The notes under the pieces: model-generated
Database searches by the model: none
What the model saw: the letters and a program-made list of their open reading frames with translations, nothing else
What the model was told of the DNA's origin: nothing
Shown here: positions 1 through 64,000 of the stretch, in pieces
Layout: each line of letters opens with the position of its first letter
Numbering within the stretch: position 1 is the first letter of the stretch
Source: Chiloscyllium plagiosum
Lineage: Eukaryota
Length of the DNA stretch: 64,000 bases
Assembly: GCF_004010195.1 (NCBI RefSeq)
Contig: NC_057723.1
Span: 38,328,241 to 38,392,240, forward strand
Direction: 5' to 3'
Position numbers and translations under genes: made by a program

Positions 1-560
1 TCCCTCATCTAAATCATGAAAACGTTGTGAGTAGCAAGGATCCGAGCACTGGTCCCTGTAATGCCCCAGTGGTGACACTAACTACGTTTTGGAAAAAGAC
101 CTGTGTATTCTGACTCTTCACTTGTCTGTCCACCTAATTTTCTACCCATCTCAAAGCACTACCTCTAAACTCATACAGTTGAATTTTACACACTTATCTT
201 GTGTGAAACTTTGTCTAAAGCCTTCTGAAAGACCAAACTGACCACATCCACTGGCTCCCTTCATCAATCTACTAGTCAAATGCTCAAAAAATTCCAGTAG
301 ATTCGTCAAACATGATTTCCCTTTCATAAATCCATGCTGACATTGTCCAATTCTACCACTGCTTTCCAAATGCTATGCAGTTAAATCTTTTATAATGGAC
401 TCTAGCAGTTTCCCCATTACCAACCTCAGACTGCGTGATCTGTAATTCCGTTATCTCTCTGCCTCCTTTTTAAATAGAGGGGTTATATTAATTAACTCTC
501 AAATGTTTTGGAACTTTTCCAGAGTCTACATAATCTTGTAATATGACCACTGATGCTTCC
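1..560 (-). mobile_element. Decayed CR1 LINE fragment (RT region)
   Basis: ORF 151..369 contains QHGFMKGKSCLTNLLEFFE, typical of CR1 ORF2. Confidence 0.85.
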
Positions 561-753
561 ATTGTTGAAAAGGGCATTTTATTAACACAATTGCCGAATT
601 GGGGACACTGTTTCTAAAGCGTGAACTTTTAAAATGTATTGCCTATAATGGGACTACATCGCCAACAATTTAAGTGCCGTTTCCAAAGCAGTTTGTATAC
701 AATGCAGGGTTGCACAAGAACACAACCATCATATTACAGAAGAACTACCTGTA
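560..753. mobile_element. Tc1/mariner (pogo/Tigger-like) MITE fragment
   Basis: Ends AGAACTACCTG followed by TA. Shares ttctaaagcgtgaa and aagaac..aacca blocks with the copy at 50900-51111. Confidence 0.55.
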
Positions 754-1227
754 CGTCACTCTCCATCTTGATAAGGAATTCTATCAAAATTATGGTTGAT
801 CATTCCCAAAGGGCCTCTCAAAAATGATGCTTTTCTCATTATATAATAGCCAGTCTAGAATGGTCTTTTTCTCTCTCTCCATTTTTGGTTGCATCAGTCA
901 CCATGGTCCCCAGGAACATCCCTGCACCATAACCAGTTTGGATTTGCAGTAACTTGCAGCATAAAATAATTTTTGAGTTGAAGCGTTCAGGAAAAAGTCA
1001 AACTAACCATGTAGTAAAATCAGATCCAACATGAGAGAATAGATGGCTTTAGGCCAATATCATTAAAACCTCAGCTTTAGATAAGACACCAACATTGAAA
1101 TAAGGTCTAATAACAGAGACAGGAATGATCTCAGTTGACAACCAGATATTCTTATATGAGGGCAACATGGACTATTTCTGCGTATGCTCCCCATATCTTT
1201 AATAAGTTATTTATTTGGCTGCAATAC

Positions 1228-1370
1228 CTGGAATTAATTTCTGCTCCAGCATTCAGAAGGATCTTTATGATGTTAACATAGCCCCCAGAAGCAGCGAGAC
1301 TGAGGGGTGTATAGTCTGAAACATTGCGATGTTCTTTGTTTGCACCACGAGCCAGCAGCAGCTCCACCAC
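1228..1370 (-). CDS. ANKHD1: ANKHD1 exon ~19 (143 nt): VVELLLARGANKEHRNVSDYTPLSLAASGGYVNIIKILLNAGAEINS(R)
   Basis: Lies within ORF 1152..1445; ttaag|GT acceptor, CAG|gtatt donor. Confidence 0.96.
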
Positions 1371-3473
1371 CTTAATCAAGAAAATGTTAAAAGATTCAGG
1401 TGAGAATTTGAAGAAGTGAGAAATCAAACTCTTATCTTTCATCAATTAGGATGTCATGTTTGATAGAATGTTAATTATAAACTGAAATGCCAAATTTAAG
1501 TAATCCTATGGCTTTACTCACTCGGAAATTTAGTATCAACATTTTGTAATCAATGCCATGACACACAGTTAATTTCAATGACTGATTTTATCACGGACCA
1601 TTATTACAACTGTTTGATGAAACTATATGGAATGTACTCAAGTCAAAGAAAACAAGGAACATTTAGCCTGTCAAGCCTAGTCAAGCCTATTCAGCCCCTT
1701 AATGAGATTAAGGGGAGTTGATGGGAGTTAACTCCACCTGCAATTTTATTATTCAAAGATTTAAAGAGATATCAAATAAAAAAATTATAATTAATATAGC
1801 ATCAATTGCCATCTCTGAAAATATTCAAAACTGGCACAGTCATGTGTATGCAAAAGTGCTTTCTAATTTCCCAATTGCAAGAGCTGGTTCCAATTCTGAG
1901 ATTATGCTTCTTAATCTTCGGTTTCCCAATCGGGGAAATAGTTTTTAAACATCAACTCAACTTGTTACACTTAATATCCTGAAAGCTTAAATCACATGAT
2001 CTCAACATTGCTTTAATTTCACTCGCAGGATGGGTGTGTTGCTGGCTATCATTTACTGCCTGTCCCCTTGAGGGGCTACTGGTGAGCTGCCTCATTGAAC
2101 TGTGGTAATCTAATTTCCAAAAGAAAATACCAACTCTAGTTTCTATAACTTCTCCCAGAGGTTTATCCTTGGAGTGCTGGCATCCTTCTTGGAAACAAAC
2201 TAAATTCCATCAATAGTTTATAGTAGCCTTCAAACAGTATGGTATCTAAATCTTCTTCGACAACTTTCGGTATGGTCCAACCTAGACTTTGTACAACTGA
2301 AGCATGACTTTTATCTCCTTGCTATCTAGTCCTAGGGATATAAAAGCCAGCATTCTATTAGCCTTTTGTCATGTTAGACAGCATCATTCTTTCTCATTTT
2401 TCACCATTCAGATGTGGAAGGGATGGGAACAAGAGCACTGATTGAGGTGAAGATAGAAGTTAAGTAAGCCTAAGAACAAAAAGGGTCAGATTAATGAACA
2501 GAAATTAATGGCAGAAATGGTGGTCTGTAACATTATGCATGGTGTGTAGATAGCAGTTAAGGTAGATGAGCTTAGAGCATGGAACCATAGTGTTCTAGAC
2601 AAAGTAGAAACTTGATTGAGAGAAAGGCAGGTCTGGTAGCTTAATGTTCCAGGGTTTAAATATTTCGGGCATGATAGAGGGATATAAAATGGGGAGGGGA
2701 TTTGCATTACTGATGAAGGAAAATGTTAGAGCTGCACTAAGGACATCTAGTATGGTCATATGGTAGAATTCAGGAATAAGAAAGGTGCAATTACTATGAT
2801 GGGTTTACACTGCAGGCCTCCCAGTAGCCAGCAGGAGATAGTGGAACAGATATGCAAGCAAACCATAGAAAGATGCAAAGCCAACAGGCAACTTTCACTT
2901 CTCCAATATTGACTCGATTCCTTTAGTGCCAGAGAGTTTGTTGGGGCTGAATTTGTTAGGTGCATCAGGAGGGTTTCTCATAACAATATGCAGATAGTTA
3001 ACTAGGGAAGAGAATGTACAGCAAACTTTTTATTAACCTGTACCTACGGAACCAGGACTGTCCTGAGGAATTAGCTTGGCCAGATGATTGACAATTTAGG
3101 TGAGGGGGCATTTTGAGGCACAGATCACAATTCTATAAAATGTTGAAAGGATAAGATTAAACCTCAAGTAAAAATGCTAAAATTTGAGGAAGGCTAATTA
3201 CAACACCATCGATAGGAAATGGAAAAATTAGATTGGGGCAGCTGTTTCAGGGTAAATCCACACCTGATATGATGGACTCTTTTAAAGGTTAGCTGATCAG
3301 AATTCAGGATCAACATGTTCATGAGAGGGTGAAAGATCAGGATGGCAAGATTCAGGAAACCTGGGTGGTAGGAGATACTGAACATTTAGTCTAAAAATGC
3401 CAAAAGCATATACAAGGTTTAGGAAACTTGAAATCAGGCAAGGCACTTGAAGAATATAAAAGCAGAAAAGAAC

Positions 3474-5668
3474 ATAGAACATAGAACAATACAGTGCAGA
3501 ACAGGCCCTTTGGCTCTTTATGTTGTGCCGATCTGTGAACTAATCTAAACCCATCCCCCTACACGATCCCATCATCATCCATACGCTTATCCAAGGACTG
3601 TTTAAATGCCCCTAAAGTGGCTGAGTTAACTACATTGGCAAGCAGGGCATTCCATGCCCTTACCATGCTGAGTAAAGAATCTGTCTCTGACATCTGTCTT
3701 AAATCGATCACCCCTCAATTTGCAGCTATGCCCCCACCACTGTACAAACTGATGTCATCTAAGGAAAAAGACTCCCAATGTCCACCCTATCTAATCCTCT
3801 TGTATGTATCTATTAAATCCCCTCTTAACCTTCTTCTCTCCAACGAGAACAGACCCAAGTCCCTCAGCTTTTCCTCCTAAGACAGTCCCTCCAGACCAGG
3901 CAACATCCTGGTAAATCTCCTCTGCACCTTTTCCAATGCTTCTACATCCTTCCTGTCATGGGGCGACAAGAACTGTACACAATATTCCAAGTGAGGCCAC
4001 ACTAGCTTTTTGTAGTTACAGCATGCTCCAGAACTTAATTCCTCTACCAATAAAACCTAACACACCGTATGCTTTCTTAACAGCACTATCAACCTGGGTG
4101 GCAACTTTCAGGAATTTATGTACATGGTCACCAAGATCCCTCTGCACATCCACACCACCAAGAATTTTTCCAATGACCCAGTATTCTGCCTTCCTGTTAT
4201 TCCTCCTAAAGGGATCACCTCACATTTAGCTGCATTGAACTCCACTTGCCACCTCTCAGCCCAATTCTGCAGTTTGTCCCCCCTACAACATTCTTCCATA
4301 CTGTCCACCACTCTAACAACTTCAGTGTCATTTGCAAACTTACTAACCTATCCACCTATGCCTGCGTCCAAGTCTTTTATAAAAATGACAAACAGCAGTG
4401 GTCCCAAAACAGATCCTTGCAGCACACCACTAATAACCGGACTCCAGGCTGAATATTTTCCATCAACCACCACTTGGTGCCTTGTTCCAGAAAGCCAGTT
4501 TCTAATCCAAACTGCTAAATCACCCTCAAACCCATGCCTCCACATTTTCTCCAAAAGCCTATCATGTGGAACCTTCTCAAAGGCTTTACTGCGCTTTACA
4601 CCAACTGCCCTACTCTCATCCACATGCTTGGTCACCTTCTCAAAAAACGCAATGAGGGTTGAGAGACATGGCCTCCCCTTGACAAAACCATGTTGACTAT
4701 CTCCAATCAAATTGTTGCTTGCCAGACAATTATAAATTCTATCTCTTATAAACTTTCCCAAAAACTTTTCCTACAACAAACGTAAGGCTCACTGGTCTAT
4801 AAATTACCTGGATCACCTCTACTGACCTTCTTGAACAAGGGCACAACATTTGCAATCCTCCTGTCCTCTGGAACTAAACCTGTAGACAATAACGACTCAA
4901 AGATCATGGCCAAAGGCTCCACCATCTCCTCCCAGCTTCCCAGGAATTGGATAAATCCCATCCAGCTCCGGGGACTTATCTACTTGCACACCTTCTAGAA
5001 TTGATAACACCTCCTCCTTACTAACCTCAATCCTTTCCAGTCTAATATCTCTTATCTGATTCTTCTCCTCTCCAATATTCTCCTTTTCCAGAGTGAAAAA
5101 CCAATGAGAAATATTCATTTAGCTCCTCTCCAGTCTCCACAGGGTCCACACACAACTTGCCACTTATGTCTTTGACTGGCCCTATTCCTACCCGAGTCTT
5201 CCTTGTATTTCTCACATACCTATAGAAAGCTTCAGGGTTCTGCTTTATTCTACCTGCTAAAGACTGCTCATGCCCCCTCCTTGCTCCTCTTAATTCTGTC
5301 TCTAAATCCTTCCTAGCTAATCTGTAACTCTCCATCGCCTCATCTGAACTATCTTTTCTCAACGTCACATAAGCCTCCCTCTTCAGCTTAACAAGAGATA
5401 CAATTTCTTTAGCAAACCGCGGTTCCCTTACCTGATCACTTCCTCTCTCCCGACAGGGACATACATATCAAGGACATGCAATATCTGTTCCTTAAACCAG
5501 CTCCACATCTCAACTGTCCCCATTCCCTGCATTTTGCTACCCTATTCTATGTCTCTTAAGTCTTGCCTAATCGCATTATAATTGCTCTTACCCTGTAGCA
5601 CGTACCTATCCCTTTCCATTGCTAAACTAAACATAACCGAATTATGGTCACTCTCTCCAAAGTGCTCA
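3474..5668 (-). mobile_element. 5'-truncated CR1 LINE, younger, frameshifted
   Basis: Minus-strand ORFs contain [26 protein letters not shown] and WAERWQVEFN. Tandem (catagaa)n 3' tail at ~3474-3490. Confidence 0.9.
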
Positions 5669-5803
5669 CTAAATGAAACTTACACAAGAAATTTGGAAGG
5701 CTAAAAAGGGGCCATGAAATTCCTATGGCAAATAAGATTAAGGAGAATCCCAAGGCATTTTAGACACATAGTAGGAGCAAAAGGTTAATGAGAGAAAGAA
5801 TAG

Positions 5804-5938
5804 AGAAGGGCTGATGAAGGGCTTTTGCCCGAAACATCGATTTTCCTGCTCCTCGGATGCTGCCTGACCTGCTGTGCTTTTCCAGCACCACTCTAATCTA
5901 GATTCTAATTTCCAGCATCTGCAGTCCTTGTTTTTACA
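5804..5938 (+). mobile_element. Penelope-derived mini-insertion carrying a hammerhead-ribozyme-like core
   Basis: CTGATGA-A-GGGC-TTTT-GCCC-GAAAC-ATC at 5811-5838. Flanking duplication gagagaaagaatag (5790-5803) / gagagaaagagtag (5939-5952). Confidence 0.75.
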
Positions 5939-7644
5939 GAGAGAAAGAGTAGGTCCACTCAAGGATCATGGAGAGAATTTATGCCTTGAACTACAAGTAG
6001 TCAGTGAAGCCCTTAATACATTTTAAAAGTCAGTATTCACCAAGAGGGACGTGGGTGATGCTAAGATTTTTAGGTGGTCTCTGTGCGTCCGTGATATTGA
6101 TATTAAAGTCATGTTGTTGGCTGTCTTGAAAACAATTATGACTGATAAGTACCCAGGTCCCGATGGGACCGACCTTAGGATGCTGACGGAGACAAGGTAA
6201 GAGATTGCCTCGACCTTGACAGAGAATTTTGTATCCTCTTTCACCGCAGGCAAGGTCCTAGAAGATTGGCTATTCTCCAATGTTGTTCCTTCGTTTATGA
6301 AGGGCAACAGGGATAATCTGGGTAATTATAGACTCATCAGCCTTACATCAGGGATGGGGAAATTGGAGAAATAGGCTGGTCCAGAAGATTAAGTCACATG
6401 GAATCCAAAGCGAGTTGGAAAACTGAATAAAAAACTGGCTTGATCAAAGAACTCAGAGGGTAGTTGTGCAGGGTGTTTTTTTCTGATGGAGATGTGTTAC
6501 CCGGCATTCTGCAAGGATCAGTGCTAGGACCTCTTGTTGTAATATACATAAATAATTTAGATAAAAACATAAGTGGTCTGGTTAGTACTTTTGCAGATGA
6601 TATTCAAATTGGAGTTGTGGATAATGCAGAAGGTTGTCAAAGGATGCAGCAAGATACAGGTAAGTTGGACAGAGAAATTGTAATTGGAGTTTAATCCATT
6701 AAAGAGAGTGAGGGGATGTATTTTGTGGTGTCAAATGCAAAAGGAAAGTATCTAGTAAATGGTAAGCCCCTTAAGAGCGTGGACATACAGAGGGATTTTG
6801 GGGTACACATCCATAGTTCCCTGAAAGCAGCAACACAAGTAGCTAAGGTGGTAAAGGAGGCATACCACATGCTTGCAACTGTACAAGACTTTAGTTCGGC
6901 CACATTTGGAGTACTCGTGTGAAGTTCTGGTCATCATACTATAGGATTATGGAGGCTTTGGAAAGGTACAAAAGAGATGTTGCCTGGATTGGAACATATT
7001 AGTTAAGGAGAGATTGAAGTAACACTACAGCATCAGAGGCTGAGGGACAACTTATGGAAGCATATAAAATTATGAGTGGCATGGCTAGGGAGTCTTTTTC
7101 CAGGATGTGGGGTGGGGGTGGTGAAGAATTTAAAAAGAGATGCTCAAGGCAAACTTTGTTTTTTTTTTAAAACAGAGGGTGGTAGTTGGCCTGTAACATG
7201 CTGTAGGTAGTAGAAGTAGATCCAATAGCAACATTTGAAGCATTTAGACAGACATGAATTGGCAGGAAATACAATGATATGAACCATGCCCAAGCAGATA
7301 GTATTAGCTTTCAATGGCATCACGGTTGACACAGACATGGTGGGCCAAAAGACCTGTTCCTGTGGTGTACTGTATATCCTCTCCTTTCCTTTGCAGATCC
7401 AAAACTCATTTGCCTACACTGAAATCCACTCATCAGGTTTAGCCATTTAATCTGGGAGTCTTCCCAGTTTTAAGCTTCCAGCCATACTCCTTAGAATGCT
7501 TCTTATTTGCGTAAATTTGGATACAAGGCTCTCCATACCATCATTCAAATGCCCAAATCAAGTTATACACTGATAAAAGACTGTCATGTTACACTAGTAT
7601 TTAGCCATCATTCAAGAACGGTCAACCACAAGAAGGTCTCTCAC

Positions 7645-7790
7645 CTCTTGCCTGCCTCCGGAACAAGCCAGTGACAATGGTGTATCCTTGGTGCGTTCAG
7701 ATTGCGCTTCAATATCTGCTCCTTTGTCCAACAGAATTTCTACAACGCCAACGTGACCAGCAGTAGCAGCCAAAATAAGTGGAGTAAAAC
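7645..7790 (-). CDS. ANKHD1: ANKHD1 exon ~18 (146 nt): (G)FTPLILAATAGHVGVVEILLDKGADIEAQSERTKDTPLSLACSGGRQE
   Basis: gttag|GT acceptor, GAG|gtgag donor. Confidence 0.96.
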
Positions 7791-8908
7791 CTAACCAGAT
7801 GAAAAAGAGAGAACCATTTTAACTGGCAAAATAGCTAACCTGTTTTTACGTGACTAGTCTGGTTAATAAAATAGGATTTCCATTCTGCATTCTTGAGTTC
7901 AACCATTCTGTAGTGGAAGACATCAAATGACTCTAAATGGGAGTTTTTGTTTGTTTACTGTACAGCACATAGTTACACTGATGAGCCCCCTGTGACTTTT
8001 CAAGTAGTGAAACACTTCTGGATGTCATTAGATGATTTCTGTATCTAAGAGTACTGCCAAACCCAATATCATATTTTGCTAACTATTATGAGTCAAGGGC
8101 AGAATAACAAACAACGATCTTCCAAACAAAATCTCAAAAATATTCCCGTATTTGGATGAATACATGAAACTTCGGGTATTTTAAATTCAAATCTGAATTT
8201 GAAAGCATCCCACAATCCATTGTATCAATCAAACAGTAGCGAGGTTTATGCTCACTCATTTCGTAAGGTTCCATATATAGCTAGTAGGTGAAATTGCAAC
8301 TCCTTGCTAAATAGTTATACTAAACTACAGACTTCTCAAAATAGAATGTCAAGATTTGCTTACCAATTCAATAATCAAAATGACTCTCTCACTCCAAAAG
8401 ATCAGATGGGGTACAAAGTAAATATCAATATAACAGTTTAATCAAGGAACAATCTCTATATGGATGAGTCACCAATACTGTTTTTAAAATTAGTGGAATC
8501 TGCACAGCCTTCTAGAGACAATGGCCACTGACAACACATGCCAAACATCTGAACTGGTCATGTTTACTAGCCCTGGTTGGAGAATTAAGAGCTTTACTTT
8601 GCACAGTCCAGTAAAGCAGCTCTGCTTGGAGAAAGGAGTTGGAGTGTCTGTTAAAATAGTGAGATGAAATAATGTGGAATGAAAATCTTGCGGAAGCTGA
8701 ACACTTGTATGAACGCATTTGGTCAGTGGCCTGCTTCCATGCTTTAAAGCATACAAAGATATTGTACGTAAGTAGCCTAACTGCTTTCTAATCCTCCCTG
8801 TGTCCTAACGCAAAGGTCAGATTTACAGCTGTAAAAAAAAGTCTTAATATTTCAACTACCAATAAACACCCCAATTACTCAAAAGCAGTTTCAAGTCACA
8901 TAAAGAAA

Positions 8909-10110
8909 GGGTAGCATAATGGTAATATTAGTGGACAAGTGTTCCAGATGCCACAAATAATGTTCAGGTGGGAGAAGTACAATTCCCACCAAGACAACGA
9001 AGAGAAATTAAATCCAAATAATTAATATAAGTGGAATAAAACAGTCCTATCTTTAAAAAAATCATTTGTACGTGTCACTGGCTGGGCGTTTATTGCCAAA
9101 CCTACTTGTCTTTGAGAAGGGGTGGTGAGCTGCCTTCTTGAACCTCTCCACTTTATTTTTGGTCGACTCATCATGCTGTAAAGAGGAATTCCCAGGATTT
9201 TGACACAGAAATACTGAAGGAGCAAGGATGTTTTCCAAGTCAGTCCTGGAGGGGAAATTACAGGTGGTGTTGCTCCATGTATCTGCTGTCCTTGTCCTTC
9301 TATAGTTTTAGTTGTGGGCTTTGAAGATGCTGTTTAAGTAGCCTTGTTGAATTTCTGCAGTGCATCTTGTAGTACACAGAACTATCACTAAACATCAACC
9401 TCGGACACACGGAATGTTTATGGCTATAATGCTAATCAAGCAAGCTGCTTTGTTCTGGTTGGGTTTTTATAACAACCGGCAATAGTTTCAGTCATTGTTG
9501 AACTTTTAAATCCAGATTTTTGCTGAAGTCAAATTCCACTATTTGCCAAGGCGGGACTTGAACTGGTGTCCATAAAACCACAAGATGGAGGAACAGAAGT
9601 AGGATATTCAGCCCATTGTGTCATTCAGTGAGATCATGGCTGAACTAATAATCCACAACTCTGCTCTGCTACCTTTCCTCCATACCACGGATTCCTTTAC
9701 TGATTAAATATCTTCCATCTCAGCCTTTAATATACTTAATGACTGAACCTCAACAGCCCGAAGGTAAAGAATTCCACAGATCCACTACCCTCAGAAGAAA
9801 TTGTCCTCATCCCTGTAGTAAGTGTGAGACCCCTTACTAAGATTATGCCCTCTGTCTGAGACTTTCCCACAAAGAGAAATAATCTTACCACAGCTACCAA
9901 CTCCTCCAAGAATTCTGCATCTTTCATTAAGGCTGGCTTTCATTTTTCGATATTCCAACAAGTACAGACAAGTACAATTTACTCAATCGCTCCTCACACT
10001 ACAATCACTATACCTAGTATCTGCCATTCAAACCTTCCATGCCCCAAGAACACTATCTGGCTCCCTAGATAACTAAATCAGTGATAATACAACAATGCCA
10101 CTACCATGAT
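8909..10110. mobile_element. Cluster of SacSINE/Deu-type tRNA-headed SINE pieces (plus-strand head 8909-9060; minus-strand copy 9060-10110 interrupted by a CR1 tail ~9576-10020)
   Basis: Head gggtagcataatggtaatattagtggac. Tail ggtggtgagctgccttcttgaac is shared with 44925-45420 and, reversed, with ~37770-37860. Confidence 0.6.
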
Positions 10111-10387
10111 GATTAAATTAATGAATATTCAAAATTTCTGCTTTATTTAATGACCCTGAAAGACATCTAACCTCCTTACCCAATCTGCCTTACATGCATA
10201 TTCCTCCCAAAAAGTCAAGCAGATTTATGCTTATAAAAGTAATAACTAATTCTCTCTCAAACTATGAATATGATTTTTCACTGAAGTGGACTGCATGCAA
10301 ACTCTCACCTGAACTCAGTAGCTTCAAAAGCTTGTTTTATGAATTCCATTAAATAAAAGATTATCCAAGTGTGAAACTAGTCCATAC

Positions 10388-10499
10388 CTTTTTTATCTCG
10401 ATGTTCAATATTGGCACCACGAGCTATTAAAACTGAAACAAGTTCTTCATGTCCCCCAGCACAAGCCAACGTTAATGCTGTATCGTGGTTACTCTCCGT
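10388..10499 (-). CDS. ANKHD1: ANKHD1 exon ~17 (112 nt): TESNHDTALTLACAGGHEELVSVLIARGANIEHRDKK(G)
   Basis: cttag|ACG acceptor, AAG|gtatg donor; start of the second ankyrin cluster. Confidence 0.96.
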
Positions 10500-11569
10500 C
10501 TAAGTAGAAAGACAGCACATTCAGTAATGTAGGAACGATTAAGTGCATAATACGGATTCAAATATTCAAAGCAAGGAATAATATTTATACCTGTCACGAA
10601 GACATAAGAACACAGGAAAAACAAATAAAAAGCCTTTGCGCCCTGCAAAACTGTTTATATTAAGAGCTTGGTTCTTCATCTACTTAAGTAACGCATTGCA
10701 GCATTTCCCCAATATCCCCAGATTCCTTTAGTACCCAAGTACTTGTTGATGTTTTACCATCTTATACATCATTGCACTAGTTATGTTCACTAATACAGTT
10801 CAATCTCGAAGTCTTTTTCGGTTTCTGCTGGAAGGATGAATTGACAAATTCCCAAGACCTGCTGGATTTCAGCAAGCAAAATAGTTAAATGCATTAGTTT
10901 TAATTCACCAAAACCTGACTGGAAATTATCTAATCCAATTATTTATTCAAACAGGGAGGTAGGCAGTTTGCTGTTTAACATTTTCTCTCTGACAACTGTT
11001 AAAAGTTTAATATCTATTAAAAAGGTATTGCAAAGCACTTGGATAAGTTCAAGAAATTGGCAGGGCCAACATGGTTTTGTCAAAGGAAAATCATTTAGCT
11101 TAGTTATTGGAATTCTTTGAAGTAGTAACTTGTGCTGGAGGTAAGGAGGAACCAGTGCATGTACTATTCTTTAATTTCCAGAAGGCACTTAATAAAAGTG
11201 CCACAGTAGAAGGTGATTGCAGAAAATGAATGCTTATGCATATGCTGGCAATAAGTCTCAAGTAGTATGGCACCAGCATCAGTGCTGGGGTCTCAATTCT
11301 TTATATTTTATATAAACGACTTGGATGAAGGGGCTGATTTTATCATTAGTAAATCTAGCCGAGTTATGAAGAGGACATAAGGTGTCTATAAAAGGAATAC
11401 AGAAGGTTACGAGAATAGGCAAACATCTGGCAAATGGAGTACAATGTTGAAATGTGTGAACTTGTCCATTTTGGCAGAAAGAACAAAAGAAAGCATATTA
11501 TCTAAATGATGAGAGGATGCAAAGCTCTCAGATGCAGAGATTTGGGCATCCTAGTGCTTGAATCACAAA

Positions 11570-11781
11570 CTTAAAAATGTGTTGCTGGAAAAGCGCAGCA
11601 GGTCAGGCAACATCAAAGGAACAGGAGAATCAACATTTCGGACATAAGCCCTTCTTCAGGAATCTGGCATATGCCCGAAACATCGATTCTCCTGTTCCTT
11701 TGATGCTGCCTGACCTGCTGCGCTTTTCCAGCAACACATTTTTAAGCTCTGATTTCCAGCATCTGCAGTCCTCACTTTCTC
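11570..11781. mobile_element. Palindromic Penelope-derived insert (77-bp inverted arms) with a hammerhead-like core
   Basis: Arms 11570-11646 and 11670-11746 are reverse complements with 5 mismatches. TSD cttgaatcacaaa (11557-11569) / catgaatcacaaa (11782-11794). Confidence 0.8.
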
Positions 11782-12373
11782 CATGAATCACAAAGTTAGG
11801 ATGTAAGTATAACAAGTAATCAGGAAAGCGAATAGAATATTATGGTTTATGGAGAGGGGAATTGACTGCAAGAGTAGGGAGGTGATGGTTTAGTTCGATA
11901 CAAGTGTGACAGCATCTGGAGTACAGTACTGATCACTATACTCAGGAAAGGATTTAATCCCTTGGAAGCACTCAAAGTTTACTAGACGAATAAGTTGACT
12001 GCCTTCTGAGAAAAGACGACCTATATACACTGGAAATTATGAAGTTAGAGGTGTGATATTCAAAATCATGCAAGAGATTGAGGGGATTTGATGGGTGGAT
12101 GTCGAAAGGATACTTCCTCTTGTGAAAGAATCCAGAATAAGTGGTCATAAAGAGGGAGTTTTTAAATTAAAATCTCACTGTTGAATACCTTTGAAATTCC
12201 AATCCTCAAAAGAAAGCAAATGCAGAATCTTTAAACAATTTTAAGGGAGAGGTTAGATTAGACTCTTGATTATCGAGGGGATGAAAGATTATCAAAGATA
12301 TGCAGCAATGTACATGTTAAAATCAGATCAGCCATGATGTTATTAAATAGTGGAGCAGGCTCAAAGTGGACTT

Positions 12374-12507
12374 CTCATTCGTGAAGAAGGGCTCATGCCC
12401 GAAACGTCGATTCTCCTGCTCCTCGGATGCTGCCTGGCCTGCTGTGTTTTTCCAGCACCACATTTTTCAACTCTGGTACTCCAGCATCTACAGTCCTCAC
12501 TTTCTCC
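12374..12507 (+). mobile_element. Penelope-derived mini-insertion with a hammerhead-like core
   Basis: gTGAAGA-A-GGGC-TCAT-GCCC-GAAAC-GTC, followed by the same gatgctgcctg.cctgctg...ccagcatct.cagtcctcactttctcc tail as the other copies. Confidence 0.75.
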
Positions 12508-12592
12508 TACTCTTGTTCCTCGTTTGTTTGCTCATTTGTCTAAAATGCCTTGCTATTTGCATGGCATGCATTAGCTTGTGATTCATATATTT

Positions 12593-12914
12593 TTAGATTA
12601 GATTAGATTAGATTACTTACAGTGTGGAAACAGGCCCTTCGGCCCAACAAGTCCACACTGCCCCGCCGAAGCGCAACCCACCCATACCCCTACATGTACC
12701 CCTTATCGAACACTACGGGAAATTTAGCATGGCCAATTCACCTGACCTGCACATCTTTGGACTGTGGGAGGAAACCGGAGCACCCGGAGGAAACCCATGC
12801 AGACACTGGGAGAACGTGCAAACTCCACACAGTCAGTCGCCTGAGGCGGGAATTGAACCCGGGTCTCTGGCGCTGCGAGGCAGCAGTGCTAACCACTGTG
12901 CCACCGTGCCGCCC
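12593..12914 (-). mobile_element. Full-length HE1/V-SINE-type tRNA-derived SINE (young)
   Basis: Minus strand GGGCGGCACGG-TGGCACAGTGG (A box)...GGTTCAATTCC (B box), V-domain GGAGTTTGCACGTTCTCCC, and (TCTAA)n tail. Confidence 0.92.
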
Positions 12915-13355
12915 CATAAGGACACCCAGACCCCTTTGAAAGCCAACATTCATTACCAAGTTTCATTATTTCAAAAAAGTCTGCCTTTGTAATATTACTA
13001 TGAGAAAATTTGGATGCATTATGTTCAGTCCCCCATCGGGATACCTTTAAACAACCTGTATAGATATATTATTACATCTCTCGAGTAGGCAGGACTTCAA
13101 TCCAAACCTCCTGGCTCAATTGTAGGGGATACTATCATTGCACCACAAGAGCCCTCCAGTCCCCTCATCTAAATCACTAAGATATAGATTTTAAGTAGCT
13201 AAGACTCAAGCACTGATCCCTGCAGTGCTATGAATTACTGATTCCTAATCCAAAAAAAAGACACTCACTCATGCTGGTTAACTACTCTACTATTCATTCT
13301 AACTTCTTAGCTCTAGCTCTGTGCACAAACTTTACTATGACAGCTTACTGAATTG

Positions 13356-13400
13356 TAAACCTATACACTATAAACCTATAGACTATAAACCTATACACTA
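13356..13400. repeat. 15-bp tandem repeat x3 (taaacctatacacta)
   Basis: Three adjacent units with one substitution. Confidence 0.85.
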
Positions 13401-13736
13401 TACGCACTGCTTCCCCTTACCCACTGTACGAGTTACTTCCCCGAACAAAAAAAAGTCTTGTCAAGCAATATTGCCCTACAAGAAATTCACACAGCATATA
13501 ACATGAATAGGCAGAGTCCAAGTGTTTGATATCAAACCCTGAACAGTCTACAGTACTTCCCCAATGCCACCAGGCTAATTAGCCACAAATCACAAAACAT
13601 GAAGACAAATCATTTAAATTGTTATATCACAAGCTTCAACCGTTTATCTTGAACTGTATAAATTTATTAAAATGTTCCGTAATTTGTTATTTGACAACCC
13701 ATTTCCTGCTCAATTACACGCTTTTAGAATATTTAC

Positions 13737-13885
13737 CTGTGCGTCAATTTCAACTGAAGGATAGAGAGGCAGCATTGATGAAGGAGAAACAACTGGACTG
13801 GGAGTTTGAGTCCGAGGCTGAGGAGTAGGGGGTGTTGTAGTGTGGGAAGAAGCATTCGGTCCAGAAGGCATTCTACTACTCACTG
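13737..13885 (-). CDS. ANKHD1: ANKHD1 exon ~16 (149 nt): (A)VSSRMPSGPNASSHTTTPPTPQPRTQTPSPVVSPSSMLPLYPSVEIDAQ
   Basis: ttttgcag|CAG tandem acceptor, CAG|gtaaat donor; ends in YPSVEIDAQ like the MASK linker. Confidence 0.93.
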
Positions 13886-16800
13886 CTGCAAAACAAAATC
13901 AGTTGTCATTTCCTCAAAATGAGAAAGAACTCGAGTTTGTTCGGTTGGTACAAGCCTCCATATAGATCAAGCATATTTTACAAAGGGAGATTATGTAACA
14001 GTACCACTTGCAATATTCTGGAAATGTAACCTAGATGAAAATAAATTAAATAAAACTCAAATATCATTTTGTTTAAGATGTAATAAAGACAAATTTAACA
14101 TCGCCAACAGTACCTCAAAGCTGTTCCATTATTATGCCAATATTTTACAGAGATATTATGTCATGCCTAAATAAGAAAGTGAAATATTTGGCAAAGAAAA
14201 TTGAAAAATGCTCACTTAAGTAGTTAATAATTTTGAACTGCAGTCCAAGTCGTTTCAAAGATGCCAACCTGTTAGCTTTGGCCCTCAAAAAACCCCACTG
14301 AGTTTATCAAATGAAAAACTGTTTCAAGATTCAAATTATGAAAATAAAAATGTTGACCATATAAACAGAACATACAAAACAGAATGATATTCTACGAGTG
14401 AAGATTTAAGTTGTAGAATTGTTCAGTTCCAGATTCTTTCTTTGCTTTAATGAGGTTTCAATTAGTCTGGATAAGCAAAATTAAATTAAAACAAAAAATT
14501 AACTACTTCAAAGATTGGAAGGCTAAAGGGTCTTGAATATTTCATAGAAATTTTAATCAGGTACTAGAAGCAATTTAAGTGATTTTTGGTGGTTTAATGT
14601 GGAGTAATCCCAAACAAATTCATATTAGGCAATTTATCTAATTATCCATCCCTGTCAAATGCCGATATGTAGCTAAGTCACTGTTAGTTAAACATAGTTT
14701 TAACAAGGCTCTACAAGAATTTTCAGTAAATTGGTTCCATGAAACTCCTATCTCCTTCAAATGAACTTAATTTCTTCTTGACTGAGTAAGAGCAATTAGT
14801 GGCCAACTCCAAATGTTCGAGGAAATAGAATGAAAACTAGATAAAATCTGATAGAATGGGAGTCTCTACTCCACATAAGGGAAGGGTGTTGAATATTTAA
14901 GGTTGTGACAGAGTCCAGGTTTGCTATGTAATTCTACTTCAATTTCACTTCAGTTTGCATTTCAAATTCCGATGACATCAGAGTAAAGGACTCTTTCACT
15001 TCATGATTGAATAAACTCGATCTTAGAAAAAAACATGCTCACAAATCTGGATGAGTGGAAGGACAAAAAAGTGCTCAGAGAGTGCTTAATTCAGCCTGTT
15101 AATCAAACTTTACTCATGGAGGGTGATCTACAGGATGGTGAGCTTTATATATTGTAGGTTTCCAGTTTAGTTTTATTTACACTATTTTGCAACAATATAT
15201 TTGCTTTTATAATTACAGCAATGAAAAATTTCCCAAGGAAGTTCTTCCATGCAAAGGTTTTTTTCTCAGGTGGAAATATTGTTTGGATGAAATAGTTTAT
15301 CTCAATTCCCCCACCTATGTAGGTGGAAATAGTCCAACTAAAGTATTTGGCCAGGAGTAACCCAATGAGAAACAATTGCTGACATTTCCAGTTGCTATCC
15401 TGGTGTCATGCATTATTCCTGAAGGTCATGTGGTAAGCCAATGCAAAACTCTTGAAACCATTTCTACAATTATGCAAAGGTTAAGTGCAAAACTATTGTG
15501 ACTCAATCATTATTTGTATAGAAACAGACCTCCGACAAATCATTCAACAAATTTAGCTGTACAATTTACAAATTGAAAAAATGGGATCCCAATGATTCAG
15601 TAGACTGACGAACAATTTCGTGGAGTATAAAGACCAAAATGGCACTAATTTTCACTGTAGTCTTTACAAAGTTCAGATACATACTTGCTGGAAGCACTAC
15701 AACTATACCTTAATGCTACAACATATTGGGGCAGGGCAATAGATAATAAACAGCTTAACTTCAAGTAAAGCTAAAACAACTCTATCATTCCTATTTTTGA
15801 TCATTATCTGGCAATAAAATATACATTATAGATAGTGGATTCAGGATTTTGTTGCTGCCTGTGGTCAAACATCATGCCAATATTCATCACCAGACAAGAA
15901 GAATGGTCACTTAAGGCATCAAGATTTCAGCAACTTGGAGCAATATTGCCCCAGGAAAATATGTTTCCAGAAACAATAAGCCTGGACTTGTTTTTTTTTG
16001 GGAGGGGAGAAGCATTTAAATTATGGGAATGAACTTGATTTTTTCCTTTTATTTCCCTAATTTTCTCCCCTTAATTTTTAAGGCAGTCACACAAAATCAT
16101 ATATGGGTAGTTCCAATTCAGCTCAGTTAATAATACACTTGATGCAAGGTAATGGGTTTATATACTCCAGGATTTAAGCAGATAATCTAGGTACCAAGTC
16201 ACCCAGACACTAAAGAGCTACAGGAATTGGAAATGCAACCTTTTAAATTAGATGCTAAACTTACCCAACTTCCTGTCCACATAGGAAACAGCATTACTTG
16301 CTTGCAAAATTGCCTTTAAACTAAAAGCAACTGCCATTTCACTTTTATTTATGGTAGGAGAGTTTTTTTAATCTGTAAATTGGCTGCTGTGTTTGAATTA
16401 GTGTATTAACATGTAGAAAATGCCCATCAAGGCTCTCCTCCCAAAAGTGTTCCACATTTTGAAGTCCTTAGCTTCAACAGGACATTGCCAAGTCTTTTTG
16501 TCATCTTATCCAGAATAACATGCTCCATCAAGACTAGTTGATCATGCAGAGCTTTACAGGTGAGTCCCAACTTATCTAATTCTACATGGTCAAGTGTGCA
16601 TTTCCACAACAAAGGTACCAAGAGCTAAGAATTAGTATTCTGGTTGATTCATGCCTCATTATGCAAATTATTCACAGTTGCTAACCTCAGCAAATTTAGC
16701 ATAAAGCAAGAGGTTTTTTTTAGGATACAAACTTGCCCAGCCAGCTATGAGGAAGGTGAAATGAAAAAACATATAACAAAGTTCCTGGACTTCAAGAGGT

Positions 16801-16929
16801 CTCCAATAAAGGACTACGTAAGAGACACTTGTACAAATTAAGCCACTGAATAGATTACAAGCTATGAGCGAGCTGAAGTGCAGTTATAAAAGGGAGCTAG
16901 ATCACAAGATTGAGTAGGGAAATACAGTA

Positions 16930-17600
16930 CACCACAGCTGGTAGCAGGATCCCTCACGTTTCCTGTACTGGTGACTAATTACAACAGTAGTTAAACATGC
17001 AGATGACACCAAGCAATGGAGATGTTAGAAAGAATTCAACGCCACAGAGAATCGAGACCAGAGAAGCTCAATAGAGACAAGTGCAAGGTAACGTATAACT
17101 GAAGTGAAGATGGGGCAGAATATATTATTAGAGGTGGTCAAGGAGTTGAAAGAGATGTAGAGATGATTGTTAATTCAACACTTGTTCAAGTAATGCCAAC
17201 ACTAATAATGCAGATTGACAGTGGGATAATGCTGCTGTATCAGGTGAATTCAAATCTCCAGAAATTCAAGCTGAAATCGTATAATTCTCCCATTTATCCT
17301 ACACATGTGCTCATTGTCATACAAGGCTAGTAATGCATAACCCTTGGAGAATGTGTAATGTGTCGAGGTTGATTCCAATCAATGACGGTGGAGGGGAAAA
17401 TACTATAAGAAATGGCTTCCTAAACTAAGCTTCCTTGGCCAAAAAAAATCTTGTAAATGAAGTAAATGAAAATTTCAATGCTGGCCCTGCTGGCCTGGTG
17501 CAAACATCTTCACACTAGGTGATTAACAAGTGGTCACAAAAGTGGTCAAAAAACCAAGATTTATTTATTAAAAAAAGATGGTGCAATTGGAAATGATTGA
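16930..17600 (+). mobile_element. Highly decayed CR1/L2-type LINE RT fragment
   Basis: aaacatgcagatgacaccaag encodes a K(H/Y)ADDTK-like motif. Boundaries approximate. Confidence 0.5.
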
Positions 17601-18100
17601 GCTGGGCATTCACAAACCCAGGACAAAGTACTGTTACAATAAAGGCTCCAAAAACATTTTGCAGTGCTTTTCAGAATTAAATGCTTCAAATCTCACATAT
17701 GTACATGTTCTTCTGTCGTGTTCTCAGCAGAAGTAGTATGTGAAAATATTTGTTTTAACAGTTGCTGCTGATAGCAGATTTATGTGTAAAGTGCATATTA
17801 CTACAAACTGAAAAAATCTTAAATCATTTTTTTCCCCAAAAAGTCTGATAGCAAGAATCTCATTAATAAAAGATTAGACACGTGAAGCTTAAAAGTTAAA
17901 AAGAAAGCTCATTTGCAAGTTAAAAGAACTACATTACCTTCTTAGCTTTCCATGAAAGATCGTAAACATTAGATATAAATGTTGAAAGCACACTTTTTGA
18001 AGCTTAGTTACTGTTAGAAAATGCTACACAACAGCCAATTTACACAAATTCTCCTACAAACAACAACTACAGATTGTTTTGGCGTCATTGGAGATAAATG

Positions 18101-18259
18101 CAAAGGAACCTCAATTATCCGGTTTTACATTATCTGAATATCCAATTATCTGTTAAGATTGCAAGGTTCCGATGCTTGGTTAAACTAGGTTATCCGGCAT
18201 TCGATTAACCAGACAAAATACTCCCTGCCTGTGCCCTTTGGATAATCTAAGCTCCTTTG
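18101..18259. mobile_element. Tc1/mariner (Tigger-like) MITE, ~159 bp
   Basis: Imperfect TIRs caaaggaacctcaattatcc / ggataatctaagctcctttg, flanked by tg and ta; internal attatcc/attatct repeats. Confidence 0.7.
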
Positions 18260-21200
18260 TATTGACCAGGACAGAAAAAAATAGCAACTGAACAAAAAAA
18301 CTTAATACTCCAGCTAGGTGACAGGAGGATGGTGTTCAAGTTGGGACCCACAGGCCCTAGGCCTTCTGGAACTGCAGGGTTAGAAACTGATTTAGAGTCT
18401 GTTTGCCTGGTCCATTTCAAACATCATTTCAGTAGCATTCTATTTCTGTCAGAGTGCACTAAAATTATTTAAGATCATTTCTTTTGGAGGATGGATATTA
18501 CCTTTTCTGATTTAGGAGAGTATATGACCCAAGATGCATTTATATTGTTGCAAAGTTACCACCTTGCACAACAAAAAGGCTGTTGATCTAAAAGGGTCGC
18601 CACTCAAATGCTGCATATTAAAACAGTTAAGTTTTATTTTTGTTCTTTTGCATCAGACCCTTGTCCTTCCCATTTTGGATGTCATCTACCAGTTCATTTA
18701 CTTTAAATATTATGAATTTTCAGTCAAGTGACCATTCTTCACACACAAGACCAAACAGATTACACAAATGACATAGGGATAATCACACCTGGACATCGTG
18801 TTCTCAGATAATACTCAAACATTCATTTTCTAGCAAAACACACAACAGGAACCAAGTGGCAGAATACTGGCAAATTTAATTTTAGTTTCCAGGCAAAACA
18901 CTGCTGCAAAAACAACAGTTCATTTTAGAAGAACGTGCAATTTGAAAGATTCAGACAGACAAAAAAAAGGGGTGTTAAAATGCATCACAAAGATTTGAAA
19001 ACCATAAGTAATAGTTCAGCATAGCACCAGGTTCTTATAATATTTGCACAATTGGGCCCCAGTTTTACTCCTTGAATAGTAATGATATAGGCAAATACAA
19101 GAACAGCAGAGTTATTAAAATCTTAACTTTAAACCTTTAGAATGGGACCAGCTGAAGACTGATAGGTGGAAAAGCTCTTTTGACAGTTCACATTAATAAC
19201 CCTGAGTGAAATTAACCTGACTCGATTCTGCTCAAACTGAGTCAGCATGAAGCACAACATAAAACTATACCTAAATTAGCAATCTCATTTCAAAATGTGA
19301 GAATGAGTAGCACTGGAAGTATCACACTGGCCAAGTACTGAGTGCTCTTCCAATGTCAAGGCTAAGGAACAGAACTATTCGAGAATGGAGAGAGGCCTGG
19401 CAGAAACTTTTCAATGCAAACTGCTGATTTCTATGAGGAGATAAATTCAGCTAAGTAATCAGAACAATTAAAAAGAAAAACACATTTGTACAGCATTCTA
19501 CCTTAACACAAGGCAGAGTCCTTAAGGCAACTTTTCATTGCTGGTTTCAACTCTGTTAGCTATATGAGGTAATCAAGAGGACAAATACTTTCAAGTGAGA
19601 ATCCCTCCACCTACAGGGGCAAGAAGTTAATTGTTAAAATTCAACTGCTATTCATTCCAAGATTTGTATACAGCATAATTCAGTTTTAAGTCAAAAAATT
19701 TGAATATTTAAAAACTGATAACCCACTAAGTGACAACATCAAAGTCCAAATTAATGGATTCACAATGTATTTAGCACACAAAACAAATTACTTAAAATTA
19801 CAACAGAAAAAAGCCAAAGTCAAAGTGTTGCTCTCAAGGTGTCAGGTTGTTTTAAGATTTAATTATGAAAGGGATTTTACTTGCAGCAGATTTCCAATAT
19901 AATACTAAGGTCTCATAACACCACCACTAGATGCCACTATTGCAGTAAACCACTGCAGCAACAGCGTACTTTTAAAATGCAAACATCTACCAACATCTAG
20001 TTAACAGCTAAGAAATTCAATAAGATCAAATCTCAATTATACACTCTAAGAAGCGAAAATCCAACTGAATATGAAAAACAAATCAGTTATGAAAACTATA
20101 CTAGTTTTTCAAAAATGTCAATTGATCATATTTGAAATTGCAAGTCAAATTTTACACCTCAGGCTAATTTAAATAGTTCTCTAAATATCAAATAAAATCA
20201 AGCAGAGAACCACAATTTTGAAATTGCAAAATAAAGTGCACCACTGTGACTACCCATTTCCTTTACATTTGTTTAACCACTTCAAATTAACAAAATACTT
20301 GAAAGATGGGATCTATACTTGTAATTAATATCACCTTTAACTTGTTTTATTTCAATCCTCTTGTTGGTGCAAAATTTCATAAATAAGATTTATCATGATA
20401 AATACAAACCATCACTAAGACCATACGCTAACCTTTGACATCTCCAATAAATAAATTCAACACCTTAAATACTGCAAGTATTCACCACAGTCAACAAAAT
20501 AGCTGTATTATCATTTTCAAAAAAGATATTCTATCAGATGACAAATTTAAATTCCCAAGAAAAGTCTAAGATGAGGCTGATTCAAGATTAAACATTTAAA
20601 GTGATGCCCATTTTAGAAAAGTAAACCGTTTTCTATCATACACAGAGATACTTGTGAAGTTGAGTTTAAATCACTTTGGTTCATATTCTAAAGGATAAAG
20701 TATTTTGATTGGAGAATGGCAACATGTTACAAAAACCTTTGAAGCACAGCTGGAATGTGAAATAGAAAGGTCAGTACTAGTTTCTTAATGTCTATCATTT
20801 TTGATTTTGAACTCTTACTGGAAGCACTGCAATTATGCTAAACTGCTGTCTAATGGCAGTGTCCACACAATGCAAAAGAACTTCACTGTTCACTTTTAGT
20901 AAAGGAAAGGACAACTATTTGTAACAGCTACTTCATGTAAATGTAAACAAGACTGGTAGGCTGAAATTGTTTGGAAGTTATTACTTTTATTATCTATTAT
21001 TGGTATTTTTTGTACTGTGGCAATCAGATTGCAAGTGGAGCAAAGCCATAGGTATAAAATAATCATTTGGAAGTGGTGCTTAACTATAGGTGGATCTGGA
21101 CTTCTGATTTTTCACATCAAAGTGGTACTGTCCTTGCAGTGATAAAACCAAGATAAAACTATCCAAGTTATTTGTTTTAGCTTGATGTGATTTAAACTAC

Positions 21201-21887
21201 TGTATGACAAAGGTCAATAACATTTGACAGACGAGTTATTAATCATTTGCAAAAAAGATTAAGGGCAGAACAAATATCAAAATTGAGATTCTGACCCATG
21301 CATCAACATATCTGATTGACAAAACAGGCCAACTTTGAGCAATAAAAGTTCTGATTATGTCTTAAAGCTAATGTATAATGTTTGAACTTAATTTCAAATG
21401 TGTTTATCCCTTATCTGCAAGCCCATTTTATTTTTCATTTAAAGAGATGAAGCATTAATAAAATTACAAGGAAATATTACATGAAGCTTATGAAAACTGG
21501 AAATCTGAAGTTAAAAAATCTGCTAAAAATGCACAGCCATGTAAACAAGCATCTGACAGAAAAATAAGCCAACTGGAGAAGATTAACCTTCATTAGGGCT
21601 ATTCAATTGTGAACAAGAATCACTCAAAACATGAATCTTACTTTCTCTTTCAGATGATTATTTCCTCTGCACTTTCAGCATATATAGTTCAAATATCAAG
21701 AACTAATTTGAAAGGTATTAGTTAGTTGGTTTGTGCAGCCTTACTATTACAGTAGTTTCATTAAAGCATTAGTGTGCTGTTAAACTATAGTTGTGTATCA
21801 ATGGATCTAACAAAAAGTCCATTTGTACCTAAAAGCTAGTAGGTATGAGCAAAGGTAAAAGGTAAAGTTGACCAATTCTGAACCCAC

Positions 21888-22628
21888 CTGCCATGATGTC
21901 ATCAAGAGTGTCAGTTAGCGTCTGCGCTGGAGTTGCAACCATTAATCCATCAGGTGCTTGAGCTAAGAGTCCCTGTCCAAGTCCAGCAAGTTGTGCCTGT
22001 CCTAACAAAGGCTGGTTCACAATTACTCGCTGTAGATCAGGTACATTAGTGATAGGATAAACAGAACTAGTAAAGTTTGGAGACACTTGAGTTGCTAAAG
22101 GTTGGATAGGAACAAACCCCATTTGGGTTGCAGGTGGCTGCTGCTGGCCATCTCTGTGCAAGATGGTGTCCACCTGAGGCAACTTTGAAAAGTCTTCCTC
22201 CGGCAGACAGTCACCAGTCCCCACCTGAGGGAACAGTCCTCCATGTGGACATTGCTGCTGTTGTTGCTGGAGCTGAAGTGTCTGCTGTTGACCCTTGGCT
22301 TCCAAGTACTCTTTGGTAAACTGCTGCTGAGTTTTCAGCTGCAATTCCCTTTCAACTTTTTGCAGCTCTTTCAAAATCTTTTTCTTCTTCTGGACTTGCT
22401 CTTCTCTGCTTTTTTTAAGTTCTTCTATCTTGTCTTTGGTTAAAGTGTCTCCCTGAATCAACTCTAGTGACTTCAATTGTGCCTTCTCAATTGCGTTAAT
22501 TCTTTGTCCCAGCTCTGTCAGCTTGCCTTCCGTCTCTTCCACAATGCATTCTAAAGGCTGGTATTCGTGGAAGGGCTGGACATCCTGTTCCGCTACCTGC
22601 AGGGGACTGGACTTCTGCTTGGATGTAC
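21888..22628 (-). CDS. ANKHD1: ANKHD1 exon ~15 (741 nt, symmetric phase 1-1): coiled-coil/Q-rich linker (G)TSKQKSS...TLTDTLDDIMA(A)
   Basis: Lies within ORF 21829..22638; cttag|GT acceptor, CAG|gtggg donor. Confidence 0.95.
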
Positions 22629-25600
22629 CTAAGCACACGAAAAATGTTTGAAAAAAATGCCATGCAAAAATTACTTACCCATGTGAAACCAGTGTAAACT
22701 TTTCACCACTTTGAGGCTTTTATTCAGTCTAGCACTGAACATAAACTATTCTATATTTGCTTTGTTCAATCTAAAGTATTTGCATTCCAGATATCAGTTT
22801 TGCAAGGTATCTGAAATTATTTGCCATGATTTTTGTCTCAGTGCAAGAGGAAAAGGAAAAACATTACACAAAACAGTCTCCCATCATGATATTTCTAGAA
22901 AATATTTTTAGTGGGAAAATGCAAAAATAGTAAGATGACTGCAATATTAAGACTTTTAAAAAAATGTAGTATTATTAATATCATTTTAAATGATTATTCA
23001 TTCTGATGTTTGAATGCTACACCTATATAAACTTAGAATTTCCAGTAATAACAGTTAACAGAATCAAACTAATCTTGGCTCATAGGAAAAAGTAAAAAGC
23101 TGCCAAAAATGGCATTAGTAGGAAATCAAATTTTCTGAAGCACATTTACAATATTCACACTTGGGACCATTTCTGTCCAATACGAGATAACCAATGCAAC
23201 TAAAAGTTGTTACCTGAAGAAACCTGTGCCAATGACAAACTTGAAATTTCCCAATTTCCATTTAATTTTGATCTATGAGTTGGTAAATCAAATTAGCCAC
23301 TGGATAAATTAAAATTATCCATCAAAATAAGATTTATATTATATAATGATCTGGAAAAAATATTCTTGCTTTTCTAGATTTCTTTAAAAGACTTCTACAA
23401 TAGAAATCAAATATATTTTGGATATTATCAATTCTCCATATGTTGATGCCACATGGAAAGAGAAGATAGTGATGTACAAATATGTAAATATTTGTGTCAC
23501 TGAATTAAATCACATTATACTATTTCAAGACAAGTAAATTTCCTTTGGGATGTTCCATAGTTTCATGCAATCATCTCTGTGCTAATATCAAACAAAGTAG
23601 TGTGTCAAGCATAACCTCTATTGTTTTTTGTAAAAAAAAAAAGTGGGTGATCTTAGCTGGAGGAGCAGGAACATTATCCACTATCTCAGGACTTGGGCTG
23701 GGGAAGGGGGTGGGGTGGAGTGGGGGGGGGGAAATACAGATGTAGTAGCTGTCCTCATCAGTGACCCTGGTTATCAAGTAAACATTAGACTTGGATAGGA
23801 TGAAGCTCATCTTTGATCACAAGGGAAAAGAGCACATTGATATTCCTACCTTCATCTTTATCCTAACTCACATCTGATTTTGTGCCTACATTAGTTTCCA
23901 ACCCAAGATTCTTCCATGGCCTCACTAATTTTTTTCTCAGCAACCTATTCAGGCCAACAATCTTCTAATTCCAGCCTCTTGGATTGTCTTGATTTTAGTT
24001 ACTCCACTATTGGCAACCATTCCTTCAGATCTCTTCACTCTCAGCTCAAATTCCTTCCCCATCTCTGCCTCTCCAATCTTTAAGGCATTTGTTAAAACAT
24101 TGCTTTAAAGCTTTAGATCAACTGTCCTAATATTTTCTTTTGTGGCTGTCAAATTTTTGTTTCACAATGCTCCTGTGAAGCAGCTTGGGAAATTTAACTA
24201 CACTAAGGTACAACTGAAATGCAAGATGTCTTTTATGCTCACAAAAATTGTTACTTGGGAAAAAAAACAGCACAGTAAACCTGAACCCATGAAACTACCA
24301 TCCAAAAAGTATCATCCTCTTCCATAAAAAGCACAAAATTGATTAAATATGGTAGAAACAATTTTCAGATGAGAAACTTTAGTCAATAATGAAGGCTAAA
24401 AATATATTCAGCTTTTATCTCTGGAAAGTATCCATGCATATACTGTATAATTTTTTTTTTAAAAAGTGAAATAAGCCTGGCAAATGAGTCCACTAGTACT
24501 ATGCAGGTATACCTTACATGACAGCAATCTCAAAAAAGCCAAATAGTACAGAAGGCAACTGAGAAAAAAAAATTATTGAAGCTTCAGTTTTCTGCTTGCA
24601 TTAAATTTAAAATTAATACAAATGTAGGCATGTTAGAAATTTAAAACAATCCATTAACTTATTGAACTAGGATGTTCAAGCAGAAAGGAACCCTCAAACT
24701 TTTAAACCCAATTAGGAATTATTCTATGAAGTTTCATTTTTTGTTAATACAAAAAAAAGAGAACTGACAAAACTCAGTTGCCTGAAAAACAAAAGCTGTT
24801 TTAAAATATTTGCTTAGAGACAAAGACACTAACTGTCTGTTTATACGGGTTTAAGACTTAATGCCATCATCGGATGGCCTGACCCAAAGTGAACAAATTT
24901 CTAACTTTTTATTTTTAATCAAACATGGAAATGTTCCGGCTGATAAAAACATCAGTGTAAACTTTTAAGACAGACACAAAGGTCATGTAAAAGCATTTGA
25001 CAGATCTTTTGTTTGAGTGTGCAAACAATAATGCATCATTTGCCACTACATTACATAAAAATGAGATGACATTTTTATGCAATATTCACACAAAAAGATT
25101 GGCACAGTTTCATGCAGACGACACCCCTCAAATTTGACACAGAATGAATCAAAACTTCAAGATGAGCAGATTTCAATCATGTAGCAAAGCTGGTTTCCAC
25201 ATTTAAACTATGTTAATGTTCCAGGAATTCTACATTTTACAATGAAAATTGGATTTTTGAAACAATTTTTTGTAACTACAATACTCAACATATTAAACGA
25301 TCCATAAGTTGTCCACTGTAATGACTTAATATTTTCACTAACAGTTGTACCAATACAAATTCCCAATCAACATTTTCCCCCAGTATTAACTAGTTTTACA
25401 TAAATGCAGTTAAAGAACGGGACATGGCTATAGAAATAATATTTGAGAAGTGTTAATTAATTGGTTTGAAAGCTAAAACATTGCTTGGAGTGTCAATCAT
25501 ACAATGTTTACTGTAAAGGAAGTAATAGTACAAGATGTAAAAAAAAAGTCTTATAAACACAAAATGACATTAAAAAGTAAGTGGCCAACTAACTCATTAT

Positions 25601-28600
25601 GTCAACACTATTATATGAAAATTTAACATTAAATGCGAGCGAGATGGTTAACAATTAATTTAAAACAAGAAAGGAGCAGTTTTCTTTGGTCATCTTTTAC
25701 TGAAAATGTTTAAAATTTAAATACCTCATCTAATCCAATCACCAGCTTATTATACATCAAATTCAAACACAATTAAACTTCTTTGTAACTAAATTAGTGG
25801 TGTTACAATGCCAAATGAGTGATCAGTATATTAGGTTGCTAAACATATAATGCTGAATTTATTATAGTAAATTTCATGTATTTTATAGCTAAAATTTAAA
25901 CCTCTGTCACTTAATTTATCAAACAGGAAACAGTTTGGTTTATTTTTTTAAAAAACAGGAAATTCTTCATTAACAAAGGGAAAATTTGTTAATCATTGCT
26001 CATGATTTGAACAGTCAAAACTGCAATGTGAACAGTTACTTGTGAAGAACTGTATTAGATAGATAGCTCCATCAGTTTCAAATCACAGATCACATGAAGG
26101 AGACAAACCCTATCTCAACTCGTGTGTTTGTTTTCAACTGGATCACCAAATGGTTTTGTTTGGTATTGCTACACCTGAGGAAATGGGACCACTTAATGTG
26201 AGTATTACAAGAGGAAGGTAGCCCAAGAGTTTTAGGGACCCAAGTCTTAAACTGTAATTGATACAACTGGTTTGTAGTTAAAGCGTATCCATTGTGGTTA
26301 GATCAGGGGGAGCAATTTTCACATTCCCATAGAAGATCCTAACAAAATATTTAAATTACTATTAAATATACTTTTTAAATAAGCACAGCAGTTAACTGTA
26401 CTCACATCATTAATGAGTCTAAATCAAAATTAGATGTTTTGCAGCTGTATGGCTCATCCTTCCAACAGATGTTAAAACCACCAATTTGAAAAAGGAATTT
26501 CGGTTAATGTAGTCTCCGGGAACATTTGTAAACAAATTATGTACCAATAATAAAAGAAAAAAGCTAGGCTAAATTGAGCTGTGCACTACAGTGGGCCCTT
26601 AATGATCACTGCTCAAATTATTTGAAAATGCGTATGCAGCAATGTATTTTGCATTCCAAGAAAAGGCCAATCACTAAGGTCAACGGGCACTGCAACAGTA
26701 TATCTCTCAGACCATACATCGGCTTACAATTCCAGCTGATGCACTTGTGGAAGTGCTTTACACACTAAGCATCCTCAATTACAGAAGAAAGTGTTTAAAT
26801 ATAGTATGGAGGTATCTAGAACAGTTCCACCAAATGATCTGAGATCACTGTTCAGATCACCAATGAAATTGCTCAAGTGTCTTCAAGCCCTCACATCTCA
26901 GGAACTCCTGGTTGGTAAATATCTTCAAATACAAATGAGGATAGGAGAAGGTCACTGCAGAATGTAAAGAGTAGTCCTAGATAGTAAGGCATGTCAATTC
27001 AGCAGTAGCTATCATTAAGATGTCTCTAAATACTAATATCCACTTACTATTTTATAAAATAACATTCTCTTTTACTTGAAAAAACTAAGCACATCTTCAC
27101 CTGGTTTCATACACTAAAACCTATTGAGGAATGCTACATCGCTGCATTTGACAGCTTATCATACAATTTTATTAAGACTGAGTTAACCACAAAAAATGTC
27201 CTTTTTAATCACTGGATACCTTGACAGACACACTCATCACCAGGATTATGGCTCTAAATCTTACTCTTATGAAATCTACACAGGTAACATAGCTGATCAC
27301 ATCCCTGCAAGGAATAACCACAATTATCTAACAGTCCTGTGGGAGAAGTTTAGGATAAGCCAAGAGACCCTCTCCTCCTTTTGTCTAACCTAACCACTGA
27401 AGTTCAGCTGTATACTCTGCTAGTGCCATGTGACCGTTCTAGTTATATTCCAGAACATTATGTTTCTCTCCGATGTCATGTGAGAAACACTAAAATTAGG
27501 GCAACATTTGCAATGTGTTACATCATACAGAATGCCTGCCTTCCCACAATTCTTCCCTCCATTTCCTGCCCACTTCGAGGTGTCTCAGAAATCAAGACAC
27601 AGGTTTTGGCATAAAACTGAGTCTTGGAAGGTTGATTCTTTTCCATTTTTCCCTGATCATATTGGAGACAAAGATCTTACTTATATTCCATAAAGCCTTC
27701 CAAAGGAGGATTGTCTTAATCACTAGCTGACAGGCACAGATTTAAGGACAGCCTACACAACTGCCAATATCAGAAGCAGCATGAAGAACAGTAAAACTGA
27801 TATGTGCTACTGCTGCTTTTCAGATTGTGAAAAAACCACCATGCCTCAGACTGAGGTGTGGAGCTTCAGTGAAAACTGCTCGTTTCTCTGTAATATAAAC
27901 CATACTGGGTATAAATCTTAGACGCAAGTGAAGTCTTATACTCTACTTTAGTGCAACACTATCAACTATCCTCAACAGGACCTTAAAAATGTACATCTTC
28001 AAATGTGATGAAATGTTCCAAAGCGCTTCACAGGTGATCATATAAAAATGAATGCCAAACCAAGATGATGAGGCAATTAAAATTTTCTTCAACACACGGA
28101 TCAAGTTATTGATAATGGGGAGGTTTCAGTTTCCACCTCAGCTGCAGCCACTGGGTTTCAGCATGTTGAAGGAACTATATAGGACAGCAGCAATATACAT
28201 AGCATTTTGATACTGTAGACATCTAAACTGAATATGATAAATCAGACTTTCATCAGTTGCTCAATCTAGGCCTCAGTCAGAGACCCTATCTGCCCCCCCC
28301 CCCCAAAATGCTGAAAGTAGCCATAGCCTCCTTCCTTACAACTATGTGTCCTTTGTTTCACAAATCAACCCCAAACATCATTTCTAGATCTCTCAAGTAG
28401 ATTAGAGGAAAGGTTTTAGTAATCTCAGGACCTAAACACATGAAGGAAAACTTCCTGTTCATACCTCATAGAATCCATTTTTCCTTACTAACAACAGGAG
28501 TTTGAGGCCAAAACAAAATCCAATACTCAACACAATCCAGACGAAGATGGTATCTCGTGCTCTGTATGCAGGTCAAAAAGTAAATAGGACAGTCACCTCA

Positions 28601-28845
28601 AAAGTCCTAACACTGCTCTATGACATCTAATGAAATTGTCTTCTGGTTAAGCCATGGTTTGACATAAGCAGCATTTTTTCTGGGGGTGGGGGGAGGGGAA
28701 GGAGGAAGAAGAACAAGGAGGAGAAAACAGATGTCATTGTCATGGGAGATCAACTTCTTAAAAAGCTTTCACAAGTGCCTGCAACACCCTCAGGTATCCC
28801 ATTAATTTAAATGACATTGACAGCGAGACTGCATGTGATGGACAG

Positions 28846-29176
28846 TAGAATCATAGAATTTCTATGGAAACAGGCCATTCGGCCCAATAAGTCCACACCA
28901 CCGCTCCAAAGAGCATCCCACCCAAACTCATCCCCCTTTCTCTATTCCTGTAACCCTAATATACACATTTCTGGATACTATGGGCAATTTAGCATGGCTA
29001 ATCCACCTGACCTGCACATCGTTGGACTATGGGAGGAAACTAGAGCATCCAGAGGAAACCCACGCAGACACCAGGAGAATGTGCGAACGCCACAAAGAAC
29101 CGCTCAAAGCTGGAAGTGAATAGGGGTTCCTGGAGCTTTGAGGCAGCAGTGCTAACCACTGAGCCACCATGCTGCC
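28846..29176 (-). mobile_element. HE1/V-SINE-type SINE
   Basis: Same head (ggcagcagtgctaaccactgagccacc) and tail (ggaaacaggcc.ttcggcccaa) as 12593-12914. Confidence 0.9.
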
Positions 29177-30044
29177 TTAAGATATCTCCTAATTGGATGA
29201 AGTTTAGTGAGTCTCTTAAGTACCTTCATTAGGAATCTTGAATAAACTTAAAAAGACATAGGGACGTACTCCCATCGTTTCCTGCTTCATCATGGAAACT
29301 GAACAAGGTTCTAGGTCAGAATTCTTCTGACAATCTATTAATACAATATAGGTGCACTCAGTTTTGGAATACTAATTGCATAGGAAGTAAACTACACTAA
29401 ATATTTCTCATAAGCCAATACTTTGATTATTCCATGGACTTCCCAAGAACATTATGTAATGACCCAAAGAGCCTCATTACAGTGACATAAGCAACGTTAA
29501 GCTTGAGTATTTTTTATTTCACTTTGAACTCAAATTATAACTACTACTTAACTATTAAGGGCATGTTATTCTCAAAATAGTCAATTTCCTATCCCCTCAA
29601 CACAAAAGCAAAACAAGCTGACATTCCTCACATTAAACTCCACTACCATTAAAACTTTTGCCCCTATATTCTACCTTTTGGAATTAGATATGAAATTGAT
29701 GATCAGTTAAAAATCCAGGAAACTATTATCACAAGTAAGTAATTTTATTTTCAAGGGACACAAATAATATCTGAACTGTTAGTTACACATAGGGGTTTTA
29801 AACAAATCATGCAAAGAAAATTGAAACTGAAAACTAAACTTGCCTCCTGAAACCATGTGCTTAAATTACAAAAGTAAATAGACTTGTTACAGGTATCATT
29901 TTTACTTCCTACATGTTCCTTCAGTGTGGTTTCTTTGAGGGTCAGGTTGTCTAAGAGACAGAAGTTGGCAGGAAACTATATACTTAATCCACTGCACATC
30001 AACTTCCTCCTTTAATCAATAAAAAACAAATAAAAGAATCTCAC

Positions 30045-30147
30045 CTTTATTAATGACAGAAAGCGTAGCTCCAACATTGGCTGGAGACTGGTCAGGCTCC
30101 TGGGGTGGAACTACCATGGCAAGTGCTTGTACTGGTACTCTGGGAAC
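30045..30147 (-). CDS. ANKHD1: ANKHD1 exon ~14 (103 nt): VPRVPVQALAMVVPPQEPDQSPANVGATLSVINK(G)
   Basis: ttttcttag|GT acceptor, AAG|gtgag donor; conserved MVVPPQEPD motif. Confidence 0.94.
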
Positions 30148-33100
30148 CTAAGAAAAACAATTCATTGAAGACCAAGAACACAGTAGTCAAAGTCTCACAC
30201 TCATGCCCGTAAATGACACCTAGTTTCAGTTATAACTTTTATTCATATTGAAATACTAAATTTTTAATAAAACACACAGGCATAAAAACAAAGAATTTCC
30301 CCTACAAAACAGTTGTATGTGCTAGTCCCATTCCTGTGCACTCCATAGCCCTGGAAATTTTTACCCATCAAGTACTTCTCTATTTCACTTTCAAATTAAC
30401 AGCGAGTTTTCTTTCGCCACCTTTCAAGTACTGCATTCAAATAATAAAATTAATCTCTTCGGATTCTTGTTAATTACCTTAAATCTGCAATCTTTGGTTA
30501 ATGACCCACCTGTCACCTAATGCTTTTGAACTTTTCGATCAAAACTTGGCTAACCTTCCCTGTTCCAAGGGAATAATCCCTCCTCTTCATTTCTCAATGT
30601 AATGGAACCAATCTAATAAATGCCCTCTGACTTTCTCAATTGACATCAATCCTAACATTTAGTGCTGAGAATTGAGTAGCGTACTTCAGCCAGAGATTTG
30701 GGACAAAAAATTATATTTTACCCTTTGGCTTTCATATCCTATGTCACAATTTTTAAAACCAAACAGACTTCCCAAGTATTTAAACTATCTTCTCAGCTTG
30801 TCCTGCACTTAACATACTTGTATGCATGCGCTCCTGAGATTTGTTTCTTTTAAACTGTACCATTTAGCTTATATTGCTTTATTTTTCCCTAATAAATTAC
30901 ATCAATTGTCATCTACAACATTGCCCCGAATCGGTTATTGTCCACTGTGCCATTACTTCCGAACTCCATGTGAGCTGCAAATATTGAAATTTTCCTCTGC
31001 ATAGTCAACTTTATTAATTTACGTCTAAAAGAGTAGTGGTCTTAACACTGACCCATGAGGAAACCTTTCTTTTCAGTCTGAAAACAAATACAGACCATAA
31101 CATTGTGTTTTATGTCCCTTAGTCAATTATGTGCATGCAGAGTCTTTGCCCTCCTAATCCTGCAGGTTTGAATTTTGCCAAGCAGTCCAATGTCAAACTT
31201 CATCAATATCCAATGTCTTTTTCAAAGTCCACAGCAGTCATATTACATTCATCAACCTCCTCCATTATTGAACACAATTTAGTATGATTATGGCTTAATT
31301 TTGGGCTTTAATTCCACTTTCCAGCACACTGCCCTTGATTCCACTGTACCAAAAGTTGCCTATCCCAAATTTAAGAGTATGCAACGATAAAGGATCTAAA
31401 TACGTAGGGAGTTAGAAAATTCCAGTGATTCATAAGAAAGGAAGAAATCTTCAGATGATTGGTCATTAAACTTGAGATTATGACCTCATGTTCTTGATTC
31501 CTCAACAGAAATAATCTGCTTCTATATCAAGATAATAGTTCATAAACTCCTGTTTCAAAAAGGCTGCCTCTCAAGTCTTCTAAACTTCAGAATATATTTA
31601 CTCAGCCCATTATAGGACATCACCTCATCCAGTCATCAGTTTAGTGAAACTTTACCACTCTGCCTCCAAAACACGTTTATGGTGATTCCTTAAAAAAATG
31701 AAAAATAAAATTGCAACCGTATTTTAGTTCTGCTCTCACCAATATCTTATACAATTGTAACAAAATATCTTTATTTCTGCACTTGCAAACTCAGAGTAAT
31801 GCCACTATACTTTATAATTGCTTGCTGTAGCTACATATCACTGTGCATTCCTTGTGCACATCCATATAACTCATATACATCCACATTTACAAGGTGCACA
31901 TCTTTTAAAATCTGCTTTTCTCTTCACGCAACCAAAATAACCTGACACTTGACTATGGTATACTCTACCTGTCAATGCTCCCTTACTTAACCTGTCTACA
32001 TTTCTTGGTCGCCGGTATTCTCCCCACTGCTTACCTCACGTCAAGATAGAGACAAATGATGTAAAAGATATAGCAGAAGTACGTCACCGAGCAACATTCA
32101 GGTCTCAGGATTTTATGGTTATTATCACAGGAGGAATCCAGCTGATGACCATGACTCAGTGGAAGGGCAACTTTGCAATGCACAAGTGTTAGATGTTTCT
32201 AACCCATTCAGGAAGACAGCACATGCAAGAGGTAGGCCTTGTCATTTTAAAAACATGGAAAGCAATGGCTAATGTCACAGACAAAAACAGCAGCTGGTTT
32301 TTGGCATGAAGCTGCAATGACTTAAGAGTTATCACAAACCATGACCTTTCAGTCCAACATCAAGAGCACTTCCTACTCTTGAAGATATTAAAATATAACA
32401 ACAGAGTATGTGGACAAAATTCTTGAGTCTGTATCAGTGCAAAGCCCTTAAAGAGTAGGGTGGTTCTCCAATGCCAAGTATATCTCCCTTTATTCCAAAG
32501 GAGTTGCTGTACATCTTATTGATGAATGAGGCAGTCACTTGTAACAAAGGCGGCACTACCTGGCTCATCATATCCATGTCAATTCACTATGGAGCTACCC
32601 AGTTGATCACATTCCTCTGTTCTAACCCCTTAACACAAAGCTGATTCTCTTCAAGTCCTTTTGAAATGATGAATGGTATCTGTTACCAACAACCTGCGGG
32701 TAGAGAACTGGTTAATTACTACTTAGTGCTCAAGAAAGTTTATGCCCCTTGCATACCTTGCCCAAAAACTATGAATTTGCATTCTGATGGTTGAATGATT
32801 AAGTTAATTTAAAAGTTATTCCCAAAACAATTTTATTCACCTCTACAAATTTCCCCTCAACTTCATTTGCTTTGAGAACAATCCAAGATTATTGTTCACT
32901 TCCTCTGTTGAACGTGAATTAAGATTGGCCATTTTCTGTGGTCATTCCATTAAAAGGCTTCATCATGCTCTATAACAGTTCCACAAGAAACTTTATTGCA
33001 ATTACCGCATACAGTTTAATATAACCTTCTGAATGAAGTCACTATTTAAAGTTTTAAAGATGTACAGTCTGCATTAGTGTTCAATGGACATCAATGCAGT

Positions 33101-34071
33101 TCAACAACACATGTTTAATCGAGCAATAATCATTGAGTTTAGCACTACAACTTTTCTTTCGTGTCACTGTTGCAGGTCTGTTTGTCCATCTCTTTATCAA
33201 AGTTTTAAGGCACAACAATAAGTTTCACTAGTGAAGAAGTTGATTTAGCAATGTACAGATGGACTTTAACTGTTTATATTGATCCATAATGCGGTATTTA
33301 TGGAGAAATGCCTAGAACATATTTATGTGCTTAGTTGAAAGTTTCTTTGTCTCTTTACTAGACTGAATCCAGTTTGTTTCCGTTATTCATCATTTAAGTT
33401 ATATTTTCACTTCAATTCATAAAATCTTAGAATGGTATGGCACACAGGTGGTGGTCACAGTGTCAAACACATTTGTGCTAACTCTTTTAAAAAGCTGCCT
33501 ACTTAGTTCCAACATTCTGCTCTCCTTGTTTCTTTTCTTGCCTTCAAGTATTTATCCAATTCTCTTAACTATTTTGAATAAATTTGCTTCCACTACTCTT
33601 TCATAACTCATGGCACAAAAATTTGTGTCACATCACATCTGCTTTATTTGCCAGTTTAAATCTGTACACTGTGGCTACTAATACTTCTGCACTGCAAATA
33701 GGTTTCTTCTTATGCAACACTGTTTGAATTCCATCTTCATCTGTCCTGGTCCAAGAAGAACAATTCCGAATTTCCCAGATTTTGTATGTAATTAAAATCT
33801 CTCACCCCCAGTAATGTTCTAACGGCATGCTTGATTACGAGGGTATTTGATTTACTCCATTTACAATACTAAGTTAACACAGATGATAGTTAGAATGAAC
33901 TGCAAACTTGCCTGTAGAAATATAACCAACTATTCAACTAAAATTTCTAGCCTCCCAAGTCTGCATGTGTGCTTGAAAAACAGATGACAGGCTTTCACAT
34001 TGATCTGAATTAAAGTTGATGTCGAAAATTTTGGTGAGGTGCTGCAAATCAGAAATAACAGAAAAACTCAC

Positions 34072-34215
34072 CTGAGATTGGTCATGTGAAGGTGGTGTGA
34101 GCTGAGCCACATCTGGTCCTGGAACAGGCAGGATATTGTTTGGGTAGTCTAACAAGTACGAAACCACATTTGTATGGCCTCCTTTAGCAGCTTCTATGAG
34201 CATGGTGGAACCATC
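34072..34215 (-). CDS. ANKHD1: ANKHD1 exon ~13 (144 nt): DGSTMLIEAAKGGHTNVVSYLLDYPNNILPVPGPDVAQLTPPSHDQSQ
   Basis: Overlaps ORF 33934..34203; cttag|GAT acceptor, CAG|gtgagt donor. Confidence 0.96.
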
Positions 34216-34345
34216 CTAAGAAACACAAAATTAAGTTAGCTATCCTTTCTCAGAAAAGGAATTTTCTAGAATGATATTTGCTTTATCCAAGTTTTATATC
34301 GTTTACAATCTTACAAAAATGACTTGTGCAGCAACTTTTCAATAC

Positions 34346-34473
34346 CTTTAATCGATGTGTTGGATCTGCTCCATGTGCCAAAAGGAGTTCAACAACTGCG
34401 AGGTGTCCTCCTGCACATGCTAACGAGACCACTGTGTGGTCATTGTTAGCTGTAGCTCTGTTGACATTCGCTC
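34346..34473 (-). CDS. ANKHD1: ANKHD1 exon ~12 (128 nt): (G)ANVNRATANNDHTVVSLACAGGHLAVVELLLAHGADPTHRLK
   Basis: Lies within ORF 34283..34534; ttcag|GA acceptor, AAG|gtatt donor. Confidence 0.96.
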
Positions 34474-34789
34474 CTGAAAAGACAAAGTTAAAGCCTAGTT
34501 GGTGTGAAACAACTGGGTCTTGACTGTATTGCAAACTACATATTTTGCATTAGTTTTAGTATTACCATGAACACCCTTCAGTTAGGGTACAATAACTTCT
34601 AATATTTCAGATATTCAATTAAAAACTTATATTCTGATGCTACAGGAAGGATGAAGAAAGGGAAAACCACATCTACAGATCCTCCTTTTGGCTACATACC
34701 TCTAGTAGATCCACTAAACTCAAAGTGAATAATGCAATGTGTCATCATTGCTTCAAAAGACTGAAGAGACTATGCAAAAATCTAGCAGA

Positions 34790-37700
34790 TTACAATTAGA
34801 AAATCATATTACGAGCAAGAGTCAAGAGGATTTTTTTGAAGGGTAAATCATAATTAATTAATGCGTTTTTGAGGATGAAACAATCAAAGTGAGTAAAGGA
34901 GAACCAGATATAGTGTGCTTGCATTGCAAAAGGTATTTGTTGAAATGGTATAATACATTACTACACAAGATAGCAGCTCAATAGTGTTTGGAGGTGATAC
35001 ATGAGCACGGATAGAGGTTTGGTTTACTGACAGGAAACAAAGGATCAGGATTCAATTTGGCAAACTCAATTAATGCCATGCAACAGGAATCATTGCTGAG
35101 GTCTCTATTTATAATTGACATTTACAACTTAGATGAAGGCGCTGTAGCCAAATTTGCTAATATAAAAGATAGCAGGAAACCAATTGAAAGGCGGATACAA
35201 AAAGTCAAACCTGGGAGGTGGCAGTGATAGTGGTGTATAGTGGTAATGTCACTTGACTAGTAATCCAGAAGCCTGGGCTTCAAATCTCAACATGACAAAC
35301 AGTGAAATATGAACTCAAATGGAATTAAAAGTTAACCTAATATTGACCATGTTATCATCGACAGTGGTTAATCCTAAAAACCTACCTGGTTCACCAATAT
35401 CCTCTAGGAAAGCAAATCTGGCATTCTGACCTGGTCTAGCCATTGGAGACACTCCAGGCTCTCTAATGTGGATAGCTCTTAGCTATCCTCAGAAATTGCT
35501 CATTATAACATGTTTGTCTCCAATTTTTACAAATTCTAACGAAAGGAATGAAATCACAGATCACCTTAAGTCAACCTAAGCAAGAGAAACAACAGCAGCA
35601 AACAATCCTGTTGACCCTGCAAAGATTTCCTTTCCAACAAATGGAAACTTGTGCCAAAATCAGGAGTGTTTGGCCACATACTAGTCAAGAAACAATCTCA
35701 TGGAATCAAAGCTTACAGACAATGCCCGAGACATCATCTTCCCTGGGTATGTCCAAGCAGTAGGACATATGTACCGGAGGTGGCAGCAGAGAGAGATACA
35801 TTTGGGAAACTTTCCCTGTTGAGTCCTCAAATCTGAACCCCATGGAATCTTTCCCACTCCAGTGCAGATGCATTGGTCCAGGACAGCATCAGTACAGTAG
35901 GTATAATCACTTCAGTTCTGCCAGAGACAAAAGCCCCATCTTCACTTTGAGGATACCATCCATAATCTCCATGTTGTGTGCCACTACAACTATGACAAAT
36001 GGAACACACTGAACAGATACAGCAACTAAAAGCTGAGCATCTGAAGCACTGTGGGTGGTCAGTATAACTGTATTCAACACTTGATGGCTCAGTAAATTTG
36101 TCACTCTACTCCCAGCAAAGCCAGGGGATCAACTCTCATGCCATGAAGTGTGCAAAGTACATGCAGGAGCAGCAACAGGTATACCTAAAATTGAGGTGTC
36201 AACCTGTACTACCTGCACACCGAACAATGGAAATAGCTTCCAACAGATAGGGCTAAGTAATTGTACAACCAATCTGAAAACACCCAGCCAAGATTGGTAG
36301 TGGTCAATTAAACAGTAAGTGAAAGCCCCACAAATATTCCCATCCTCAATAACTGGGGAAGAGATTCAATTATTTGCATCCATCTTCAGCCAGAAGTCCG
36401 AATGTATGGTCTATCTTGGCCTTCTTCTGAGGTCTCAAGCATCACAAATACCAGTCTTCAGTCTTTTCAATTCATACAGTCAATGTCGCACAGCACAGAA
36501 GAGGCCTTTCTGCCCACAAGATGTCAAGAAAAAGCTGAAGACACTGTATACTACAAACGCTGTAGGCCCTGACAAGATTCTAGACACAGTACTGAAGATC
36601 TGCTCAAAAACTTGCCATTCCATGAGCCAAGCTGCTCTGACTTAATTTGGAAAACTGCCCAGTAATATACAGCCCGCAAAAAGCCATATGAATCCACACT
36701 GGCCAATTATCACAGAGGGAAGAAAGGGGCTGTCAATGGCACTATCAAGCATGCAAATATAAAGAAATAACTGACTCAATGTCACTCAGTTTGGGTTTAA
36801 CCGGACTTATCAGTTGCTTGTCATCATAGCCTTGGCCCAAACCTGAACAAAAGAGCTGAACTCCAGAGGTGAGTGTAACTACGTCAACATCATGCTGCAT
36901 TTAACAAGAGTACAGCATAAAGCAACCCTAGGAAAACTGGAGCTAATGGGAATCAGGAAAGAAATCTCCACTGGCTGGAGTCATACCTAGCAGAAAGGAA
37001 GATCTTTGATGGAGGTCAATCATCTCAGTCACAGATCTATATAACAGGAGCTTCTCAGGGTAATGTTTGAAGCATTTCTTCAAAGACCTTCCCTCCACCA
37101 TAAGATTAGAATTCAGGATATTCAATGATTGCATAACGCTCAAAGGCATTCATAACTACTTAACTACTGAAACAGCTCATGGCCATATTTATCAGATCCT
37201 GAACAACATCGACGTTTGGACTAAGTAGCAAGTAATGCTCATGCCACACAAGTGCTGACAATTGCCATTTCTAAACAAGAGAAACCATCTCCACTTGCCA
37301 ACCAATGACATTTCGATCAACATCTTGGTCACCCTGCAGCAGTGACCAAATCTCCTCCTGTCTTCCCAATGCCTGTGAATGATCAATAAGGCACAATTTA
37401 GCAGTGTGGTGAAAAATCTTCTTGCTTTGTTTGGATAAATGCAGTTCTAATTTCACTCAAGTAGTTTGACATCATATAGAACAATTGGCTGGCACTCGAT
37501 CCATCAGCTTCAACATTTAATTCTTTCACCATCAATGCTCAATGATAGCAATGTATGCTATCTACAAGATGCACTACAGTAACTCATCAGGCTTCTTGAA
37601 CTGCATTTTCCAATGACCTCTCCAGCTTAGAAAGACTAAGCCAGCTGATGCATGACCACATCACTACATGCAGGTTCCTCAAGTCACAAACCATCTGGAC

Positions 37701-38310
37701 TTGGAAATGTATTCACATCTCTTCACTGTTGCCAGCGCTGTGGTGTCCCTACATTATGAAGGTTGCGGTGATTCAAGTAGCCCGTCACCACCTTCTACAC
37801 ATTAGAGGTAGTCAATAAATTCTTGCCTAGCAAGTGATACCCATATTCTCTAAAATTTAATAAAAAGACATATTAAGAGGGCGAGCAAAAATTTCAGAGT
37901 GCATATGGTGGGAAAATGAGAACTTGTCCACTTTGGCAGGATCAACAGATAAACAACTTATTTACATTGAGAGACTACAGAATGCAGTAGCACAGGGTGG
38001 CCTTGCATATGAATCACCACAAGATTGTGTGCTGGTATAGCAATTATGAATACAAGTGAATGCTAGCTTTTATTGCAATGGCTTGGTAGGATAGGTTGAG
38101 CAGATCGATGCTATACTAATTGGAGCTTTAGAAAAGCAAGATATGAACTTGCTGAAACAGAAGGTTTGAAGGGTGCTTGACAGTTGCAGATTCCAAATGA
38201 CTAGAAACATTGAAGGCATAATGTGTTCAGAAATAAGAGGTCTCCCGTTTAAGATGGAGTGGCAAAATTTTGTTCCTTGGAAGGTCATTCGTCTTTGGAC
38301 TTCTCTTCTC
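34790..38310 (+). mobile_element. Old CR1 fragment (34790-35205, resuming ~37865-38310) interrupted by a SINE-headed LINE
   Basis: RT remnants (QQESLLRSL, AKFAN) before the insert and CR1 C-terminal remnants after it. Confidence 0.6.
35215..37865 (+). mobile_element. Decayed LINE (APE endonuclease + RT) beginning with a tRNA-derived SacSINE-like head
   Basis: Head ggtgtatagtggtaatgtcacttgactagtaatccagaagcctgggcttcaaatctc. APE N-terminal remnants (LVPK..E...LVK; PGYV...GGG) from ~35620. RT remnants (LESYLAERK; GASQGNV) ~36970-37130. Tail caccaccttct...caataaattcttgcc. Confidence 0.65.
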
Positions 38311-38465
38311 AGGCTTTGCCCAATAAATCAACCCAATGATCAATTTGTGGAGTGCAACATACACAATGTGCATATCATGGATTAACAATTATAATCTCAG
38401 GTTTATACAGCTGTGAGCAGTGCAACATTTTAAAACATTTTACAGGACGAAAAATGAAGGCTCAC

Positions 38466-38553
38466 CTTTGCTAATAAGGAACTGTACTGTACACAAATGG
38501 CCAGCTCTTGCAGCTTTCATCAAGGGTGTCCTCCCACCTTCAGATTCATGTTC
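38466..38553 (-). CDS. ANKHD1: ANKHD1 exon ~11 (88 nt): EHESEGGRTPLMKAARAGHLCTVQFLISK(G)
   Basis: ttaag|GAA acceptor, AAG|gtgag donor; read manually on the minus strand. Confidence 0.95.
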
Positions 38554-38875
38554 CTTAAAAAAGGAAGAAAACTTTTGCAACCTCATAAAAGTGGTTTTGG
38601 GTTCTAATGAAAGGATTCAAAAACTAGAATTCTAATCAGTTTGTACACAGTGAAGTTCAAAATCTTATTTAAAAATTACTAGCATGCTTCAATATAAAAC
38701 CTAATAAATTTATTACATAACTAGGCAGAAAAATTATTATTTGAAATAAGTTAAAATCACAGTATTGAATACTTGCTCGTAAAGGTTTAAATATATATCG
38801 ATTGTGGTTATGGAAACCACCATATTTGCACGTGTTAATTGGTGCAATATACTGCCACAAAATAGTGATTCTTAC

Positions 38876-38985
38876 CAAATCAGCTCCTGCTTGTAAAAGA
38901 ACATCAGCGACATCAGTGTGTCCATTTTCACAGGCATATGTTAAAGCTGTATCCCCTGTAGCTGTAGTGGCATGTACGTTTGCTC
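38876..38985 (-). CDS. ANKHD1: ANKHD1 exon ~10 (110 nt): (G)ANVHATTATGDTALTYACENGHTDVADVLLQAGADL
   Basis: Lies within ORF 38669..38998; gttag|GA acceptor, TTG|gtaag donor. Confidence 0.96.
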
Positions 38986-40041
38986 CTAACAGAAACAAGA
39001 ACTCAACATTTCAAATACAACACGCACATGAAAGTGAACACATTTTATACGTAAAAAGACATCTATGGCTTATCATTCCATTAAGATAACATTTTAATGA
39101 AAAATTAAGTGTATAAAACTTATTAAAGTAGGGAAGTAAAACATTTATAAATGCTGGGTGCAATTTCTATCTCAAATGAAAGACTTGGATCACTTAGTAT
39201 CAAATAGACCTTCATGGATCATTCTGAGCGCTCCACTTGAAATTGATGACTCTTCATCATTACCAATAGAATTTTTAAGAGTTGGTTACCACCAACATTA
39301 AAATGAATTCTTTCAACATGTTAAATGCGCTTACCTTTTAGTGACTGAGGTAACTGAGCTTCCAAAGAAATGAAAACAATTTATTGCAAGGAATTCTTGT
39401 TATCTGTGAACCCACACTTGCAATTACCAAAATTAGTGCCCAAATTAAAGTCTGTTTGGATTTAACATTATATTCATCTCACCTGAACTGAAGTTAAAAT
39501 CTGCTTTTTTGTTTAAAATCAAAGGAAAACTAATTCAAAACACTTTTTTTAAAAAAGTTAAAATAAGCACCAAAAAAAAAAGAAAAGATAGAGCAGGAAA
39601 AATTACAAAGCCCAATTGTATTTTTTCTGCATTATTGGTGATCAGGTTAAGAAAAAAAAATGTGCTTAACAAAGCACTGCATTTTTTGTGCTCTGCTTGC
39701 AGCATGGGTGGAGACTGAAGGTACTAGACTTATATCGCTTATATTACAATTACTTATATTGCAAGATTAAAGTATGTTAAAGGAGATGAATATTATAGTT
39801 TTGAAACTTAAATTTGATTTAACAACTGGCATTACTCCACAAAACAACATTTTGCCACTTACTATGTACAGTTAGACATGGAGAATTAGAGATACACACA
39901 ACACTGCGAAAGGATATTAAAAGTTGCATACTGCATTGACTTATGACAGTATTTTGATTAACTTCTAAACTGCCATGCATTTCTTTGATTGCAAAGTAAA
40001 ACAGCAAAACCTCATTTAGGATATCAGAATTAGGAACACAC

Positions 40042-40233
40042 CTGCTGCAAGTAAATATTTGACCAATTCAAGATGACCTTCTTGAGCAGCCTCCATCAGT
40101 GGTGTTGAGCAACCCAATTCAATATCAGCTCCTGCCTTTATTAAAAAGTCTGCAACTTCCAAGAAGCCTCCACAGCAAGCTAGAGTCAGAGCTGTCTCTT
40201 GGGTTTCCTCGGTTTGTGCATTTATATTGGCTC
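40042..40233 (-). CDS. ANKHD1: ANKHD1 exon ~9 (192 nt): (G)ANINAQTEETQETALTLACCGG...LVKYLLAA(G)
   Basis: Lies within ORF 40016..40291; ttttag|GA acceptor, CAG|gtgtgt donor. Confidence 0.96.
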
Positions 40234-41172
40234 CTAAAAAGTCCAAGCAGCAATTTATAATTAAAGAAGAGTTTGTTAAACCAAGCTCCAAGAATTTTAG
40301 TTATCACTGGTTTGGCAATAGTGTTGTTCTGCACCTTAATTATGAAGCTCTCAGGTTTTGTTTGAAAGCATTAAGCTACCCAAATACTAAGTAAAAACAA
40401 TAGGTGAGTTACAATACAAGTCTTTGATTTAGTCCAAGAGGACTTAGTATAATGCTTCGTCATAGGCATTAACTCATTTGAAGTGCAACATAGCTGGTGA
40501 CCATTTCAGAGAATAACTCAATGGGGGAATAAAAGGGTAAAAACAAAGCATTTCAACATTTCAATGCTGCAGGATTTTGTCTGTCATGCCACACAAAGAG
40601 CTAAATCAGATTGTTTTTCTATCCACAACAGTAACTGCACAGTTGAGAAGTGTGTTCACTCAAAATGATTCAACTTATTTTAATAGATATGGGAATAAAG
40701 TACAGCATTTAGTGAGATAAAGGTAAGGCAATTCAAATATAAGAATTGTGAATTCTCTGAAGATATGTTTGTTTCATTTGCAACTCTTGATTTTGAGACA
40801 TAAGAAGATTTGTTTTAAATGGTTTCAACAAGGTCAACTGAAACTGAAGTCATGCAACACAAGCAGACAAAAAAAATCTCACAGTCAACCTCTAGTTGCA
40901 ACAAAGGTCTCTGGCCAATCTATTCATATATTGGCACAGCAGCCTTTGCCAATTGTAATTTTCTATTTTCTGATATGTATAGGTGGATAATTAAGCCTGT
41001 GAAATTAAAAAGGACACCAGAAGTTGAATGTATTTAACTGTAGTACTAAGCCCAAACACGCTAATGAAACAAAGAAATATGCATGCTCAGTAAAAAAAAA
41101 AGTCAACAGTTCCAAAGCTAAGTCAATGACTCCTCATCATGTTTAGAATTAAACACACAGGACATTTCATAC

Positions 41173-41410
41173 CCTGGGCAAGCAGCAATGCTACCATTTC
41201 CTCATGACCTTCTCGTGAAGCTTCCATTAATGGTGTATATCCTTCATCATTGACTTCTTCTAGGTTTGCACCTCTTTCTATGAGCAAAGCTGCTAACTCC
41301 ACATGACCACCACAAGCAGCAAGAGTCAATGGAGACTCAAAAGAATCAGCTGGCATGTTTACTTGCGCACCACTATCCAAAAGGAGGCGAGCCACTTCAA
41401 CATGGCCATC
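41173..41410 (-). CDS. ANKHD1: ANKHD1 exon ~8 (238 nt): DGHVEVARLLLDSGAQ...EEMVALLLAQ(G)
   Basis: Overlaps ORF 41123..41395; aatag|GAT acceptor, AGG|gtatg donor. Confidence 0.96.
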
Positions 41411-41904
41411 CTATTCAACAAAGTCAATTATCAGCACCTTGATGCATTTAAATAGTCAGGACATTCCTTTCTAATATAAAGCATAGATCAAATTCAAATC
41501 CAATTATGAATCTGAACAGTCAAATAAAATAAGCATTTACTTTACATTAAAAGTGTAACATAGTACAATCAACCATATGTGAAAAACAAAGTTCATCTTT
41601 AACTTAAAAATCCTCAGGTTTCTATACAAATATTCATGAACATCCACCCCATAACTGAAATAGGTTACCATGCAAGAAACAAAATCTTGAAAATCATAAC
41701 TTACTCATTCCAATATTTTGGGAAAATCTGTGTATTACCCTCAGGCAATGAGTAGTCACCAATATGCACTATAATTAAGTTTGCTCAATATCAAATTAAC
41801 ACTGTATTTGCTAGACTAAGAAAAATGGAACAAATCAAGATCTTAAAATACTGGGGCAGCACTTTTGCAAGGAACAGGAAATGATGATGCATAATAACAC
41901 TTAC

Positions 41905-41999
41905 CATACATGCTTCCATTAAAGCAGTATGCATCTCATCTGTTTTGTGCTCCTGATCAGCACCAGCTTCAAGAAGAAACCGTACCATTTCCAAATGTC
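41905..41999 (-). CDS. ANKHD1: ANKHD1 exon ~7 (95 nt): (G)HLEMVRFLLEAGADQEHKTDEMHTALMEACM
   Basis: Lies within ORF 41791..42051; ctcag|GA acceptor, ATG|gtaagt donor. Confidence 0.96.
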
Positions 42000-43689
42000 C
42001 TGAGATACAGATCAAGTTAAGATATAAAAACATATTTTGACATGTAACCACCTAAATACATTTAGAACAGTTTTTAATGTATAAAGTTGTATTAAGTTTT
42101 CAATTTCAGATGGAAAGAAACCTATGAATTTTCTTTACAAAACTGTGAATGTAAAGTGGTGTTTTATTGAATTCTTAGAAGCTTTCCAACACAGAAATCA
42201 GTATTTTATTCAGTTGTTGAATATATTGACAGAGCCGATAGATTTTTGGACTTACAGAAATCAAGAGAAGTGGGGCAGGAAAACTTAGTTCAGACAGTAG
42301 AACAAATGTCATCTAAATGAACAGTGGAGAAAGCCAGAGGTGGTATGGTGTACCCTTGTCCCTTTTTGGGTTCTTAAAGCCAAACAAATATAGCGTATTC
42401 GCTGTGCATTTGTCAGATTACAGCATTTTAAAGAGAGCGATGTCTTGGAGAAAGTCTAAATTAAATGAGCCTTTTCGCTCTTGTAGAAGCATCTTACCTT
42501 AGAATTGTATTTCAATATTCTTCTAGTCTACATATAGATCACCTTTATTTTCTCTTCCCTCCTCTAAAATTAATGAATTCTGAAGACATCAACATAGCTC
42601 AAAGAAAATGAAATTACCCTTTGAAAGGCTGACTTTGAAAGCCTTTTTAGTGTAGCATTGGAGCACCTAGTTAATAGGGATGTAACGGTACCACAAGGTT
42701 TCAAAGAAACTTTAGTTACTATGGAACTATTTCAAAGCTACTTCTCAATATTCATGTTTTCAAATTTTATTCAGTATATCAGACAAAATTGCTCTGAAAT
42801 GCTAATCACGTAATAGAGTTCAGATAATCTTTCAACTTCATTATGAAAAAAGATATCTCAATTAAGTCTTCAGGAAAACCAACTACATCATTCATTTCAA
42901 CATCACAATACTAATTGCTGCTAGCTTGGGTATCTTTTCTAAGTGGCAAAACTTAGATTTAATGCATTAAATTACAAAGTAAATAGACTCCAATATTTAC
43001 AGCACAAGATGCCCATGCCAGTAGGTAAAAATTGGTCACACTAGTTCAATTTTCCAGCCTTTGGCTCATAGCTCTGGAGGCTATGGCAAAATAAATAAAT
43101 ATATAAATAAATACAGTCAGTCATTCTTCTGTATCCATGAAATTGCTTTTTGCAAACTTGCCTATCTGCACCAAAAAAAAAGTAACCAATTAAATCAACA
43201 TCCCTGGACAAAAATCACATATCCGCAAAAACTTGCGTGGCCAAGGTATTAGGGTAGACTATGTTGCATTAGTTACAGTCTGCCTCTTAGACTACTGGAC
43301 TGTATAGGTACTATACATTTTTTTAATGCTAATTTTCATTTTCTTCCATGACAAAACCATATTCTACTTAAGTATTAACAATGTCGGTAACATTTGTTAT
43401 TTTAACTCAAATATAATAGGCAAAAAGTCATAATCTTGGGGTCTGGGAACCTAACCCTATTTTTATCATAAGATATTAAGATTCACACTCTCAAATTCAT
43501 CGTTCACTAAGTTTTCTTTTGGAACAGAACTCTCACAGATAGAGGAACATCTGCACTGCTTAAACATTATAATTGTTTCTGACTCAAGCATTTTTCCCAA
43601 CAGACTTCCAGATTCCCACTAGCCTCAGTGAAAAAAAAATTCACTCCAACTCTCTTTCGTTTTAAACCTCTGGTTACTGACACCTCCAC

Positions 43690-43938
43690 TGGGTGACTGT
43701 CTGTGTGGAGTTTGCACGTTCTCAGTGTCTGCGTGGGTTTCCTCCGGGTGCTCTGGTTTCCTCCCACAGTCCAAAGATGTGCAGGTCAGGTGAACTGGCC
43801 ATGCTAAATTGCCCCATAGTGTTAGGTCAATTAGTCAAAGGGAAGTGGGTCTGGGTGGGTTAGTCTTCGGAGAGTCAGTATGGACTGGTTCGGCCGAACG
43901 GCCTGTTTCCACACTGTAGGGAATCTAATCTAATCTAA
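43690..43938 (+). mobile_element. 5'-truncated HE1/V-SINE-type SINE
   Basis: tgtgtggagtttgcacgttctc...gcctgtttccacactgtagggaatctaatctaatctaa; inserted in a CR1 tail fragment. Confidence 0.9.
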
Positions 43939-44326
43939 ATGGACAAAAGTGCCTTTCTATTTACCCTGTGACCCTCAATTTGATACATCTCTATAAGGTC
44001 CCATGTCAGTCTTCATTGTTCCAAGGAAAACAACCCCAGCCAATGTAATCTTTCCTCATCTCAAACTCCATCCCTGGCAGCATGTTAGTGAATCTACTTT
44101 GCAACCACTCCAATGTAAGCATGTCCTTCCTGTAATGCAGTGACCAGAAGTACATGCTGTATTCCAAGTGAGGCCCAACCAGCCTTTCATAAAACTTCAG
44201 CAGGTCTCAGCTAATAAAGGCAAGTATTCTTTACCTTATTTAACTTCCCTGCTCCCTTCAAGGATCTATCAACATGCAGAATATTTTGTCACGTGATATA
44301 TTGCTCACAAAACATCAACATCATAC

Positions 44327-44560
44327 CTTTGTAACATGCCAATGTAAGTGCACTTTCCTTGAACTCATTTGAATGAGTATTGATTCCTGCGCCATATTCT
44401 AAAAGCACTCGAGCAACTTCCACATGGCCAGCACTTGCTGCTTCCATCAAAGGTGTGTGACCATTTTCATTGTGATCCTCAATATTGGCCCCTGCTTTCA
44501 GAAGTACTTTTACAACATCAACAAACCCACCAGCACAGGCATAAGTGAGTGCTGTATTTC
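44327..44560 (-). CDS. ANKHD1: ANKHD1 exon ~6 (234 nt): (G)NTALTYACAGGFVDVV...SALTLACYK(G)
   Basis: Lies within ORF 44289..44576; tttag|GA acceptor, AAG|gtatg donor; 97-nt upstream intron. Confidence 0.96.
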
Positions 44561-44657
44561 CTAAAAGGAAAAGCAAATTTAAGTTTTAAAAGTCTGAAGT
44601 GCCATCTCACTTTATGATGGAACTGAAACTAGATAGCTAAATAACTTGATTACTTAC

Positions 44658-44805
44658 CTGTTGAAGACTGAGCATTTACATCAGCATCATGGGCCAGTAG
44701 CAATTTGACTATGTCTACATAGCCTCCACTGGCAGCAGCCATCAATGGAGTTATGTCTCCCTTGATACCACGATCTTCAACATTAGCATGCACAGCAAGC
44801 AAAAC
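44658..44805 (-). CDS. ANKHD1: ANKHD1 exon ~5 (148 nt): VLLAVHANVEDRGIKGDITPLMAAASGGYVDIVKLLLAHDADVNAQSST(G)
   Basis: tttag|GT acceptor, CAG|gtaagt donor; ankyrin TPLM motif. Confidence 0.96.
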
Positions 44806-44924
44806 CTAAATAAATAAGTTATTAAATTAACAAGGCTCAAAAGAATAGTTTTATTATTCAAAAGTTTCAATTTAAAACTAAGTGAGGAGCATAGCACTCA
44901 TGAGTCCTGAGTACACACATCTTT

Positions 44925-45950
44925 TTTCTTTTAATTCACTCATAGGATATAAGCATTGTTAGCTGGGCAAGCATTTGTTGCCTAGCCTTTGAGTGTGTGA
45001 TGGTGAGCTGCCTTCACGAACCTCTGCATTCAACATGCGACAATGACCATGTGCCACCTTCAATATTGTTAGAGGGGGAATTCCGGAATTTTTGACCCAG
45101 TGAATGACTGGTAATCTATTTCCAAGTCAGGTTGGAAAAGGACTTGCAGGTAGTGGTGATCCCATGTATCTGCTTTCCTTGTTTTTCAAGATGGAATTCG
45201 TTGTCAGTTTATAAGGGGCTGCCTTAGTATCTCGGATTTTTTTTGCAGTGCATTTGTAGACTGCTGTTACTGAGAATTGGTGGTTAGAATGACCAAATGC
45301 TTGTGGTTATGGTATCAATCATGCGGGCTCCTTTGTGCTGGATAATGCCAAGCTTCTTGAGCAGAGTTGGAGGCAAATGGGGACTATTCCAGCAGATTCC
45401 TGACTGCATTTATGTAAAGCACAGTTCAGTTTCTAGACATCTATTTTGTTTCTCATCTTTTTTTCTTTTATTACTTGGCATCCTTCTGCTCGTTCCCTGA
45501 AACATCCGCAGACGTATTTCCAGATTCCCATTTGATTTATCTTCTCACTACTGACGGTGCTAGAAATCACGGGTAATTTTTAAAAAATTTGTTCATGGAT
45601 TTAGGATTCACTGAATCAGAGTTGCTCACTATGGCCATTTCAGAGAGCAGTTAAGAGTCAATTACATTGCTGTAACATGTAGTCATACGTCGGCCAGATC
45701 AGGTAAGGCCAACAGACTTCCTCCCTTGGAGGATCAGTCCTTCACTCAGGACAATAGCAGAAGAGTTTGCACAACAATCGGGAGTGATTGCATGGTGACC
45801 ATTAGGCGAGTTTTTAATTTAGTACAATTTTTAATACAAATTTAATAAACTCCCATGATGGATGAGACTCAAATCCATGTCTCCAGCACATTAGCCAAGA
45901 ATTCTGAGTTATCCATCCAGTGATATTACTACTATGTCATTACCTCCTCT
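44925..45950 (-). mobile_element. Internally deleted SINE-headed LINE / SacSINE-like element
   Basis: Minus-strand head near 45860-45950 and the shared LINE 3' tail at 44925-45420. Confidence 0.55.
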
Positions 45951-45959
45951 GAACTGCCA

Positions 45960-47579
45960 GAATTGGTACTTATCTGATCTTTGACATTTAAAGCCCAGCA
46001 AAAATTTTTAGATTTGCAGGAACAGTTTTTCTGAATTCTTCAATAATCTTTGTTTTCAAAATTTTCTAACTTTTTGACAATTGATCCATCCAGCTGACTT
46101 TTCAAATGAAGTGAATTATCTTTTGACTTCATCCTCAGTAAATCTAGACACTAAACATAGATTTTTAGTTAAATTAAATTCTGTACTTTATCAGATTTAT
46201 CCTTTTTCCTTTAAGGTACGATGAAATTTTGTCTAACTGCCTTATATCTTTGACGTTCAAGCCTTTTCTTTAAGTTCACTTAATATGTCTCTCTTTCCGC
46301 ACTTTTCATTAGCTTCTGTTCTACTAACAAATCTTTTCATTTCTCTCAATCAACCTTTTTCCTTTTCTATCCAAGCTGTGGCACCTCAGTTTCACATTTC
46401 CTTTCTAATTCTAAATGCTTAATAATCATTTAAATAACTTCTTCCAAGATTTTGCTTTTACTTCTGGATTCAAGTTATCCACTAATCCTCAGTGTAGCTT
46501 TAGTGGAAGGTTTCAAATAGTCCACTGCTGTCTCTTCCATTTCTTGAAAACTGTTAACATTTAAAGCTATCTTCAAAAATAAGTTTCGATGCAACATTGC
46601 CATTTTACATCCAGAACCTCCTTATGCCCATTTCTTTACATGAGACAGATCCCTCTTAAATGAAGTAAACTGAAAATGCAGCAAGAGTCCCACTTGTGAT
46701 GTTCCCAGCTGATGTTACTAATGGATAAGTCAGATCCCAAAATGAAATGCTGCATAGTGGGACATTTTGTTTTTCTCTAATTTACTGTGGCAATCTTTCA
46801 CTGAAAAATAAGTAAAAAAGGTTGTAGATTTTGTTTTAATAATGAAATAGAAGCTCATTTAACAAAAAGAAAATAGAACAAACAAGTCTGAAAGTTTTCC
46901 AAATCCATTGCAGAAACAAAATTTCATTTAATCTCCAATGGCATCACTTCATAGTTCCTTAAATAGCAAAAACACTTTACAATCCTCAACACTTCAAACA
47001 AGGAAAATCCACATCCATACATTTGACTTAATTGCTTTTTCTCAGTTCTGCTCCAGTGAGCTGCAAGGCTTTTTTTTCCCTTGACTACCCTTAGAACAGT
47101 TTTTAGACTGTCTCTTAATGATCTGCAGACATCTAACGAAACAGTTCTTGTCTGGACATTTCTCAAACTATACTTTTTCACTGAGGTGACTTATTTCCTG
47201 CTCTGAATCATCTGCTCATTCTAGGAGAAACCATACTTCCTCTAGCCCCAGTCAAGTTTCCTTACAACTGCCCAAAAGCTTTTGCACTAAATTTTTTGTA
47301 CATCCTGGACTCTAAATCTAATGGTTTGATGTTTTGTTTCTCAAGTCAAAAATTCTCCTAGTTAACTTTCATTAACTCTCCAAAATGCACATGCTGGTTT
47401 AAAGGCAAGGTTTTGCAAAGGTAAGCCAGTTTTAAACCCCTTCACAAAATTAGACCAACAGCCATATGCCAGTGATTTAAAGTCCAAACTCAAAATATTA
47501 ATACATCTCACATCAGTCATCACTGCAAAACAAATCTTTCACTTGTCTATATCTTGCATCTGTTAAACATGTGATCACA
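45960..47579 (-). mobile_element. Gmr1-like Ty3/Gypsy relic: 5' LTR (46695-47579), degenerate PBS, disrupted gag
   Basis: LTR ends TGTGA...TCACA; PBS-like TGGGACTC just downstream. Peptides LVSRFTEDEVKR*FTSFEKSA (46092-46154) and IIEEFRKTVPANLK (46006-46047) resemble Gmr1 gag/SCAN-like motifs. Confidence 0.65.
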
Positions 47580-47932
47580 ATACCCATTAAAAACTAAAGA
47601 TTCAATTTTGTAGCAATAGACACTGGTTTCGTTTGGAGAATTTGTTGGAATGAACTGATGGCTGCCATCTCCACAGCTAATTTAAACACAATTAGTAACA
47701 TGCAGTGTCCACACAATGGCATAATTGGTGTTCATTATTTAAGTTTTCATTGGAATAATTGCTGGCTTATTTTACCAACTCTCAGCAGTTAGCCATTTAA
47801 CATTTACATTTATTTGTGTACACCCCTGGATTAGTACACATTTGAAATGGCTAAAGATGACCAAACAAGGAACGTCAGGTCAGCTGTTCAACCTTTGGCT
47901 CTATGAACATAAATCAACAGAACAATGGGTAG

Positions 47933-48133
47933 AGGTGTTGTATATACAATTGAGATGGAAGATAGATCTGAAAACACAGCATTGTATGGTGTAATCTGTA
48001 ATGTAAGCCTGTTTCCACACTGTAATGTAATCTGTAATCTGTAATGTAATCTGTAATGTAATCTGTAATCTGTAAAAGGTGTTGTATATACAATTGAGAT
48101 GGAAGATAGATCTGAAAACACAGCATTGTATGG
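47933..48133. repeat. Perfect 57-bp direct repeat flanking an 87-bp (TGTAA/TC)n array with a SINE/LINE tail
   Basis: 47933-47989 is identical to 48077-48133. The insert contains gcctgtttccacactgtaa (48007-48025). Confidence 0.92.
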
Positions 48134-48634
48134 AGATATTAATAATGCTGCTCAGTCACCTGAAAGACTATACATTCAACTGCACTGGACACAAATCAGG
48201 CACCTCTTATCACTCCCCAAACCAATGAAGTAATAAGCAAAACAGTCCTATACTAATATGTTTAAGCTGTTTATATTTCAGGCTGCCTTAAACTGACTGG
48301 ACTACTGGAATTTCTTCCAAGTACCAAATTGAATTAGCAATAGCAGCAGGCTTATATTAACCCTAGGCCATGCAAAGTTTGGTATGCAGGACTTCTCAAA
48401 CAGATTTAGCCCGAGAGAAGACTTCAGCAGCTACACACTGTACACAAACACGACAGACATAAAATTAAATTATCTTAATGTTAAATAATAGCAAGCTGAC
48501 TTGCAGAAAACCAAGAATCAAAAGAAACTCAAATGAAAATCTTAAAACAGTACAAATGCAGTACTCTTCAGCACACAGTTGTAATTTGTAGTATGTTAGT
48601 TTATTGTAAAATAAATGAGTCACTTAATACTTAC

Positions 48635-48782
48635 TTGTGCAAGTTCATAGTAGCCAGCTGAGCATGCCAAGCAAAGGAGACTTTCACCCTCTTCTGTATG
48701 CTCGTTTACGCTCCGACCTTCATCCAGCAGTTTTCGGACCGCATTCACATCTCCATCTGAACATGCTTCTGCTAAACTTCGG
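48635..48782 (-). CDS. ANKHD1: ANKHD1 exon ~4 (148 nt): RSLAEACSDGDVNAVRKLLDEGRSVNEHTEEGESLLCLACSAGYYELAQ
   Basis: tttag|C acceptor, CAA|gtaagt donor; phase 2 to 0; first ankyrin repeats. Confidence 0.96.
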
Positions 48783-49101
48783 CTAAACCAAAAAACAATA
48801 TTATTTACTTTGGCATGTCATCACATTAACAAAATGTTTTCACCACCAAGATTTAATTTTGAACTCTGTTTGTTGGAGAACTTAAACACAAAGGGAAAGT
48901 ATGGTTTAAAAACTTGAAATGTGATAATTAATCCTAAAAACAATATCAACATTCACTTTTGGTCATGGCTACTGACGCTATGTGTTTTCTACACATTCTG
49001 AGCATGTGTTCCACAAACTACTCTTTTTATTACCTATGAGATTACTTAGCTAGCTGGTTTAGCAATTTATTACTAGAGTTAATTTTTATACCTCTTTAAA
49101 C

Positions 49102-49801
49102 TGTTAAGGTGGTGTAGATATGCACTGTACCTTGAAGAGGAAACTAGCAAGGACTGACTGAAAGCACAGTATGCTGAACAACTTAAAAATTAACATTTGG
49201 TGGAAACAAATTGCTGGAGTTGCATTACCATAGAACAAAAACAAATTCAGATTCGGCCAATCCGTTTAAATTATGTCCCAGATACCAAAATCCAATTGAA
49301 TTGGAATTTTAATGATTGGGATGACACCAAACCAATGAAATGGTCCAATGTTTTAGGGTAGAAACCTGGACATTTTAAAGTGTTAAGGGGAGAACGGCAA
49401 AGGGCACCAACAAGTATATACTGCTAGCCAAATAGCGCTCTGATAGGAATCTGTCCATAAGAAACGTTGTGCAGCAGAAGACCAAAGAAAAGGCGGCAGA
49501 GGAGGCTGGTTTTGAAACATGATTTTTTTTTCCTCTCTAAACCTTAAATCAGGGTTTTTGTTTTATCGGACCAGTATTGTAGAGTCGGAAGTAAAAGATA
49601 GGTTTGAGAGAAAAAGAAGTTGTATATAGTTGTTGTTTTAATGTTCTCTGTTGAACTTTAGGAATAAAATTTTTAATTCTTACTTTAAAATAGTGAACTC
49701 TGGGATAGTTCTTTGCCTCTCTAAATTTAACAAACTACGGCAAGATGAGCTTCTGTGTGTCGGGTTTAAATTAGCAGAGTGGTTTACCCCATGTCGCAAC
49801 A
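49102..49801 (+). mobile_element. Solo LTR (700 bp)
   Basis: Starts TGTTAAG and ends CGCAACA. 4-bp TSD AAAC at 49098-49101 and 49802-49805. AATAAA at ~49663; CCAAT motifs inside. Confidence 0.75.
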
Positions 49802-50899
49802 AAACATTTTTAAAGAGTTATATTTGGGGAGGAAATGGAATTGCAACAGAATGAAGCAAAGAATAGCACATGTGCAATGGTATGAAAAGGGAAATTGCCA
49901 ATTAAAATTAGTTATGACACAAACAAACAAACAAAGGTAGATTGCAGCCTTTACTATATTAAACAGCAACGACATCCTTTGGAAAGGCAAACAGTACGGA
50001 AATGACAATACTATGAAAACCAACTGCTGCCTGAGTGCCATCTGGATTAAGGGATCGAATCAAAACAATTCTCAAATGAGTATAATAGGTAGCAAATTTA
50101 CAACAAATTAATACTTTTCTATGAAACTCAAATTATCCCCTTCAGCAAAGTCAGATGGGAAAGGGGAGAAGCAAACTAAGCTTTCTTGCTTATCCTGCAA
50201 AATCTGACAGTACGACACAGTCAAGTGAAAATCTAACTTTTTGTGCATCATCTGAAAGATACACCCACCTGCATTGATATTAAAACTGCATTTACTCCCA
50301 AAATATAAAGCACAAGATTAAATTTAACCGACGACCCAATATCCCCTTCTCAACATTTTCACTTATAGTCTAAGAGTTACACAGAATGGAAACAAGCCCT
50401 TTGGATCCAACTCGTCCGTATCAACCAGAAATCCCAATCTGACCTAGTCCCACTTACTTGTATTTGGTCCATATCCCTCTAAACCTTTCCTATTCATACA
50501 CCTCACCAAATGCCTTTTAAATGTTGTACCAGCCTCCACCACTTCCTGAGACAGCTCATTCCATTTTTGCATCATCCTCTGCGTGAAAATGTTACCCCTC
50601 AGGTCCTCCTTTAATCCTTCTTTCCCCCCCCCCCACCGAAAACCTATGCCCTCTAGTTTTGGACATCCCCACCCAAAGAAAAAAGACCTGAGCTATTCAC
50701 CCTATCCATGCCTCTCATGAATTTACAAACCTCTATAAAGGTCACCCCTCAGCCTCTGATGCCCCAGGGAAAAGAGCCCCAGCCTCTTCCTGTAATGTAA
50801 ACCCTCCAGTCCCAGCAACATCCTCGTACAACTTTTCTATACCTTTTCATGTTTAACAAAACCTTTCCTCGGGGAGGGTGACCATAAGTGCATGCAGTA

Positions 50900-51111
50900 C
50901 AAGTCATTCTGCTATAATGCGCATTTTGTTAATGGGCATTCACTGTAGTGCAATTCATGAACTGGGCACACAGATTCTAAAGCGTGAAATTTTTGAATGT
51001 GTGTCAGCTGTAACATGATTACAACACTAAGCACTGTTTCTAAAATGCAATTTTTCTATAAATGAGGGGTTGAACAAAGAACGCAACCACTGCGTCATCA
51101 AAGAACTACCT
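50900..51111. mobile_element. Tc1/mariner-type MITE (same family as 560-753)
   Basis: Starts after TA with caagtcattctgctataatgcg and ends gcgtcatcaaagaactacct (imperfect TIR). Confidence 0.6.
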
Positions 51112-52720
51112 AGATGTCTTGAAATGGTTAAAGGTTAAAAATCCCAGGACCTGAGAACTCTGTGGGAAGCTAGAGAAGTGATTGCTGGGCCTCTTGCAGA
51201 GTTATTTGTATTATCGATAGTCACAGGTGAGGTGACGGAAGACTGGAGGTTGGCAAACGTGGTGCCACTGTTTTTTAAGAAGGGCGGTAAAGACAAGCCA
51301 GGGAACTACAGACCTGTGAGCCTGACCTCGGTGGTGGGCAAGTTGTTGGAGGGAATCCTGAGGGACAGGATGTACATGTATTTGGAAAGGCAAGGACTGA
51401 TTAGGGAGAGTCAACATGGCTTTGTGCATGGGAAATCATGTCTCACAAACTTCATTGAGTTTTTTGAAGAAGTAACAAACAGGATTGATGAGGGCAGAGT
51501 GGTGGACATGATCTTTATGAACTTCAGTAAGGCATCTGACAAGGTTCCCCACGGGAGGCTGATTAGCAAGGTTAGATCTCATGAAATACAGGGAGAACTA
51601 GCCATTTGGATACGGAACTAGCTCAAAGATAGAAGACAGAGGGTGGTGGTGAAGGGTAGTTTTTCAGACTGGAGGCCTGTGACCAGTGGGGTGCCACAAG
51701 GATCGGTGCTGGGCCCTCTACTTTTTGTCATTTACATAAATGATTTGGATGCGAGCATAAGAGGTACAGTTAGGAAGTTTGCAGATGACACCAAAATTGG
51801 AGGTGTAGTGGACAGCAAAGAGGGTTACCTCAGATTACAACAGGATCTGGACCAGATGGGCCAATGGGCTGAGAAGTGGCAGATGGTGTTTAATTCAGAA
51901 AAATGCGAGGTGCAAATCTTAGCAGGAGTTATACACTTAATGGTAAGGTCCTAGGGAGTGTTGCTGAACAAAGAGACCTTGGAGTGCAGGTTCATAGCTC
52001 CTCGAAAGTCGAGTTGCAGGTAGATATGATAGTGAAGGCAGCGTTTGGTATGCTTTTGTTTATTGGTTAGAGTATTGAGTACAGGAGTTGGGAGCTTAAA
52101 ATTGTGTTGCTGGAAAAGCGCAGCAGGTCAGGCAGCATCAAAGGAGCAGGAGAATCAACGTTTCGGCAGGAGTTGGAGGTCATGTTGCAGCTGTACAGGA
52201 CATTGGTTAGGCCGCTATTTGAATATTGCTTGTAATTCTGGTCTCCTTCCTATCGGAAAGATGTTGTGAAACTTGAAAGGGTTCAGAAAATTTGAGCTAC
52301 AGGGAGAAGCTGAACAGGCTGGGTGGTTTTCCCTGGAGCATCAGAAGCTGAGGACTGACCTTATAGAGGTTTACAAAATTATGAGGGGCATGGATAGGAT
52401 AAATAGACAAAGTCTTTTCCCTGGGGTTGGGCAGTCAAGAACTAGAGGGCATAGGTTTAGGGTCTTAGGGGAAAGATATAAAAGAGACATAAAGGGCAAC
52501 TTTTTCAGGGTGGTATTTATATGGAATGAGCTGCCAGAGAATGTGGTGAAGGTTGGTAAAATTGCAACATTTAAGAAGCATCTGGATGGGTATATGAATA
52601 GGAAGGGTTTGGAGGGATATGGGCCGGGTGCTGGCAGGTGGGACTAGATTGGGTTGGGATATCTGGTCGGCATGGACGGTTGGACCGAAGGGTCAGTTTC
52701 CATGCTGTACATCTCTATGG
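51112..52720 (+). mobile_element. 5'-truncated young CR1 LINE, ORF2 RT broken by stops and frameshifts
   Basis: ORFs 51178..51621 (PGNYRPVSLTS, SQHGF), 51643..51954 (GVPQGSVLGP, FADDTK) and 52273..52647 (RTRGH, AGRWD*); CR1 3' UTR follows. Confidence 0.93.
52095..52166 (-). mobile_element. 72-bp Penelope-derived insert (3' half of the hammerhead motif)
   Basis: Matches the left arm of the 11570 element. TSD caggagttgggag (52082-52094) / caggagttggag (52167-52178). Confidence 0.8.
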
Positions 52721-53855
52721 CTCGAGTCCAAAGATGGCCTGATCAATGTCCTGCATAGCTGCAACATGACATCCCAACTCCTATACTCAGTGCTCTGACC
52801 AATGAAGGCCAATCACCTCCTTTACCACCCTGGCTACCTTTAACTCCACTTTCAAGGAACTATGCAACTGCATCCCCAGATCTCTTTGATCAGCAACACT
52901 CAGCAGAGCCCTACCTTTAACTGTACAATTCCTGCCCTGGTTTGCCTCACCAAAGTGCAACACCTCACATTTGTTGAAATTAAACTCCATCTGATCAAGA
53001 AACCATTGTACTGTGAGGTAACCTTCTTTGCTGTCCACTACACCTCCATTTTGGTGTCATCTGCAAACCTATTAATCTTACCTCCTCTCTTAACATCCAA
53101 ATCATTTATATAAATTGCAAGCAGCTGTGGACCCAGCACTGACCCTTGTAGCACACCGCTCATCACAGGCTTCCAGTCCTTCTAAATCACAGATGCCTAT
53201 TGTAAAGATGGACTTATGCTCACACTATTGGTATTCAATTCCTGTTGTGTATCCATATACATAAATATACTAGCCAGGAAACAGAACTGTTTTGAATTCA
53301 GATTTATGCCTTGACAAACTGACAGAAACACTGGCAATTGGAACACAGTATAACTTATGCTTCAGTATCACTGCTGAAACATAGCCATCCGATCAGTTTA
53401 TCTGGATATGTGACCAGTCTAAAATTTAACCAAAATTCAATAAAAAGTGTATACATATACTAAAATGCATGGATTTAAATAATGAATGGATTAATCATAG
53501 ATTAGCTATTCTTGAACTTTCAAGCCATGCAATGGCTACTCTACAAAGTAGGATGTAACCAGAAACACGTTAATACCACTGTCTGGGGTTTTCACTGAAA
53601 CGCATGTAGCCAAATTTTTATGCCACAGCAAATACACAATTTGCATTATAGAAATATAATTCTACTTACTCTGTTACCATATAATCACAGAAAGAACCAG
53701 AAAATACCTTTTGGAAAAAATTCCTAAATCCCATAAAAGAATTAATTTTTATAAAGTCATGCTGCTGAAATGTTTTGTTGAATAATCACCTATTCCATTT
53801 TCACTTATCTCCCTGCCCCAGCCCCATGAATACAGAAATAACAAGAAAAACATAC

Positions 53856-54012
53856 TTGTCTGCTTGTCCTGCATTTAAAGTATTTTCTGCTCTCATTCGG
53901 GTCAAGGCAGCAGCAGCTTCATCCAACGCACAGCTAACTGAAGAAGTCAGTCTTCGGAGTACCTCAGGATCTGCGAAGGCTTTACCATCAGCAGTGGATA
54001 ATTTACCAATTC
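53856..54012 (-). CDS. ANKHD1: ANKHD1 exon ~3 (157 nt): (G)IGKLSTADGKAFADPEVLRRLTSSVSCALDEAAAALTRMRAENTLNAGQAD(N)
   Basis: Acceptor aaaag|GA at 54013-54014, donor AA|gtatg at 53854-53855. Not captured on this strand by the ORF track. Alternative in-frame acceptors at 53979 and 53970. Confidence 0.92.
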
Positions 54013-54036
54013 CTTTTGTTTTGATTCATCACATCA

Positions 54037-54043
54037 GTTAGTA
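54037..54043 (-). promoter_or_regulatory. Consensus branch point TACTAAC (also a QKI/SF1-type ACUAAC) upstream of exon 3
   Basis: Plus-strand gttagta; ~25 nt upstream of the exon 3 acceptor. Confidence 0.65.
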
Positions 54044-55956
54044 GGAGTGTTGCAGGTGAAAATGCAAAGACACAAACACAACAGCCATACGTTAAATGCA
54101 GTTCATGCACAATATGGTTAGTCCACAAAAAATTAAAAGCTCCATCATAAGTTTTATATTAAACATGCAACTTTAAATAAGATACAAGTAAAATAATTTG
54201 ACACTCCTAATTAAGGGTTTGGCAGCTACATTTTCTAAATGCATCTGAAGACTGCTTTGTTTTATCGTCTTCTCTCATGCACCTGTTAAACTTGGGGGGG
54301 TGGGGGTGGCGGTTGGAAAGTGTGCCAAATTTTCAATTTTCTCCCTTCTCAGTGCAAAACATTAAATCGCAGGTTCATCCAATTGTGATTGGAAATGAGA
54401 AATTCGGGTTTTCTTCTGCAATACCATCATGCTCATCCCCATTCCTTTCAAATCAACATGAAGAAAGTGCACAAGTTTCAAATTCGACAAAAATGTAGCC
54501 AATCTAAAGAGTTTCATTATGTGCTCAAGAATCAAAATGATGAACTTTACATTAGAATTCCAAGTCACATCACATACATCATTTACAGAACTGGAGCACT
54601 GGAACTAAATTCGAATAAACATTCAGCAATACGGAACAAATTTTGAAAATATTTAGAAGCCTGATGATCCTCCATACAGTACAAAAAGTTAAAAGTTAAA
54701 AAAGGTGACAAGTACTTAAATACGTATTTTTGTGGAACTATGAAATAATTCAGTTAGAATCAAAACTAACATTCCCTATGCAGAACCTCATTCTTCCTTG
54801 AGCTTCTAGAGTTACTTCCAGCATTATACTGAAGGCCACTGCTAAGAAAGTTAAATGATTCCATTATACTTTAAAATGTAACACTGCACTCAAGGCAAGG
54901 AACATTAGTAGTGGGGAACAGATACTTGTCACCTCAGACATTAAGCTGACAACATCAACTATTTTCAGTACATAATAAGATGATGCCCATAGTTTGGATA
55001 TCTTACTACTGAAGACTTATTGCTGAAAGTGATTTTCACTTGAAAGTGCCACAAAACTGTGCTGCAGACCTACAGTTTTTGACCTGAAGCCAGAAAGAAA
55101 AGCTTCAGTATGATAACTGAGTACAGCTCCTCACAGGTATTTAACCACATTTGGAAAACTTTGGGGTACATGCAGCAATCATCAGTGTGCTTTTTTAAAA
55201 CCCACCAAGCTGCCAGCAAGGAGCATAAATAGGATAGTACCTGGCTGAAATCGATAACGCATTTACTTAACAAAGACCATTGAACTTCAACAAATATACT
55301 AGTTCAGATTTTGTTAAAAGGAAAAGCATTCACCATTATGGAGCAACTGTCAGCATCCAAGTGTGCACAGTTAAATGTGGAAATCCTAAAGTTGCTGCTC
55401 AACTTGTTCCTTTATAATTTGGCAAAAAATTGCAGTTCTTTCCCACTCGTTACCCACCAGCATGCAAAAAAATGTTAAATTCACTTGCATTGGGATACAT
55501 CAGTTTTTTAATAGTGTGCCAGACTTTTAATTATTGGCTTTGACCCTAAAAATGTAACTTTACAAGTGCTACCTCTCATTTTTCCGCAAGCTATTGTTGA
55601 AACATGTTAAGAATCATTATACTTGTCTGTCTTGCTTGGAATCCCATCTCTCCTGAACTGCACATTTCACGTGTACATTATTTCACTTTGAATTAAATAC
55701 TGTGCTTTTTTGCTTCCTCATTTAGATTCTATACCACAAGATAGATTTTAATTTAGTACCAGTTTGGTATTAAACAATGACCAATGGATAACATGATTTG
55801 CTCACTTAAAATTTCCCTCATATTAAAAATGTCTACAGCTTTATCTTCAATCATTTCTCAATTTAAATCAAAACAATAAAATTAACGACAAAATAAAAAG
55901 ATGTTAAGTTAATTATTTGGAATCGCATTTATTCTTGTTAGAGAAATAAGAAAACC

Positions 55957-56057
55957 AGAGTTCAGATGAAAGGCCATCATTGAAACTTGAACTGTTTCTC
56001 TTGAAAAATGCTGCCAAATACTCAGCAGCTGTTGTTCTTATATTTCAGATTTCCAGC
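55957..56057 (+). mobile_element. Older Penelope-derived relic of a second family with a degenerate hammerhead core
   Basis: agagtt-cAGATGA-aaggccatcatt-GAAAC-ttg-aact, then atgctgcc and tcagatttccagc tail motifs. Confidence 0.5.
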
Positions 56058-57489
56058 TTTTCTAAACACTTAGAACATCTCAGTAACTATGCAAAGAGTT
56101 TAACTAAACCCAAGTTAACATATTACATAATTGAAAGTTAAGCTGGCGAATGAAAAGTCTATCTGAATTGTGCTGGCAGTTCATTCAGAATTAATCTAAC
56201 AAATCTTACATAAGGAATATCAAAATTACAAAGCATGTTGATACAGCAAATAAGAAGAAACATTTCAGCCAGGGAGTTGTTAAGTAGAGAACAAATTCCA
56301 ATTAATTGTCAAAAAAATAGGTGATTTATTTTTAAATAAAACACCTATGATCTAGAATGCATGATCTGGGAAAGGTGTGGATGAAGTTTTAATGCCACCT
56401 TTCAAAAAAGGAAAACTAAATATATACTTAGACACACAAAATACATATGTACACATCAAAAGGTCGTCAGAATTTGGCTTCCAATATTTTAAAAAAATAC
56501 AACTTTTGTTAAATTTGGTATTACATCTATATTGTCTGAAAATAACTCCATAAGCAGCATTCAAATATTCCAATATAAAAATTGGTCCACAACTCCTTTA
56601 ACCAGTCAATAAATAGCATCCACTATTAAACCTGGCCTGGTCTATTACTGAAAGCACAAGGTTGAAATGACAAGGTACCCTCTCAAGGACATCGAGAATT
56701 TGAATGACGAAGGCATACAAGTATATTTCTTTAACCAATGAGACTGAAGCATTGTCGAATGAACAGTTCATCTGAACCAAGGAGGACAAGATGGAATGGT
56801 GAATTTAACATTAAGGAAAGAAAGTAGTAAAACAAATTAGATTAACAGATGAACTAAGGAGAGTGAAGGAAAGAGATTTTGATCTTAAACAAATGAAGGA
56901 AATGAGATTTTAGTAGCTCATTTTGAGGCCCAGAGAAGTTAACTGGAAGGAATTAGCTCTTTTTACAATATTAAGGGTACTTGGATTTGAAATTGCTAAA
57001 ACACCTTTGCTCATACATGTCTGTAATTCATGCCACTCATTACAATCTGAAGAGGAGCCAGACTGCACACTACCAAGCTTGCAAAGCCAATTTTGGAACA
57101 GTACATCTTAGACAACTTTTCAATTCCTGTGTTACATCTTGCCCCTGCATTGCCTGGAGTTGCTAGTCACTTTCATTTGAATATGGTAAACAGAATTAAT
57201 CTAAACATTGTTTTGACAGCAATTTGTGGGCCAATAATGGAATTGAAAAAGGTCAGAAGTCAAGGTAGAAATAAGCCTCGACCTCTTCCATTGAAGATTT
57301 CAACCTCGAGGAACATATACAGCAACGTCAAGAATTAGAACCTTTTATCTTTGGAAGGTTCTCCACTGATCCCTTTCAGTTCCATTAACCCAACCAGCCT
57401 ATCAATAGTACTCTGGTTCATCTGCAGTCCAATCTGGCACATGGCATCACTAGTTTATGCATCCTTTGTGCTCATTTAGTCTGGCCGAA

Positions 57490-59030
57490 TACGCGACTGT
57501 AAGACCACAGTAATGTGGTTGATTATCAAATTCCCTTGGAAACAACCCATCAAACAATTTATTTTTATTTTAAAATCTAAGAAATTAAAGCAGATGATCA
57601 CTCAGGATCAACCTAGGTACAGAGTACAACCAAGGTACATTCAACCCAGTATTCCCTGCAAAGTCTTTTTAATATCAAGGTTTTGTGCCAAAGTTAGAAG
57701 AGATGGTTCACGGTTTAGTTAAGTAACAGCCCAACACAAATCATATTAGTAGAACTGTATCTCTCTGCCAACATTCTTGATTTCCCCTATCAACTACTAT
57801 AGGTATACAGAGTTATCAGTAGTGATAACAGTGATTTATAGTCAGGAAAGAGGAACCTGGGATACTTCAGCATTAATTCAGAGTCTGATGAAGTCTAAAA
57901 ATCTAGTCAAACAGACAAGGGAGCCTACTGCTCACTACCTATGGCCCTCCTTTGATGATGAATTAGTATTGCTTTACATCAAAAAGTACTCACAATAAGG
58001 GCTAAACACATCAAAGGATCTCAATGTTCATCAAAAACTGTGGTTCAAAATCTCAACCCACTCACCAAACTGACTCAGCCTTGAAAGACATTGCTAGGCC
58101 TTTGTTAGGTGGTAAAAATCTTCACAAGAAAGAAACCTACTTGATCTCACCCGCACCAATCTGTAAATTGCAAAATGTACATACAAGAAACATTGGCAGG
58201 AGCAACTACTGCACTGTCCTTTTGAAGAACAAGTCCCCTCTTCACACTGTAGAGACTGTCCATCATGTCGTTTGTCTCCACTGTTGAGCTGATTGCAATG
58301 GACTCCAGAAAAGGTTTAGCAGCTCAAAGGATGGCATTCACAAGGCACTACAGACCAACAGCAGAACTATATTCCAACATAATCTCTCGCTTCATGGCCT
58401 GGGTGCTCCCTCAGTCTTTCCTAACCACCAAGCCAGGCAACCAGTCTGGTTCAATGAATGAAATGCATACCGTGAATAGTCCCAGGCACATTTATGAGTT
58501 GCTGATCTACTCAAACAATTAAAAACAAACTCAGTGGATCCAAGGATGGTTATGGGCCCTGACAAAATTAGTCATGCTGGAAATTTATGTTCCAGAACCA
58601 GCTAGGTCCCGAGTCAATTTTCCAGCATAGCTACACTGCCATCTACAAGGTACCAGACCAAAAAAAACAGAAGGTTACTTGGTTGTCTTTTTCACTAAAG
58701 AGGGCAGACCTAATTTGGCCAAATATCATATCAGTCTATTCTTAAGCAACAATCACCTGACAAACATGTGAACTGTGCTACCAAGTAGCAGTTAGGTTAA
58801 CGTAGTCTGCTTATTAAAATGCAGTTTTAGTTTCACCATGGGCATGCTGCTCCAGTCTTGGCCAAACATGGATGAGGTGAATTCCAGGAAAGACACTGTC
58901 CTGAGATTAGGGCACCAATGTTTAAGGAACCCTTCTAAAACTGAAGTCACTTGGATTCAGGCTGATGACTGTACTGACTTAGTCATACTGATGACAAAAA
59001 TTATTTTGCACACCTCTGTGACTGTGATGT
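57490..59030 (+). mobile_element. Decayed copy of the SINE-headed LINE family
   Basis: ccctgcaaagtc...tgtgccaaagttagaagag (APE start) and ccaagccaggcaaccagtctggttcaatga are shared with 35215-37865. Confidence 0.55.
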
Positions 59031-59742
59031 GCACTTTCAAAACATATGTACATGCAAAATATGAACAAGTCATTCAACCCCACAACCTCCATTCACCATG
59101 TGTTAAGATCATGACCCATCTGATTGTGACCTCATATCTATTTTCCTGTCTACCTCTATAACCTTGACTCCCCTGGTGCTCTCTGGGGAAGTGAATTCTA
59201 CAGACAAATGACACTCAAAAATGTTCACTTGTCTCACATAGGAGACATCTCATTTTTAAAATCTTGCTACTTGTTCTAGCTTCTCTCATAAGGCGAAACA
59301 TCCACCATTTAAGTCCCTTCCTTTCAGGATACTGCATGTTACAAGATCCTCTCTCATTCTTCTAAACGCCACTGGTTACAAGCCCAATGCATCTACAGCA
59401 AATATATTGTTTAATTTGGGATAGAGTAATTTGAAAAAAGTAGCAAAATAATACTTCCATAAGTTGATAATCTCAGCAGCAAAAGCAACATTATCAATAA
59501 AATTGAACACGCAGTGCTACCTAATGCTTTAAACCTTGTGTTAAATGACAAGAATGGTAATTCAGAAGAATAGAACAAGTTGTTGAATAAAATTGTTAAT
59601 CACAAAGGCAACATTTTAATTGATTTAGTCACCATTTGTTTAAAGTAGAACTATCATAACAACTGCTTTGCAACTTCTACAAAGATCAATTATTCAGCTT
59701 TCCTACTACAAACCAACATGCATCCCTCTTCAAATAAAATTT

Positions 59743-60071
59743 TTAGATTTACATTCCCTACAGTACGGAAACTGACCCTTCGGCCCAACAAGTCCACACT
59801 GACTGTCCGAAGAGTAACTCACCCAGACCCATTGCCGTATCCTATATTTACCCTTGACTAATGCACCTAACACTATGGGCAATTTAGCACTGCCAATTCA
59901 TCTGACCTGCACATCTTTGGATTGTGAAAAATCCGAACACCCAGAGGAAACTCATGCAGACACGAGGAGAATGCACAAACCCCACACAGACAGTCACTCA
60001 AGGCGGGAACTGAACCCAGGTCCCTGGCGCTGTCAGGCAGCAATGCTAACCACTGAGCCACTGTGCCGCCC
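59743..60071 (-). mobile_element. HE1/V-SINE-type SINE
   Basis: Head ...ctaaccactgagccactgtgccgccc and tail ttagatttacattccctacagtacggaaac. Confidence 0.9.
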
Positions 60072-61654
60072 AGTTAGAGGATCAAAAACTACCTAAGATT
60101 GGCAACCTGCTGAATCCAAAATGGTAAGGTAGCTCCACCTGGCTTTATAATTTAGCTGCTGAAAGTCAGAAATCAAAAAGTTCTTAAAACACAACAAATC
60201 AAATAGTTTAGAAGGCAGGTAACAAGTTCTCGTATACCTAAAAGGGCACTCAGGATGATACACATCTCTGAAAAAGTGGACAATCCTGTCCTAAATTGCA
60301 CAAGTGCAAATAAAAACAAAATGCCTGATTTGTACAAAACTACCTCGTACTGTTAGTCTAAAAAGAAAATACTTCAGGACAACACAATTTGAGTGTTTGC
60401 CTGCAGGGGAGCATAATACAAAAGATTTTCCATTCAGAAGAACCCAGTGAGTAGTTTTAAGCAGGTGTAAGCAAGAAAGAGGAGGTTTTCAGCTAAAACA
60501 TCACAAAGCCTATGATTTGGAATAAAAAAATTCAACAAGCAAACCTTGTAACCACAAGGCAAAAGAATTTCAGATCGAGTAAAGCTATGGAAACAGAAAA
60601 GATTCAGAGCTACATTTTTAGCTTTGGAACATACTGGAAAATTAAGATTTAAGCCTGTTTCTACTCTAATATTTACACCATTATCTGCAAACAATCCCAG
60701 AATAATAATAAAAATTCCTCCATTCTGCATAACCAGTCTCAGCTGCAAACCTGTCAGGTAAAATAATATCCTCAGATGTCACGAGAACAGAGGAAAAAAA
60801 ACCTCTTCGCCAGAAAGGAGTGGACCACTTGCAGATTTGACATATCTTCATTCTGACATTTTCAGCGACAAGATAAAATTAATCTAATTTCATAGAACGG
60901 AGGAGAAATATGCATTTGCTGACACAAATGTTATAAATGCAGTCTGTTAAGATGACCACGTTAAGATGACCACTTTAACTGACATCAAACATAATTGGTA
61001 TCTATTCAAGGGCATTTCTGGAGGAGACCACCATGCTTACACTGTAAATCTATCCCACAATTACCAGAAGCACAATGGTCATTATTCCCAACTTTCACTA
61101 CTACTAATCTAAATTAGTCGTTAACAGCCAGGTTGGTGAGGTGGCATCAAAATTAAATGTAATATTGTTACAGAAGGGAAACAAAAATCAATCAGGGTTC
61201 TTAGTGATAACTGGAGATATACTGCTTCAGGAATGTGTATAGGCGTTGCTGACAAGTAACCTAACAGCAAGAAAGAGGGTCACTGAGCAATGAACTATAT
61301 ACCATTGTGTTGGCATATGGAGGGGAGATAGGAAATTGGCAAGCACATATTGTTTAAAAGTTAACTTATTTTGGAGGTTTAAAAGTGAGAAAATAATATT
61401 TCAGATCACATTTTAATTATCCGGAGATAACTAGGTTCAGTTAAGTACCAGACAGTAGTTTCAAATTTACCAAATTAACACCATTAACAAGTTTAGAAAT
61501 ATTGACCATTTTTGTTTTAATAGATCAGATTTGTTACTAGGAATTTTACATTTTGTTTACACTTAATTTAACTGTTTAGTTGATTCTGTTAGAAAGGTAC
61601 CAACAGGATTAGTGATTTTGATTCTTACCGAAAATACTTTGAGAATATGAACAA

Positions 61655-63710
61655 TAGTAGAGTTATGATATGACTGGACTATTAATTCAGGAGGTTGAGT
61701 CAAAGGATTTGGAAATACTATCAAATCCCACCACAGCAACTAAGGAAATCAACTTCAGTTAATTCAATAAACATGGATTACAAAACTAATGTCAGTGGTG
61801 GTGATCGTGTAAGTAGTAGATTGTATGGGGAAGTTGATGAATTTAGGGAACAAAGAGAATAGGAAAGGAATAGGTTATTTAGCCCTTTCAATTGCTCCAT
61901 TTAATATAACCAAGGTGGATCATCCAACTCAACATGCTTTTCCCACTTTCTCCCAATGCCCTTTGATTCCTTCAGCTCCAAGAGCTTGATCAGGCTCCTC
62001 CTAGAAAACATTTAACCTTTGACCTCAAGCACACATACTATGGCAGAGAATCCCACAGGCTCACCATTCACTGGGTGAAGAAATTTCTCATCTCAGTCCT
62101 AAATGGCCTACCCCATATCCTCAAAGCAAAACCCTGGCTCTGGAACTGGTGGGTGTCCAGATCTACAAGATAGTTATGTTTTAACTGCCCTCTGAAATGG
62201 CCTACCAAGATAGTGAGCTGTGCCAAACTACTAAGACTAACAGTAGTGAGAATAAAATCGGATAGAACATTGAGTATCAACACAGGCGTCAGATTTAGCA
62301 TTCCAGAAACAAAGACCCCAAACAACCCCAACTAATATCTAGAGACTTGCGCAAGCCGTCTCGGACAATCTCCGCGTCTTTTCACAGAAACCATCGTCAT
62401 ATTCACCAAATCATGCCTTTAGGTTAATGGTCCAGAAAAATCCTCATCTGTAGATACATCTTGTCCCATATTTTGGACAGACAGTGACAGTCTCTCATAT
62501 AGTTGCACACTCATGAGGGAGTGGCCCTAACATTAAAAGGTCTTAACATTGATTCCAGATCCCATGAAGCATCATAGTAGAAGGTAAAAATATAGGTAAA
62601 TGTGCTTCTTGTTAATCATCAGCTGCCTCCTTACCCAGACAATAAATTATATTTCCATCTATCAGAAAAAATGGAAATTTCCCAGGAAATGTTCTTTCAC
62701 CTAAAAGGACAAATCCAATTCAATCTATAATCAGTCCACTCTTTATTTTCATTCAGCACTGTAATAAAAATGGCTTTAATAGCACTATTTACTGGCATTT
62801 ATTCACCAATTCTCAGTTTACAACATTGAGTTGGAACTTCACATCTCCAGCATCCGCAGTACTTTGCTTTTAGATAACGACATGATGTTCAGGACTATTG
62901 GTGACTCCTCGGATATGGAGGCAGTCCAGATTTATATGCAAAATCTGGACAATATCCAGCCTTGAACCCACGTGTGACAACTAATGTCCGCCCTACACAA
63001 CTTGAAGAATGCAGGAGGGCATGATCAGTACCAAGACCAGGCTTACCTAAAAGTGATATGTGAACCTAATGAAGCTACAAAACAGTTTCACGTGCATGCC
63101 AAACAAAGGATAAACAGTGATAAGTGAGTCCTAAACTGGACTAACTACAAAAGCAAATCAAAAGGCCAGGAATTCTGCAGTCACTTCCTGACCACCCCCA
63201 TACCCTTCCCAAGATTATCCATCTACAAAGCTCAAGTCAAATTTGAAACTAACCATGTCAGACGGTGAAATCAGAATTTCTTTTTTGAAAATCTGAAATT
63301 GCAAAGCCAGCCTAATGAGGACTACCTAACTACAACCAATTGTTGTGAAAACTCATCTGACTCCCTACTGTCCTTTAGGGATGCAACATTAACGTTCTGC
63401 AACAGTAGTGTGTACCATTTACTAGATGCACTGCAGTAATTCACTAAGGTTCTTCTGGCATCACCTTTCAAACCCGCGACTCTCCTCGTACGATGGAAAA
63501 CTCTATTTGTCCAATGGTTGTGGCTCCAAGAACACAGGTTCGACACCATTGAAAGTAAAACAGTTCACTTGTTTCAATGTTTCAGTATGGATCCAGTGCG
63601 TAACATCAAGAACCAGCACCTTCCAAGGAAAGTCAACAAAGGGCAACAAATGCTAGCCTTTCCAGCAGCACCAAGTGTCACATGTTTCCATTCTCAAGTG
63701 CCCAATGACC
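61655..63710 (+). mobile_element. Decayed SINE-headed LINE copy interrupted by an antisense CR1 tail (~61850-62150)
   Basis: Head actggactattaattcaggagg...caaatcccaccacagc; APE remnants ~62330-62600; tail gggcaacaaatgctagcc. Confidence 0.55.
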
Positions 63711-64000
63711 TATAGAACTGTACTAGTTTACAGAAAACCAGCAGCCTTATGGACTACTACTCTTGCTCTTTGCCAAAATTAGTAAATCATTCTTCACCCT
63801 CCCCCGCCCCCCATCCTAACATTACTCCTCTGCTTCAAATATTTATCACATTTTACCTTGAAAGTAATAATTGTCTCAGTCTCAAAAACGTTGATTAAAT
63901 CAAGGACACAGCTGCAAAACTGAGTCAGCATCAAGTGTCAAGGGAATCTCAAAAGTAATTTTTTGACCGAGTAGTCAACATTGAGACACCCCTTTGTTTG

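Follow-up and report, generated by a model that had tools for sequence, protein, structure and literature searches.

The intron of a shark gene contains a 135-bp insert (5804-5938) with what appears to be the catalytic core of a hammerhead ribozyme, and this raises the question whether the insert is a ribozyme-bearing element in its own right or a piece of something larger. It lies in a 64,000-nt stretch of the Chiloscyllium plagiosum genome, which was analysed as a whole and is called the window here. A sequence-only reading had favoured the first option and proposed a recently mobile, protein-less, retrozyme-like family inserted by a Penelope reverse transcriptase (RT) with a GIY-YIG endonuclease. 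Our analysis leads with high confidence to a different answer, namely that the insert is the dead-on-arrival, 5’-truncated terminal module of an autonomous-type, endonuclease-positive Penelope-like element (PLE) of Neptune type. The features are listed in Table 1. Relative positions are counted from C3 of the core (5811) as 0, with the predicted cut after +27.

Table 1. Features of the insert, its surroundings and the related loci in the window.
Feature	Position	Strand	Remarks
Left target-site duplication	5790-5803	+	14 bp; 13 of 14 positions identical to 5939-5952
Right target-site duplication	5939-5952	+	Pairs with 5790-5803
Non-element 5’ addition	5804-5810	+	One A and a 6-nt repeat of 5816-5821
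Minimal type I hammerhead core	5811-5838	+	C3 is 5811; predicted cut after 5838
Rest of pLTR and ‘tail’ of a probable Neptune-type Penelope-like element	5839-5937	+	Identity to ORF-bearing copies
Decayed CR1-like LINE ORF2 remnant, recipient of the insert	5665-6618 (approximate extent)	+	tblastn
ANKHD1-like host gene	1212-38553 (exons mapped; gene extends beyond)	-	Exon mapping
Head-to-head pair, older subfamily	11570-11783	both	- arm without tail, + arm with tail
Older-subfamily stub with tail	12376-12507	+	C3 changed to G
Older-subfamily stub without tail	52092-52166	-	Without the 5’ half of the core (CUGAnGA)

The insert, its LINE host and the target-site duplication (TSD), which matches at 13 of the 14 positions claimed, are real. 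The LINE, which we take to be a CR1, is recognised by tblastn matches at 5665-5793 and 6168-6365 to two LINE frames elsewhere in the window, of which one contains RVT_1, and its part at 6448-6618 resembles the LINE at 51631-51806. A second LINE remnant (4301-5467, - strand) lies side by side with it (5665-6618, + strand, containing the insert) in opposite orientation. The first 7 of the 135 bases are not element sequence, and 127 bases are element-derived. In the focal copy the addition stands in place of the 5’ arm of stem I. The surrounding intron is flanked by the ANKHD1-like exons 7791-7627 and 1373-1212 on the minus strand, and since the insert is on the plus strand the hammerhead motif is antisense to its host.

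The slipped 5’ variant of the focal copy is found elsewhere as well, with 173 exact genome matches vs 36,153 for the normal 5’ flank. The first 30 matches listed carry tails from several subfamilies and have differing flanks, which fits repeated slippage of the RT and not a single master. In one case (L167-L170, G000:C4:37.98 Mb) at least four copies of the slipped variant, which share one flank, lie within 2.3 kb. The stub was here multiplied together with its flank in a tandem array. A preprint derives retrozymes from seeds of such a tandem-array kind (bioRxiv 10.64898/2026.07.22.740005).

The hammerhead core with a 4-bp stem II is confirmed by one match of the proposed pattern in the window vs none in 100 shuffles. 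It consists of CTGATGA (5811-5817), an extra A (5818), stem II of 4 bp with the loop TTTT (5819-5830), GAAA (5831-5834) and C-A-T-C (5835-5838). A search with the hammerhead models of Rfam gave nothing at gathering score in the window and, between 5700 and 6000, nothing even at E up to 10. Minimal motifs fall outside those models, so that the negative result does not count against the motif. The majority of the family shows every feature published for minimal PLE hammerheads, in line with the Penelope-type hammerhead suggested earlier. The extra base after A9 and the pair G10.1-C11.1 are present together with the catalytic core letters, the palindrome CGT-C is found in 74 of 149 family motifs, most others being CpG decay products, and helix I consists of C2.1-G1.1, U-A and then U.U (U-A in subfamily C). 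In all three families the six bases around the cut site (window 5836-5841) come close to a palindrome (GTCGAT/GTCGAC, GTTAAC, GTTGAC). Folding predictions let natural copies form a self-duplex there, which would compete with the active dimer; alternatively, the site could be a DNA element ~30 nt past the putative RNA start considered below.

The focal copy has the weak stem I and the lost CpG that had been pointed out from its letters. G2.1 stands opposite G1.1, which keeps stem I from starting, and a G to A change at 5836 (CpG decay) has destroyed the palindrome. Owing to these two defects the focal copy is very probably inactive, i.e. not catalytic. Genomic copies in general decay neutrally. 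Of 159 arms selected solely by the downstream box 90 are colinear; in these, core sites differ in 33/900 cases vs 25/900 at other sites (p 0.35), and core sites are not protected; CpG sites differ in 72/540. The complete hammerhead motif is kept in 27 of these 90 arms. With ~2.4% non-CpG decay per base in the best-kept copies and no intact full-length frame among the loci fetched, the family is recently mobile in a loose sense only.

The recurrences proposed at 11570, 12374 and 52095 are indeed related loci (83-89% identical). They belong to older subfamilies, and none of the three has a clean core. The pair at 11570 is flanked by direct repeats (11559-11573 / 11784-11798); its arms span -4 to +80 and +9 to +117, and the G-U pair of stem II sits on the minus arm. 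The stub at 52092 has a perfect 10-bp TSD (52082-52091 / 52167-52176), and no TSD of at least 10 bp is found at the 12374 locus. It had been argued that the loop varies while stem II pairing is kept. The loop variation stands; stem II, however, is invariant among the window copies, so its retention there is no evidence of covariation. Related families, as defined by motif matches, do show real covariation: a family with a 14-nt stem II region has U2.1-A1.1 for C-G in 16 of 19 among the matches listed, and U-A for C-G inside stem II is seen in this 14-nt family as well as in one of 11 nt (assessed by eye on the first 100 of 5,175 matches). Two further repeats of the window are separate from these loci, a dispersed ~300-bp repeat (12598-12914, 28863-29176, 43690-43938 and 59743-60071; copies 73-86% identical) and a perfect 57-bp direct repeat (47933-47989 / 48077-48133) spaced by 144 bases.

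The identity of the unit follows from its longer relatives. A search of the shark’s own genome with the unit gave 2,394 candidates, 40 of which were scored. Sequence of the pLTR lies upstream in at least 9 of the 30 nearest copies, and four extend into a coding region. The common upstream sequence reaches up to 1,155 bases (L018 vs L019) and encodes YIDD and GIY-YIG motifs. An autonomous-type Penelope partner with the same terminus, as anticipated in the sequence-only reading, is thereby found: focal positions 5811-5937 are identical to the 3’ ends of four ORF-bearing copies in 121-122 of 127 bases. The longest gap-free frame among the loci fetched (725 aa, L058) contains DKG, YIDD, a CxxxxCxxC linker and GIY-YIG, and matches RVT_1 (E 2.8e-6) and GIY-YIG (E 6.5e-4) with Pfam scores that are both below the curated cut-offs. 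CxxxxCxxC precedes GIY-YIG in L058, L059, L035 and further frames. The closest named relatives of the frame are from Chiloscyllium (91%), Rhincodon (68%) and Mobula (69%), and full-length relatives of 750-950 aa are 42-51% identical.

Walking upstream we reached L078, which has the order truncated pLTR, hammerhead, tail and ORF start. The tail-to-ORF junction has 999 exact genome matches, the ATG is located ~155 nt downstream of C3, and 4 of 15 informative junction loci have 50-101 nt of pLTR ahead of the core. This is the pLTR-ORF-pLTR layout of endonuclease-positive PLEs. Because the unit passes without a break into an RT/GIY-YIG frame on its upstream side and into the ORF start on its downstream side, it is the PLE’s own terminal module. 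The insertion is rightly ascribed to a Penelope RT/GIY-YIG, and a separate protein-less family is not supported. The Cys-rich linker is described as a feature of Neptune or Nematis (PMC8557442), of which Neptune and not Nematis is reported in vertebrates (bioRxiv 10.64898/2026.07.22.740005); the probable assignment to Neptune rests on this motif. A complete intact element was not recovered, with no intact full-length frame among the loci fetched and assembly gaps inside long copies, and frames of 1,100-1,690 aa were rejected as intact ORFs since they are runs of N. In two chimeras (L028, L180) the pLTR, just ahead of the hammerhead, is fused to the initial part of the ORF. These are either internally deleted derivatives or template jumps.

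Upstream of the core a pyrimidine tract followed by CAG/G at -17 is kept in the young lineage while its neighbours vary (L019:1480-1490, L078). Among the reads and contigs examined no GT..AG splice joint was found. We also considered that the tail might end in a 3’ splice site, and dropped this idea because most junction matches listed read CTCG and not CTAG. In D. virilis an intron reportedly ends at helix I.

Stubs of this kind are very abundant. Tail similarity was detected at 49 loci in 378,445 non-N bases (40 fixed-position stretches), which extrapolates to ~4x10^5 related stubs if distant families are counted. For the young lineage alone, a single 19-nt string from the core gives 49,705 exact matches, and a first look for the RT gave 59,917 candidates. 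The copies are dispersed, not tandem. Head-to-head pairs make up 14 of 53 loci (window included), and 13 of the 14 are asymmetric by alignment, one arm ending at +112 to +126 and the other at +80 to +103. A TSD is present in 44 of 73 short arms vs 1 of 73 in a flank-swapped control; the insertion TSDs are 9-22 bp, mostly 11-16 bp, in length. Two 3’ ends are favoured, +116 to +135 (66/123 young-lineage arms) and +75 to +99 (45/123), in a sample that is enriched by the searches and in which arms of one insertion can count twice.

Both favoured 3’ ends are located 10-20 nt downstream of a repeated CCAGCA, which is pairable with an upstream TGCTG (window 5856-5919). In the predicted fold of the focal tail an outer stem (5856-5862/5913-5919) encloses an inner hairpin (5870-5874/5883-5887). 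The CCAGCA/TGCTG pairing may be a candidate recognition structure for the RT. Two-sided changes in the tail stems are seen in 2 of 20 pairs, in one sequence each, and this near absence speaks for conserved sequence, not for proven structure.

Most of these properties have precedents. Minimal hammerheads are reported in the pLTRs of metazoan PLEs, including Neptune, Poseidon and Xena of fish (Cervera and De la Pena 2014, PMC4209133). The shark motif is like those described there in its core letters, the extra nucleotide after A9, G10.1-C11.1, a palindromic 15.2-16.2 and a short helix I, whereas the focal copy is without the 5’ arm of helix I. The same paper describes thousands of dispersed single motifs from truncated PLEs and some opposite-strand pairs, as seen here, but the shark copy number is far above the 4,000-9,000 it gives for coelacanth and frog. 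The insertion units described for endonuclease-positive PLEs (Craig et al. 2021, PMC8557442; Arkhipova et al. 2013, PMC3846280) resemble ours in the partial tandem pLTR, the inverted 5’-truncated copy, a tail on one end (theirs 30-40 bp), TSDs of about 8-15 bp and the Cys-rich linker of Neptune/Nematis. A sharp 5’ cluster at the hammerhead front, as in our stubs, is not among the features described for them. Three sources (PMC8557442, PMC3846280, PMC8969392) give inverted arms, TSDs and a one-sided tail as PLE features.

The closest functional parallel is PAc, a Poseidon element of Anolis, in which two internal RT start sites are reported to account for the tails (Frangieh et al. 2024, PMC11167929). 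As in that report, two putative internal starts match the genomic 3’ ends, the hammerhead is close to the pLTR-ORF junction and no RNA ends lie at the cut site. PAc belongs to another clade, however, and its ORF is described as beginning at stem II, unlike the shark ATG far past C3. A further comparison paper is PMC6155905. Our literature search covered papers; it returned no paper on the shark family or on 5’-end clustering at a hammerhead, and the family may well be catalogued already. Minimal pLTR hammerheads, 5’ truncation, inverted arms and tails are thus already published for PLEs, and the 5’ cluster at the core is the one oddity.

For the 5’ ends 81 arms were examined and 59 kept, the other 22 being dropped for low score, N or locus edge. 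Out of these 59 arms, 37 end at -10 to +9 with the mode at -4/-3, the remainder being distributed over -99 to -11 (2), positions further up (9) and +10 to +50 (11). Such sharp clustering is not what random truncation gives. Exact genome-wide counts, corrected for a decay of 0.976 per base, show that 80% of young copies pass the interval from 0 to -4, 56% that from -4 to -12 and 94% that from -20 to -33. This corresponds to per-base losses of 5.6%, 7.3% and 0.5%, where the 7.3% figure is inflated by subfamilies with a different upstream sequence and the 5.6% figure is not. The hazard at the cluster is about tenfold genome-wide. About half of the young copies nevertheless continue upstream past the cluster, which rules out a fixed 5’ end. 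Ribozyme cleavage was considered as the source of the 5’ ends and rejected, since only 2 of 59 arms end at +26 to +30 around the cut site.

In the reference sequences of A1 (the majority), A2, B, C and E3 the cluster coincides with an A at -4 inside a YYANWYY string. YYANWYY is the initiator consensus. Our first sorting of subfamilies was too loose, as its group D mixed families, and was used for B, C, E, A1 and A2 only. In two presumed-RNA runs, contigs join ORF positions to -5/-4 and look as jumps from the end of a template would. The reads show no pile of molecule starts or ends; a transcript start would not be visible in contigs or in a polyA single-cell library, so that this result counts neither way.

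We propose the following course of events. The element’s own protein would nick the DNA and, by analogy to PAc, prime reverse transcription at one of the two internal sites in the tail. Most cDNAs would end at -4 to -8 since the template RNA would have its start at this place, the initiator-like motif, and at the RNA end the RT may slip or jump, which would produce the 6-nt repeat of the focal copy. The hammerhead would be under selection only in master elements. We give an RNA start with run-off as the cause of the 5’ cluster slightly less than an even chance. The run-off step is contradicted by the junction loci. Among 20 tail-to-ORF junction loci 5 are gapped, 10 end inside the tail and 5 reach the core; of the latter one ends at the cluster (-3) and four extend to -50 to -101, compared with 37 of 48 short arms at the cluster (p 0.019).

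This result would be reconciled by a model with strong-stop and transfer. Here the PLE transcript would start 4-8 nt ahead of the hammerhead, and the RT would prime at the 5’-proximal copy of the tail and run off, generating a cDNA of 90-135 nt. Transfer of this cDNA to the identical 3’ module would then build the partial-tandem pLTR, like the retroviral R. Failed transfers, either single or twin-primed head-to-head, would leave hundreds of thousands of SINE-looking stubs. Taken as a whole this reading is possible but rather doubtful.

Two other origins of the cluster leave the terminal module as such untouched. The GIY-YIG endonuclease might cut the element’s own DNA at the ATT at -4 to -2 while the intermediate is resolved. 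The modal end at -4/-3 would suit such a cut, the endonuclease of PAc is reported to favour an ATT motif that lies downstream from the junction between ORF and pLTR (PMC11167929), and loose read and contig ends pile up at -4, partly because other subfamilies diverge there. However, nearby ATT sites (+29 and about -40) have no cluster, and the slips and jumps at the end resemble polymerase events; we consider a cut of this kind unlikely. The other origin is an RT that comes to a halt and dissociates at the 5’ edge of a hammerhead that is folded, or bound by protein, within a longer RNA. A stop of this kind agrees with the position of the cluster at the 5’ arm of stem I and, if leaky, with the share of young copies (about half) that get past it, and the PAc protein is described to assist hammerhead folding (PMC11167929). 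Yet a polymerase arriving from the 3’ side should rather be held up on meeting a helix at its 3’ foot (+19 or +31), a stall that is not seen among the 59 arms, and only a weak fold is predicted (z of -1.3 to -1.7 in three natural copies and +0.9 in a fourth). The chance of this explanation also appears low.

A separate, non-autonomous SINE- or retrozyme-like family with an internal promoter, remobilised in trans by the PLE protein, would be suggested by the very many short copies with a common 5’ end. It can draw on reports of an internal promoter in Penelope of D. virilis (PMC2377424), of rotifer pLTRs that can act in trans (PMC3846280) and, in a preprint, of animal retrozymes traced to pLTRs (bioRxiv 10.64898/2026.07.22.740005). 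But ORF sequence is attached in the references of A1, A2, C and E, all of them long copies, and subfamily B continues upstream for 75 nt or more. The 5’ variant of the focal copy turns up in several subfamilies and next to differing flanks, no end cluster is present at the cut site, and RNA reads come from both strands with 93% continuing into unrelated sequence. Moreover PAc is described to need RNA downstream of its priming sites (PMC11167929), which the stubs would lack if this holds across clades. The stubs do share with non-LTR retrozymes (PMC7229834; bioRxiv 10.64898/2026.07.22.740005) that they are short, non-coding and pLTR-related and carry a type I hammerhead. Retrozymes, as described there, are tandem repeats of 150-450 bp processed cut-to-cut into circles, whereas the stubs are dispersed or head-to-head, bounded by the tail and the core front, and continuous with a coding parent. 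No head-to-tail array of stubs is found among the 53 loci, L134 carrying only a pLTR-internal duplication. Tandem units, cut-defined ends and the lack of a parent ORF all fail here, and a family of this kind is very unlikely. Finally, there is next to no chance that the focal copy is a working intronic ribozyme acting on the host transcript: the invariant core letters and stem II are all intact, but it is antisense to the ANKHD1-like gene, the G2.1/G1.1 mismatch blocks stem I, the palindrome is lost, genomic copies show no sign of selection, and minimal hammerheads are described as inactive as monomers (PMC4209133), with cleavage in related work being low and dimer- or protein-dependent (PMC4209133, PMC11167929, PMC6765202).

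The assignment to a terminal module corrects a tempting misreading, as the uniform, short, TSD-flanked ribozyme inserts in sharks are the ends of an autonomous PLE, while automatic annotation would class such stubs as SINEs or retrozymes. How the pLTR and the head-to-head arms are built is an open point of the PLE cycle. If the 5’ cluster does reflect an RNA start combined with strong-stop, it would provide a testable answer to this question, for which tens of thousands of young junctions are a ready data set.
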